Part shown: positions 1 to 64,000 of the stretch, in pieces
How positions within the stretch are numbered: position 1 is the stretch's first letter
Layout: each line of letters starts with the position of its first letter
NCBI GenBank assembly: GCA_052426225.1
Contig: JBNJNM010000014.1
Coordinates: forward strand, 496,001-560,000
Length of the DNA stretch: 64,000 nt
Direction: 5' to 3'
DNA from: Zancudomyces culisetae HAW-14-8
Taxonomy: Eukaryota; Fungi; Kickxellomycota
Position numbers and translations under genes: made by a program
The notes under the pieces: model-generated
Databases searched by the model: none
What the model was told of the DNA's origin: nothing
The model's input: only the letters and a program-made list of their open reading frames with translations

Positions 1-361
1 GCTGAGTGTGTAGAGAACTATGTGCTAAGGATCCACATTCTTCCCATTTCTCGGGTAAAGAAAGAATAGATAAAGGTGATTTTTTTATTTGTTTAAAGGA
101 AATGCCTCTTATCTACTTTGATCTATCTCACACTCACACTCTATCAAATAACAAATAGGCTTGGTTGTATAAAAGTTTTGAAAAAGATTGAAACCACTTG
201 AACTATTTCAAAAAATATAAACACGCAAATAAACTAGATGAATCGATAAAGGTCAAATGTGTAACAGATACATTTAGTGCAAATGAAATAAAATATCGTG
301 AGATTGGTGTGATAACGATCAATGCGGTCTTTTATTACAAAGTATTTTTCTTTTATTTTTT

Positions 362-427
362 TATTGTTTTATTGTTTTATTGTTTTATTGTTTTATTATT
401 TTATTATTTTATTATTTTATTATTTTA
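362..427. repeat. (TATTGTTT/TATTATTT)n low-complexity repeat
   Basis: Tandem 8-mer units visible; they account for the spurious hydrophobic tail of ORF 198..428. Confidence 0.8.
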
Positions 428-2334
428 GCATTTTTACCAATTCCAAAATTGGCGTGATGTAATCCAGAATGATGATTAGATGGTCAAAAAGGACAAATAA
501 ATTTCAAAAATTCTCTAATGTAAAAGACTATTTGAAGGACGGAGAGGGTGTGAGGAAGGGGGAATAAGTGGGAGGGGAGAGGGTGAAATGATGTTTGTTG
601 TAAAATCGATAACGCAAAATTATGAGAATAGCAGGAAAGGGTGGGGGGGATTGTGTGTGCGACTGAGCATGAGTATTGGAGAAGGGTTAAGGGATGTGGC
701 AAATCAACGTTTTCGACAAGTTCTTAATTTGTAATTATTTTATGGCCAATAAACTATGGCAGAAAATTTTTATTTAGTATTTATCCTAGTGGCTGTGAAA
801 AAACAAAATAAAAACGAATAATATAAAATAAAATGGGATATTTATTTGGCAAAGAACTTACTGGTGTTAGCCAAGGTTATAGTGGTAATATTCTTTTTGC
901 ATATTGCGGGATTAATGGCGGGAAAAAAAAAGCCCGTAGAAATATGTGCAATATAGGAAAAAGCGGGAGCAAATGAACGTAAATGGACGTAAATGAACAT
1001 AATTGACTTTACAAAGAGTATATGGGAATGGAAAGTTAAACCCAGTTGGCCAAAGAGCTACATAATGGATCGGTGAGTAAAAGGCATTTCTGGAGGCGAG
1101 AGGAGAAGGGGCGGGGAGGAAATCAGGAGGACGGAGGAGGATGTGGGTGTGAAAGGTAGGGAGTTCCGTAATTAGCGGAAATAAGTATCACGTTCTAGAA
1201 TCTCATCTTCCCCTTCCCTCGCCTTTCGTTTCTCCCCCTCAAGTTTTCTTTGTTCCCACTTTGTCCCCCTGTCCCTTTCCGCTCTCCCCCCCTAAAAAAC
1301 AACAATTTAACGCAAGAATATTCATAATTGAAATTACCAAGCAAAGGGGAAAAGAAAATTAAAAAAATTTTTTTTTCATTTGCTTGGTAAATTTGTGTTG
1401 GTGGCATGAGATAAGAATGATTTTCTCGTGAACGAGTAAAAAAAAAAATAAAAATAAAGGAAAACAGAAGAAGAGAGATATGGAAATATATGTAGAATCG
1501 ACTAAGTATATCAAGTTTTGCCAGTTTTTCTTTTTTTATCACTTTTCTTTCTTTTATGTTTGATGTTTAAAACAAAAGCACAAGGTGAGATATGATCAAG
1601 TTCCGCAATAAAAGCAAAGTATTATTATTATTAAAATTATTATCATGATAAATAGCGCTTTTTTTTGTAACAGGTTAAAAAAGAAAACGTAAAAGTAAAA
1701 CGTAAAAATGTAAAAATGTATAAAAAAAAGATAGAGAATGCTTTGTTGTTTACATTCACGTGAAAAACGAGCTGTTACCGTGTTTTTTTATTTTAGGTAA
1801 ATGTGATTTTATAATTATTTGTAAAATTATACTAGTTGCTTGTTATTAGTCATGTAAAAAAAATAAAATAAAAAGATTAAATAGAAGGGGAAAAAAAACC
1901 AGTGTGAAATTAAAAAAAAAATCAAAAAAAAAATTTTACACGGTAGATTGTGAGCGTGGTTCATTATATTGTTTTTATTATTACTATTATTATACTGTTA
2001 TTATTATTAGTTTTGCACCAAGAGTGATTGGAATTAAGGTTTGGATGTGAATAAATATAAAAGATATTCCCTTTTTTTTGTTTTTTGTTTTTTTAGCAAA
2101 AGGGGATTGTTTAGTTTAAAATATATTACTTTTCATCTTTTTATTTTTCATCAAGTTTTACATTGCCTCGGGCCTTCAATTTTTTTTATTTTAATCATTC
2201 TTGAATCTTGATAATAATAAAAGGTTATTGTTGTCAATAAAACAAACCAAAACAAAAGAAGTGAAGGTTATAAAGAGGTACATACAACTTGTGCATTACA
2301 ATTACAAGAAAAACAAAATAGAAATTAAACACAC

Positions 2335-4494
2335 ATGGAGCAAAAAGCAACATCAAAATACTATACCGAACAATTTGGTAAGTATGCACAGTATGTCAGG
2401 CAACACACAGAAAAGGACAAGCGTTCTGGAGAAGAAAGTGTAGAAGATACTGATGGTGACGCGAACAAGCAGGAAACCCTGTTGATGGACAAAAGGGGAT
2501 TTGAAGAAAGTTTTTCAGTATTGGAGTTTAGTGACAGTGAGAAGAAGAAGGAAATGCTTGATTTACTATTCGATCTAGTTGATGTCAAGGGACAAGGAAA
2601 TATCAGTGTGGAGGATTATGTAGAGTTCCACAAAATCCTGCATAAAAACGATGCACCATTTGAAGTTCTATATAGATATTTCCAGGGAGGAAATAAAAGA
2701 AGTGATGAACAAGATGGTGATAATGCATCAAGCCAAGACAAAATTCTAATAGACTACAAGGAATTCAAGGAAAAGGCTAGCAAGAAGTTTGGAATATTTT
2801 CAAACGAAAATAGTAGCCAGCGAAATATAGAAAAAGCAGAATGGGAAAAGTATTTTGGAAATAAAAAACAAATTACATATGCTGAATTTTCCGAGCTGAT
2901 ACTAGAAGTGGAGCGACAAGCAGGTGATTACTATTTCAAGAAGTACGATGATAAGCAAAGTGGATATATTTCAGCAGATGATTTGGAAAAAGTACTAAAA
3001 TACATGGCACCATTGAGGATGAAAAAGACAATGGTGGAACGAATCAATGGATACTACCAAAAAAGTGGACAGATCAGTTATCCCGAATATACAGCGATGC
3101 TTAACCTGTTTGATAAGCTGGGAGTAATTTCAACGGTTTCTGATCATATTGTAAAGTTTTACAAGAAAAACAGTTCAAAGATCAGCGTTGACCAGTTTGA
3201 ACAGGTGGTTATGGGAATGGGATATGATAATTTATTTAGTCCACTAGAACTAGAATTGTTTTTCCGATTTATTGGACAAAATGAACATAGCAAAGAAATA
3301 GGTTTAGAAGGATTGCAACGAATAGCAGAAGTATCATTTGTAAACCGAATCGGAGGTAGCAAGAACGATGATGATGCAGCTGGAGAGGAGGCAGGTGTAA
3401 AGGTAAAGGCAAAGGCAGATAAGGAGAGTCGTACATTGGCTGGAGAATTGGCATTCCAGGCATACAACTTTGGAGTAGGAGCAGTGGCAGGAGGAGTTGG
3501 AGCAACAGCAGTGTATCCAATAGATTTGGTGAAGACAAGACTCCAAAACCAACGCACCAATGTAGTAGGACAAGTATTATACAAGAATGGATTGGACTGT
3601 TTCCGCAAAGTAATAAGCAATGAAGGACCTCGTGGATTGTATCGAGGATTGGGACCTCAGCTTATTGGAGTAGCACCAGAAAAGGCCATTAAACTTACAG
3701 TTAATGACTTTGTACGAACCAGATTTACCGATCCAACAACAGGGGAGATTCATGTTGGAGCGGAAGTGGCAGCGGGAGGAATTGCGGGAGCGTGTCAGGT
3801 GGTATTCACCAATCCGCTGGAGATAGTCAAGATCAGGTTACAGGTGCAAGGAGAGCTACTCAAGGCAGCAAAGATTGATACACCAGTAATGCGATATGGA
3901 GCAGTATCGATAGTCAAGGAGTTGGGATTGTTGGGATTATACAAGGGTGCAGCAGCATGTTTGTTGCGAGACATTCCATTCAGTATGATATACTTCCCAA
4001 CATACTTCCATTTGAAACGCGATTACTATGGAGAAAGCGATACACGACCGCTGAAGAAGCACGAGCTGTTGACTGCAGGAGCATTAGCAGGAGTTCCAGC
4101 AGCTTATCTAACTACTCCAGCCGATGTCATCAAGACTCGATTACAGGTCAAGCCAACCGATGGCCAGCTTGCTTACAACGGAATGGTAAATGCAGCTCGT
4201 CGTATTTATGCCGAAGAAGGCTTTAAGGCTTTCTTTAAGGGTGGCGTACAACGTATTATTCGATCAAGTCCACAGTTCGGTGTTACTTTGCTGTGTTATG
4301 AACTTATTCACCAACACATGCCATTCCCCGAACAACGTTTTTCATCTTCACCCACTCCTACTTCTAATCCAGCTGCTACTCCAACTGCTATTCCTACTCC
4401 AGCTAGACTAACTCCTCGTGATATCGACTTGTTACATGCCGAACGTGTTTTGCGTATGGTCCAGAAATTCGACTACCGTTTCGGCTCTGCCTAA
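2335..4494 (+). CDS. AGC1: Mitochondrial aspartate/glutamate carrier (Agc1/aralar/citrin family) with N-terminal EF-hand region
   Basis: 719 aa intronless ORF. Three carrier signatures (PIDLVKTRLQ, PLEIVKIRLQ, PADVIKTRLQ), AGC-typical GVAPEKAIKLTVND, LLRDIPFS and RSSPQFGVTL, and EF-hand-like loops DVKGQGNISVEDY and DDKQSGYISADDL. Confidence 0.93.
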   Translation: MEQKATSKYYTEQFGKYAQYVRQHTEKDKRSGEESVEDTDGDANKQETLLMDKRGFEESFSVLEFSDSEKKKEMLDLLFDLVDVKGQGNISVEDYVEFHKILHKNDAPFEVLYRYFQGGNKRSDEQDGDNASSQDKILIDYKEFKEKASKKFGIFSNENSSQRNIEKAEWEKYFGNKKQITYAEFSELILEVERQAGDYYFKKYDDKQSGYISADDLEKVLKYMAPLRMKKTMVERINGYYQKSGQISYPEYTAMLNLFDKLGVISTVSDHIVKFYKKNSSKISVDQFEQVVMGMGYDNLFSPLELELFFRFIGQNEHSKEIGLEGLQRIAEVSFVNRIGGSKNDDDAAGEEAGVKVKAKADKESRTLAGELAFQAYNFGVGAVAGGVGATAVYPIDLVKTRLQNQRTNVVGQVLYKNGLDCFRKVISNEGPRGLYRGLGPQLIGVAPEKAIKLTVNDFVRTRFTDPTTGEIHVGAEVAAGGIAGACQVVFTNPLEIVKIRLQVQGELLKAAKIDTPVMRYGAVSIVKELGLLGLYKGAAACLLRDIPFSMIYFPTYFHLKRDYYGESDTRPLKKHELLTAGALAGVPAAYLTTPADVIKTRLQVKPTDGQLAYNGMVNAARRIYAEEGFKAFFKGGVQRIIRSSPQFGVTLLCYELIHQHMPFPEQRFSSSPTPTSNPAATPTAIPTPARLTPRDIDLLHAERVLRMVQKFDYRFGSA

Positions 4495-4556
4495 TCAATT
4501 ACTCTCTTTCCTTCCCTCTTTTCCTTTCTTAATTCTACTTTCTTTTTTTCTTTTTT

Positions 4557-6317
4557 TTAGCCGCTTGCTGTAGTATTGTAATACTGCTGCAATTGCCGCT
4601 TGTATATTTCACGATCCTCTTTCAAGTCTTCAATAGTCTCTTGTTTCTCTCCCAACAGTTCCAACAATGTCTGATGCTGTGCCTGTAACTGCTGGTGCAT
4701 CGTCTGCAATTCATTAATCTCATTTCTCAATGCTATTAGTTCTCGTTGCATCTTTGTTTTGTTTTGTTGTAACTTTTGGTTTTCATTGATTAGCTGTCGA
4801 ACCTGCTGCATATTACTTTGCTGCCCTTTCTCTACTTGTATTCCTTTCCCCTTCTCTTTTTCTTTTTCTTTCTCTTCCTCTTTTTCTACTTTTCTACTCT
4901 TTTCCTCTAGCCTTTCTACTTGTTTCTCTATCTCTTTTTCCCTTTCTATCAACTTTTCATTCTCAATCAATTTCACCCTTTCCCTTTCTCTGAGCTGTTG
5001 GTTTTCCTCTTCTAATCGCCTTATTATTTCCTCATTTTCTTTATTCTTTGCCCTCTCCTTATCAATTTTACCCTCCATCTCCTCTTTTATTTTGCCATAC
5101 TCTCCCTCCAATTCCTCCTTCACTGTTTTTCTCATTTGGCTCTCTAAATCCCTATTCGATTCTTCTTTCCTCTTCCTTTCTGCCTCAATCTCTTCTAGCA
5201 ACTGCTCCACTTGTTTGCTCTTTCTATTCACCGTTGCCTGCAGCCCTTCTATCTTTTTCACCAATGGTGAATTGCTAGCCATTATTCGTTTTTCTACCTC
5301 TATGTTTTCTCGCTCCATCATTCTAACTTGTTCTCGTAACGCCTTGTTCTGCATCACACTATTTCCCATCGCCTCCATCTTTTCTTCCTCTGCATTTGCC
5401 ACTCGCTGTCTTAAAATATCCCCTTGCATATCTAAATCCTGAATCCTCTCCTCCATCCCATGCATTTCTATCTTCATTCCTTCATTCGCTTTTTTTAGTT
5501 CATCTACTTGTCGCTCCAGCCTCTTGATGCGCTCTTGTGCCTTATCCAATTCTTTTTGCTTACTTTCTACCTGTTTTGCTATCTCTTCTGCCCCTCTTGT
5601 CTGAGAATCCTCTCTTTGCTGCTGTTGTTTTTGTCGTTCGTCCTGTTCATTTCGTTTCATTTTGCCCAAAACTTCTTCATACCTCCGCTTGTACTCGTTT
5701 CCTGCTTTTACTGCTATTCCCAACTTTTTTCGTAGTTTTTCAATTTCTTGATCTTTTACTTGCTCAATACTTGCCCTTTGTTGTCTACTATCATCTTCCC
5801 TCTCTACCCCTCCTCCTCCTCCATTACTGACTCTTCCAATATCCCTTTCATTTTCTCCCCTTTTGCTTGCATTTTCCAAAACCCCTTTGCTCAAAGTCCT
5901 TTTTATCTCAACTCCTTCACTTCTTCTTCCTTCCACCATACTCATGCTCTTATCACCACTAACACTTTGTTGTCTTCTCATCTCTAATTTGTTTTGTAAT
6001 CCCGCTGATTGAATCCTATCTTTTTCTCGCCTCTGCCCAGTCTCCCCATTAAGTTCTCGTTCACGCAGTTTCTCTGATAAATTACCACCACTATTACCAC
6101 CTGTTCTTGCACCCATTCCAATCGCTCCCCCGCTTCCCATTCCTGGCATCATTGGTGCTTCTTGAACATCTAGAACCTTATCAAATGTACTTTCTACCTG
6201 CGTCAACGCCTGCTTCAGATAATCTCCCCATCTTGATCCCTCTTTCTTTTTACTCCCCACACCATTACTATCACTATTACCGCTGCTATTGCTATTCCCT
6301 GTATTGAAAAAACTCAT
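4557..6317 (-). CDS. TMF1/Sgm1-like Golgi coiled-coil protein
   Basis: First ATG at 6317 (track start is TTG). N-terminal WGDYLKQALTQVESTFDKVLD, long coiled coil, C-terminal TLLELLGEKQETIEDLKEDREIYKRQL matching the TMF C-terminal domain. Confidence 0.8.
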   Translation of the reverse strand: MSFFNTGNSNSSGNSDSNGVGSKKKEGSRWGDYLKQALTQVESTFDKVLDVQEAPMMPGMGSGGAIGMGARTGGNSGGNLSEKLRERELNGETGQRREKDRIQSAGLQNKLEMRRQQSVSGDKSMSMVEGRRSEGVEIKRTLSKGVLENASKRGENERDIGRVSNGGGGGVEREDDSRQQRASIEQVKDQEIEKLRKKLGIAVKAGNEYKRRYEEVLGKMKRNEQDERQKQQQQREDSQTRGAEEIAKQVESKQKELDKAQERIKRLERQVDELKKANEGMKIEMHGMEERIQDLDMQGDILRQRVANAEEEKMEAMGNSVMQNKALREQVRMMERENIEVEKRIMASNSPLVKKIEGLQATVNRKSKQVEQLLEEIEAERKRKEESNRDLESQMRKTVKEELEGEYGKIKEEMEGKIDKERAKNKENEEIIRRLEEENQQLRERERVKLIENEKLIEREKEIEKQVERLEEKSRKVEKEEEKEKEKEKGKGIQVEKGQQSNMQQVRQLINENQKLQQNKTKMQRELIALRNEINELQTMHQQLQAQHQTLLELLGEKQETIEDLKEDREIYKRQLQQYYNTTASG

Positions 6318-6803
6318 TACCAATTCGTTAATCTATTTATTTTTATTCTATTTCCATTCAAGACTTGTTTAACTCTTCCACACTTAAAGCTCTGATTACT
6401 TTGTCTTTTCCCGCCTCTATTCAAACTTTGCTGAAATCGTTTGTTGTTTTGATTTTCTATCTTGGCTTCTATATTTACCTTTTTATTTATTTAAAACAGC
6501 TATTGTATTGACACCCAATTGTGTGTGCTCATTAATTATTTTTTTTACCATTTATATTAACTAAACCCAATTAAATTGCACCAATTGTGTATTAGTTTTT
6601 TTTCTTCTCTTTTAAATGTTGGGAATTAATAAACTAAAATTTTTTCAATTGAAATCGAAAAATAAAAAACTGAAAAGGTTTAGCAAGTAATATATATATA
6701 CATTTATATACAATATATGAATCGACAATTATAATTATTCTCATTACTCTTGTTGTAAAAGTATAAAATCTAAGCTAGTTAACGGCGTAAATAGTCCAGA
6801 ATA

Positions 6804-7367
6804 ATGAGTATCTCTGTAGAATTCGGGTATGTTGATTTTTATCCTATTAGTAAGTACAAACCTCACCTTTTTTTTTTGAATACTGATTAATGTACTATTA
6901 CAATATATATCCATAGTGGGGGAATGGAATTGCTTTTTGGTGGAAAAACAAAATCCACAGTTGAGCTTTGCAATATTACCTCAAAATCTCAAAACGATAA
7001 GGCTGATAGTCGCAGCCAAGCTACTGATGGAACGAAACATTCTCCTCGAATAAGCGATTTGATCTTGTATCTTAGTGAAAACCTGCTGACTCAGAGCCCT
7101 GATCTTTTTATACAGCATAATGAACTGTAAGTGCAAGGGGAAGAAGAAGGAGAAGGGGGAAAATCAAGTATAATATTATTACCATTATATTTTTTGCTTT
7201 AATGTTTTTTGTCACTTATTTATTCAAACTATACATATTGTTTAAATAGACGACCAGGAATTCTTGTTCTTATAAATGATGCCGATTGGGAACTCGAAGA
7301 TGGTCCACTATATACTTTACAAGATAAGGATACAATCACTTTTATTTCAACTTTGCACGGTGGTTAA
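6804..7367 (+). CDS. URM1: Ubiquitin-related modifier 1 (3 exons: 6804-6826, 6917-7126, 7250-7367)
   Basis: Spliced product [15 protein letters not shown]...[17 protein letters not shown]...[10 protein letters not shown]; GTATGT and GTAAGT donors and TAG acceptors keep frame; C-terminal diGly. Confidence 0.95.
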
Positions 7368-8196
7368 TCAATTTTGTTTCTATGTCTACTTCCCCCCCCC
7401 CTCCATCAATAATTGAGCGATTTGAAAAATAGTTTTATCCTACTTTTATATATATTTATATATTTATATAAAGATTTAAATATTTCATTTTTGTTTTTTT
7501 TTAATAGACTTGTTTAATTTCTTTTAAAAGTATAAGAAATAGTGTTAATAAAATACAAACAGAATTTCATAATTTGAATGGTTATCCCATTTACACATTG
7601 GACTGATTGAAAACCAGACACAAGAGTGAATAGATACTTGCGAATATGTCAATAGCTTTGAAATTCATAATGTCAATCCACTTTATACAAAACAAACTGA
7701 CTATGGATTTTGAGAACACTGATGGTTACTATTTATTTTTTTATTTATGCTCACTTGCTCCAAAACTAATTGGAACTCGAATATATTATTGATGGATTGT
7801 ATCCAATCTACCTTTATAGCACTAATTCCCGTTCCTGTATTGTTTACGACAAACGTTTATCTTTTTCAAAAGTAAAATAATTCATACTATATGAAGCAGT
7901 ATATTCTACTACAAAGAATATAAAATGCCATAGTTTGCTACATCTCCTCAATATCTTGAATATTTCACTTTCCTCGCTACAAATCGTTTTATATAGTTTA
8001 CTTTTGACTATTTATCACATTTTGCTCAAAAAAAAATATAGTAAAGAAAAAACTATTTCTTAATAAATGACCAATGATTGTATTCTCATTGGCGGTTGAA
8101 ACTCGTTTGGAACCGTCCTTGATTCGCCCATCAAAAAAAGCACTGGCTGGGATGTTATAGCTATGGGGCTTGTAGAAAAGTCCGCAAAAAGGTAAC

Positions 8197-8269
8197 TGCT
8201 CTGGGTGAGGTTCGAACTCACGACCTTGAGATTATGAGACTCACGCTCTACCGACTGAGCCACCAAAGC
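8197..8269 (-). tRNA. tRNA-Met (CAU), elongator type
   Basis: Reverse complement GCTTTGGTGGCTCAGTCGGTAGAGCGTGAGTCTCATAATCTCAAGGTCGTGAGTTCGAACCTCACCCAGAGCA: 73-nt cloverleaf, TTCGAA T-loop, CAT anticodon, U31-U39 mismatch typical of eukaryotic elongator Met; T5 terminator at 8190-8186. Confidence 0.95.
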
Positions 8270-11200
8270 AATTTTTTTGTCGAGGTCTTGCTTTTTTTTT
8301 GTGTGCTAATGTACTACTTTTGTTTATTTTATATATAATTAAAAGTATTATTTTTTACTTTTATACCAAAATAGTTTTGTGAATTTGAATAGTCTATTAC
8401 ATTTATCAAGTAGGTTCAAAAAGCTTTTTTTTTTTAGGGTAAGGTGGTTGATATAACACTCTTCTATCGGCTTTTAACAGAATTCAATATATTTGCACAC
8501 ATCAATAAAACTCAAAAATACATTTTGAATTGGTAACCTTATTTTCTCTATACATTTGTATTCACAGCCTTAAACACGGTAAACAAGCTACATGTACAAT
8601 GCTTTTAATTAACAGTACATTGTTGTTTATATTTTTTTACCAAGATAAAACTGTAGTAACTGGGGTAAGTTTTAGAAAAATATCTTGTTTCAAAAAACTT
8701 TAGTACTGTATTTATAAGTGAGTGCTACATATTGGTGTTTTATTAGTTTGGAAGAGAAAAAAGAGTGAATATTTTCTTTATTTTAACTAATTTCCGAGTA
8801 GAGAGTACCTATTTATAAACCAAATGTACCTGAATGATGATGAGTCAGATAAGTATTGAGAGTGTATGTTGAATGAATTAAAATACCGACTACGCTAGTA
8901 AAAATAGATTTATTAAAAACCAAACACAACAACAGGTTTAACAAACTAAAAATAACGCAGTTTTTATACACGGACTATTACAATTTTTCGCAAAGCTATA
9001 TCGGCGGAGAAAGCAATTATGAAAAGGGGAGAGCGAGATTGAGTGAAGGGATAATGAAAAAACGGTATCGATAGCATCTCTAAATGAACAAACTGGACAC
9101 AATAGAAAAGGTTGGAGAGAAAAGAGAGAAAAGGAAAAAAAAAAGAAATCTGAAAAAGTTTTTTTTTTTTGGGTGTTCTGCTTTGCAACTGGGGTGTACT
9201 GATATGGCTAACATTGGGTAATTAAAGAAAAAATAAAGGAAGGAAGAAGGCAAGTCGAAAAGTAGTAGTAACATTTGTTGGTTTTAATTAACGGGGTTTT
9301 AAAGATATCATTTCACAGAAACAAAAGTGGTGTGAGGTTTTGGATACAATTATTAGTCAGAATTACAAAATAGCCGATTACATATTTCTAATAATACTGT
9401 TATACGTAAAACACTATTTCTCCTTGCTATCTTTGTAACGCCTACACACTGAAGAATGTGATGAGTAGTATGATATTCAGTTTTCTAAACCCACTCTTAT
9501 TTACTCTTTTGATCCACTACAACTAATGATAGTAATGATGATAGTAATAGTAATAGTAAAAGGCAAATAGTTGCGCAATTGTTTTGTATCCCCTACAATT
9601 ACAACTTTGAGTCCAATATTTTGCTTTTGTTTTTTTTAGTTGGCCTTTTCTATGTTAATAGTGGGAGTCTTTTTGTTGTGGACAATAAAACGGATTGGAA
9701 TTGAGAAGTTTATTCCTTGTAAATGGCGATACACTAATTGCTTTACTAATAATGAGAGACTTGTTTGTCGTTTATTTTATACTCTTTAGAAATGCGTGTT
9801 GATGTTAAAAATAAACTATAGATTTGTAAGAGTAGGCTCAAAATTTAAACAACAGATGTAGCTTATTCAGCAGTGATAAATTGTTCAACAAGTGAAAAGT
9901 TAAAAGAAAATTTTTTTATACACGTGTAACAAGTAAAATAATAATGAAACGATATCAATACCCGTTTAATAGCTACTTTATTAGCAAATAAATAGCGTAT
10001 TAATATATCATAGCCTAAAATAGAGTAAATGATTATTGAAGACACAAAGTGAGGAATAAAAGCAGATTGTACCATCCATACCACTTTAGATGTCCCAATC
10101 AAGTTAGCGGAGAGGATGCTAATATTTACTTTGTATAAATATCTCTATTCTGAAGTGAGTAAAGTATTATAAAATGACAAATGAAATGGTATATACTAGT
10201 ATGAGTCAGACGTCAAAAAAAAAAGATTGATGCAGTTACCAGCAAAATATAAGGTTTTATAATTGTTTTTCACTTGCCCATTTTTGTGGAAGAATTAAAC
10301 AGTGAATCAGCAGGATTCAACACCAATTCGCCATTTATGTATTTTTTGGGATGAAAAGTCAGTATAAGTAGTAGACCTTGTTTCTAACTCGTGCTGATAT
10401 TGTTGTGATAATATGGTAATATAATAATGATGGGTGTAAAGGACTATTGGCGTTTTTAAAATTTGTTTTCTATGGTGCAAATTGATAGTATAAGGGCTAA
10501 CCGCCAAACTGGTTGAGAAAAAAAAAAAGAAAAGTGGATGCTTTTTTTTTTTACTGCAAATTTTGTAATAGGGATATTAAAATTTTGCTTATTTATTGTA
10601 AATCCCAAAATACAAAAACTAAAAAAAAAAAGGGAGGAGAGCAAAGCTCATCTTTCCAATTTGATAGTTTGTTGCCCATTTTATCATAACCAACTATGAG
10701 AGTAAACAAGTAGTAGTGGTACTATTTGTATGGTTGTGCGAGTAAACAATAGCATATGAGTATAGGTGTGTTGCATTAATTTGTGTGTTCATTTTGCTTA
10801 AACTTTGGTGTGAGCAGAAATTGGTAAATCGGGAAAAGCGGGCAAAGCAATGTGTAAAGGATACAAAGTAGAAACAAGGGCGAAGGTTTAAAGTGTTTAA
10901 AAAACTTTGGTGACTTTTAATGTGTTACAAACTTGTAAGTTGAACGTACAAAAATAAATATAGACATTTCCATATTAAATGTAAGAATATTTCCATTTGA
11001 AGGGAAGCAGAGTTACCATCTTCGTTTATAGAAAATAATAGAGAGGATAATTATTTTAGATTTATAAGATACTTCAAACAAGGTCTTATTGTATAGTCAA
11101 TAGTAGGAAAAAAAAATAATTCGAGTCAGTAATGTTGAAAAAGTGTAAAAATAAAAAAAATGAGCTTAAACAAAATCCACTAAATAATCAATAAACCCAA

Positions 11201-12126
11201 CATTTTGCTAAATCGTTTAAAAAAATGAATCACCAATAGCGATTAGGTAATTAATTGATGAAAAAAGCAAAAAAATTATATTATTTTTACGAGAAATAAA
11301 GGAATAAATACAAAGATTTGTGGCAAAAATTAAGGCAGAAAAGCAAAATCATATAAAAATATTGAAAAAAGCAATAGAGGAAAAAAGGAAAAAACTATTT
11401 TTCAATTAAATTACAAAACTATAAACAAAGTATAGCCTTGAAAATAAAAAGAGCTTAAATAGAATGTTGAACTATTTAGGTTAATCCATATACATGCGAT
11501 CTACCAGGAAAATAGGTTTTTTTTTGTATCATTTTATATGTAAACCCGACAATTATTATTTTGAATTACAAAATACATGGTCCCCATTATTTCATCAATA
11601 AAATGCAGCAAATGAAATGGATTTAGTAAACAGTAAAAATAAAAAACATCACTCAAAAAACAAAAACAAACAATAGTAATAAAATAATAGCAATAATAGC
11701 AATAGTAATAATAATAATAATTATTATTTATTTTTATCAAGAAAACAAGATGGTAACAACTCTTAAAAGTAATACGGGACTCGGTTGAAAATAATTTTTT
11801 TTTACGAGGCAACTAAACTAGCATTTGAAAATTTGGTAAATATAGAAATTGAAATATAATTATATATTAATTAAAGTTAAGGCTAAAGCTGAAGAAAAAG
11901 GAAAAGAAAAGGCAAAAAAAATATAAACGTATTTTATTTTTACTAGTATTTGATTTTGAATTGTTAGTCAAAGGGGACTAAAAAAGCTGTTCTTTTGAAT
12001 TGAAGGGGTATCATTGCTACTATTAAAGAAGCAAGATAGTAAAAAATAGAGAGAAAAACAGATATTTTTAAAACAAGATAGTATAGCCACTCTTTTTTAA
12101 ACACGGGTAGATAACGTATAAAGGTT

Positions 12127-12180
12127 GATAGATAGATAGATAGATAGATAGATATAGATAGATATAGATAGATAGATATA
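12127..12180. repeat. (GATA)n/(GATATA)n microsatellite
   Basis: Direct tandem repeat. Confidence 0.9.
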
Positions 12181-13036
12181 GACAAATTAATGGATAGGTA
12201 ATTACTTTGAAGGTATAATGAGAGGTAGGTTAAAAACACGTTATATGTTATGATAAAAGTAAAAGGTGTTGTCTAGCGTTGTGAAGCTATCAAGTTTGGG
12301 ATTGGTATTAACAAGACTCTTTCTCATCACACTCACCTTTAACTCTGTATAAACAACATAGGTTATCGGGATAGAAAGGAATATCTTTAGAAAACTCTGA
12401 ACCGGTGGAAAAAGAAAAGAAAAGAATAAAATCTAGCAATCTCGACAAACCTAAAGAAAAAATAAAGAGAAAGTAGATATTAAGGAATAAGAGATAGTTA
12501 ATGTTATCTTGTTTGATAGTACAGAGGATAAAAACAAAAGATTGAAGTATTGGAGAGAATAACTCTTGAAAAATACAAGAAACCGTAGACTTGAGGAGAA
12601 AGAATAAATAAAACAAAAAAAAACGACGAGGTGGAACAAGAGTTTGTAAATCAAAAGAGTGTGCAGACGAGGTGTTAGAGATCAAAACGTTATCTTGAGG
12701 ATTGTAAGAAAAGAAACAAAAAGAGCAAGTATTGAAACGAAACACAGTAGTAAATGATAATCTAGACAAAGAAGAGAAGAGAAAAGAAAAGAAAAGAATA
12801 GTATGATGTATAATAACTAGATAGAATTACAACGGAAATACAAAAACAAAAAAGAGTAGAGAATATAAACAGTGAAATAGACTAGATATAGAAGTAACTC
12901 GACACAATAGAGAGATTAAATAAATTATTACAACAGCAAAATAGAGTCATTGACAAGAAAGAAACAAAGACAAAAAGAGAATAAAAGAAGAGAAAAGAAA
13001 AGAATAAAAATACAAATATAGTAAATACATAAAAGG

Positions 13037-16000
13037 ATGAAGAAAAGTAAAAACAACTTTTTTGGACCATATCTGTTATTACAGACAATTGGGGAGGGGG
13101 AGTTTGCCAAAGTCAAGTTGGCATTGCATAGAGAGACAGGGGAGGAGGTAGCAATCAAGATGATTAAGAAGGAGTGGGTGGATTCGGATAGCAAGCTAAT
13201 CAAGTTGAAGCGAGAGATTACAGCGTTGAAGGCAGTGAGACACCAGTATATAGTGAAGTTACATGATATAATCGAGACGGACAAGTATATAGGATTAGTT
13301 TTGGAGTATGTGAGTGGAGGAGAGTTGTTTGAACATATTTTGGCACACAAGTTTATTAAGGAAAAAGAGGCGAGCCGAATGTTTGCGCAATTGATATCAG
13401 CTGTGAGTTATTTGCATATTAAAGAAATAGTGCATCGAGATTTGAAGTTAGAGAATCTGATGTTAGACTGGAATCGAAATCTGAAAATCACAGACTTTGG
13501 ATTTGCCAACCAGTTTAGTAAAGAGTATGGGGAAATGATGATGACATCGTGTGGATCACCATGTTATGCGGCACCGGAGTTGGTGGTTAGCAATGGGATG
13601 TATGCTAGTACAAGTGCGGATGTGTGGTCGTGTGGAGTGATTTTATATGCAATGTTGTGTGGATATCTTCCATTTGACGACGATCCCAAGAACCCAGATG
13701 GGGATAATATTAACCAGTTGTATAAATATATACTAACAACGAAGCTTACATTTCCACAATATATTAGCGAAGAGGCACGAGGATTGTTGAAGCGGATTTT
13801 GGTACCAAATCCGATAAAACGTGCAACGATGGCAGAGATCCGACAACATAAATGGCTGGAGTCATACCGGGATCTGTTTATAGAAGTGGAGCGAGCAGAG
13901 GAACAGATGCTTCGACAGCTAAAGAGAACAGGAGGAAATGAAGCAATTGAGAGGCTCAAGTATGAGCAACAGGTGAAAAGTCAGAGGGCGATTGAGGAGG
14001 TGATTGCGGGAGAAATGAAAAGGAAGCGACAGCAGAATGAGGAGATTCGGGGACAAAAAATAATTGAACAAGAAGAGGTTGAGAGAATATTGAGTAAAGC
14101 CAATGGAGAAATGTATTCAAACGAAAACGATGCGGGAGTAGCGATTGAGGAAGAATATGAGTATGATGATAAAGAAAATGAAGAGGTACGATTTGTAGAA
14201 CGGTTCAATAAAGAAGATATTGTACCAACTATACAACAACAACAACAACAACAACAACTTGTAGACAATATTAATAGCAATACTGGTATTGAAATGCATA
14301 TTGATAAAGGTAATGAACCAACAATGACAGTGACAATGACAGAGATGGAAATAGATATGGAGAATCTATTTGAAAAAGTCAGTAATTCACCAGTAAAAGC
14401 TAACAGTACAAATAAAGTAGAGAATAATGATGGATTGTTGAGTGTTGATAAATTTAATGATGATTTACTACTTTTTCAAATGAAGGAAAAGGAAAACCAA
14501 AAAGAAAAGGAAAAAGAAAAAGAAAAAGAAAAGCAAAAACAGAAAGAATTGGAAAAAGAAAAGGAAGTAAACTCAAATACAAAAATAGATGGTGAGAATA
14601 TTGTGCTTTTATCGAAAATAGTTAATCCAAAACCCGAACAACAACCAAACCATTCATCTCACACTCTTGACTATCAACTTCCACCTTTACAAACCATTTC
14701 TCCATTTTCATCACAACAAAGTCCAACTATAAAACAAAATTCAAGTCAAAAAAACGAGTTCAAGCCTGAACCGAAAACCGCAAGCGAATTCTCAAGACAA
14801 CCAGACTTGCTGGCAAGTGGTAAAACGATCAATTCCAAACTAGGCGAAGAACTGGGAGTTGAAATTGGTCGGGGAATAGCTTCAAAGCCACTTCGATATT
14901 CTGAAAGTCGTTCGTCAATTGGTATTCCAACAACTCCTGATTCTTCCACTCCCAGTAAAAAACTACTTTTATGGATTTCTCAATTTACACACAACAACAA
15001 CAACAACAACAATAACAACAGTTCACATTCCTCTGATTTTCCAACCAATATTACTACTAACTCAACTACTACTAATACTTCTCCTCTTCATAATTCTTCT
15101 CCAACAGCAACAACAGCAACAACAACAGCAACTAATCTATCCTACATTACTCAACAACCAAAAATCTTACAATATCTCAAAGTTCATCGTGGCGGTGCGA
15201 TTGATCCAAACTTGCTTTCCAACATTCCTCCTGCTGAATTGTTCCAGCGCGTACTGATGACTCTTGATAAACTTGGTCTTGTTGTTGTTTCCACAAAGGG
15301 TCTGACTATTCGTGTCTTGAGACCTGCCAAACTCTCAACTCATTACAACCCCAATCTAGTCGTTGGCGCCAATTATCCTTTTGATCTTTCTTCTATTTCT
15401 AACTCTGCCTCTGTTTCTAATCGCTACGACTATCTCTTTAAAACTCCTCAAACCACTGCCTCTCCCTCTGCCAACACTGACTCCTTTTTCCAACTGCAAA
15501 AGGCTCTTTCTCTTTCTCCTGATGACTTGAATCCTTCCAACGATAAAGTCTCAACTGACATTTCCCTATTAACAAACACTCTTTCTGTAACAAATGTCAA
15601 AATCAAACATACCAAACCCACCATCCTGGTCCCTGACCGTACTCTTACTCTTACTCCTACCGATGGGTCTTCTGCTGATCGTGGCATCCATTCCTCTTAC
15701 TCTGCTCCAAAGGATTTATCTCTTAAACTTCCTTTCTCTTCTTATAAAAAGAAACTCTCTTCTTCAAACTCTTTTTCTTCTCGTTTTTCTGTTCTTAGGA
15801 ATTCCATTCTACGTAAATCTTCTGCTGATAAAAAGGCTGGTTTCTTTGAACCTCCTCCTCCTCCTTTCCCTTCTTCTTCTCCTTCTCCTTCTCCCTCTTC
15901 TTCAGCTCAAACCAACAACAACAACAACAACAACAACACTAATCTTCATCTTTCTACTGCTACAAATGCCATCAAACCTTCTATTGTTCCCTCTTTTTCT

Positions 16001-16411
16001 TCCTGTTCTTCCTCCTCTATCTCTTATTCTGCTTCCAAATCTCCTCCAAATCTTCCTAATTCTTCTTCTACTCCCACTCCTACCCCCTCTTCTTCCACTT
16101 CTCAACCTCCAACTCAACCTCCAACTCAAAACTCTACCCAAAATTCAACACAAAGCTCAACACAAAACTCAACTCCTCCTCCTCCTTATGGTCAAGCATC
16201 AAACGACAATGGTGGCGAAGTACAATTCATCATTGAAATCTGTAAACTCAAATCTCTTTCCCATCTTTTTGTTGTTTCTATATCCCGTCGTCGTGGAAAT
16301 ACTTGGTCCTACAAATATCTTTATAATTTGGTAGCTGATAATCTTAATCTCAAAGATTCCTTTGATTATATTAATAGTCCTTATACTAGCATTATTCTTA
16401 AAAACAACTAG
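13037..16411 (+). CDS. Ser/Thr protein kinase, fungal Kin4/Frk1/Ppk1 (CAMK-like) family, with C-terminal KA1-like domain
   Basis: GEGEFAKV, VAIK, HRDLKLEN, DFG, CGSPCYAAPE; family insert PFDDDPKNPDGDNINQLYKYI; C-terminal EVQFIIEICK...RRRGNTWSYKYLY; long low-complexity linker. Confidence 0.9.
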   Translation: MKKSKNNFFGPYLLLQTIGEGEFAKVKLALHRETGEEVAIKMIKKEWVDSDSKLIKLKREITALKAVRHQYIVKLHDIIETDKYIGLVLEYVSGGELFEHILAHKFIKEKEASRMFAQLISAVSYLHIKEIVHRDLKLENLMLDWNRNLKITDFGFANQFSKEYGEMMMTSCGSPCYAAPELVVSNGMYASTSADVWSCGVILYAMLCGYLPFDDDPKNPDGDNINQLYKYILTTKLTFPQYISEEARGLLKRILVPNPIKRATMAEIRQHKWLESYRDLFIEVERAEEQMLRQLKRTGGNEAIERLKYEQQVKSQRAIEEVIAGEMKRKRQQNEEIRGQKIIEQEEVERILSKANGEMYSNENDAGVAIEEEYEYDDKENEEVRFVERFNKEDIVPTIQQQQQQQQLVDNINSNTGIEMHIDKGNEPTMTVTMTEMEIDMENLFEKVSNSPVKANSTNKVENNDGLLSVDKFNDDLLLFQMKEKENQKEKEKEKEKEKQKQKELEKEKEVNSNTKIDGENIVLLSKIVNPKPEQQPNHSSHTLDYQLPPLQTISPFSSQQSPTIKQNSSQKNEFKPEPKTASEFSRQPDLLASGKTINSKLGEELGVEIGRGIASKPLRYSESRSSIGIPTTPDSSTPSKKLLLWISQFTHNNNNNNNNNSSHSSDFPTNITTNSTTTNTSPLHNSSPTATTATTTATNLSYITQQPKILQYLKVHRGGAIDPNLLSNIPPAELFQRVLMTLDKLGLVVVSTKGLTIRVLRPAKLSTHYNPNLVVGANYPFDLSSISNSASVSNRYDYLFKTPQTTASPSANTDSFFQLQKALSLSPDDLNPSNDKVSTDISLLTNTLSVTNVKIKHTKPTILVPDRTLTLTPTDGSSADRGIHSSYSAPKDLSLKLPFSSYKKKLSSSNSFSSRFSVLRNSILRKSSADKKAGFFEPPPPPFPSSSPSPSPSSSAQTNNNNNNNNTNLHLSTATNAIKPSIVPSFSSCSSSSISYSASKSPPNLPNSSSTPTPTPSSSTSQPPTQPPTQNSTQNSTQSSTQNSTPPPPYGQASNDNGGEVQFIIEICKLKSLSHLFVVSISRRRGNTWSYKYLYNLVADNLNLKDSFDYINSPYTSIILKNN

Positions 16412-16751
16412 TTTGTTTGTTTAACCCCTATTTTTTCTCTTTCTCATTATCTTATTAATCTCACTTTGCATCCAAATTACTAAATTTTCAAACTTGCCTA
16501 CTTTTCACTCGTTTCCACATATTTATTCTACTTGTTTTGTCTTTATCTTTATTTTTTTTTTGATCTGTATAACATATATTAGACTACTAGATCTGCAAAT
16601 AACTATTGAAAACCAAACCAAATCAAAAAAAAAGCCACTACCTATTAAATTGCGTAAAAAAAAAAAGAAAAAAAAATCATCCCTTTTTTCTCCCTTTTTC
16701 TGGTTTGTTCAGAAAATAAATGTTGATTGAATAATCTCCTTTCAAATGTAA

Positions 16752-16801
16752 CCATAGCCATAGCCATAACCATAACTATAGTCATAACCATAGCCATAGC
16801 C
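16752..16801. repeat. (CCATAR)n hexamer repeat
   Basis: Tandem CCATAG/CCATAA units. Confidence 0.75.
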
Positions 16802-17133
16802 AATTGTATTTACCTCTACTATCACACTTATACTCTCTTCCCCTTTTATTTTATTTTATTTTATTTTATTTTTACAAAACCATATAAAGCATCGATTTTA
16901 TTTTCGTAGAATCAAAAATATTCAACAAGTCCCTTGATTCTTTTATTTGGTACCATTAAATAGTATTCCAAACCTAAAGCATAATATTATCATTTTTATC
17001 AAGCACCATAGAGCCCAAGTGACGTGAACTTTATAGTATTACCAACAACAGCAAAAACAACAACAACAACAACAACACTTTTTTTCTTTTATTTAATCAA
17101 ATAATAAAATAAAAAAACAAATGGAAACAAAAG

Positions 17134-20100
17134 ATGGAAAAAAACTCTAAAAGTTTTACAGCTCTTTTACCCACCATCCTATCAAGAATCTTCATACTTG
17201 TCCAAGACCCCAACCTTGCAACATTAAACAAAAGCATGTACAATGTTTCGCAACAACTATCCACAATAGCCAATTATATTGTTCGTTATACCGAACTCTG
17301 CGACAAACCGCACTTATGGGCAACTCTGGATGGGTTTTACAATCGGTACAAACGGCTCAAGAGACTAGAGACGGCTGGTAAACTTGTTTTGAAAGGTATA
17401 ACGTCGATGGATTACAATACTGCACTGAGAATGGCTTTGGAATATAGCTGGTGCAATATCCTAAAGGATTTATTTAGAATCTATGTCTTGATAGAAAAGA
17501 AATACTCTACTGTTGTGTACACCAATAACATGTTTGAAACCAAGGAAGATTACCAATTTAATGATGATGATAATAATAATAATAATAATGATGATGATGA
17601 TAGTGATGATAATGAAAAATTGGCTCCTTTTGATTATCAAAATCCACATTTTTCTGATATTCAAATCACTGAGAATCTTTACCTCCGACCCTTAATAGCC
17701 ACCAGAAAGGCATACGACTTGATACACCCAAAATTGGATAGCCATTGCCACTTTAAAATCATTAAAACTTTTCTACTAGCCTGTAAAACCAGCCTTCAAA
17801 TACCTCATCATCACCACCAAATACTATCTTTATCCTGTATTGAAAATGATTTTTATTTGACGGATAACAAAGTCGTCATCACACTATTGGTTTCAGTAAT
17901 CAGATCTTGTTGCTACAAGTCCAATATTGGTATACTGAAAAGTATTTTGGAATTAAGTACTACACCCGATTCCTTTTCGATTAGAGACTATACTTCACTT
18001 GGGCAAAGATCGGCTTCTTTTATCGTAAAATGGGTTCTTAGGTTTATGAGTGAGTATGGATACAAAAACCAAAATCAAAACCAAAATGAAAACCAAAATG
18101 AAAACAACTGGCTTCTTTATATCTCTTGTCTGTACTGCTCGTTTCAACTAAATAAACCCGCAGTGACAAAATTTCTCGATTCTCGCAAAACCGACAAACT
18201 TTCCACGATTAATCATCATAATCAGATAAAGTTTGACTTGTCTATATATCTTGGAGAAGTTGACTTGGTTCTAGATATGTTCCAAAAAGTAGAACCGTCT
18301 TTTGAAAACATTGAAAAACTAATCAGTGTGGCTTACCTTAGGTGTAATATCAGAATAATAAAACATTTGCTAAATGCCCAGTACTATTTGCTGAATGGAA
18401 GACTGTGTGAACATGCTCTGCAAGCGGCAATTAGAGTACATGACTTTGAAGTAACTAGGGAGATATCAAGTAAATATTCCGGCGCAATAACCGAAACAGT
18501 CGTATTGGAAGCGGTGAAAACTGGTGATCTAGTGCTAATAAATCTTCTTATTGAAGCTGGAATGGATATGAAAACGGGATCGGTCGGATCCCAAGGAATA
18601 CGTTATGCGTGTATTTATAATGATATTGATATATTGCGCCTGTTTCTTGAGAAGGGAGCAAAAATCTCGCAAAGTAGTGGGTTTATACTCGCTGCTGTAT
18701 GTGATGAACATAATTATAATCGTAAACTTGTACATGAATTGGTAAATGTACCCACCAACTCAAGAAACAGCAACAATTTGAATGAAGATGAGTCCATGAA
18801 TGAAAAAAATTTGGAAATTGGATCCTGTAATGTTAAACCTCCTGGAAATACTTTGAGTTTCAACAAAATCTTCAAGTTTCTGCTTGAGAGATTGACCATT
18901 TCACGCCGTCAAGCAATGATATTTATGCGATATCCCGAGTTGAGAAGCTTTAGTCTTGATGATAACGAATTTACTGGTTGGCATATTATTTACTGTCTAA
19001 GAAGACCCACTGGTGATTTGACACAGCTTGTTCAGAACAAACTGTTTGAATTACTTTACTACATTGACTATAACCGTCTTCATCCCCATTCTTATCTCCA
19101 TAACCAACAACAACAATGTACCAATTTAGAAACTGTAAAAAAAGATAAAACCAGTAATGACTCTGTAACTCGGAACTTAGCAATTAATTGCATGATATTG
19201 AGTGATTGGGACTATGAAATAACAAACTCACAAATGGCAAACAAATATCTTGGGATGGTACAACTACTTATTGATAACGGACTGGATACAAATGCGGGAC
19301 ACCACGTGGTTTTGAGAACTGCTTATAAACTAGGCGATATTAAATGGATAAGGCATTTTATCAAAAATGGTGCCAAATTAGGAAAAGAAAGGTATGCCGG
19401 GTTAAATGAAGCCTGTCAATCGGACAATATTGTAGTTTTAGAACAATGGTTTGAAAATGGTGGTGTAGTACCAAAGAATCCTAAATATAATGGTGTCCAA
19501 ATAGCGTGTGGATTGGGTAATTTTGAGATGCTCAAGCTGCTGATAGAAAAAGGTGCAGCGTTGGACAATCCAGAATATAACGGGGTTAAAGAAGCATGTG
19601 AATTGAACCATGTAGAAATACTAAACTATTTGATTGAAAATAATGCGACCATTGGTAGATTTAGGAATTATCAGCTGGACAATGCAGTTATGGTGGGTGA
19701 TATTGAGCTAGTCGGAATGATTCTTGAATACTACACCAGTATAGATGTGCTAGAGCAAACACAACCAGCCGATCTAGTCGGAAAAAGTGGGTCTATTTTA
19801 TCTCTGACACAAACCTTGGAAAATAACAGTCAGTATTATGAACATGTCAAAACCATCTTAAAGAACGGATATATCATTGAACCCAGACACTTAGCAGAAT
19901 GTTTATGGATGGCTGTTGCGCTACGTAGGGATGAGATAGCCAAAGTTTTATGTGAATATAGTTTCAAACCCCACAATGAAACCGACTCAACAAATCCAAA
20001 TATTGCGCTAGGCGGCATATCTCGCATAAACCTTGCTCAATACTACGATGATTTCGAAACCAAAAAACGAGACTTGCTAGCTGAAGCCATTAAATCAGAT

Positions 20101-20808
20101 AATATACCCTTGACCAAACTACTTTTGCTGAACAATTTCAAAGTTGAAAATGATCCTCATGAGCTGGTACAGCATCTTAATGGCAGAAATCTCGAAATGA
20201 TTAAATTACTACTAGAGTATCGCCCCAATCTTTCCAAGGATCCAACACTACTTTATCGCGCAGTTGGAACGGATAGTATAGAAGCAGTCGGATTTCTTTT
20301 GCAGCGCTATGGTGTAGTTCAAGATATCAGATATAACCCTATAGCTGAGGCGTGTAAAAACAACAGTATAAAAGTGTTGAATTTATTATTATTAAACATG
20401 GCAGAAATGAAAGGATATGCAGTAGGTGGGATAATCCAAGCTTCCAAGAATAATAATCTAGAAATAGCACAACTATTACTCCAGAATTATCCGAATTTGG
20501 TATTAGGTGAATGCTATGGAATTCCAGAAGCACTCAACAATGGGAACATAGAAATGGTCAAGCTGCTAGTTAAACACGGTGCTAGAGTTCGAATCAATAC
20601 CCATTCTGGAATGTTATTGGCACTCGCGTTTTCAAAAAACGATTTGGAATTCATTGAGTATTCGTTATCTTTGAGTCCAAAACCATCAAAGAATTTTGTC
20701 AGAAAGCTAAGAAGGATGGCTGGAAGAAACGGAAAGGAAGGAGAAAAACCAGTTCATAAGAAATCCTTTATTTCCAGAATGATTTTGGAACACCTAGGCC
20801 TCATGTGA
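17134..20808 (+). CDS. Large ankyrin-repeat protein with F-box-like N-terminus
   Basis: 1224 aa intronless. Many degenerate ankyrin units (ACGLGNFEMLKLLIEKGA, ACELNHVEILNYLIENNA, ALNNGNIEMVKLLVKHGA); N-terminal LLPTILSRIF...LATLNKSMY. Confidence 0.85.
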   Translation: MEKNSKSFTALLPTILSRIFILVQDPNLATLNKSMYNVSQQLSTIANYIVRYTELCDKPHLWATLDGFYNRYKRLKRLETAGKLVLKGITSMDYNTALRMALEYSWCNILKDLFRIYVLIEKKYSTVVYTNNMFETKEDYQFNDDDNNNNNNDDDDSDDNEKLAPFDYQNPHFSDIQITENLYLRPLIATRKAYDLIHPKLDSHCHFKIIKTFLLACKTSLQIPHHHHQILSLSCIENDFYLTDNKVVITLLVSVIRSCCYKSNIGILKSILELSTTPDSFSIRDYTSLGQRSASFIVKWVLRFMSEYGYKNQNQNQNENQNENNWLLYISCLYCSFQLNKPAVTKFLDSRKTDKLSTINHHNQIKFDLSIYLGEVDLVLDMFQKVEPSFENIEKLISVAYLRCNIRIIKHLLNAQYYLLNGRLCEHALQAAIRVHDFEVTREISSKYSGAITETVVLEAVKTGDLVLINLLIEAGMDMKTGSVGSQGIRYACIYNDIDILRLFLEKGAKISQSSGFILAAVCDEHNYNRKLVHELVNVPTNSRNSNNLNEDESMNEKNLEIGSCNVKPPGNTLSFNKIFKFLLERLTISRRQAMIFMRYPELRSFSLDDNEFTGWHIIYCLRRPTGDLTQLVQNKLFELLYYIDYNRLHPHSYLHNQQQQCTNLETVKKDKTSNDSVTRNLAINCMILSDWDYEITNSQMANKYLGMVQLLIDNGLDTNAGHHVVLRTAYKLGDIKWIRHFIKNGAKLGKERYAGLNEACQSDNIVVLEQWFENGGVVPKNPKYNGVQIACGLGNFEMLKLLIEKGAALDNPEYNGVKEACELNHVEILNYLIENNATIGRFRNYQLDNAVMVGDIELVGMILEYYTSIDVLEQTQPADLVGKSGSILSLTQTLENNSQYYEHVKTILKNGYIIEPRHLAECLWMAVALRRDEIAKVLCEYSFKPHNETDSTNPNIALGGISRINLAQYYDDFETKKRDLLAEAIKSDNIPLTKLLLLNNFKVENDPHELVQHLNGRNLEMIKLLLEYRPNLSKDPTLLYRAVGTDSIEAVGFLLQRYGVVQDIRYNPIAEACKNNSIKVLNLLLLNMAEMKGYAVGGIIQASKNNNLEIAQLLLQNYPNLVLGECYGIPEALNNGNIEMVKLLVKHGARVRINTHSGMLLALAFSKNDLEFIEYSLSLSPKPSKNFVRKLRRMAGRNGKEGEKPVHKKSFISRMILEHLGLM

Positions 20809-20829
20809 TGTGATGTGATGTGATGTGAT
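20803..20829. repeat. (ATGTG)n repeat overlapping the ankyrin gene stop codon
   Basis: Direct tandem repeat. Confidence 0.8.
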
Positions 20830-21338
20830 CTATTTTGTATTTCTATTGGCATTTGCAGCATGTATGACCTTAATAAAATTGGCGAGGAGAACCAATTCTT
20901 CTGTCTTTATATTGTAAAATCAAATACCAGAGATAGCGATATTGGGATGTTGATCTTTAGCTATCGAGGGAAATGAACCAGAAATAATAATAATCCTGCT
21001 CTGCGTTACACTTTGTACATTTTTTCAGTTTTGATTGGTTTTATGGCATGACATCGCAGATCACCAGATCACGACTCTTTCTTTTGTAAAATGTTGGTCT
21101 AGGTTTAATAGTTTCTACTTCCCTAAAATGTAAATTAATTTACAAAAGACATGTTCAAAAATATATACCTTGGACAAGTGTCACTAGTCAAGATATATTA
21201 TAATGGTTTTTTATTTGTATTAATAACGTTCTTTAACAGTTTAATAACATGAGCTGAATATATAAATTTAATAAAACGCACCTCGCATTGGTGGTATCCA
21301 GAGTTAACGCTTTTTTTTGGATTACCTAAGGGGGAAAA

Positions 21339-22707
21339 ATGAAAATGAAAGTGAGAATGAAAAATAGAGTATGTTCAAGGATCATATTAAGAGCAACAGT
21401 ATCATTTTTTTGGGTCCAGGCAACATTTGGGCTGACATTTGAAGAGTTTTTTGGTTGCTACAAGATACACAAAGACGAATATATATGGCCGAGCTACAAT
21501 TTCCACGAGTGTGTTCTTAAACACGACACACTTAACCATACACTTTCACAAAATATGGTCATCAAGGACTGTCAACGATTTCGAGATGGCTCCTTTTTGC
21601 CACAACATCTATCTCACCACTTTTCAAACACATTCAAGCTGATTGAAAAATGTATTGGAAAAACACAGGACTTTATTCTGTATCTGAACGGACTTCCCCA
21701 CAGTGATAATGATAGAGTCTACGTCTTTGCGATTGGGGACATTTGCATGGATAGACTCACTAAAAATATTGACTTGATAATGTACTACGAGTCCTTTTTT
21801 TACAAAGACCTTGAAGCTGTTTCAACTTACCGAAATGAGAGTATGGAACTGATAAACAAAATCAACTCGCTCATTATCCCAGCATCACGAAAATCCGCAT
21901 TCTTATTACCTGAAATATCCTTGAAAAGATCACAAACCCCCCAAAAAACCACTATCACTAGAGGGTACAGATATTTTGGATAGGGCTAGGAGCTTAGTAC
22001 CTTACTTATCAGGTATACTGAAGACGTTTATTAAGCTGTATTTTGTCTTGAGAAGTTCAAAATCTGCTGTTCTTGGGGAATCTGCTTTTTCTAATTACTC
22101 ATCATGGAGGAACGGTAGTGATGTGGACTCAATAGTAACAGTGTACAAATGCATAAAAAAATCATTATTCAATAGCAATGTACTGGCTCCTGATAATGTC
22201 CGACTAGAGCGCGACAGTCCGGTTGGTCGGCGTTTTTTGGAATTAAAAAAGCTCCAAGACGGATTTAATTTTCTTGCTCAAAAGACTCGTAAATGGGATG
22301 ACCAATCTACACATGATCTGTTTATAAACTACCATAATGAAATAACAGCTCATATCGAAACAAAAGCAAAAAGGGTACTCGAAATGACAAGAAATGGCTA
22401 CTTTGAGGTTGTAAGAATTAAACAGGCTGCTGGTAATAGGCATATGGTGTTCTGTAATAATCTTAACGCCTATGCTTCGCAGTTTGAGTGGGTGATGAAT
22501 AAAAATATTGAGGAAGATCAACGCAGATCTGAAGACCTAATGGTTGCTATCAACAAGGAGTTTGATCTTCTCACAGAGTATGGGATTCGTGCGGAAGTTT
22601 TAGCATTAATGTTCAGTATAGTTAGGGAAGCATTTAATAAAGTTTTGAGTAAACATCCCCTTAACAGCGCACCAAGAAATTGTTTTTTTTTGTTTTTGAG
22701 TTTATAG
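21339..22707 (+). pseudogene. Orphan putative secreted protein split by an apparent +1 frameshift (ORFs 21339..21983 and 21976..22707); pseudogene or assembly indel
   Basis: Signal-like IILRATVSFFWVQATFG; second frame open from 21925 and overlapping the first across C6A6 at 21937-21948; second ORF lacks an ATG near its start. Confidence 0.55.
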
Positions 22708-23382
22708 TGAAGCTGTTGTTAGTAACATAATTGATCATTGAAAACTGAAACATACTTGTAATGACTTGATCAAACCAAAGATATAAAAAAAAATGGGGAG
22801 GGGAAGGCAAAAAAACAATATTTTCTGGAAAAGAATTCTTGTTTTTATATCTTCTATTTTGAGAAGCGGAATATTCAACTAATTAGGCCAGTTAGTGCTG
22901 GCAAGCGAAGCGAATGGTTTGTCGTGGCTATAAAACAGTTGATTTAGTAGCTGTTAAAAAATGATGAGTGTGGTATTCAAATCAGTCAAAACTGGGAGTC
23001 CTAACAAGTAATTAACGCATGTTTGTATATACAAAACTTGGTATTCACTAGATTAGTACAAACCTGAATTAATATAATAATTAAGCTATGCCACCAATGT
23101 AAATATTTTGGAACAAGTAAATGAGGCCATACGGCAATGGTACCAAAAAAAAAAGGGTTAGTAGCTTGAGAAAAATTTGAGAAAGTACACGGTTTTCCGT
23201 AATGTTGAAGCTGTTTCTGAACGCCATGCGTAAAGAAAAAAGAATTTACGATTATGTGGGAACAGTACTGGTATAAATATACATTGGGTATCTGTTTTTT
23301 TTTTCTTTGCCCATTTATAAATGGATACAGACTTCAGTTTATGTACTCTACCAAAAAAAAAAATAAAGAAAAGAAAAACAGA

Positions 23383-23973
23383 ATGAAAGTGTCAATAGCA
23401 GTAGCAATACTTGCAATACCTGTGAGCGGTGTACCCCTGGCACCTTATGATTTGGATTCTGTCATTACTGTAAGTTTCATCAGAGAGGAGATCGAAAGTT
23501 ATAAAAGCCCAGCACATGTAGGGGATGTAATTAATCAGTTAAGAACATTTGAAGATTATGAGTACATCCTCATGTATAAAAGGGGAAAATATGGTGATCC
23601 GTTTGAAGATGATGATCAGGAGGTAAAGCAGTACATTGTCAAAGAGGTTTGTACATCAGATTCAGGTGAGGAAGAGATAGGTTTCAAAGTACTGGAAGGA
23701 AAAAACCTAGCAGATATCCCACAGCCCATAAAGGAAGGCTGTAAATATCCGTACTACAATGCAGATATGGTTATGGACTATCGAGTGAATAAGACCATGA
23801 GAAATTACATCCAGCACAAGATATGTGACCTGGGGGATGCGTATTGGATATCGACTAAAGCGGTGACTTTGTCTGATAAAAGAAGACGTACCAAACTCGT
23901 TGAAGGAGGGTGCGAGACGGATTTGTATATACCATATATTACACGTAGCGAATATCTTTCACGTATTGGTTAA
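23383..23973 (+). CDS. Small orphan secreted protein (~196 aa, 4 Cys)
   Basis: Likely start MKVSIAVAILAIPVSG (signal peptide) at 23383 after an A-rich leader; TATAAATA near 23272 lies inside the longer track ORF. Confidence 0.65.
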   Translation: MKVSIAVAILAIPVSGVPLAPYDLDSVITVSFIREEIESYKSPAHVGDVINQLRTFEDYEYILMYKRGKYGDPFEDDDQEVKQYIVKEVCTSDSGEEEIGFKVLEGKNLADIPQPIKEGCKYPYYNADMVMDYRVNKTMRNYIQHKICDLGDAYWISTKAVTLSDKRRRTKLVEGGCETDLYIPYITRSEYLSRIG

Positions 23974-24618
23974 GCTGAGACGTATTTCTTTTTTTCTTTC
24001 TTATGAGGTTTGGATATATTGAGTAAATAAAAACAGTATCGAAGGACACTTTAATGAAGAAGAAAACTTTAGTGGTTAAGAGGATTTGGTGGTAACTTTG
24101 AGATAAACGCATAGTTATATACTTTTTGATATACATAGTAAAAGATAGATGTGGTCTTGATTTGGGGATGTTTTTTTGGTGAATCTAGGTTTTACTCTCT
24201 TTTTTGTTATGGGAAAATACTAAGAAATGTATAAAAAGAAAACATTGTTGAATTCTGGGCGTTTTTAGAGTATGGAAGTGTGAATTCAATTTTATCTGCT
24301 AGTTTTGGCGGAGTAAAAAAAAGAGGTATAAAGAAAAACGTGCATATTGTTTCATAAATGGGTAGAGCAGTTTCTTTTATTTTTATTTTTATTTTCTTGG
24401 TTCTAACTTTTTTGGAGACTTCTTATTTGCTAAAAAATGGTGGGGGGAGGGAGTGAAAATAATGAATATTGAAATTGGGCTGTTGCTATTTAATAATTCA
24501 AAATAAAACTATACAGAATAAAATACACAATAAAAAGAAAAAAAGAGAAGCAATTCAAGAGATTCACTATACAAAAACAACATACTAAAACTATAAAAAA
24601 AATAATATATTGTATAAA

Positions 24619-26092
24619 ATGTTGGTTTTGGAACCAAATAGCTTGACATTGAAGGAATGTCTCCTTTCACGATTTAATAGGTATGGAACATAAACACAGA
24701 ATTTTTATATATTAAACTTTCACCACCTCCCCCCCCCTCTCAAAGTTAGCTTGTGTACTAGTCAATAACTCGGATAAACAATAAAATACAATACAATACA
24801 ATGAAAAAATAGTGAAAAGCATGAAATAGTTGATATTACGCTCCACGAATTTGATAATGTCGAGTTTCATGTATACACACCCGATGAAAACCGCAAAAGT
24901 TTGCTGGTGCTATCTGTTAAACTCTACAACTATCATGAATTAGCGCAGTTGGGCGATGTTATGGGTGTAATGAGGGATAAATACGGAACCTACTTGCAAA
25001 CAGATGATCAAGTGGAACAAAACTATGACTTTGGGCTGTGGTTTGATTTGGATAATATGGAGGGCGTCGACAAGGGTAAGTATGAGTAAAATATACTTTT
25101 TTTTTTCTTTCTGTAAATCTAGTGATTGATTTTAAATGGAAAAAGTGATAAAACGAAAAAGAGACGAGGGGAGGAGGGAGGGTGGATAATATTAATAGTG
25201 AATGTGGTGGTAAATATCAATAGAACAATTGGCACATCACGTTTCGTTTGTCAAGAAGCATGCGCTTTCAGTACCATTCCTGGTGTGTTTCGAGGGGTAT
25301 GCACAAGAACAGAGTCAGCCTCAGTCACAAGAATATTCACAAGCACAGGCAAGAAGCGAGCAGTCGAAAAACATTTTACGCGTAAACTATCGAGAAAACG
25401 AGTATATGTATCTTCAACAGCTTAACGACCGAATTACAGTGACACTGTCGACGGTGCTTGAGAATCAGGAGATGGATACAGCGATTTGTAAAGTGTTTTT
25501 ACAAGAATTTTTGGATTATAAGCCACAGACATCGAGTCTTCCTACAACATCAAGCACTACAGCTGGGGGAGGAGGAACTGGTAGTGGTAGTGGAGGCGGG
25601 GGAGTTGGGGGGATAACATCAGGTATGGAGGGAGTATCGATAAGTAGCGGGGGTACATCCAGTGTACCACCACAAGTCTCTGTTTCATTTAAGGAGCCGC
25701 CACTGGAAATCCGAGATTTTGTGTTGCCACAGAGTACAACAGCGACAGCGACAACAGTGGCATATATTACGTTTGTATTCTTTCCACGGCATTTTAGTAG
25801 CGATGAGGCGAGATCTAAGCTGGTAGATAATGTAATGATGTTCCGAACATACCTACATTTCCACATCAAGTGTGCCAAGGCATATATCCACTCACGTATG
25901 CGTTCACGAGTCGAGTCATTCCTAAAAGTGCTGAACCGAGCCAAACCATTATCACAGCAATCAGCGACATCAGGTGTTGGTTCACCAGGAGCTACAACTG
26001 GAGTTGGGTCGGGACCAAACTCACCAGTATTTGGTGGGGTTGGGGGCGCAGAAAAGAAAAAGACATTTTCGGGAAGATATATGAGACATTGA
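24619..26092 (+). CDS. ARC35: Arp2/3 complex 34 kDa subunit (3 exons: 24619-24680, 24813-25075, 25224-26092)
   Basis: Spliced MLVLEPNS...EFDNVEFHV...YRENEYMY...DRITVTLST...VFLQEF...PPQV...KEPPLEI...YITFVFFPRH...FRTYLHFHIKCAKAYIHSRMRSRV..FLKVLNRAKP...EKKKTFSGR; canonical GT-AG junctions in frame. Confidence 0.95.
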
Positions 26093-26293
26093 ATTTATAA
26101 TTGAAGTAAAAAAGTGGCATTACTCTTGTTTCTCTTTCTCTTTCTCTTTCTTTACTGTTTTCCTCTTTTACTATTTGATATTATTTGGTATAAAACAAAA
26201 GGATAAAAAGTGAAATAAAATAAAACGAAACGAAATAAAACGAAATAAAATGAGATGAGATGAGATGAAATAAAAGGGAAATCTAAAAAGGAA

Positions 26294-26951
26294 TTACAAG
26301 ACTACATCCCACGGATTACGAATTGGAAGATGTGATTTTTGAAAATTAATGATCGAGTTGTTATAAGACATAAACTTTAGTACCATGGAAGTACAGTCGA
26401 TAATAAAATATCCCGACTTATCAATGCGGTTAAGAGCAGCATACGAACATATATCCAACAACTGACGCTCCGAATCCAGCACAAAGGCCGGAGACGAATA
26501 ATAGTACAAAGACCGCAAAGTGGCTAGGACTACAGACGCATGTTGAAACTCAAACACCACATTATCGGAAGAATTGAGCAAATGCTGCTTGTTTTCCACC
26601 ATAAAATACGCAAATTTAATGGCATGATAAAAGGCTACTGGATCGGGTATGGATGAAAGAGAAGGTAATAGACTGGTGGACTTTTGATTGAAAATGGGAT
26701 GAGAGATTGGTTTTGGAGCAACATAGACTTGTGATGTCGAGTTCAGGTCTCTAAGATGGTAAATTTCTTCATCTGGTAACGAAGAAGCTGGAGGAGATGG
26801 GCGAAGAGTTGACAGAGAAGAATGTGGAGGTTGGAGCTTTGTTTGTTGTTGTTGCTGTTGTAACTGTTGTTGAGTTGGTTGTTGTTGATTTGGTTGTTGT
26901 TGTTGTTGTTGAGTTGGTTGTTTTCTCGTTGGTTGTTGTTGTTGTTGTTGC

Positions 26952-26985
<34 letters not shown>

Positions 26986-28930
26986 GCCTTTGCACCTGTA
27001 CCGGTTGTATTTGCTCTTCTTGAATTTGTTTTCCTTCTTCTTCTTCTTCTTCTTCCTCCTGCTCTTTCTCCTGCTCTTTCTCCTGTTCTTGCTCCTGTTC
27101 TTGTTGTGGCTCAGAATCAATTGATTCAAGAGACACAGAAGGTACAGGCGACAAAGCACGAGGCTGAACCACGTGACTTTCAAGCTCAGAATCCGAACTC
27201 TTTTGCACTGGCACCGAATCAGCAGGTTTCTTCTTATTGGGTTTCTTTTTTTTCTTTTTGTTTTTTTTGTTCTTCGGCTTGGATTTAGAACGTTCAAGAT
27301 CCAATTCCTTTTCCAAATCCAACCGTCGCAACTCGGCCTTTTTTTCGCGGAATCGAGACAATACTGTGATCTCCAGAATCTTGGAAGCCAATAATTGAAA
27401 CATTTTGCTCGTCTTGATTGATGATTTTAGTCTGTTAAAGTTCTCGCGTGTTAGTTCGTCGTCGTTTAGTTCGTAATCATCATCCTCCTCATCTTCTTCC
27501 TCATCTTCATCGTCATCTTCGTCGTCCAACTCATCTTGTTCAAAGTCATCGTCTTCATCCACATATTCAGTACATCTTTCATCATGCGAACGAGGTTGCA
27601 CGCGATTATCAATAAACTGTTCAATCAAATTCAACATTTTGTCGCGGTAAATACCCAGCTTGTACGTCTCAACAGCATCTTCAATCTTTGTATTCTCGCC
27701 AAACAAACTGGTATAATGGTCCGAATCATAATCCAAATCCGAAGTTGACGAGTCGGTCTCCGAATCCGACATTCCTTCCGAATCGCTATCAAGCCCAACA
27801 GAACTGTGCTTGCTACATACTCCATCGTCCTTAAGCTCAAATTTCCAGTTGGCCACCAGCCGATTTTTCAGACTTTCACTGTTTACCACGCGCCTAGCCT
27901 GGCCGCCAAAATTCTTTTGATGTTCGACCACTTTATTCGCCCACTCCTCAATAGCTGCGCCTATCTCCTGGTCATCGTCGCACTCTATCTCTCCACTCAG
28001 CCCCCCAGCCTCGGTGTCTGCATTCTTGCTTTGTAGCATATGCTTCGCTTTGCATAGCCGCGCTTTCAGTACATCTATTACCAACTCATTGGCTCGTGTC
28101 TCTAACCTATACACCTCGTTGCGACTGAGCTCCTTTTCAATTGTTTCTTCCAGCTTGCGCCGGTACAATCGGTAAAACTCCAGCGTCATCTCCTCCACCG
28201 CCTGATGCTTCTTCTCACATGCCCGGCAGCCGCACCGACTGTCGTTGTTGATGTAGTGCCTCTCCATCAGCTTTTGTTTTTCCTTCTCCACCATTCGATT
28301 CCGCTCTTCTTTACTCATCTCCTCCCAGTACTTTCTTACCTGCCGTTTCTCCACTTCCATATCATTACTCCACAGCTCCTCTCTATTTATCCCCCCAATC
28401 CCTGTCTCCTCTCCCCTTCCCTTCTTCTTTTTCTTTTTGCCGCTCTTCTTCTTTGCCTCCTTTCCCACCTCTTCGCGTATTATTTCCTCTGCCTTGTTCG
28501 TCGCCTCTCTGTTCTTCACTACCTTACTCTCCTTTGCTATTCGTTCGTTAATTTCTCTTATTTTTCTCTGTATTTCCTGCTCCGTCATTGGACCCACTGT
28601 CTCTTTAAATCCTTCAAATACTGTTATTATATCCTCTTCCTTTTTCTCACTTCCCTTATCTTTTTGTTTTGCTCCTGTCTCTACCTCTATTCTTACTCGA
28701 AAATCCACCTTGTCCTTTTCTCCATCCTCATACATGCTCCTGTTTCCAATAACCTTTGTTGTATCCCCTTCTCTTCCCTTTTCCTTTTTTTCCAAAACTA
28801 CTCCCTCATCAGCCTTGCCTTTTACGGTCTCTTTCTCCCCTTTTTCCTCTCTTATTCCCACTCCTTCCTTTAGCTTTTGCTTCGGTGAACTTCCTTTATT
28901 TTTACTATTTTTCCTTTTACCTCTATCCAT
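26294..28930 (-). CDS. NST1: Stress-response protein Nst1-like
   Basis: VRKYWEEMSKEERNRMVEKEK...CGCRACEKK..AVEE and MFQLLASKILEITVLSRFREKKA match the Nst1 conserved blocks; acidic and polyQ tracts. Confidence 0.75.
26839..26986. repeat. (CAA)n coding microsatellite (polyQ in Nst1-like gene)
   Basis: TGT/TGC tandem run on the + strand. Confidence 0.9.
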
Positions 28931-30170
28931 TCTATTTCTCTTTTTATTTCTATTTTCAGGCTCTTTTTTTTTTCCTTTTTATATTTTCTCAATTGGCGTT
29001 TAACTATTGCGACAAGCTCTTAACTATCGCTCACTTCAATCTACAATTGTAAAAAAAAAAAAAAAACACCACTTTTTCTTTTCTCTTATCCCTCTTCTTT
29101 TACCGATCGACCATTAATATCAAATATATTTTCTACTTTTTTTCAACTTTTAATCGAGACTCTCAATTCTAAAACTCGATTTGGCGTTTCTTTACAATCC
29201 AAATGTTATTCTGCTTTTCCCACACCCTCTTCCTTTTCTTTTCTTTTCTTTTCTTTTCTTTTTTTTTTCTTAGTTGTTGTTTCGTTCAAGCGCCAAAAAT
29301 CCCAGTATTACCCACAATATTTCCTTTGTGTTTGATATTTTGACACAGACCTTTACTGATTGAAAAAGGCTACTACCTTTTTTCGTCCCTTGTTATTTTT
29401 GTTGTTTATTATTTTTGTTATTTACCAAGAAATTATGTACTATTTAATTATATAAACATCTGCTCTCTTTCAAGCATAAGATTTACAATTTCTCGTTTTA
29501 TTTGTAATTGCCACTATTTCCGTATTTTATTTTTTTTCAAACATTATCGTCTTTTGTTTTTATATTGCCATTTTAGGCGAGACTTATTCAAAGCTAGTTA
29601 GAAATTAATACAGCCTGATTTTCTATTTAGTGTTGCTACCACTACTACTATGAGACCTTTTTTACTTTGTAAATGTTCGAGATGTGTAAAAGTTATCTAG
29701 GCTCACATCATTAATTATTATTTCTTTTTTTTTTTTGGTAGTATAGTATGGTTATAGCTATTCTTTTTTTCCATTTACTAGCGTTTACCACTATCCTAAA
29801 GACATGTACTTTTCTTTGTAATCACCATTCTTGTTTTATTCTGAAGTTTTTCGCTGTTTATGATTATAATCAAGCCCCTCAAATCCCTGATGTTAATATA
29901 TGTGCATGTACTCATTGCTAAACAAGTTATTGTTAGACTTTTGTATTTTCATTCTACCCATGCATTACTTCTCTATGATTTTTTTTTTGTTCACTACTTT
30001 TTCTCAACCCGTGTTTATTGTTAATTGTGCACGATATATATTTTATTTTATTGTATTTTATCTTGTTTTTTCAAATATTAAGCACCAAAAAAAAATAATG
30101 GAACATCTAATTATATTGTGTATAGGGTATATGTCCAGGTTATCATCACCAGAAAAACACTAAAATAGTG

Positions 30171-30205
<35 letters not shown>
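30171..30205. repeat. (AAT)n microsatellite
   Basis: Perfect tandem run. Confidence 0.9.
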
Positions 30206-30207
<2 letters not shown>

Positions 30208-30530
30208 CCGTGGATTGTTGCACTATTGAGCATAAAATTCACATTATACAATGTCCCTTTTTTTCTTACCTTAATTTTATTTGTTCACCAAAACTATACT
30301 GATCCAGATGAAAACCAACACCCATTATAATCATACAGCCTCCTTAAATTCGAACTTGGTTCTATGATTTTACTTATCCCTCTCTCGCTCCCTCCCCCCC
30401 TCCCCCCTTTTCCTCATTTTTTCACTTTACTCATTCATAACCCATTCCTTTTATTGTGCTCAATCTTGAATATTATCTCTATACCAGTAATAAAATATCA
30501 AACAAACACCATTCACAGATATAGTGGTTA

Positions 30531-30786
30531 GCGCATTTCCAAATGAGTGGATTTGGTATCAAGTTAAGCAAACAATGTTTTCATCTAGCAAAGTTCATCA
30601 CAACCGAAAGTAACCTGCTATATTTTTGCTGCCATATTTTGAATTGAACAAAGATGCTGTCATGGTTCAGGCTAAGAGCTTCATCATGAGGATACTCGTG
30701 GGATGAGTATTAAGCAGTCACAGGCATTTTTAGAGCTCATTACCCACAATTCACTCCTTGAATGAAAGGAGAATGCGCTTTTTTTT
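30531..30786 (+). ncRNA. Candidate structured non-coding RNA (~250 nt), family unassigned
   Basis: Nested end-to-end helices with G-U pairs, two internal hairpins and a 3' T8 run, in non-coding DNA of raised GC content. Confidence 0.45.
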
Positions 30787-31183
30787 CTAATTGCCCAAAT
30801 CCTAAATAGATTGGATCGAAACTTTTTTTTTTCCATCAATCCAAACATCAATAACAAAAAAAAGCAAAAAAATATATAAAAAAGAATTAGCTACCAATTG
30901 AAAAAAAAAAATTTTTTTTCTATGGACGGGGGGAAATTGGAATCGTTAGCAGTTATATGCTCATTTACTATACTGGAACCAACTAAGCTATGAAAAAATT
31001 AAAAAAAATTTTTTTTTTCTTGATGCAAAAAAAAAAAAGTGTATAGTTTAAATTACACAAAGTTAAAAAAGGAAAAGAGGAAAATACTAGAATATTAATA
31101 GAGATTTACTCCACTCACTTTTCTTTGCATCCACGACAGATAAGCACCAAAGAAGAATAAATACTAGAAGAATAAAGAAAAGG

Positions 31184-32281
31184 ATGAGTTTAAAAGAAGA
31201 CCAAGTATTGAAAGCGACAACTTCGCTGCTGAACCATTTGAAGAACAAAAAATCCAAAGAAAGAGCAAGAGCACAAGAGGCTCAATCTACAAATTCTAGC
31301 CAGGACCCAAAGCGAAATTTGTTTGATGAAATCGATGCCGACTCTGAGAATCACTTGGGCGAGCAAAATGTGTATTTGAACATAATAACCAAACTTGTGC
31401 CCAACAAGACTCGAAACAAACCCCTAAGACTACCGGTTGCACATTCATTGTATTTTAATAGCAGCGATGGTACTACAGGTTCTTTGGAGGCATGTTTGTT
31501 TGTAAAAGATGGAGATGAAGAACGAGTAAAATCAGGTATTAGCGAACACTCCAAGGAACTTGGATTTGTTAAGCAAGTAATGAGCGTTTCTGAGCTTCGA
31601 AACAAGTACAAGCCATACGAGAGCAAACGACTGTTGTTGGGAAGCTACGATTTGTTTATGGTTGATGATCGGGTATATCCATTTATGAAAAAACTGTTGG
31701 GTACGAAATTCTACACCAAAAAGAAGCAGCCAGTAATTGTCAATATCGCTAAATACGTTACAAAGAAAACACCAAAGACAAATGTAAAGACAAGTTCAGA
31801 GAAAGTAGAAGAAGCATCACCAAACTCTTCAGAAGCTCTTGTTAAGGAACTTACCAAGGCTGTATTCAAATCAACATATCTCGCTAGTATTCCTCAAGGA
31901 AACACCATATCCATCAAAATCGGAGCCACCAATATTCATGATGCACAGAAACTCCAAGAAAACGCTGTTATTGTTGCCAACTATGTAGTAGACAACCTCA
32001 TTACCAAAAAGTGGAAAAACATCCACTCCATAAATATAAAGAGTGATACCAGTATTGCACTGCCTGTTTATTTGGCCCCACCCACCAAAACCGCAACTAT
32101 TGTTAATGGTGCTGACTCTACTAGTACTACCAAAAATGAACAGAAAAAACAATCCAAGCCAAAAGCTGCTCCAAAAACTGCCCCAAAAACTGCTCCAAAA
32201 TCAAAGACACCAAATAGTGAGACAGATTCTGCAGCCTCTACAAAGGCTCCTAATAAGAAAAGAAAAGTTGCCGCAAAGTAA
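31184..32281 (+). CDS. Ribosomal L1-domain ribosome-biogenesis protein (Cic1/Utp30/RSL1D1 family)
   Basis: KPLRLPVAHSL, ACLFVKD, SELRNKYKPYESKRLLLGSYDLFMVDDRV, LLGTKFYTKKKQPV, WKNIHSINIKSDTSIALPVY; Lys-rich tail. Confidence 0.9.
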   Translation: MSLKEDQVLKATTSLLNHLKNKKSKERARAQEAQSTNSSQDPKRNLFDEIDADSENHLGEQNVYLNIITKLVPNKTRNKPLRLPVAHSLYFNSSDGTTGSLEACLFVKDGDEERVKSGISEHSKELGFVKQVMSVSELRNKYKPYESKRLLLGSYDLFMVDDRVYPFMKKLLGTKFYTKKKQPVIVNIAKYVTKKTPKTNVKTSSEKVEEASPNSSEALVKELTKAVFKSTYLASIPQGNTISIKIGATNIHDAQKLQENAVIVANYVVDNLITKKWKNIHSINIKSDTSIALPVYLAPPTKTATIVNGADSTSTTKNEQKKQSKPKAAPKTAPKTAPKSKTPNSETDSAASTKAPNKKRKVAAK

Positions 32282-32529
32282 ATTATATATATGCCTGTTC
32301 CCCCACCCTTTTATTTTTCTCTTTCTTTCGTTTTTCCATCTTAGTTTGGAAAAGAAAATGATATTACCTGTTAAATAAAACTGTTTATTATGTTTAGATG
32401 TTTGACTTTTCAGTTCCTTTTTCCTTTAAAAAAAAAAGAAGAAAAACATACCAACTCTGCATACATAAACAAATATTTAAATAAACAATCTAAAAGGATA
32501 TAATAATAAACGAATATAAAACTAGCCAT

Positions 32530-33656
32530 TTATTCCTCCTTAAGACCAGAAGCATTCTTGGTCTTTCTGGCAGCTCTCTTTTCGGCTCTAATCTTGGCTT
32601 CTCTCTTGGCACCTTCGGAGTAAACTTCAACAAAGAATTGTACAAACAAGAACAAGTAACTAGACAAAAGGAAACAACCAATGTAAGCGGCCTGGCGTGT
32701 ACCTCTACAGTCGCCCATGTTTGGTAGCCAAGGGAAGTTGTGGTAGGCCATGTGAGTATACAAACAAAAGTAGCACAAGCCAATGTCGACAACAAACTGG
32801 GTAATCTGGAAAATAGTCAAATATTTCTTCCATTTGACGTAGATTCCGCGACTGGCCAGATAGTAGTAGTAGTACATAACCACGTGAACCAACAAGTTGA
32901 TTGAGCACACTACCCATGACTATTTATCATTTTTAGTTTTTAATTAGTTACACATAACTGCAGCTACTTCAAAGCAAAAAAAAAAGGTGCTTACCACTGA
33001 TGTCTTTCCGACCAACTGGCTGTAGCAAAGAGCCATAGTCAAGGCGTGATGGTAGACGTGAAGTACTTCTATTTTAAATTACACAAATACAATCCAGTTA
33101 GTTAGCAATCGTTCGCGCACATCTAAAGAGAAGAATAATATTTATAGTTGATGTAAACCTGATACTTACGAAGCTTCTTTTTCTTCAAGACCAAGAAAAA
33201 GGTGTCAATAAACTCAACCCATTTGAAGAGATAATTTACATAATAAAGCCATTCCATAGGTTGTGTATATGAATAGTAATCACATATCGACCAGAAAAAT
33301 CCCTTTGTCAATAAAATCGGTACGGCTTGTTCCATAAATCCCATCAAAATGAACGCACTGGACAAAGACAACATCAAGTTGTGCACCTGAACCAGTTTCT
33401 TGGGGTTAATTGGCTGTCCTAGCTGCTTCATGAGCTGCTGCCCTCCAAGTGTGATTACCAAGTAGAAGGCTACTCCCAATGCTACCTCAAAATTTGTGGA
33501 TAAATATGTTGAGCCCGGTGTCCATCTCCATTCTGATTTTGGTGTCTTGGTGATCAAGAGGAAGAACTGATTCATCCACCAGTCTGGACTGATTACCCAA
33601 GGTAGATTTTGCGAGGGCAAACGGTTGTATGGATTGAATGGTGTAAGATTATCCAT
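32530..33656 (-). CDS. Very-long-chain fatty acid elongase, GNS1/SUR4 (ELO) family (3 exons: 33656-33170, 33068-32995, 32919-32530)
   Basis: KWVEFIDTFFLVLKKK, spliced LHVYHH histidine box, NLLVHVVMYYYY, TIFQITQF, SYLFLFVQFF; junctions in frame. Confidence 0.95.
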
Positions 33657-36049
33657 TTCTTTAAACGTAAAATGTGTCCGGTTGTCTTTTTTTGATTTGT
33701 TGTTTTTGGCGTCCTTGTTCCCGATAAATATGATGTACTAATCCTCTTTCTTCAAAAAGACTTTTCTATTTTACAGTTTTGTTTGTAATCCAAGCTTAGT
33801 ATACTCTTCTTTATTGTGACATATAATCTTGAAAGGTGTATTTTGGATATATCTCTGAATACAAATTTGAACCTAAAGCACCGGCAAGAAAACACATACT
33901 CGTTCTCCTTTTTTTTTTTTGCTCGCGAGATGTTGGTGGAAACTCCGCTACTGACTCATCATACAGTTATAAACACAAAGTATACTTACCTATCCTGCAA
34001 ATGCTCCAACTTTTGAATACAAGAGGAAAATAAACGCTTTTTCAAAAGATTTTTTAGGAAAACTGTGTTAGTTTAATAAAGAGCAATTGAAACAAAAATG
34101 GCTTAAAAGTCAGAACCTTGTTTTTTTTTTAATTTTTGAAATTCTCGTTGTAGCTGTTAAATTATTTATTTAATTAATTTCTAATTATATTTGTAACACT
34201 ATTTCAGCGCGGTTCCTTGTAGCTTTAGCAAAAAAGAGGAAAAAAAAATTTTTTTTAATCGGCCTTTATGGCAATTGTAATCCCATTCAAACACCTTTTA
34301 AAAAAGTATTATGATTGTATTTATGATTTTCATATTTATGGTTCGAGCCAGTTTCCCTAATATTTTGCTATAATTTAATTTTTGCCTGGCAAGTCTTTAT
34401 TGCTAGATATTAGGGTGTAAATTCCGAACGAAATTACGTTAGATAATGCAAACACGCTAAGGGAAATATCTGTCAGTTAACTCGTTTAATATAAAGATTT
34501 CTATTATTAACTCTATATGCAATAATGCTTCTATTTATGAGCACCACGAAGATTTTCATATGTTGACAAAATCCGGTTTTTATTTTATCCGTTAAATTCT
34601 TTTTGATGTCTATGAGATAGTTCTCCATCTTTGCATAGTTTTTAGTTGCAGCGAGTATATGGCAATTTTTGGCGCTATTTCGTATCCCAAATTAACTTAG
34701 GCTTTTGAAAAATGACTGAAATTCAATGTTTATTTTTAGAAACAATAACTCAGCAAATAATATATTTGCCTTATTCTGCGAATATCTTTAGTGGAATCAT
34801 TCAAATCATCAGAATTTTTACACGTATCAAGTTGTAAAAATATCCGTTAACGGAAATGCACAATAAATGTAAAGAGCTCCTCCGTTCATTGATAAGATGA
34901 CCAAGAATATTGCTATATATAATTGGGGGATGCATTCCATTCTGTTCATAAATTCAGTGCCTAGGGAGTGTACATAAAGTAATATCTCAAACCCAATACA
35001 GTAGCCACCACACCTCCCAAATTTGCAGCGTAAAATCGTCAAATAAAAATAGATTGTATCTGCCTTTATATCATGTAGGACAAATCAAAATTGTAAAGCC
35101 TCGAGATTGTTCCTTTACACTGATTGCTTGTGATCAGCATCCAATAATCAAAACTAATTCAGAATAAAATCGAATAATCACAGTTCTGAATTGTTTTACA
35201 AAAAATTGAATCGATGACTGCCTATTTCATTTGTACAGGGAGGGAAATGAGAAGGTGGTGTGTTAGGCCTATTGTTTATTACACGTATGTACCATGCAAT
35301 AAGCAAAAACCCGTTGCAATAAAAAAATAAACACGAAAAAAATAAACCAATTAATTTAACAATTTGTAATGCAGAGAGCCTTTAAAGAAAGGCGAAATAC
35401 ATGATGGTTCAGGAGGGTACACTACACACGAAGAAACTAAAATATAATGCTCATGCTGTAATAGACCTTTTTGTTCAAGTAAGAATCTTATGGTCTGTAA
35501 CCAGCTTCCAAGCTAGCAATAAAGCTGTGTTATGCTTTACACTTTTATCATCATATCTGGACACTAATAGATAGTACGTTTGAAATTATTAATACGCAGT
35601 CAAATTGCGTGGCAGATTGTCATTCCCAGACTATAAATGAATAAAACTGATGTTATTTGCACCCATGTTGGGCTTTGGAAGTTGCTAGGTATGGTGATAT
35701 TCTCTGGTTGTTGTTTTATATATTTTTTACACCAGCAGAAAATCCAAAAGCGCAAAGTTGCAAGGAAAAAAAAGAAAAAAGCAAAAACTTTCTACCATCT
35801 CAGAAAAGCTCACACTTTTCCTACGAACACAAACCTTTTGAACAGATTATTGATTTAGTTGCACATACTAGACTAGTATTTCTTTTCTTTTGAATTATTT
35901 TATTAATAAATAAGCACTAATAAAAAAAGCAACAAATCGGCGAATCAGCAAATGGCGGAAATAAAAAATATATACCATATTTGGAATTATCATTCGGTTT
36001 AAATTCAAAAGATATATAAAGAACATCAACAATAGAATGAGAATATAGA

Positions 36050-38290
36050 ATGGATCAGGAAACAATACAGCTATTCGAAAATGTTCTTAAGAGCAAAAAG
36101 TACCTGGAAAAGGGAAGAGAAACTCAAAAAACAAGGCAAAACAAACTGAATTCACTATTGTCACAACAGAATTTGCCAGACGAAGGCTGGGACGAGGCGG
36201 ATATACTGTGGGTTTTGGATCAGCTGGCGAGTATGGACACCAACAACCAGAAAAGTAAGTTTTTTCTATCCTTTTCTTGCTTTTCTCTTCCATTTTTTTT
36301 CTAGATATTTAGCACTAACAATTCACAATAGAACCCATATTAATTGTATAAAGTTATCAACAACAAAGTTTAACAAAAAAAAACTCTGTACTTCTGAATA
36401 TCTTTTATTCTGACTATTTTTTTTTTCAAAAACAAAACCAAAAAAAGATCAAGTCGGTGTAGGTGAAAGAGAGGGAAGAGTTATATGTCCGATAGTGCAG
36501 AGAAGGCATTTTTAGTAAAACACGAGTTTCAATAGTTATATCATATACAAGCACCAATATCGATAAATATAATTTATGGAAGGTTAATGCGGACAGAACT
36601 AAACTGGTATGTAATGGAATGAAACATAGCCTTTCACATGGTATTGGGCGATCTGGCGATATTACGGAAATACAACCCAAAGCTGTTGGGTCTTCTATTC
36701 TCTACAAGTTGACAAACAAGCTGATTCTGGGAACATTAAAAATAGCTGGTACCTTTTTTTCTTTCTTATAAAAAAACCTAGTCAAATGTAACATTAGTGA
36801 ATACACATTCAATATTTGCACCAAAGAAAAGCCAATAATACCACGATACCTACTCTGTACATAGGAATATCCAAAAAGGCAGCTAAATCTGCCGTTGCAT
36901 TTCCAATGGCTACAGGAATGACACTCAGTCTGTGTATGCAAACAATAAAAAAAGTGTACAGACCAGAGTCAGGAAAATATGTATTGTGGATGCGGATCGA
37001 CCAAAAGTCGTGTTTTAAAGCAATATTCACTGCAGGATTAGTTCCAGTAGTAATAGAAAATATACTAGAGGGACAAGAAATAACAACAAATTTGGATTTG
37101 CTCGAGTCAAAAATCAATACACTGGGAGACAAGAATATAGTTTGTGTATATACCACCACATCGTGCTTTGCACCTCGAAGGCCAGACAAACTAGTTCAAG
37201 TAGCCAAGCTCTGCAAAAAGTATGAAATTCCGCATTTGGTAAATAATGCGTATGGATTACAATCAAAGCGATGCATGGGGCTGATCAACGAAGCTTGTAT
37301 CAGCGGAAGAGTGGACTGTTTTGTATTTAGCACTGACAAGAATTATTGTGTTCCGGTTGGAGGCGCAGTAGTCGCTGGTCCTAATCCAGAGCTGCTTGGC
37401 GAGATTTGCAAGATGTACCCAGGTAATTTTTAAACGTTTGTGGTTTGCAATTTTTGTGTATTTGATGAGGGAAAAAGAAGGGGTTATGGTTTTCATAGTC
37501 AGTTGTCAATATATTTTAATAGAAGAAATATGTGTTTCATAGGAAGGGCATCTGCAAGCCAAAGCATCGACGTCTTTACTACACTACTATACTTGGGAAA
37601 GCAAGGATTTAAGCAGCTTCTTTGTGAAAGGGAGGTAAGTATTGGTTTACAAGCAGTACCGCCTTTCGGTTGGTGATAAAGCTTTTATATACGTGCTCAA
37701 AGTATTTTTTATACCCGTTAAAGTTCTTACTGGTATGATATAATTATTTTAAAAAATAGGATTCCTTTCAGGAAATGAAAAGAGAGATAATAAAAAGATG
37801 CGAGCCCTTGGGAATAAAACTGCTGGACACACCAAACAATGACATTTCTATGGGTAAGGACTACGATACTAATTTGTAGATATTCATAAATCGTAATACC
37901 AAAATAACTTTAGTTGGATGTAACAATTAAAAGTAAACACATTGATAATACTTGAGCGGAGAAAATAAAAAGTACAATATAATAATTCCTTGACAACTTG
38001 TTATGTTCTTAGCTCTGTCATTGGAACAATATGTTGAACAAGGATCTTTTCTAGGATCCAAGCTCTTTTTGCGGAATGTATCGGGAGCAAGGAGCGTAAT
38101 ACCAGGCGATTCTAAAACGATTGAAACTCAATCTTTTAAAAACTGGTGTCAACATATCGACAACTACAATCCTAAATCCTTAACAGAGGAGGCGATTCCT
38201 TATTTAAACGTTGCTGTAGCAGTTGGATTTGACAAGAAAGATATTCATGGATTTATTGGCAGGCTGGAAGCTGTCCTAAGAGATAAATAA
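36050..38290 (+). CDS. SEPSECS: O-phosphoseryl-tRNA(Sec) selenium transferase / selenocysteine synthase (7 exons: 36050-36254, 36448-36514, 36630-36748, 36865-37422, 37543-37634, 37760-37853, 38013-38290)
   Basis: Spliced motifs [98 protein letters not shown] (PLP lysine) [40 protein letters not shown]; all six introns GT-AG and frame-preserving. Confidence 0.95.
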
Positions 38291-38294
38291 ACCG

Positions 38295-39806
38295 TCAAAC
38301 CATTTCGACTCGATTATCCCAAATTGATAAGACGCGGTCGATTACATTTTCGAGATATTCAGGTGAGTTTGCATCTATTTTTAGAGGGTTGGGTGGGATT
38401 TTCAGATCAAAATATGGGCCATAGTGTTCTGCAAACTTGTGTTCAGGAATCGTACCCGTTTCAGGATTAAGTTCATAGTCAGCTAGCAATGCTGTGAGTG
38501 TTGTCCAGCATTTTGCAGCGTTAGTATTTGCATAACCACCTCCACCAAGAACTAATAGTTTTTTGTTTATCGATTTTGCAATAAAACATTGTTTTAGAAA
38601 TCTGACGACATGTATATAAGAGTTTTCTGAAAGGTTCCAGGCATTTGTAGGGTCGCCGTTAAGCCCATCACAGCCACATTGAACCACAATCATTTCTGGA
38701 TCATAATCAGCCACTAAGGTAGGAACGATTCCGTCAAATGCTGTTATAAAGCTTGCATCGGTTAGATTTGAGTTCAATGGAATATTTAGTGAATAGCCTC
38801 TACCATAATTTTTACCAAACCCATCCACGTCTTCAAGCCCACCAGTTCCAGGAAAAAAAAATACGCCATCGTGGTTATGAATTGACACAGTTAATACGCT
38901 TTGACTGTATAAAAAGGCATTTTGAACTGCATCGCCATGGTGGACATCTAAATCCAAGTACATGACTCTATCAAACAACTTTTTCTTTTGGATGTGCAGC
39001 AGCCCAATGACTATATCGTTTACATAGCAAAACCCACTGGCTTGCCTACGCCTGGCATGGTGTCTGCCACCCTCCCAATTTAACGCTATCTGCATATTTT
39101 CGTTATTCAATAATTCGTCAATCGCTGTAAGTGTTCCTCCAACTACCTCTAAATTGTATTCCCAAACATGTTCAAAAATTGGGCAGTCGTATGCTAGTCC
39201 GTAGTCTGATATTTGCTCTTCAGATTCACTTGACGATTCTTCTTGTTCTATCAGTTCTGCGTTTTCTAGAAACTCTGAAAATATTTAACAAAGGTGCAAA
39301 AAAAAAGGGGGAGGTGTTAGGGTTGGTTGTGGGAGGGGGGGGGAGTTGAATTATATTTTCATGTGTTTGTTGCTGTTAATATCTTAAAATTGTATATACC
39401 TATATAGTCCTTGGAGTGATACAGCAATAGTTCACGTTTATCTGCTAATCGTGCTGGCTTGGTTTTTAGTTTCCCACTATTTTAAGAATATTCTTTTTAA
39501 TAAAGCTACAGATCTGGTGTTGGCCGAAATTATAAAAAAAAATTGAAACGTAGGAGATAAGTTATATTAAGTAGTACTTTCTTACCATTTCTGGATCCCA
39601 TATGCTTGTATCAAACTGTGTACAAAGCTTGACTACGTATTGTAAGTAGAGAAAAAAAAGTGTGAAAAAACATGGTACAGAATAAACATAGTGTATTTAT
39701 ATTAGCCAGATATGGAAATGTGGGGATGGTTGATTACTCTATGTAGGTTTGATGGTAACAGATCGGCTATTTCGCAATTTTTTCTTGGCTGAACAAGAAC
39801 CACCAT
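38295..39806 (-). CDS. Class I histone deacetylase, Hos1/HDAC8-like (4 exons: 39806-39738, 39632-39586, 39476-39400, 39274-38295)
   Basis: ADLLPSNLHRSSFVHSLIQAYG, YHSKDYIEFL, YGLAYDCP, NWEGGRHHA, ASGFCYVNDIV, YLDLDVHHGDAVQNAF, FFPGTG, QCGCDGLNGDP, LGGGGY. Confidence 0.92.
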
Positions 39807-42800
39807 TTCTACTTTGTTCTTTGATTTTTGTTGTTATTTGAAGCGGTATTATTTTTCATACATAAACAGTATATTTAATTTTTTAGATTTATGCAAACCT
39901 TGAACGAAATTAAAATCGGCTATTGTAAACAAAAAAAATTATTTTTATTTGTCCAATTGGGTTAATTTCCTACAGTTTTAGTGATTTTTATTTGCAGAAT
40001 TGACTCAGAAGTTAATTTTTGATCAAAACTAAGAATCGATTTTCATATGACTAGCCAATGGTAGGCCTGTTTTTGTTTACTATAATTGTTTACTATTTTA
40101 TTTTTTGATTAATTTTTTATTCAAACTTTCATGACCCTATAATTAGATAATACTAGCGGATGACAGAGTTAGAAATTGGGTGGATACACAAATGTATGTA
40201 ACAATGTTGCATTAAAAATAGATTTGATATTTATACATTTCTATTTATATTATGACCGAAACAAACACCTAGAGAGCATTTATCGGCGTATATTGTCAAT
40301 AGTTTCCGAGGAAAAGAAACTCGAGTTGAGTATGATTAGTTTCGGCATATTGCGTGCAAAAAAATAATAAAAAAATATTTTTGCAATTTTGGAAAATCTA
40401 CGAAAAGTGACGAATTACAAAGTTAAAATCATAAATAAGCGCAGTTTTGAGATACCAATGAATAAAGTTTATTTGATAGTATGATTTAGAGCTGGCACGC
40501 CATTTTCGTAGTATCAATTTGGTTATAATGTCAGGCTAATGTAGCACTGGAAAAGAGTAGGAGGGGGGGAGTGTGTATCACTTTTTTTTGAATCAGTTGC
40601 TAGTACCGCATTTAGACATTTCTAAAAATATAACTATTAAGTACACTGATTTAAACTATAATACCAAACGACGATTGGCACTGGTGGTGCAGATGATCCG
40701 TAGCTCAAAAAACGTTGTAGGTTTATTAAAAAAAAGAGAAAGGTAGAGGATATTTAGTACAGCTAAATAAAAGGAAAGGCAAGTGAATGATGCAACAAAT
40801 TGATTTGTATGCTGCATGGCATCCTTTCAACATAATTAGTCTGTGAGTGTTGATGTTTTATTATTACTCTCTCACTTTATCATTTATTTTGAAACCTGCA
40901 TATATTGGTAATAGAGAAGGTCGATTTAGCGAAGATGGGGGAATGGAACTAAAAATATTATTTATTAAAAATATTTTTTTTTGTTTTAGGTTAGGGTTGT
41001 ATAAACGTTATTCGACTTTATAACCAGCAAGCGATTAAGATAAATATGGTCCAAAAGACATTTGTAAAAGAAAGCTATAAGAAGCAAGGATAGATAAGGG
41101 AGGTTAAGGGAGGAAAGATGTATTTGATTCAACAAAAGAAGAAAATGGGTATATGAATTACACATTGCTTGTTATTAAAACAATGTAATCGCTTCAATAC
41201 TTTCGATAAATATGAATATGGGGAAAATGGAAATTGGAAATTGGAATGGGATTGAATATATTATCCAAAAAAAAGGGAATGTGATGAATCAAGTTGGAGA
41301 TTTTATAAACAATTACCAAATCGCAATGACAATGGTCAGAAATGCACCCGAAAAAAAAAGTTTAATTAAAAAGTCATGATGGAGATAGAGGGGTTAGGGA
41401 GGGGGAGATAAAAATATGGGGATGAAAAGGAAAGGGAGGGGAGGAATAAGTGAGAGGGTTAACAATAGAGTAGTTAAATTAAGCCGGCTAGTATTGGGTA
41501 AAAGGGAAACTGGGTATGGATGAGTCTTTGTATGTGATCTGCGTTTTACAATAGCAAAATAGTCACAACATACTTTGCAAATATACAGGAAAAGCATAAC
41601 CAAGAGGTAAATATGTAGTTTTATAGATATCGGATAAAAAAAAGAGACAGAAGGTTTTATGGTAAAGTATGCTGGTGTTTGTAATTATGGTTGAATTAAT
41701 ATTGAAATTGATACTTTTGCACTCCGCGGTTTTAGAAATGGAAAAACAATAAGGATTATCGCTATTTTCTTTTGCGTAAAAAGTTGGTAAATGGTATTCA
41801 TTCAAGGGAAATTGTTTTTTATTACTAAAAAATGATACGTGGAAAAGCAGGCAAATAAAAGCAAAAAAAAAAGTATAGTTGAAAGAGTATTATTCAAGGA
41901 TAAAAGAAAGGAGGGAAGTGGGAGAGGAGGTTATGATTTAATATGAGAATAGAGAAAAGTGAGGATGAAGATAAAAAAAGAGAGATAATTTTGTGTAATG
42001 GATAAAGAGGGCTTGTGTGTAAAATATGCTTGTAAAAACCAAAACTGATATTCATTTTACAAAGTTCATAAAGCTTGTGGTTATTAAAACAAGTAATAAA
42101 AAAATTAAAAAAAGCGCAATGTTTGTTACGAAATATTAGTTTTAATTGCTTGCGTTTTGTTATTGTGGAAAATAAAAGGGCGTCAATAAAAAGTGATATG
42201 ATAAAAAAAAGCAAGTAGAACATAATGAGATTTTACAGGTGTAAATGAGAATTTTAAGGAACACTAACAAAAAAAAAAGAAAAAAAAGGTAAAATAACTT
42301 TGCGCCAAAATTCATTTGAAGAACGTGAATTAAATTCAACGACGATTATGGAAAAATATAAATTATTTTGTACATCAAAAAATTATAAAGATAGTAGGGT
42401 GATTTGATGGCAGATAGAGAAAACAAAGATAGTGCTGGGATGATGATGAGGAGAGGGGAGGGAGTGATGGAAAGAGAAGAAGAAAATGAAAATGAAAAAG
42501 AGGGAGGGGGTGGCGCTGAGGAAAGTGGTGAGAGAGACGTGGTTGAGCTGTTGGATCTTCAAAAACTGGATAGAAATATGATAATTTTATTTTTGTACTG
42601 ATAGTTGCGTTTTAAATAAATAACACTAATTTTAGAGCCAAAATAGGCCAGGAAAAAATAATATAATTGTAGTGATGTGAAAAAGGAAAATCCATTTCCT
42701 AAGTATTGTAAACCAAATGAAATGAGACTAAAAAATAAATTCCGCCATTTCAATACCAATTAAAAAGAAAGGTGGGTAGTTAGAGAGAGAAGGTGAAAGC

Positions 42801-43849
42801 GAAAGTAAGAAATATGAGAATAGGGTTAGGACGAGAACGGAGGGGAAAAGGGGAGGGATAAGGAGGAGGATGTACAGATTGGAGAGAGATATTTTATTTC
42901 GTTGAATATGCGTTCTAGCATTTGGAACTATTTAATTAATATAGAATTTCATGATTAATACAATAATCAATAAAATGATGAAATAAATGTTTGTATTTGG
43001 CGTTACAAAAATAATAAAACGGCAAAAAAAAAAAAGGATCCTATTAAAAAATAGTAAATACAAGTATTTGGAAAAAGAAAAAAAACTGTTAGTAAAAAAA
43101 AAAAGCAATAAAACAATGTATTGGTGATACTTGTATTGCACGTTAGTGTACCTTTATAAAAAAAATCTCGAACGAAAAAAAAAAAGTTTTTCAAAACATA
43201 TTGTAAGGAGAGTAGTTGCTAATTCAAAAAAAAGGGGGAAGCAACTTACTAGAGAAAAAAGAAAGACAATAAAAGAGATTTAGATTTATAACGAGATATC
43301 TGAATGACAAGGTTTTACAAAGTGTTGTTTGGTGTTTTTATCGAAAATCGTTAAAACAAAAATTGCATAGACAAATTGATACTGTGAAATCATTGGTATA
43401 TATAGAAGGTTCTTGGAAGTGAAATCAAGAGCTAATAGAAATATATATAAAAAGAGAAAGATACTAGAGTAAGTATAAGACAAAAAAAGGCACAAAGGGA
43501 TAAGGATTTGAATAAAGCGTGGAATATATTTATACATATTAAGTTGTATAACAAATATAACGGTATCACAATTAATTTGTCACGTAATTTCGGATAAACA
43601 GGGAGAAAATAAAAAGAAAAACAAAGGGAAAGCAAGGAAATAGGAAGAAAAAAAAGTGTACTTGTAATTTATACCCATACCCGTATCAGTACTTGTACCT
43701 GTTCCTGTGGGTTGAATGTATATGTATGTGTGAATGTGCATGAACCTAAATGTAGTGTTGCTGATCAATAGGACAATAGTATTATAGAGATAAGAGGATT
43801 TTACAAGGTAAAAAAAAGAATTGACGATAACAAGAGAAATAGAGAAATA

Positions 43850-46738
43850 ATGGAAACTGTTGGGGCAGGGGGGCGAAATGGAGGTATATATAGTGCAGTG
43901 TATTCGGGCGTAAAGGTGTATGAGACAGTGTGTAGAGGAGTGGCTGTGATGAAGCGGCAGACAGATTCATGGCTGAATGCAACACAGTTGTTGAAGGTGG
44001 CAGGAATAGATAAGGGAAGAAGGACCAAGATTCTAGAGCGAGAGATTTTGAAGGGGGTGCATGAGAAGGTACAAGGAGGATATGGCAAATATCAAGGAAC
44101 ATGGATTCCGTATGACAAGGGGTTAGAGCTGTGTGAAAAATATGGGGTGATGCAACATCTCAAAGATATATTGGAGTATGGGCCATCAACGGTGGAAGGA
44201 ATAGACCAGACACCGACAAAGGCACAGCTAAAGCGGCAGATGCTGGCGGAGCAGAAGCTGAGCGCACGGCAGAACCCGTCGATAATAAAGAAGAAGAGAA
44301 AGGAACAGGGTGTGGTAGGGACGGCAGAAGCGCAAGGGGCAATGGTGAATGGATATGTAGGGGCAAATGTAAAGAGGAGTAGACATGAAGAGAAGTATGG
44401 TGGAGCGGGAGTAGGAATGGTGATGGATAGCGAAAATGGAAACAATAGGCTAAAAGAAGAGAACAACGAGGGGTATGAAATGAATATATACAGTTTAAAC
44501 AAACAATACATAGGTCGAGCTGGGCGACCAAATGGGGTGAAGGATACAGACAGCAAGAAACACGATAGAGAAGGGCGCCGGCCACGGCTGGGAAAGTTTG
44601 GTGAAGCGGCGGGACGACAGGAGGACGAGGACCGACGAGCGCAGGACCAGCTAGTGATGATGGAGATATTTATGGACGAGCGGCCAAACTACGTGCCGGA
44701 GTGGCTCGCACGAGGCGGCGAAGGGATCCAAGTAGATTTAAATGTGATAATTGATGAGTACGGACACACGTCAGTTCATTGGGCAGCGGCACTGGCAAGA
44801 ATCGAGGTGTTGGATTTGTTGTTGGCAAACGGAGCAGATGCAAAACGGTTAGATTATGATGGAGAATCAGCACTGATCAAAGCGGTGCAGGTAACCAACA
44901 ACTACGAGACACAGGTATTCCATGAACTGCTAGAACTACTACACGACGCAATTCCGCTGACAGACAAAAGCAACAAAACAGTACTGCATCACATTGCAAA
45001 CACAGCAGGAATTGCAGGCCGCGGCAACGCTGCTCGCTACTACATGGAGTGTCTGTTGGCTTGGATTACACGGCTGGCTGGTGGATTTGTAGTCGACAAC
45101 TCATCAGCTGACACTTACTCAGCCTCCAAAAGCTACAAGCACGCTTTGTTTGCCACTCCTGCATCTCAGCGCCGCAAACTGACGGGCCGGCCATCCGCAG
45201 ACACAGAATATTCGCCGGCAAACAGAGATGCGCCGTCAGCTGACCTGGCTGCGTTTCTGGATCTACAGGATGCTAATGGCGACACTGCGCTTAACATCGC
45301 GTCTCGTGTTGGCGACCGAGCGATTGTGCAGCTGTTGATGTCTGTGGGAGCTTCTTCTACCATTCCAAACAACTCGGGTCTCAGGCCTTCTGATTTTTGG
45401 GGCGCCGACACGCCCTACGACTCTTCTACAACCCTGCCTCTTTCCTCTGCCAAGAAGACTCCGATTGTCAATTCAAATGTTACCACAACTTCTGTTCGAT
45501 CCACTGGAAGCAACCGCCAACTCTACAAATCGCATCAACCTTATGACTTTAGTTCTTTGACTACTCCAAATTCTATACGCTACTCTAATACTCGTGGTAG
45601 TAGTGATCCTCGCAACTACTACCATAGAAAGAGTGCTGAACCTCCCAATCCTTCGTTTACCTATCCTACCACTACCCCTGCTGCCATTCATTCTTCTGCT
45701 CACAGTTCCAACACTTCCAGTGCCACCAGCACCAAGAGCATTCCTCTTTCCTCCAAACCCCTTACCGACCCAAAAGAAAACCGCCGCCTGTTTTATCCCC
45801 CAAACCACTCCCACCTTCGTACCTCTTCTTCTTCCTCGCAATCCCTCTCCACCCTCAATTCTATTCGTGCCTTAGTCAGCGACCTGGATCTCGAATTTAG
45901 ATCCGAATTGAATTCCAAAAACGACCAAATCAAGGCCCTGAAAGACCAGCTCGACTCTCTCAATGCCCAGCTGGCTGACCAGAGAGATGTGTTTAGGAAG
46001 CACGCTGACTCTCTTGTACTGGTTGACCAAATGAAGCAGCAAGTCGCTTCCCTCGAGTTCCAGTTGGACCAGATCAAATCCTTTGACCCATCCCTTTCTT
46101 CACCCCATTCCCATTCCCATGAATTTGTTTCTTGTCTCAACTCACTTCTCAACACAAATTCAAATAATGTTCATGACTTGCTTGAAATGCTGACTGTACC
46201 TAATATTCTGGCCAGTAAGAACAGTCCTTCCGCAGGTGATTATCATCGGATTATTGAAAATCTATCCAATCTCGTCTCGCTTGTTGTCAAAGACAATGTA
46301 CAAATGAAGGACTCGTTGTCACTTCTTCAACTGAACAGACAGAATCTAAACCAAGCACTGAAAATATGTTTAGACGAAAAGTACAACGAAGATGGTGCTG
46401 GCAATGCACAGCTTGATGACAGCCAAGCAAACGGAGTGGGGAGTCCAAAAAACATTTCTACAAGCAGGAATGGTCAGTCAAACTCTGGAAACGCAAACGC
46501 AAACGCATTTGCATCCAAGTCATCAGAGCGCTGGCTCGAGAAGCTTGATCAACTTGTATCTTCTTTTGTTAGTAGTAATACAAGCGATGCCAATGTCGGT
46601 ACCAATCCTGCCACTATTAATAACGCTATTGAGCAGGATAATACTTCTAATGATAATGATGATATTGGTACAAACTCTGCATCTCGGAAAAAGTTGAAGA
46701 GTGCACTTGTCAATTTGGTAAATATAATAGATAGCTGA
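43850..46738 (+). CDS. G1/S transcription factor, Mbp1/Swi4/Res family (APSES/KilA-N domain, ankyrin repeats, coiled coil)
   Basis: IYSAVYSGVKVYE...WLNATQLLKVAGIDKGRRTKILEREI..HEKVQGGYGKYQGTWIP; IDEYGHTSVHWAAALAR; QDANGDTALNIASRVG. Confidence 0.95.
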   Translation: METVGAGGRNGGIYSAVYSGVKVYETVCRGVAVMKRQTDSWLNATQLLKVAGIDKGRRTKILEREILKGVHEKVQGGYGKYQGTWIPYDKGLELCEKYGVMQHLKDILEYGPSTVEGIDQTPTKAQLKRQMLAEQKLSARQNPSIIKKKRKEQGVVGTAEAQGAMVNGYVGANVKRSRHEEKYGGAGVGMVMDSENGNNRLKEENNEGYEMNIYSLNKQYIGRAGRPNGVKDTDSKKHDREGRRPRLGKFGEAAGRQEDEDRRAQDQLVMMEIFMDERPNYVPEWLARGGEGIQVDLNVIIDEYGHTSVHWAAALARIEVLDLLLANGADAKRLDYDGESALIKAVQVTNNYETQVFHELLELLHDAIPLTDKSNKTVLHHIANTAGIAGRGNAARYYMECLLAWITRLAGGFVVDNSSADTYSASKSYKHALFATPASQRRKLTGRPSADTEYSPANRDAPSADLAAFLDLQDANGDTALNIASRVGDRAIVQLLMSVGASSTIPNNSGLRPSDFWGADTPYDSSTTLPLSSAKKTPIVNSNVTTTSVRSTGSNRQLYKSHQPYDFSSLTTPNSIRYSNTRGSSDPRNYYHRKSAEPPNPSFTYPTTTPAAIHSSAHSSNTSSATSTKSIPLSSKPLTDPKENRRLFYPPNHSHLRTSSSSSQSLSTLNSIRALVSDLDLEFRSELNSKNDQIKALKDQLDSLNAQLADQRDVFRKHADSLVLVDQMKQQVASLEFQLDQIKSFDPSLSSPHSHSHEFVSCLNSLLNTNSNNVHDLLEMLTVPNILASKNSPSAGDYHRIIENLSNLVSLVVKDNVQMKDSLSLLQLNRQNLNQALKICLDEKYNEDGAGNAQLDDSQANGVGSPKNISTSRNGQSNSGNANANAFASKSSERWLEKLDQLVSSFVSSNTSDANVGTNPATINNAIEQDNTSNDNDDIGTNSASRKKLKSALVNLVNIIDS

Positions 46739-47462
46739 GTGGAAGGAAGGGGAAAAGAAAAAGAAAAAGAAAAAGAAAAAGAAAACTACAATAGTAAATA
46801 AGAAACATTGAGCATAAATTATCAATTAAACTTTTCATTCCATCTAGCCTGGAGAGGGGAGGGGGGGGGGGGAGGAGTGTTTATTACACTTGTTTTTTAA
46901 TATGATATAGCCTAGTATAGTACATTGATAAACCGAGTAAAAATAAATATATCTTTATTTATTCTGATATTTTTTCATTATACCACATTTTGGTAATACT
47001 ATCAAGAATAAAAAAGTAACTATATCAGTTTACCAAAAGGTCATGTAATAATTATGCTGTAATGTAATGTATATTTTCTTCAATGGATGTCCGAGTTATT
47101 GGTCTAATCGATTCCTATTTTTTTTGATGATTTTGAATCGAAAATTTCAAACTTTTTTCTTTTATTTTTTCTTGCATTCAATTTAAAGAAAAAAAAAATT
47201 TTTTTTTTACCAATAATACTAATTAGAGCAAAAGAGTTTAAAGAGCAAAAAAAAATAAATCGTATATATTTGAATGAAAATTTTTTTTTATATTCCAAAT
47301 TTCATTTATAAACTTGCAATTATACAGTAAGAGAATAGAGTGGAATCAAGTGTAGAATTTAAAAAAGGGGAAAAGGATACAATCGATATTTGCTAAACGT
47401 GTAATATTAATTTGGTTTACAAGGGATTAACAAAGAAAAAGACAAAAGAAAAAGATAGAAAA

Positions 47463-49088
47463 ATGGAGAATTCGAAAAATAACAGTACAACGGTGCGGAC
47501 AAAGAGGGACCGTACAAAAAACAGTAGAAAGAGCAAGAGTGCCTGGCGAAAGAATATTGATTTAAACCAGGTACAAAGTGGGTTAGAACAAGTTCTTGAA
47601 GAAAAGATTAAAGGGTAAGTTGTGATTTAATTGAAGTTATTGGATCCAAGTCATACCTTTTGACATATATATTTAAAATATGCATTTTTAATTTTAATAT
47701 AGAGGTGCGGTTATTCAAGATCAAGCCAATGAGCAACTCTTTCAAATCGATACTCTGCCTAACGCCAAGGTTACTGTATCCAAGAAACACAAAAAACTCA
47801 AGTTGGACGAACTATTAGAAAACAAGAGTAAAATTATGGTACCAGGAAAATCCACAACAGAAACACTACCATCGGGGGTTAAGGGTAACAAGGTGAATAG
47901 AATTGAGAGGGCTCAATTGATGAAGATGGCAGGTCTTAAGCGAAAGTTGTCACCTCTTGATAGTATTTTGGCAAAGAGTGCAGATATTAAAGATCAGAGA
48001 AAAAAGAGCAAGTCGATGAAAAAAAAGAAGTTTTATGATTTGTGGAGTAGTTCAGGTAACTATTTAATTAAACAACTAGATACAATATATTTTAAAGGTA
48101 TAAGAATGTATAAAAATATAAATGTTAATTTGTAGAAAACAACAACGATAAATTGCCAGAAAAGAACAAGAAAAGCTCACAATCTTTGATTGAAAACAAA
48201 AAACTCGATACAACAGCAATTGTGATGCCTGAGCCTGGCATGTCATACCGTCCGGTAGAACAGGATCGACAAGATATGATGATGCGCGTGGCAAGTGGTA
48301 TCCAGGCAATGATTGATCGCGAGAAGAAGAGTGCTTTGAAGGCAGGATCATTTAAGGGATACAAGAAAGATGATGACGTTACAGAACGTGCAAATGTGAT
48401 AATTTCTGAACAATTTGAACAAAACGATCAAGAAGAAGAAGAGGAAGAAAAGAAGGAAAAAGAACAAAAAGAAGAAAAAGTTGATGAAGAAAAAGAAGAA
48501 AAGAGTGGTAGCGAAGGTGAAAGTGAAAATGATAGCGATGATACATTAGCCAACAAGGATTCCAACGAAAAGAACAATACCATAAATAATAAACAGTTAA
48601 AGAAAAAGTTGGCAAAAGCCCAAAAACGGCGTCAAAAGGAATTGGCAAAGAAAAACTCACAACTCAACAAGACCAAAACCAAACAACAATTCAAAAACCT
48701 TAACCAGTTGGTAAGCCTTGTAGATGCCAAACTGCAAGCACGTGAAGAATCATCCAAATTGCTTGCCCAACTCAACGACCACAATGCCAAGCAACCTAAA
48801 AGAAAATTGGGCAAATATAAAATTAAAGAACACTATTATAATGTAAATATGAATAACGATATCAATACTACTACTACTACTACTACTACTACAGATTCTG
48901 CTTCTGGTTCTGTTTCTGCATCTTCATCATTGTTGTTGAATGTCAAGAGTAGTACTGCTGATTTGTTGGAGGACTCCTTTGCCAATTTACAGCGAAGAAA
49001 CTTGATTGAGCCTAGAGTTCCTGTGATACCTTCTAGGAGATATACCGTTAAATATACAGAGAAATGGAGTTATAAAGATTTCAAATAG
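47463..49088 (+). CDS. NOP53: 60S biogenesis factor Nop53 (3 exons: 47463-47614, 47703-48055, 48136-49088)
   Basis: SRKSKSAWRKNID, LFQIDT (arch-interaction motif), PGMSYRP, DSFANLQRRNLIEPRVP, EKWSYKDFK; in-frame GT-AG junctions. Confidence 0.92.
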
Positions 49089-49715
49089 ATTAAATAAATA
49101 CTACTGCGCACTATATATCGCTTTATTATATTACATTTTACTTTATAAAACATACACTTTTATACATTATAGATATATATATATGTTGCTTTTTTATATA
49201 TAAAAAGTGGGTTCACTGTTGAAGCAATAAGAGAAAGTGTGTATATGTGTGTGTATATGTGTGTGTATAATGGGGTTGGTTCAAGAGATGATTTGATTAG
49301 GTTTGGCTTAATTGATGAAATTTGATTCGCTGGATTCTATAAATATTTACGTAGTCCATTTCTTTTTTTGTGCACCAATTTTTGAAATGCTTCATAAACA
49401 GGCACCACCAAATAAAATATCAAAAAAAAAAGAAAAAAAAGAAAAAAAAGATTTGTGTGTGCGTTTTGTGTGTGTAAATGTGTGTGTAGGTAGGTAAGTT
49501 TATTAATTAACCAATAACATTACAATTTTTTTATATTCCGCTATATTATGTTATTATGTTTTTTTTCCAGTTTTCCTTACTTTTCAATTATAAAGTTTAT
49601 ATAGTAAAAAGGGAAATATAGGAATGGATTGATTATATAATTATTATATAGCAAGTTTTACCACAATATTACATTATATAAAAAAAAATAAAGATAAAGA
49701 CCAAGAATATTGAAA

Positions 49716-52700
49716 ATGGCAGGGATAAATCCACTTCGAGAGCTTGGAGGGATAGAGAGTCTGATAGAGGACGAATTTGAGCCGGATGAATTTATTGAAA
49801 AAGTCACACAAAAGCTGATTGAAACCAGTAGAAAAACTAAAGGGTCAGTAAATTCCAAGCCATATATAAGATTATTCGAGTACCTGAATGAAAGTCTACA
49901 AAACATGAAAAGCGAGCTGGATCGCGATATCAAAGTGTTGAATCGGGAGGTGGAAAAGCGGGAAGCAGAGCATAAGAAGCGAATGTGGAAGGTGCGGATG
50001 GCTACACGAGCAGTACGGGTGAATTTTGATAAGCTGGAAAACCACATTGTTACAGAGGTCGGTGGGCATATAGTGCGAATTGGAGAGCAACTGGATGCAG
50101 TTGGGCGAGAAAAGGATCGATGTGAAAGTATCAAGGAGTTATTGGAATACTTTTCACGAATAAATGAGGGGGATATGAAGGGATTAGACGAGCTTATACA
50201 AGAAGGACCGAACGGACAAGTGCAAGCGGCTACTATTTTGCGGCGACTTAATGTGATTATGATAGATACTGAATATTCCGAGCTTAGTAGCACAACGGCC
50301 AAGAGGAGCGTAGAAAAGTATTCGGAAGCATTTGAAAAAAAGATGCTGGAGGACTTCGAAACAGCGTATCGTGACAATGATGTTAGAAAGATGCGATTGT
50401 GTGCCAGAACATTGTTTGCGTTCAATGGAGGGATGTCGGTTGCCAAGGCGTATATTAACCAACATCCATTTTTTTTGGAAACATTAATGGGAAGTGGGGG
50501 AATTGGAGGAATTGGAATGAGTGGAGTAGGACCAGGAGTGGGTGCAGGAGTAGGGGATCCAAATTCTTCTAAAAAAGACGATGGGACACCGGATAGTACA
50601 GAGACACCAAACTCAAATATAATTGGTACACCGGCAAAGGCCGACCCAGTACTTGAACATTTATTCAAAGACATTCGTGAGATGGTACAACGAGACTGGG
50701 GAGTGATTTCACGCGTGTTTCCCAATCCAGTATACATCATGCAAATGCTGCTCAAAAGAGTCTTTGAACAATCAGTCCAAAGTTACCTAGACGAACTCTT
50801 ATCACGTGCCGAAAAGAGCTCACAGCTTGCGTTTTTGCGGTCGTTGTGTTCGTCACATGCAGCAGCCAAGAATCTGATTGGCCAACTCAAGGAATACGAC
50901 ATAAATGTCATTACCCCAACAATGCTGGTGGTTGAGGCGGCGAGTAATGTAGCAGGAGGAGCAGATTTGGATCCCAGCGAGTTGATTGAGTCGACAGGAC
51001 TGGTTATTGAGGACGGCCAAATTATTTATCGCAATGCAGCGAGTATGCATCGGCGAAGTGTGGTAGATGTACTTGGTGGTAACCGAAAGGAATCGATAGC
51101 CGATGGATTGGCGAGATACCGTCGCGAATTGGTCAACAGTTCAATAGCTTCCATGTCGGTACCAGCAGATGGTAGCAATGGCTATGGAAGTAGTGCTGTT
51201 TCTGGTGGTGGTAGTGATATCAGCAATGACCCTACTCATTCCGATGTTAAAGAAATGGTTCTTGCTTTAGCATCAATGATGAGTGGTGCCAGACGTGCCA
51301 ATGATTTGTTTGAATTTGGCGATACTTCAAAGGATAATTCTGATACTTCAAATACCAACAACACAAACACAAACACAAACACTAATACCAACACCAGTGC
51401 CACATCAGCCGCTGCAAATGGTTCTAAACAATCCAATACTACAGCCCTGACTCAAAATATCAGTGAAAACACGTCTTCTGTTACTGGAGTTTCCAATGGT
51501 TTGTTGTTTAGCACTTTGGATCGTTGTGGCGACGATTTATTTTCTGGTTATTTGACTGGTGAAAAATATATTTGTTTAGAGCGTGCTCATCTCAAATCTG
51601 CTTTTACTCTACTGATTACTCCCTTTATTCATGGTCGAAACGAAAGAAAAAAGACATCTCTTTCTCTTAAGCCATATAACCTGTTTCCACAAACCTCTTC
51701 CTCTTTTTCCTCTGCTTCTTCTGTCTCCTCTCCTCCCAATTCTTCCAACAACTCTACTTCTTCTCCTGCAAACACCAACGTCTTTTTCAATATCTTTGGC
51801 ACAAAAGAAGCAAAAGAAGTGAAAGACTCGGTTGATATTGCCGATCGTAGTTTGTACCAACTTAATATCGATATTGTCGTCAATATCTTGCAAGTTCATG
51901 CGGAATCAATTGCCCGTTGTATTGAATTATCTAAACCCGTTGAAGTTCCTTCAATTGCTGCCTCCTTATTTAAATCTTTACTGGATTTCTTGGACTCCGA
52001 TTATTTATCTCCTGGTCTTTCCGACTCCACAAAACAGGTTGATTCCTTATCTTCTTCCAATTTCAATCAACAAATTGCCGCCTCTCCACAACAACTACTT
52101 TTGCCTCCCGATTTACCTCTTCTCAACTCCTTCTCTGTTGTTTCCAATGCTGCTGCTCTTGTCCATTTACACCATTCTGATATTATTGTTCCTCTTATCA
52201 ATTTTTCTCATCATTTAATGGCCGAGGTTGTTGCTGCAAAGAACACCTTCATTAACCAACTTGAGCAGCTTTGCAATCGCTTTGTCAATAGCCTGGTAGT
52301 CTTGGTACGCAAACATCTTGCCTTTTTACTTTCTAAACAAAAGAAATCGGATTTCCGTCCAACCGACGAATCCTCAACAAACGATTCAATGGTTCCTGAT
52401 ACCGATAAGACTTCTGTCAGCTATCTAATGCTTCATGGCACTGAGGTTTGTAACCATATTACCAGATACCTTGCTCTTTTACACCAAAATCTTACTTCTA
52501 TGCCCCAAACTATTCCCGACCCCAAAAACAGATCCCGTATTCTTACCCAGATTTCAAATGATTTTTACGGTCTCTTGCTTGCCCATTTCAAAAAGTTTAC
52601 TGTCTCTTATAGTGGCGGTCTTGTTGTCACCAAGGATATTTCCAAATACATTGAAACCGTTTCTGCGTTTGGTCTTGATCCTGTTACAAAACAATTTCAG

Positions 52701-53090
52701 TCCCTCCAAATTCTTGGAAAGATCTTTAGTGTTCCCATGAAGAACTCTTTAAAATCTCTAATCGAAGCTGATGATATTTTGGGTTCTTTATCTCCAAATT
52801 ATAACTCCAAATCAAAATCAACTTCCAACGCCGAATCTACCACTACCAACGCCACTTCTACTACCTTATCCGCTGACTTTACTGGTGCTACCACATCTAG
52901 TGGCAGTAGTAGTGCTCATGCTAGTAAAAGGAGTTTATTGATGGCATTTAATTTTGATGATCGGAAAAGTATTGAACCATACCTCAAAATGCGTGAAGAT
53001 TATTATTCATCCAGTGGTGGTAATAATTCTGGATCTTCTACACTTGGTGGTGGTATAGGTGCTGGTAACTTTTATTCTTTAGGATTTTAG
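49716..53090 (+). CDS. SEC10: Exocyst complex component Sec10
   Basis: First ATG at 49716. IVRIGEQL, VEKYSEAFEKKMLEDF, AFNGGMSVAKAYINQHPFF, ISRVFPNP..MQMLLKRVFEQSVQ, LLSKQKKSDFRP, HFKKFTVSYSGGLVVTKDISKY. Confidence 0.9.
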   Translation: MAGINPLRELGGIESLIEDEFEPDEFIEKVTQKLIETSRKTKGSVNSKPYIRLFEYLNESLQNMKSELDRDIKVLNREVEKREAEHKKRMWKVRMATRAVRVNFDKLENHIVTEVGGHIVRIGEQLDAVGREKDRCESIKELLEYFSRINEGDMKGLDELIQEGPNGQVQAATILRRLNVIMIDTEYSELSSTTAKRSVEKYSEAFEKKMLEDFETAYRDNDVRKMRLCARTLFAFNGGMSVAKAYINQHPFFLETLMGSGGIGGIGMSGVGPGVGAGVGDPNSSKKDDGTPDSTETPNSNIIGTPAKADPVLEHLFKDIREMVQRDWGVISRVFPNPVYIMQMLLKRVFEQSVQSYLDELLSRAEKSSQLAFLRSLCSSHAAAKNLIGQLKEYDINVITPTMLVVEAASNVAGGADLDPSELIESTGLVIEDGQIIYRNAASMHRRSVVDVLGGNRKESIADGLARYRRELVNSSIASMSVPADGSNGYGSSAVSGGGSDISNDPTHSDVKEMVLALASMMSGARRANDLFEFGDTSKDNSDTSNTNNTNTNTNTNTNTSATSAAANGSKQSNTTALTQNISENTSSVTGVSNGLLFSTLDRCGDDLFSGYLTGEKYICLERAHLKSAFTLLITPFIHGRNERKKTSLSLKPYNLFPQTSSSFSSASSVSSPPNSSNNSTSSPANTNVFFNIFGTKEAKEVKDSVDIADRSLYQLNIDIVVNILQVHAESIARCIELSKPVEVPSIAASLFKSLLDFLDSDYLSPGLSDSTKQVDSLSSSNFNQQIAASPQQLLLPPDLPLLNSFSVVSNAAALVHLHHSDIIVPLINFSHHLMAEVVAAKNTFINQLEQLCNRFVNSLVVLVRKHLAFLLSKQKKSDFRPTDESSTNDSMVPDTDKTSVSYLMLHGTEVCNHITRYLALLHQNLTSMPQTIPDPKNRSRILTQISNDFYGLLLAHFKKFTVSYSGGLVVTKDISKYIETVSAFGLDPVTKQFQSLQILGKIFSVPMKNSLKSLIEADDILGSLSPNYNSKSKSTSNAESTTTNATSTTLSADFTGATTSSGSSSAHASKRSLLMAFNFDDRKSIEPYLKMREDYYSSSGGNNSGSSTLGGGIGAGNFYSLGF

Positions 53091-54113
53091 ATTATTTTAT
53101 TATTTTTTCTTGTTCATTTCTTGCCAAAAAAAAAAAAAGTATTTTGAATATACAATAAGCAATTAAAAATCAATTTGGCTGTTAGAATAACAACTCAATA
53201 TTACTATTGTACCAGTTAAAATCCTTAGTAGATTATGGTTTGGTTTTGTCATTATTATATTGAATTCCGTTAATGTTTTTACATTTGCAACTCTTTTTTA
53301 GAATGCTAGCATCAATGAATGGCCTTCGAGTTATTTTTTGATAATAATAATAATAATATATTAAAATCAATCAAAGCTTGTCAATGAATATTTCTCATTT
53401 GGAGTGAGAATAATGATAATGGAAATGATTGTAGATTAACTTTGTATTTTGCAAAAGTTTCTCCAGTTTTTTTATTTATATTTTTTTTTTGGTTGTGTTG
53501 TTTTGGTATTAAAAGTGGGATATCAGTTTTAATCATTTAATAAATACAATTTCCGAGTCACTTTTTTTTTTTTTTTGGATTGATTCATTCTAACTGTTGA
53601 TTTATGTTAAACCTTAATAGCAAACCAATAGTTCAAATTTTCTGGTTTTTTATTTCCTTTGTTTAGCTCAGTTATGTTTGGTTTTATGTGTGTGTGTGGG
53701 GTGTATTGTTTTAACCCCACCATAAAACATTTACTTTTTATTTTATTGTATTGTATTTTTTTTTTTGGAAAAGTATAATCATATTTTTCCTTCTTTTAAT
53801 CTAATAATTCAATCACCAATCAATATTGGAACCAAACATGTTTTTAAGTCATAAACAGGTACAGAAACCATCCTTTGAGTTAGTACTGATCTCTTTCTAC
53901 CGCTCCATTTTTCCGAAAACAATAAAGAAAAATAGAGGAACGGTTTTAGCATGTTTTTTTTTTAAAAAAATACCAAAAAAAAATACCAAAATACCATGTT
54001 TTGAATGATTGAAATATACTGTTTCAAGCTTTTAATACTTGCGCTGTTAAAAGTAATAGCAATATAAATCACTTGAATTAGTGGTAAATAATCTAGTTGT
54101 AGAAAATAAAAAG

Positions 54114-54121
54114 TATATAAA
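54114..54121 (+). promoter_or_regulatory. TATA box (TATATAAA) upstream of small secreted protein gene
   Basis: Consensus TATA 140 nt before the ATG at 54254, followed by a C/T-rich tract. Confidence 0.5.
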
Positions 54122-54253
54122 CCACATTATCCCCCCCCTCCCCCTCCCCTTCCTTCTATTCATTATAACTCATCGCCTTTTCCTTGCATATTGTATCGAT
54201 TCTGCACAAGTTGTTTATAATAAAAGTTACTCAAGTAAAATAAATTAGCAATC

Positions 54254-54688
54254 ATGTTTGGCATTTCACGTTTTCTTACAGGAAATAGCTCTGCTCTTTT
54301 GGTAATGACCCTCGCCATATCATCTATTATGATAATGAGCTCACATCAAGGTGTACTAGTCAATGCGGAAACAGCAGCGGCAGCAGCAGCAGCAGAGGAC
54401 AAGCATGATGATGGAGCAAAACAAATAGGCCGTGGTAGATTTGACAGATGGGACCAACAAGGGTTTGTAGCCTTTGGTCGTCCCTGGGTATGGAATTCTG
54501 CACCTGAAACTATTTTCATCAACACATTAAGATTCCGCCCAGTCCAATACGAAGGTTTGCGCTTCCAATTTTTGTATACCTATTTCCCTACTTTCCGTTC
54601 ATCTTGGGATTCCGATGTCTTGTTCCGCCGTCGTTGGGATTCCGAGCCTAGATTCCGCAGAACTTGGTTCAACAATTACCCATGGTAA
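54254..54688 (+). CDS. Small secreted Trp/Arg/Phe-rich repeat protein (orphan)
   Basis: 144 aa; hydrophobic signal ending VLVNA; polyAla; C-terminal 10-aa repeats FRSSWDSDVL/FRRRWDSEPR/FRRTWFNNYP. Confidence 0.75.
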   Translation: MFGISRFLTGNSSALLVMTLAISSIMIMSSHQGVLVNAETAAAAAAAEDKHDDGAKQIGRGRFDRWDQQGFVAFGRPWVWNSAPETIFINTLRFRPVQYEGLRFQFLYTYFPTFRSSWDSDVLFRRRWDSEPRFRRTWFNNYPW

Positions 54689-55050
54689 TCACATAGCAGC
54701 TTTTATTTTCGTTTTTTTTTTACATTTTGCATTTGTGTGTGTTTGTGTGTTTTTAGCCTCCACATCACATCACACCACAACCTCTCTCCCCTCCAAAAAA
54801 AAATAAAGCGGTTTAATCAAAAATCAAATTATATCACATTACAAGTTTTTTCACTATTTCACTATTTCACTTTTTCTCCTTTTCTCCTTTTCTCCTTTTT
54901 CTCTCATTTACACAATAACTGATACACTTCCCCCTCCTTTCGCTCCATTTTCATTTCGACATTTATTGTGTACGATTTATATTATTTTACATTATATTAT
55001 ATTGCAACTAACCAAAAAGAAACATTGATATTTATATAATATTCTCTTGT

Positions 55051-56355
55051 TCAAAGGTTTTTTTTAATGCCTAAATATACAAATCTCAAAAAATCCAGCT
55101 TGGGTAAAAGATGAGGAAATACAACTATGGAATCCTTACTATTTCTCACAAATATTGCCAAGAAATATTTGTACTGAAACCATGTTAATGCCTCGTGTAT
55201 CACTACATCACATATATTCTCTCGCCCAACATACTTGACCGATTTAAGCCCCGTATACAAATGATGAGTCTCTATTTGCACTCCAACATTTCGAATCACA
55301 ACCAATTTTTCTTGCTTCACTTTGGTCATTATATAAACTATAAAACATATCGCCACCAATATCATCAAAAACATCATGTAATAGTAGCTGCCCGACATCA
55401 CCTTGATTATCATCAGACTTAGTACTCCAGCTGCGATTGCATCTTGTACCCCTCCACGAATAAATGTTGTTCGGTACTTTAAAACATATTCAACCACGTC
55501 TGGAGAGATCCATTTATAATACAGTGTCATGTCTTTTGTTTCATGTACAATTATTTCCCGTGCCTCTGCTGCTTGGTTGTTATCTATGTTTTTCAGCCGC
55601 ATCCCTAGAAAATTAACACCCTTAGTCTCCCTTCCACTTTGCATATGATCGATTTTATTGCCTCCATCATCCTTTCCTAATGCGCTACTATCACTAATAC
55701 GACCACTGTTGCTACCACCACTATTCCTATCATCATCATAATCAATTTCGCTTGCATGCCTCTTTAATTCCACGCCGCCCTCCGAGTAATTACGCTCGTC
55801 GCATGAAAAATAACGAAGCGATTCTGGATGGTTGCACTGCGAATCAATCTCAAAATATTGACTAGTACGCTTTTTACTGCCAAGCTCTGTAGCCTGGTTC
55901 CAACTAAAGCTATGGGTATGTTCATACCTGCCTCCACGACTACTGTTTTTTTCTTCTGTTTCTGAGACTTGTCTGCAATTATTAAATAGCCCATTGCTTC
56001 CATCGCCCTTTACTCCTTGTTCCCCTTGTTCTTTTTTCCAATGTTGTTCTGTTGCTTTTGTGCCTGGTAGATATTTTTGCTCCTTATCCACAATAGCTAA
56101 GCTATGACCTCTGGCAATAATACCACCTACCCCCTTTACTTCATCATTTTCTTCGCAAATAGTTGCTTTAGAGTGCCTAAACACCTGATCTCCTCTTTCT
56201 ACGTGTTTTTCTGGTATATACGTAATCTCGTCATTTGAAAAAAACCTCTTATACTCTCTGTTATCCATTGTAAATGTGTGATACCTCGAACCCCTTTCGT
56301 CCACATCATTTCCCGCCTCCCTCTTGCTTTTTGGTGTTTCTCTTGCGCTTCTCAT
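55051..56355 (-). CDS. GPI-GlcNAc transferase subunit H (PIG-H/Gpi15) with long hydrophilic N-terminal extension
   Basis: Two TM segments, then EKLVVIRNVGVQIET...ICDVVIHEALTWFQYKYFLAIFV...VVFPHLLPKLDFLRFVYLGI; first ATG at 56355 (ORF open to 56454, true start uncertain). Confidence 0.8.
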   Translation of the reverse strand: MRSARETPKSKREAGNDVDERGSRYHTFTMDNREYKRFFSNDEITYIPEKHVERGDQVFRHSKATICEENDEVKGVGGIIARGHSLAIVDKEQKYLPGTKATEQHWKKEQGEQGVKGDGSNGLFNNCRQVSETEEKNSSRGGRYEHTHSFSWNQATELGSKKRTSQYFEIDSQCNHPESLRYFSCDERNYSEGGVELKRHASEIDYDDDRNSGGSNSGRISDSSALGKDDGGNKIDHMQSGRETKGVNFLGMRLKNIDNNQAAEAREIIVHETKDMTLYYKWISPDVVEYVLKYRTTFIRGGVQDAIAAGVLSLMIIKVMSGSYYYMMFLMILVAICFIVYIMTKVKQEKLVVIRNVGVQIETHHLYTGLKSVKYVGRENICDVVIHEALTWFQYKYFLAIFVRNSKDSIVVFPHLLPKLDFLRFVYLGIKKNL

Positions 56356-59300
56356 TGTTTTTTCGCTTATTCCATCATTACTCGCCGTGCTTCTTCCCTC
56401 GCTTGCTGATTTGTTCTTATTTCCTTTGCCAAGATTTTGCGCAGATGATTGCAACTTCTACTCGAAAGCTGATTTTTTTTAGCTTGTTCTTTTGTCTTGT
56501 ATTATTTTGATTTTTTAATCTCTGCGTATAGAAAATACAAAAACGAAAAATAATAATAAAACTTACCAAAATCTTTATTGAAAGAATCTCCGCAAAAGTT
56601 GAATCTAAAACCATAAGCCGTTTAATTCGTTGTTTTTTTCTCCTCCTTTCCCTGATAGAATATTTCAATATTGGATTTTGCTTTGAATAAGCTTTTCAGA
56701 TATGTTTTTTTTGCTATTTAATAAATTATTTCGGCCCTAGTTTCCCTCGTTTTGGTTTATTTTTAGGAATTAATGCGTTTTTTGTCGTTTAAATCGCTAG
56801 TATTATTTTAGGAGAGAAATATCTTAAATGACAGGACCTATAGTCTTTTTATTTATATCTGACTAATTGGTTTGTTGGTTGGATTGTAGGTAAACGGCGC
56901 TTTTATTATAATTTTAGAACCAACCTCAAGGTTTAACAAAATTTCGATATTGGTTTGTGTAATATTAGGAAAAAGTTGGTGAATATATTAAGAATGTTTT
57001 CAGAGCAAATTGGTTGCTCTTATTGTCTTTGATTGTCTACTTCTCCCGTTCTTCATCCTTTCGCCACAAAAAAAAAAAAAAACAAAATCTCAAATAATTT
57101 TTATTTACATTTTTTTTCCTCGCAAATCAATTTACCAGAGTGTGATAAAAATGTGGGTGATTTTGTAAATTTACTATGAGGTAAGAAGCGGGCGCAACAC
57201 TGTTTTCTACGCACAAAGTTATCATTGTTTACAAAAAAAACTACTACCAGGAAATAGAACATAGTCTAGATTTCGTTGCAAGGCTTTTATCAGCAAATGA
57301 GTATTACTACACATCTTTATATATCTTCCACATATTCAGACAGGCAAGAGCCGCCTATGCGTATTGCTAACGATAAAGCTAGATGTTAGCTTTCGCCAAA
57401 AAAAAAAAGATTGGTTAAAATTAAAAATGGGGTGACTAGAGGATGCAGCCTGCAAAAACAGACGATTTCATAGTTGTTGTGTGGTACAAAGCATCATTTA
57501 TTTCCTGCATTTTCTGTACCTGAATAGTTTTAATTCGCGTTTAGATGATGGCAAATATGAGCACCCTGACTAAAGTCACAATTTAATATATGAGCGGATC
57601 ACATTGGTGTGGGTTGTTTCTCAATTCATATTACATTTACAAGTATGTATTTTTGTTCGACAGAACTGTAAATACTCTTGAGGATATTGTTTGTTTATGC
57701 TAGGTTTTCTCATTGGAAGTAAGCTGGAACACCTTTTTTTTTCTATAATAAAGCCAGTGTGTAAATAATTAAAGTGGTGTACTTGTATTGAAGCAACAAC
57801 CTAATCATCTAGTATGTCTTTCAAAAATTGCCAAGTGTGATCGAAAGGGTGCCATGTAGGTTTTTTATGTTGAGATTATTGGCACACCCTTCTAATACAA
57901 TCTCCATTATTGCCATTTTGAGATATAAGTGAGTTTTAGAGCCGTTGATTAGGTACTTGACTATCAACCCTTGCTTGATCTTATACTCTTGTTTCTTTTA
58001 CTCTGAATAAAACAAATGCTTTAACGAAGCCATGAAATATTGGTTCTTTATTGTAGATAATACTCGTCAAAGTTAACAAATAATAATAGTAATAACAGCA
58101 CAATTTTCGGTACTTGGAAATTGACAAAAAAATATAATTTGGCTATATATTTTAGAGCCCATCTATAGTTACACAGTTCCCTCCAACCCACTCATGCCAG
58201 TTGTGATAATATTTACCAAAGTTTTTCGGAAAACTATGAACTCAGTAACTACAATGACCAAATCATAACTGTGGTTCACTGGTTACGCATTTATTCACAA
58301 AAAACCCTCCCCACCTTGAACAGGGTTACATTTAACCGTCTGCTGACCACTTAATTTACTTGTCTTTTTGGGAGATACAGGAAGAACAAACATGATGTAA
58401 CCAATAATGATTAATTTCAGCCGAATTGAGATATAGTCCTCATATATATTAATTATTATAAATACTACAAACACCAGTTATTAGCCATAGCTTTATGCAA
58501 TCATACAACATGTACATGATACTAATTAATGCAGCATTGTATATAGATACTAGACCATTATACTCATTGCTGTTATGCAGTTAAAAAAACAGTTGTGAAT
58601 TTTAATGCAATGTAGATGAAAATACCAAGTCAACGAAAATATCAATAAATCCCCCCTCTCTTCCTTACTTCCTCTACTTCTGTCCTTCTCTTCCTTCCCC
58701 CCAAAAAAGTGCAACCCGTCCTTAGATGAAAAAATTAAAAATTAACAAAATTACTAAAAATCTTTAAAGTAAATAGCCACTACAACAATCTAACCAATAG
58801 ATCACGTCCTTATTATCTGTATTGTACAATCCAAAAATACAAACAATAAACAATTGGTGAAACCTAGCTTTTACAAACGAATCGAACTGTTGATTAAAAA
58901 TACACTGGCTATTATTTGCTACTCGAGTTACAAAATTAAAATATTCATTATAAAGATATTGATAACTAACAATTAATTTGTTGAATTTGCCATAATTACA
59001 TTACAGAGCTAAATTAGTGGCATGTTGAGATTTGAACTAAAGCAGGATTGTCAAATAAAAACTAAGAATCAATTATAAATTGAATGAACCGATCACAAGC
59101 TCAGGAAAATTTAGATTGAAAAAAAACCCAAGTTCTGCTTACCCAGTGGTAAGATTTTATGTTTGGGTTGCTCATACCTTGGTGGTTTACCTAAAACAAA
59201 CATAACAAATGCTCAAAAATACTTTTATTTTTGTTGATTTTTTGCTATTACTAAATCAATTTGGCCATTTTATTATTGAAAAAAGGGTAAGATGAGAAAT

Positions 59301-60019
59301 GCGATTTAAAATGAAAAAATCAACATTTTCCGGATAAAAATGCAAAAAAAAGGATAGAAAACAGAAAGCAGAAATGGTTAAAAGTAATTATTATACACTG
59401 GACAGAAAAGCATCAACTACAAACATTTGATTAGGTTATTGTTTGACTAAGTTTAGAGCTAATAGCTATTTTTGTCAAATATATTTTTATACACTTGACT
59501 GAGACAAACATATTTAAATTGATTCCTCAAAAAGGCTGTGCCATTCCATATAGTGCAATACAAATTCAAAAGTTCGTGCTAATTAGAGAGTTTTTCTTTT
59601 TTCAAAAAAAGAACCAAGAATAAAGTAAGAATATTCAAGAAAAGCAAAATTTTGGGCCAACGAAGTGTTTAAGTTTCGATATTGAATGAATGAATATACA
59701 TTTATATCTATAGGCTTCCCATCAGTACATTCATAATTAGGCATAATATTATTTAAGGAAAAGTGAGCTCGGCGCACCTTTTAGAATTTACGACGCATAA
59801 TAGATCGTTTGATCCCCTTACATGAATTCAATTGATAAGGAAACACAGAACATAGTGCCAACCCGATGTGGATAAAAACATAATAGTAACAATACATATA
59901 AGACAAAGATAAAGACAAAGACAAAGACAAATACCAAGCAACTGATTGAACTGAAGCAATTTTTGATAAATTACAAAAAGTACATAGCAAATAACACAAA
60001 AAAAAGACAACTCTGTAAA

Positions 60020-61324
60020 ATGGTAAACGAGAATAGAGATAGCTTTATAGAATCAAGCGCACCAGAATCAATTTTCAAAAATGGAATATCTAAACCAACT
60101 GGGGGTCTAGTCAGAAAGAAAATAGAAGAATTAAACACCAACAGCGGCAGTAGGGATATACTTGCGCCAAAAAACATAATAATCGATAATGCTCCAGAAG
60201 GAATCAGAGGTCAAGGTCGTTTACAATCTCCATTAAGCATCAAAAGCAGCTCACTAAAGAGCGTATCTACAGGCTTTAGTAGAGGTGGTGTAGATACCGA
60301 AAAAGCAGAAGACATGACTTCTAAAGATGGGCTGCAGGCAAACTCACTAGTTATAGAACAAACAGAGAACAATGAGGGAATTGATGGTGATAGGAGTTCG
60401 ATTAGAGGGGGGAAAGAATCCTTGGATGGAGATAGCGAGGCGTATAATGCGTTTATTAAAAATGTAACGGATTTCCCACCTGCAAAAAGCTACTCTAGAA
60501 TATTATCATCGCCACCACTAAGCAAAAAGCAAAGTACAAATAGCGTCAACAGAAAAAAGCAGTTTAACAAGGTGAAAAACGGTATTGATACCAAGTCGCT
60601 AAACGCAGGACCCAAAGGTAAAAAGGTTGCTTTTGATCAACAAGAAGCGTTGGCCAAAGACACAAACCCTGGACCTCTTACTTCTGATGGTTTGGCGCTA
60701 ATTTCGAAGATTAGAGGAAAGCCAAAGTCTGGTGTTATCATTAATGAAGTAACCAAAATAAAGCCTGAAGAGCTTTTAAGCAAGGCTCCGGTGAAGAAAA
60801 AGATGGAAAGCCAACAGCAAGAGATGGCATTCAAGGTCACCGAAAACTTTTTTGTCTCTCGGAGGAAAGATTCGGATGACGGAGCATCAATTAAGGACGA
60901 AGTGGCAATAAGCAGTGCTAGGGTGAACAACATAGCCAATTCTTACATCAAAACCAAGAGAGAAGGTGGTAATGTGACTGATGCTTACAAAAAAAGCGAA
61001 GAATTAGCGGGGAAAATCTTTGACAAGGTGTATGCAGATGTAAACTCTATAGACAAGGAAACCTTACTGAATCAGGCTAATCACGCGACTAAAAACAAAT
61101 CTAAATCGGCAATGCAGCTCAAAACTGACCACACACCTGTTCAGAGCTCCAACTCAGACAAAACAGAATCGACGAATGACAAGTTTGCGATTTTTGATAA
61201 TTTGGCGATGGATACAGGTACGCTTGACGAACTAAATAAATTTAAGGTTGCAGAGATGATGAAGGCCAAGAGTCCACCAGTGAAGCAGTCAATGATCAGG
61301 AAAATTAGCAAGCTTTTCAAATAG
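60020..61324 (+). CDS. Hypothetical hydrophilic, likely disordered protein
   Basis: 434-aa open frame from ATG 60020; Lys/Ser/Glu-rich; no recognised domain. Confidence 0.65.
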   Translation: MVNENRDSFIESSAPESIFKNGISKPTGGLVRKKIEELNTNSGSRDILAPKNIIIDNAPEGIRGQGRLQSPLSIKSSSLKSVSTGFSRGGVDTEKAEDMTSKDGLQANSLVIEQTENNEGIDGDRSSIRGGKESLDGDSEAYNAFIKNVTDFPPAKSYSRILSSPPLSKKQSTNSVNRKKQFNKVKNGIDTKSLNAGPKGKKVAFDQQEALAKDTNPGPLTSDGLALISKIRGKPKSGVIINEVTKIKPEELLSKAPVKKKMESQQQEMAFKVTENFFVSRRKDSDDGASIKDEVAISSARVNNIANSYIKTKREGGNVTDAYKKSEELAGKIFDKVYADVNSIDKETLLNQANHATKNKSKSAMQLKTDHTPVQSSNSDKTESTNDKFAIFDNLAMDTGTLDELNKFKVAEMMKAKSPPVKQSMIRKISKLFK

Positions 61325-61706
61325 TTTTTCTTTCTTTTATTTGTAGTGTTTTTTTTTTAAATTTCATTATATATATTTTAGTTTTATATATGTTCGTAAG
61401 TTCTTAATTGTCACCAATATTTCTTCAAACTTTTCATTAATGAGATTCAGAAAACGCTAAACAACATTTAACATTTATAAACAGAGAAATTTTATCCGAA
61501 GCAATGCTTTTTTATTTCATTGATTAGGTAGGTGTGCAAGGGGAAGAAGGAAAAAAAACAAACAGTTAGAAATTTAAACTAAGATAAAAGTGCGGTACAA
61601 AGCAGTAACAAGCACATAGTGTTGTAATACTAAATATTGTTATTAAAACCAACAGAATATACAGTGATAAAAGTCATAAAAGTGATAGAAAAAAAGGGGT
61701 TACGAG

Positions 61707-63551
61707 CTAATGCCGTTGTTTAAGCCCGTATTTCCTGACCAACTCGGCTGACTGGCTAGTGAGTTCGGATATCTATATATTTATGTAGAGGTGAATTAGT
61801 GGTGATGTCCTTAAAAACAATAACAACAAAATATATGCAGATTTTTAATGCTGACTATAAAAACAGTTATTTACCTCTGATAGGTTATGAGTGCTTTCTG
61901 TCATCCCGGTTAGAATTTCAAGTATTTTGGCGTACTCGGCAGTTTTCTAATATAGAAATTCAATCCAATTTAACAACATACATATTAAACTGACCAAAGT
62001 AAAGGGAAAAGGAAAAGGGAATAATACCTGGAGAGAATGGTTATACAACTCGTCTGTGGATTGTTTGTTAGGCAAGTTTATGCAAATCTCGTTTAGTGCT
62101 TTTACCAAATGATAGTCACTTGTTTCTAAATCAAAATTCAGATGTTCAACAAGTTAGGCCAAATACAAAAAGTGATACCTTTGCACAAATGTTTGTTTAA
62201 AACTCTAGAAACGTGCATTTTTCTTGTAGTATAAAAATAATCCAAGCATCAATTATAGCGATATCAAAATATAATAATGTACCTTTAACTTGTCCAGACA
62301 ACACAGTGTCAATGTAATTTCTCAGGCCTAGTAAATTGTTCCTTAGCATCTGAACAGCCGAAATTTGATTTTCTACGTTCTCCACTATTCCCGAATATTC
62401 AAGGATATGAGCTCTGTTTCCAATCACCACCTCTCACCAAAGAAAATACTATTTGAAATTAAAAAAAAATACGAGAATTCTTACTTTGAGTTACGACTTC
62501 GTTCTCGTTTCCTTCGGTATTGGCTGAATTTGTTATCTCATCCAATGCAACAAACTCTGCGACATCCGACTTTAGTTCAAGAGGAATGCTTTCAAAGTGT
62601 GGAGGCTGGCCTTCTTGGTCCTCAGTTAACACGTAGGCACAAAAATACTTTGATACATCACTTTTGGCAATGTTGTTAATGCCGCCTTCTGTATTGATGT
62701 CATTGTGGTCAATACTTGCGTGTAAATACACCAATTTCTTGTCTGGTTTCGATAGCTAAGTACAATGGTATTAGAGCTTTTGTCATTATCTTTTTATACT
62801 CGATGAAACCTTGCAAGACAAAATGGACTTTGGGTACAAAATGTTTAGAAAATTTGTATGTTGGAATTCCTACTCACCTGCTTGTGGATAGAAAGCACGA
62901 GCTCATCAGGAAGTTTCTTTAAATTATTTGAGTACCATCCCACAATTTGATCATTTTGAAAAATGCTCTTGTCTACAAATAACCAACTTGGAAATATTAT
63001 CTTGCGCGCAAGCTTTTGACTGAATAATGTTTTGTGAATCACATTTATCTATTTTCAGTGCAATTTATGGGTCATATAAACCCGATACTTACGATGTTCA
63101 ACTCTTTCTTCAAGATATTCTTTGTTTATTCCGTCGAATTTAAGATCTAAAATAAATGAATATTTGGCCTCATGTTCCGTTTCATTCTTTTTCCCCAATA
63201 ACAAACCCACTATATTTGAAACTACACCCTCTAATTGACAATTTCCAAACTGTGTTAGTTATATTAGTCCTCCTTTTTTTTCATGCTCCACTATATATGC
63301 TTTGTATGTAGACAAAAAATACTAGATGTTTTACCGTGTTTTTTGTAAATACGGGCCCGGTTAATGTGGTCAACAATCGAAATTATGGTGATCGGATGAC
63401 TATAGGTTCAGTTTCAGACAGTTTGCTTTAAGAGAAATATAACAAATCAAATATTATAAAAAAAGAAAAAGAATAAAGGTGTGGGCATTATTTACATTCC
63501 GAGTTTCTTGGGTGGTAGGGTTGATTGAACTTGCTCTGGCCCAGTACACAT
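61707..63551 (-). CDS. CSN6: COP9 signalosome subunit 6 (MPN domain), about 9 exons
   Basis: Spliced IHPITIISIVDHINR, IVGLLLGK, IVGWYS, IHKQ, AEFVALDEI, QISAVQMLRNNL..LRNYI, LVKALNEICINLP; fits CSN6 better than Rpn8 or eIF3f; one junction near 62412-62484 is ambiguous. Confidence 0.75.
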
Positions 63552-64000
63552 TTGTACAATTCGTATTCTGCTCTATTATTTTTGTTTGGGTATGTATTTA
63601 TGTTACCCTTGGTCTCTTTGGTTTTCCTTGTTTTCAAAAAAATCCAATTATGTTTATGTATTTACAGCGTAAAGATATATAATTCAAAGGGTGGAATTTT
63701 CCTAGCTATATATACGACTTGCTCTGGAGTTTATCCTAATTGTACTATCATGTCCTCAATTTATTAAAGTTCAATTAAATAAACTGATCTTTGCAATTCC
63801 TGAATGCTCCGCAGCCAAAAAAAAAAACGATAATATTCTGACTAATTTGGTTGTTCATTGGCTATATGCACCATATGCCAAAAAATAAACATGATTTTGA
63901 CAGTATTTCCAATTTCCTGTCATCTTTTTTTATATTTTACTAGAGAAAAACATGTTGTCAAACTTACCAAGAGTATTAATGGAATATGACTATGTTGGAA

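Follow-up and report, generated by a model that had tools for sequence, protein, structure and literature searches.

Does the selenocysteine synthase (SepSecS) gene that is encoded in the genome of the fungus Zancudomyces culisetae HAW-14-8 serve a working selenocysteine (Sec) pathway, or is it a remnant, a contaminant, or a gift from an animal host? The gene lies in a 64-kb stretch of contig C14 (C14:496001-560000), which we call the window, and we searched for its partners in the whole assembly (27,093,596 bases in 25 contigs). The evidence set out below indicates that the locus is almost certainly a single, intact, vertically inherited SepSecS of Z. culisetae, and part of a working eukaryotic Sec pathway.

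A preliminary description of the window had reported seven exons that splice into a full-length SepSecS with all hallmark motifs and no disabling lesion, and our gene model agrees with it. The gene (36050-38290) has seven exons and six introns on the forward strand, as a frame check of the joined exons confirmed (Table 1). Its coding sequence of 1413 nt specifies 470 amino acids followed by TAA and has no internal stop. All six introns run from GT to AG, are 115 to 193 nt long, and are AT-rich. Exons were joined for this frame check only, and were otherwise searched and aligned one by one. The motifs are present as described, including the pyridoxal phosphate (PLP) lysine in STDKN. A search of all contigs for a second SepSecS locus found none.

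Table 1. The SepSecS gene, a fungal marker gene of its contig, and the Sec genes found elsewhere in the genome. Positions given without a contig are those of the window.
Feature	Position	Strand	Description
SepSecS exon 1	36050..36254	+	ATG, N-terminal helices; aligns to residues 1-66 of animal SepSecS
SepSecS exon 2	36448..36514	+	GEREGR motif; Arg75 equivalent at 36468
SepSecS exon 3	36630..36748	+	HGIGRSGD and QPKA motifs
Residue equivalents in exon 3	Arg97 36649, Ser98 36652, Gln105 36673, Lys107 36679	+	
SepSecS exon 4	36865..37422	+	PLP-binding core: RIDQKSC, NNAYG, STDKN; Lys284 equivalent (Lys codon) at 37338
SepSecS exon 5	37543..37634	+	GRAS; Arg313 equivalent at 37545
SepSecS exon 6	37760..37853	+	Both ends correspond to coral and fish introns (342/0 and 373/1)
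SepSecS exon 7	38013..38290	+	Arg398 equivalent at 38072; TAA 38288-38290; without the mammalian helix-16 extension
SepSecS introns, span 36255..38012	36255-36447, 36515-36629, 36749-36864, 37423-37542, 37635-37759, 37854-38012	+	Phases 1, 2, 1, 1, 0, 1
KilA-N and ankyrin protein	43850-46738		Mbp1/Swi4/Swi6 type; fungal marker for the contig
tRNA-Sec	C12:2376020-2376107		RF01852, 57.9 bits (gathering score 47); anticodon UCA
PSTK	C21:3237130-3238446		439-aa ORF; TIGR03575 E 1.7e-6 (below the curated cut-off)
eEFSec	C6, about 499.3-501.9 kb		GTPase start and PF21208 domain III, 76.5 bits (cut-off 27)
SPS	C21, about 462.1-463.5 kb		TIGR00476 in three exons; in-frame TGA at 463453
SelenoH	C11, TGA at 3954438		IEHCTR-TGA-RVF and downstream exon GPPRKLKFP

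The SepSecS profile PF05889 matched exons 2, 3, 4, and 7 in profile order, with 16.1, 51.6, 218.8, and 32.9 bits, and the last three of these exceed the curated cut-off of 21.1 bits. Exons 1, 5, and 6 had no Pfam match singly, yet they align colinearly to animal SepSecS. Against solved structures, exon 4 matched mouse and human SepSecS (PDB 3BC8/3HL2) with 219 bits (E about 1e-64), versus 104 bits for the archaeal SepSecS structure. The protein is of the eukaryotic type: its 470 residues fall within the range of about 460-500, and it has the N-terminal helices and an equivalent of Arg398.

We then compared individual residues by aligning each exon with an ortholog from a primate (P0223), in which the catalytic residues are those of the human enzyme and bear the same numbers. 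R75, R97, S98, Q105, K107, Q172, K173, N252, Y255, K284, R313, and R398 all have identical counterparts in the Zancudomyces protein, in which L and N take the places of T397 and Q399. Active-site roles have reportedly been assigned to Arg97, Ser98, Gln105, Gln172/Lys173, and Arg313. Lys284 is the lysine that forms the Schiff base with PLP, and Arg75 contacts PLP (PMC11047290), whereas Arg398 reads the discriminator G73 of tRNA-Sec (PMC11602143). The Zancudomyces protein thus resembles human and mouse SEPSECS (PDB 3HL2, 7L1T, and 3BC8) in both its catalytic and its G73-reading residues, with a core identity of about 55-58%. It differs from them in short insertions in exons 4 and 7 and in being without the C-terminal helix 16, which is a mammalian innovation (PMC11602143).

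A SepSecS alone makes no selenoprotein, and the preliminary description had predicted that the genome should also encode tRNA-Sec, PSTK, SPS, eEFSec, and SBP2, none of which it had found in the window. Our searches of the 64 kb likewise found no other Sec gene, and the sole tRNA there is a tRNA-Met (8196-8270). On other contigs, however, we found tRNA-Sec, PSTK, SPS, and eEFSec (Table 1). The tRNA-Sec has a 6-bp D stem and a long variable arm, with a fold consistent with the eukaryotic 9/4 type, and its gene has a G after the acceptor stem and then a run of T. PSTK shares 98% identity with OMH84707.1 of Z. culisetae, the UniRef name of which is L-seryl-tRNA(Sec) kinase. The PSTK locus and a contig of Z. 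culisetae COL-18-3 share 99.18% DNA identity over 3309 nt, by which measure the two are the same species but different strains. A PF08433 match elsewhere in the genome proved to be KTI12, not PSTK. Of the predicted set, SBP2 is the one that we did not locate in the genome with an L7Ae profile, a Snu13 query, or two DNA patterns. It has been listed for the Z. culisetae transcriptome only, in a supplement (PMC12611240).

The genome had also been expected to encode selenoproteins that standard annotation truncates, and we found two genes whose Sec position is an in-frame TGA codon. One is SPS itself, where the TGA stands in the motif KG-TGA-GCK. The other is SelenoH, which was found by a DNA pattern and was missed by the profiles PF10262 and TIGR02174. 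The best genome match of the SECIS model RF00031 had an E value of 0.5 and lay inside a coding region, and there was no canonical SECIS behind SPS or SelenoH in Rfam searches or pattern and fold scans covering 600-870 nt past the stop (C21 below 462073 for SPS and C11 above 3954770 for SelenoH). The two 3' regions have a 10-mer in common, which we estimate to be at about chance level. This outcome agrees with that of Mariotti et al., who could detect a SECIS in no more than 5 of the 16 selenoprotein genes from fungi (bioRxiv 10.1101/314781).

One extension of this picture is that Z. culisetae recodes UGA by means of a variant SECIS that escapes current models, and that it has a third selenoprotein, a SelK/SelS-like single-pass membrane protein. 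We think this possible but doubtful. The candidate is a two-exon frame on the forward strand (C11:4824645-4825251) of about 160 amino acids, with one hydrophobic stretch near the N terminus and the end GGGG-TGA-G-TAA. In local numbering, where the frame is 915-1521, its intron is 1233-1356 and in phase 0. The GGGG-Sec-G end and the single hydrophobic stretch recall SelK/SelS. However, the candidate had no support from Pfam or the Atlas, no SECIS was found for it, and its pattern is at chance frequency, with a reversed control pattern matching as often. The TGA also overlaps a possible GTGAGG donor, which has a pyrimidine-rich stretch and an AG downstream of it, and it may be part of that splice donor instead of a Sec codon. 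We list the frame as a weak SelK/SelS-like candidate that is absent from the published selenoprotein lists compared here.

Alternatively, SepSecS could be an orphan or decaying remnant, or an animal contaminant, in a fungus that no longer inserts Sec. Failure to find a SECIS, or to locate SBP2 in the genome searches, would fit such a state. Even so, we regard it as very improbable. A remnant is at odds with a lesion-free SepSecS in a genome that also has tRNA-Sec, PSTK, eEFSec, and SPS, with a TGA kept exactly at the known Sec positions of two genes, and with machinery that is expressed (PMC12611240). Contamination is at odds with the adjoining genes, which are fungal, and with the composition of the window, which is uniform at 27-50% GC. 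The window genes are eukaryotic housekeeping genes, and they include a fungal regulator of the Swi6/Mbp1 type (KilA-N/ankyrin), which scored 0.97 against Swi6-type clusters that are commonest in Ascomycota. An exact look-up of seven proteins of the window gave no match in the sequence collection, and it is the assembly and the fungal genes that tie contig C14 to Z. culisetae.

For an intact SepSecS in a working pathway, catalysis, assembly into a tetramer, and UGA read-through would follow the established biochemistry of the enzyme. SerRS would charge tRNA-Sec with Ser, PSTK would phosphorylate the resulting Ser-tRNA-Sec, and SPS would supply selenophosphate. SepSecS would bind tRNA-Sec, with the discriminator G73 read through its Arg398 equivalent, and would use the Lys284-PLP Schiff base to eliminate the phosphate before adding selenium, yielding Sec-tRNA. 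eEFSec, together with SBP2, would then deliver Sec-tRNA to the in-frame UGA codons of SPS and SelenoH. We found no literature report of direct biochemical proof (75Se labelling) that Z. culisetae uses Sec.

Where did the gene come from? BLAST and phylogeny had been proposed as the means to separate vertical from horizontal origin. With exon 4 they did not settle the matter, and it is the introns that favour a vertical origin. We rebuilt the structures of animal genes from exact spliced matches and mapped the window exons, one at a time, to these structures. The comparison comprised Pocillopora (a coral), Festucalex (a fish), and Drosophila santomea. Six of the six introns coincide with Pocillopora introns in both codon and phase (67/1, which is the intron after exon 1, and 89/2, 129/1, 311/1, 342/0, and 373/1). 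The same is true of five of the six for Festucalex and of none for D. santomea. With 11 sites to hit among about 1400 positions, the probability that all six introns would match exactly is roughly (11/1400)^6, which puts chance out of the question. Therefore, the coral matches confirm the exon boundaries of our SepSecS model. The concordance also points to descent from an opisthokont ancestor and away from origin as a retrocopy or by transfer from bacteria or a fly-like donor, as far as gene structure can tell.

The trees were built from exon 4 alone and included no identified Harpellales homologue. The top BLAST identities of exon 4 were to animals (56-61%), and a two-row profile search for SepSecS homologues returned animals only. 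The best match of exon 4 among 50%-cluster representatives was from a fungus, Jimgerdemannia (RUS15504.1; Mucoromycota), with 221.6 bits and 56% identity. In the trees, exon 4 fell among animal and fungal homologues, with fungal monophyly left unsettled, and outside the arthropod clade (80/89 support, IQ-TREE). RUS15504.1 was not its sister. Neither of two groupings put to an AU test was rejected: exon 4 with Jimgerdemannia gave a p-AU of 0.14, and exon 4 with Drosophila gave a p-AU of 0.16. Horizontal acquisition from a dipteran host, which would make the absence of SecS from the older COL-18-3 assembly real, has a precedent in the reported host origin of a polyubiquitin gene of Z. culisetae and could draw on that absence, the animal BLAST identities, and the Drosophila test, but we consider it extremely unlikely, because the introns match those of coral and fish and not Drosophila, exon 4 lies outside the arthropods, a recent transfer would give an identity far above the about 55% seen to insects, and Yang and Wang put the COL-18-3 absence down to a fragmented assembly (PMC12611240).

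Mariotti et al. argued that fungal Sec use was inherited vertically, and Z. culisetae is one of the five Sec-using fungi that they reported, with a Sec-containing SPS and SelenoH (bioRxiv 10.1101/314781). The system had been judged from the window to be rare but not undescribed unless the species was a new lineage, which was apt: Z. culisetae belongs to the Harpellales and was already described as Sec-using. It is like the other early-diverging fungi of that study in its eukaryotic-type tRNA-Sec, PSTK, Sec-containing SPS, eEFSec, and SelenoH, as well as in vertical inheritance and in SECIS elements that often go undetected (bioRxiv 10.1101/314781). Of the components, SecS alone was lacking in the assembly of Z. 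culisetae that Mariotti et al. used (PMC12611240). Yang and Wang (2025, G3) recovered a SecS homolog in a HiFi assembly of HAW-14-8 (27,184,066 bases, 26 contigs, 35.56% GC) and also in the transcriptome, and found the machinery to be expressed (PMC12611240). Their homolog and the window SepSecS are very probably the same gene: the species is the same, there is one genomic SecS match, and the partners are the same (SPS, eEFsec, pstk, and Sec-SelH).

The SepSecS gene of Z. culisetae is already known, and with it the Sec synthesis pathway is complete, as reported in 2025, in a fungus that can be cultured and whose genome is nearly complete. Therefore, Z. culisetae is a practical system for the study of UGA recoding without a recognisable SECIS in Harpellales. 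Our own small addition is the complete intron concordance with the coral gene, which, as an argument from gene structure, favours vertical inheritance over a fly-like donor. Together with the five positions held in common with a vertebrate gene, it lends modest, independent weight to the view that Sec use was inherited vertically from an opisthokont ancestor.

Some further observations concern the homologues, the assembly, and the locus. Jimgerdemannia (Endogonales, GCA_003990765.1) is a fungus with SepSecS outside the five species of the Mariotti preprint. Its RUS15504.1 is partial, lies on a 2.1-kb contig, and appears to be wrongly modelled, as the region of exons 2 and 3 seems to be missing from the model. 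In the HAW-14-8 assembly, several loci occur in pairs with the same or nearly identical scores and spacing (C19:125689/148239 with C21:2454830/2477147, C6:2159921 with C12:691611, and C6:2442054 with C12:421181). These pairs point either to segmental duplication or to redundancy among the contigs.

At the SepSecS locus, some splice signals are weak. The acceptors of introns 1 and 5 are A-rich and without a polypyrimidine tract, and the donors of introns 2 and 3 are GTAAAA and GTACCT. All four of these introns are still at conserved ancestral positions. A three-codon upstream ORF (36037-36048; ATG AGA ATA TAG), which may lie in the 5' UTR, stops one base before the SepSecS ATG. At the other end, the SepSecS stop at 38290 is 4 bp from the stop of a histone deacetylase gene on the reverse strand (38295-39110 and upstream exons). 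Therefore, the 3' UTR of each gene must overlap the coding end of the other.
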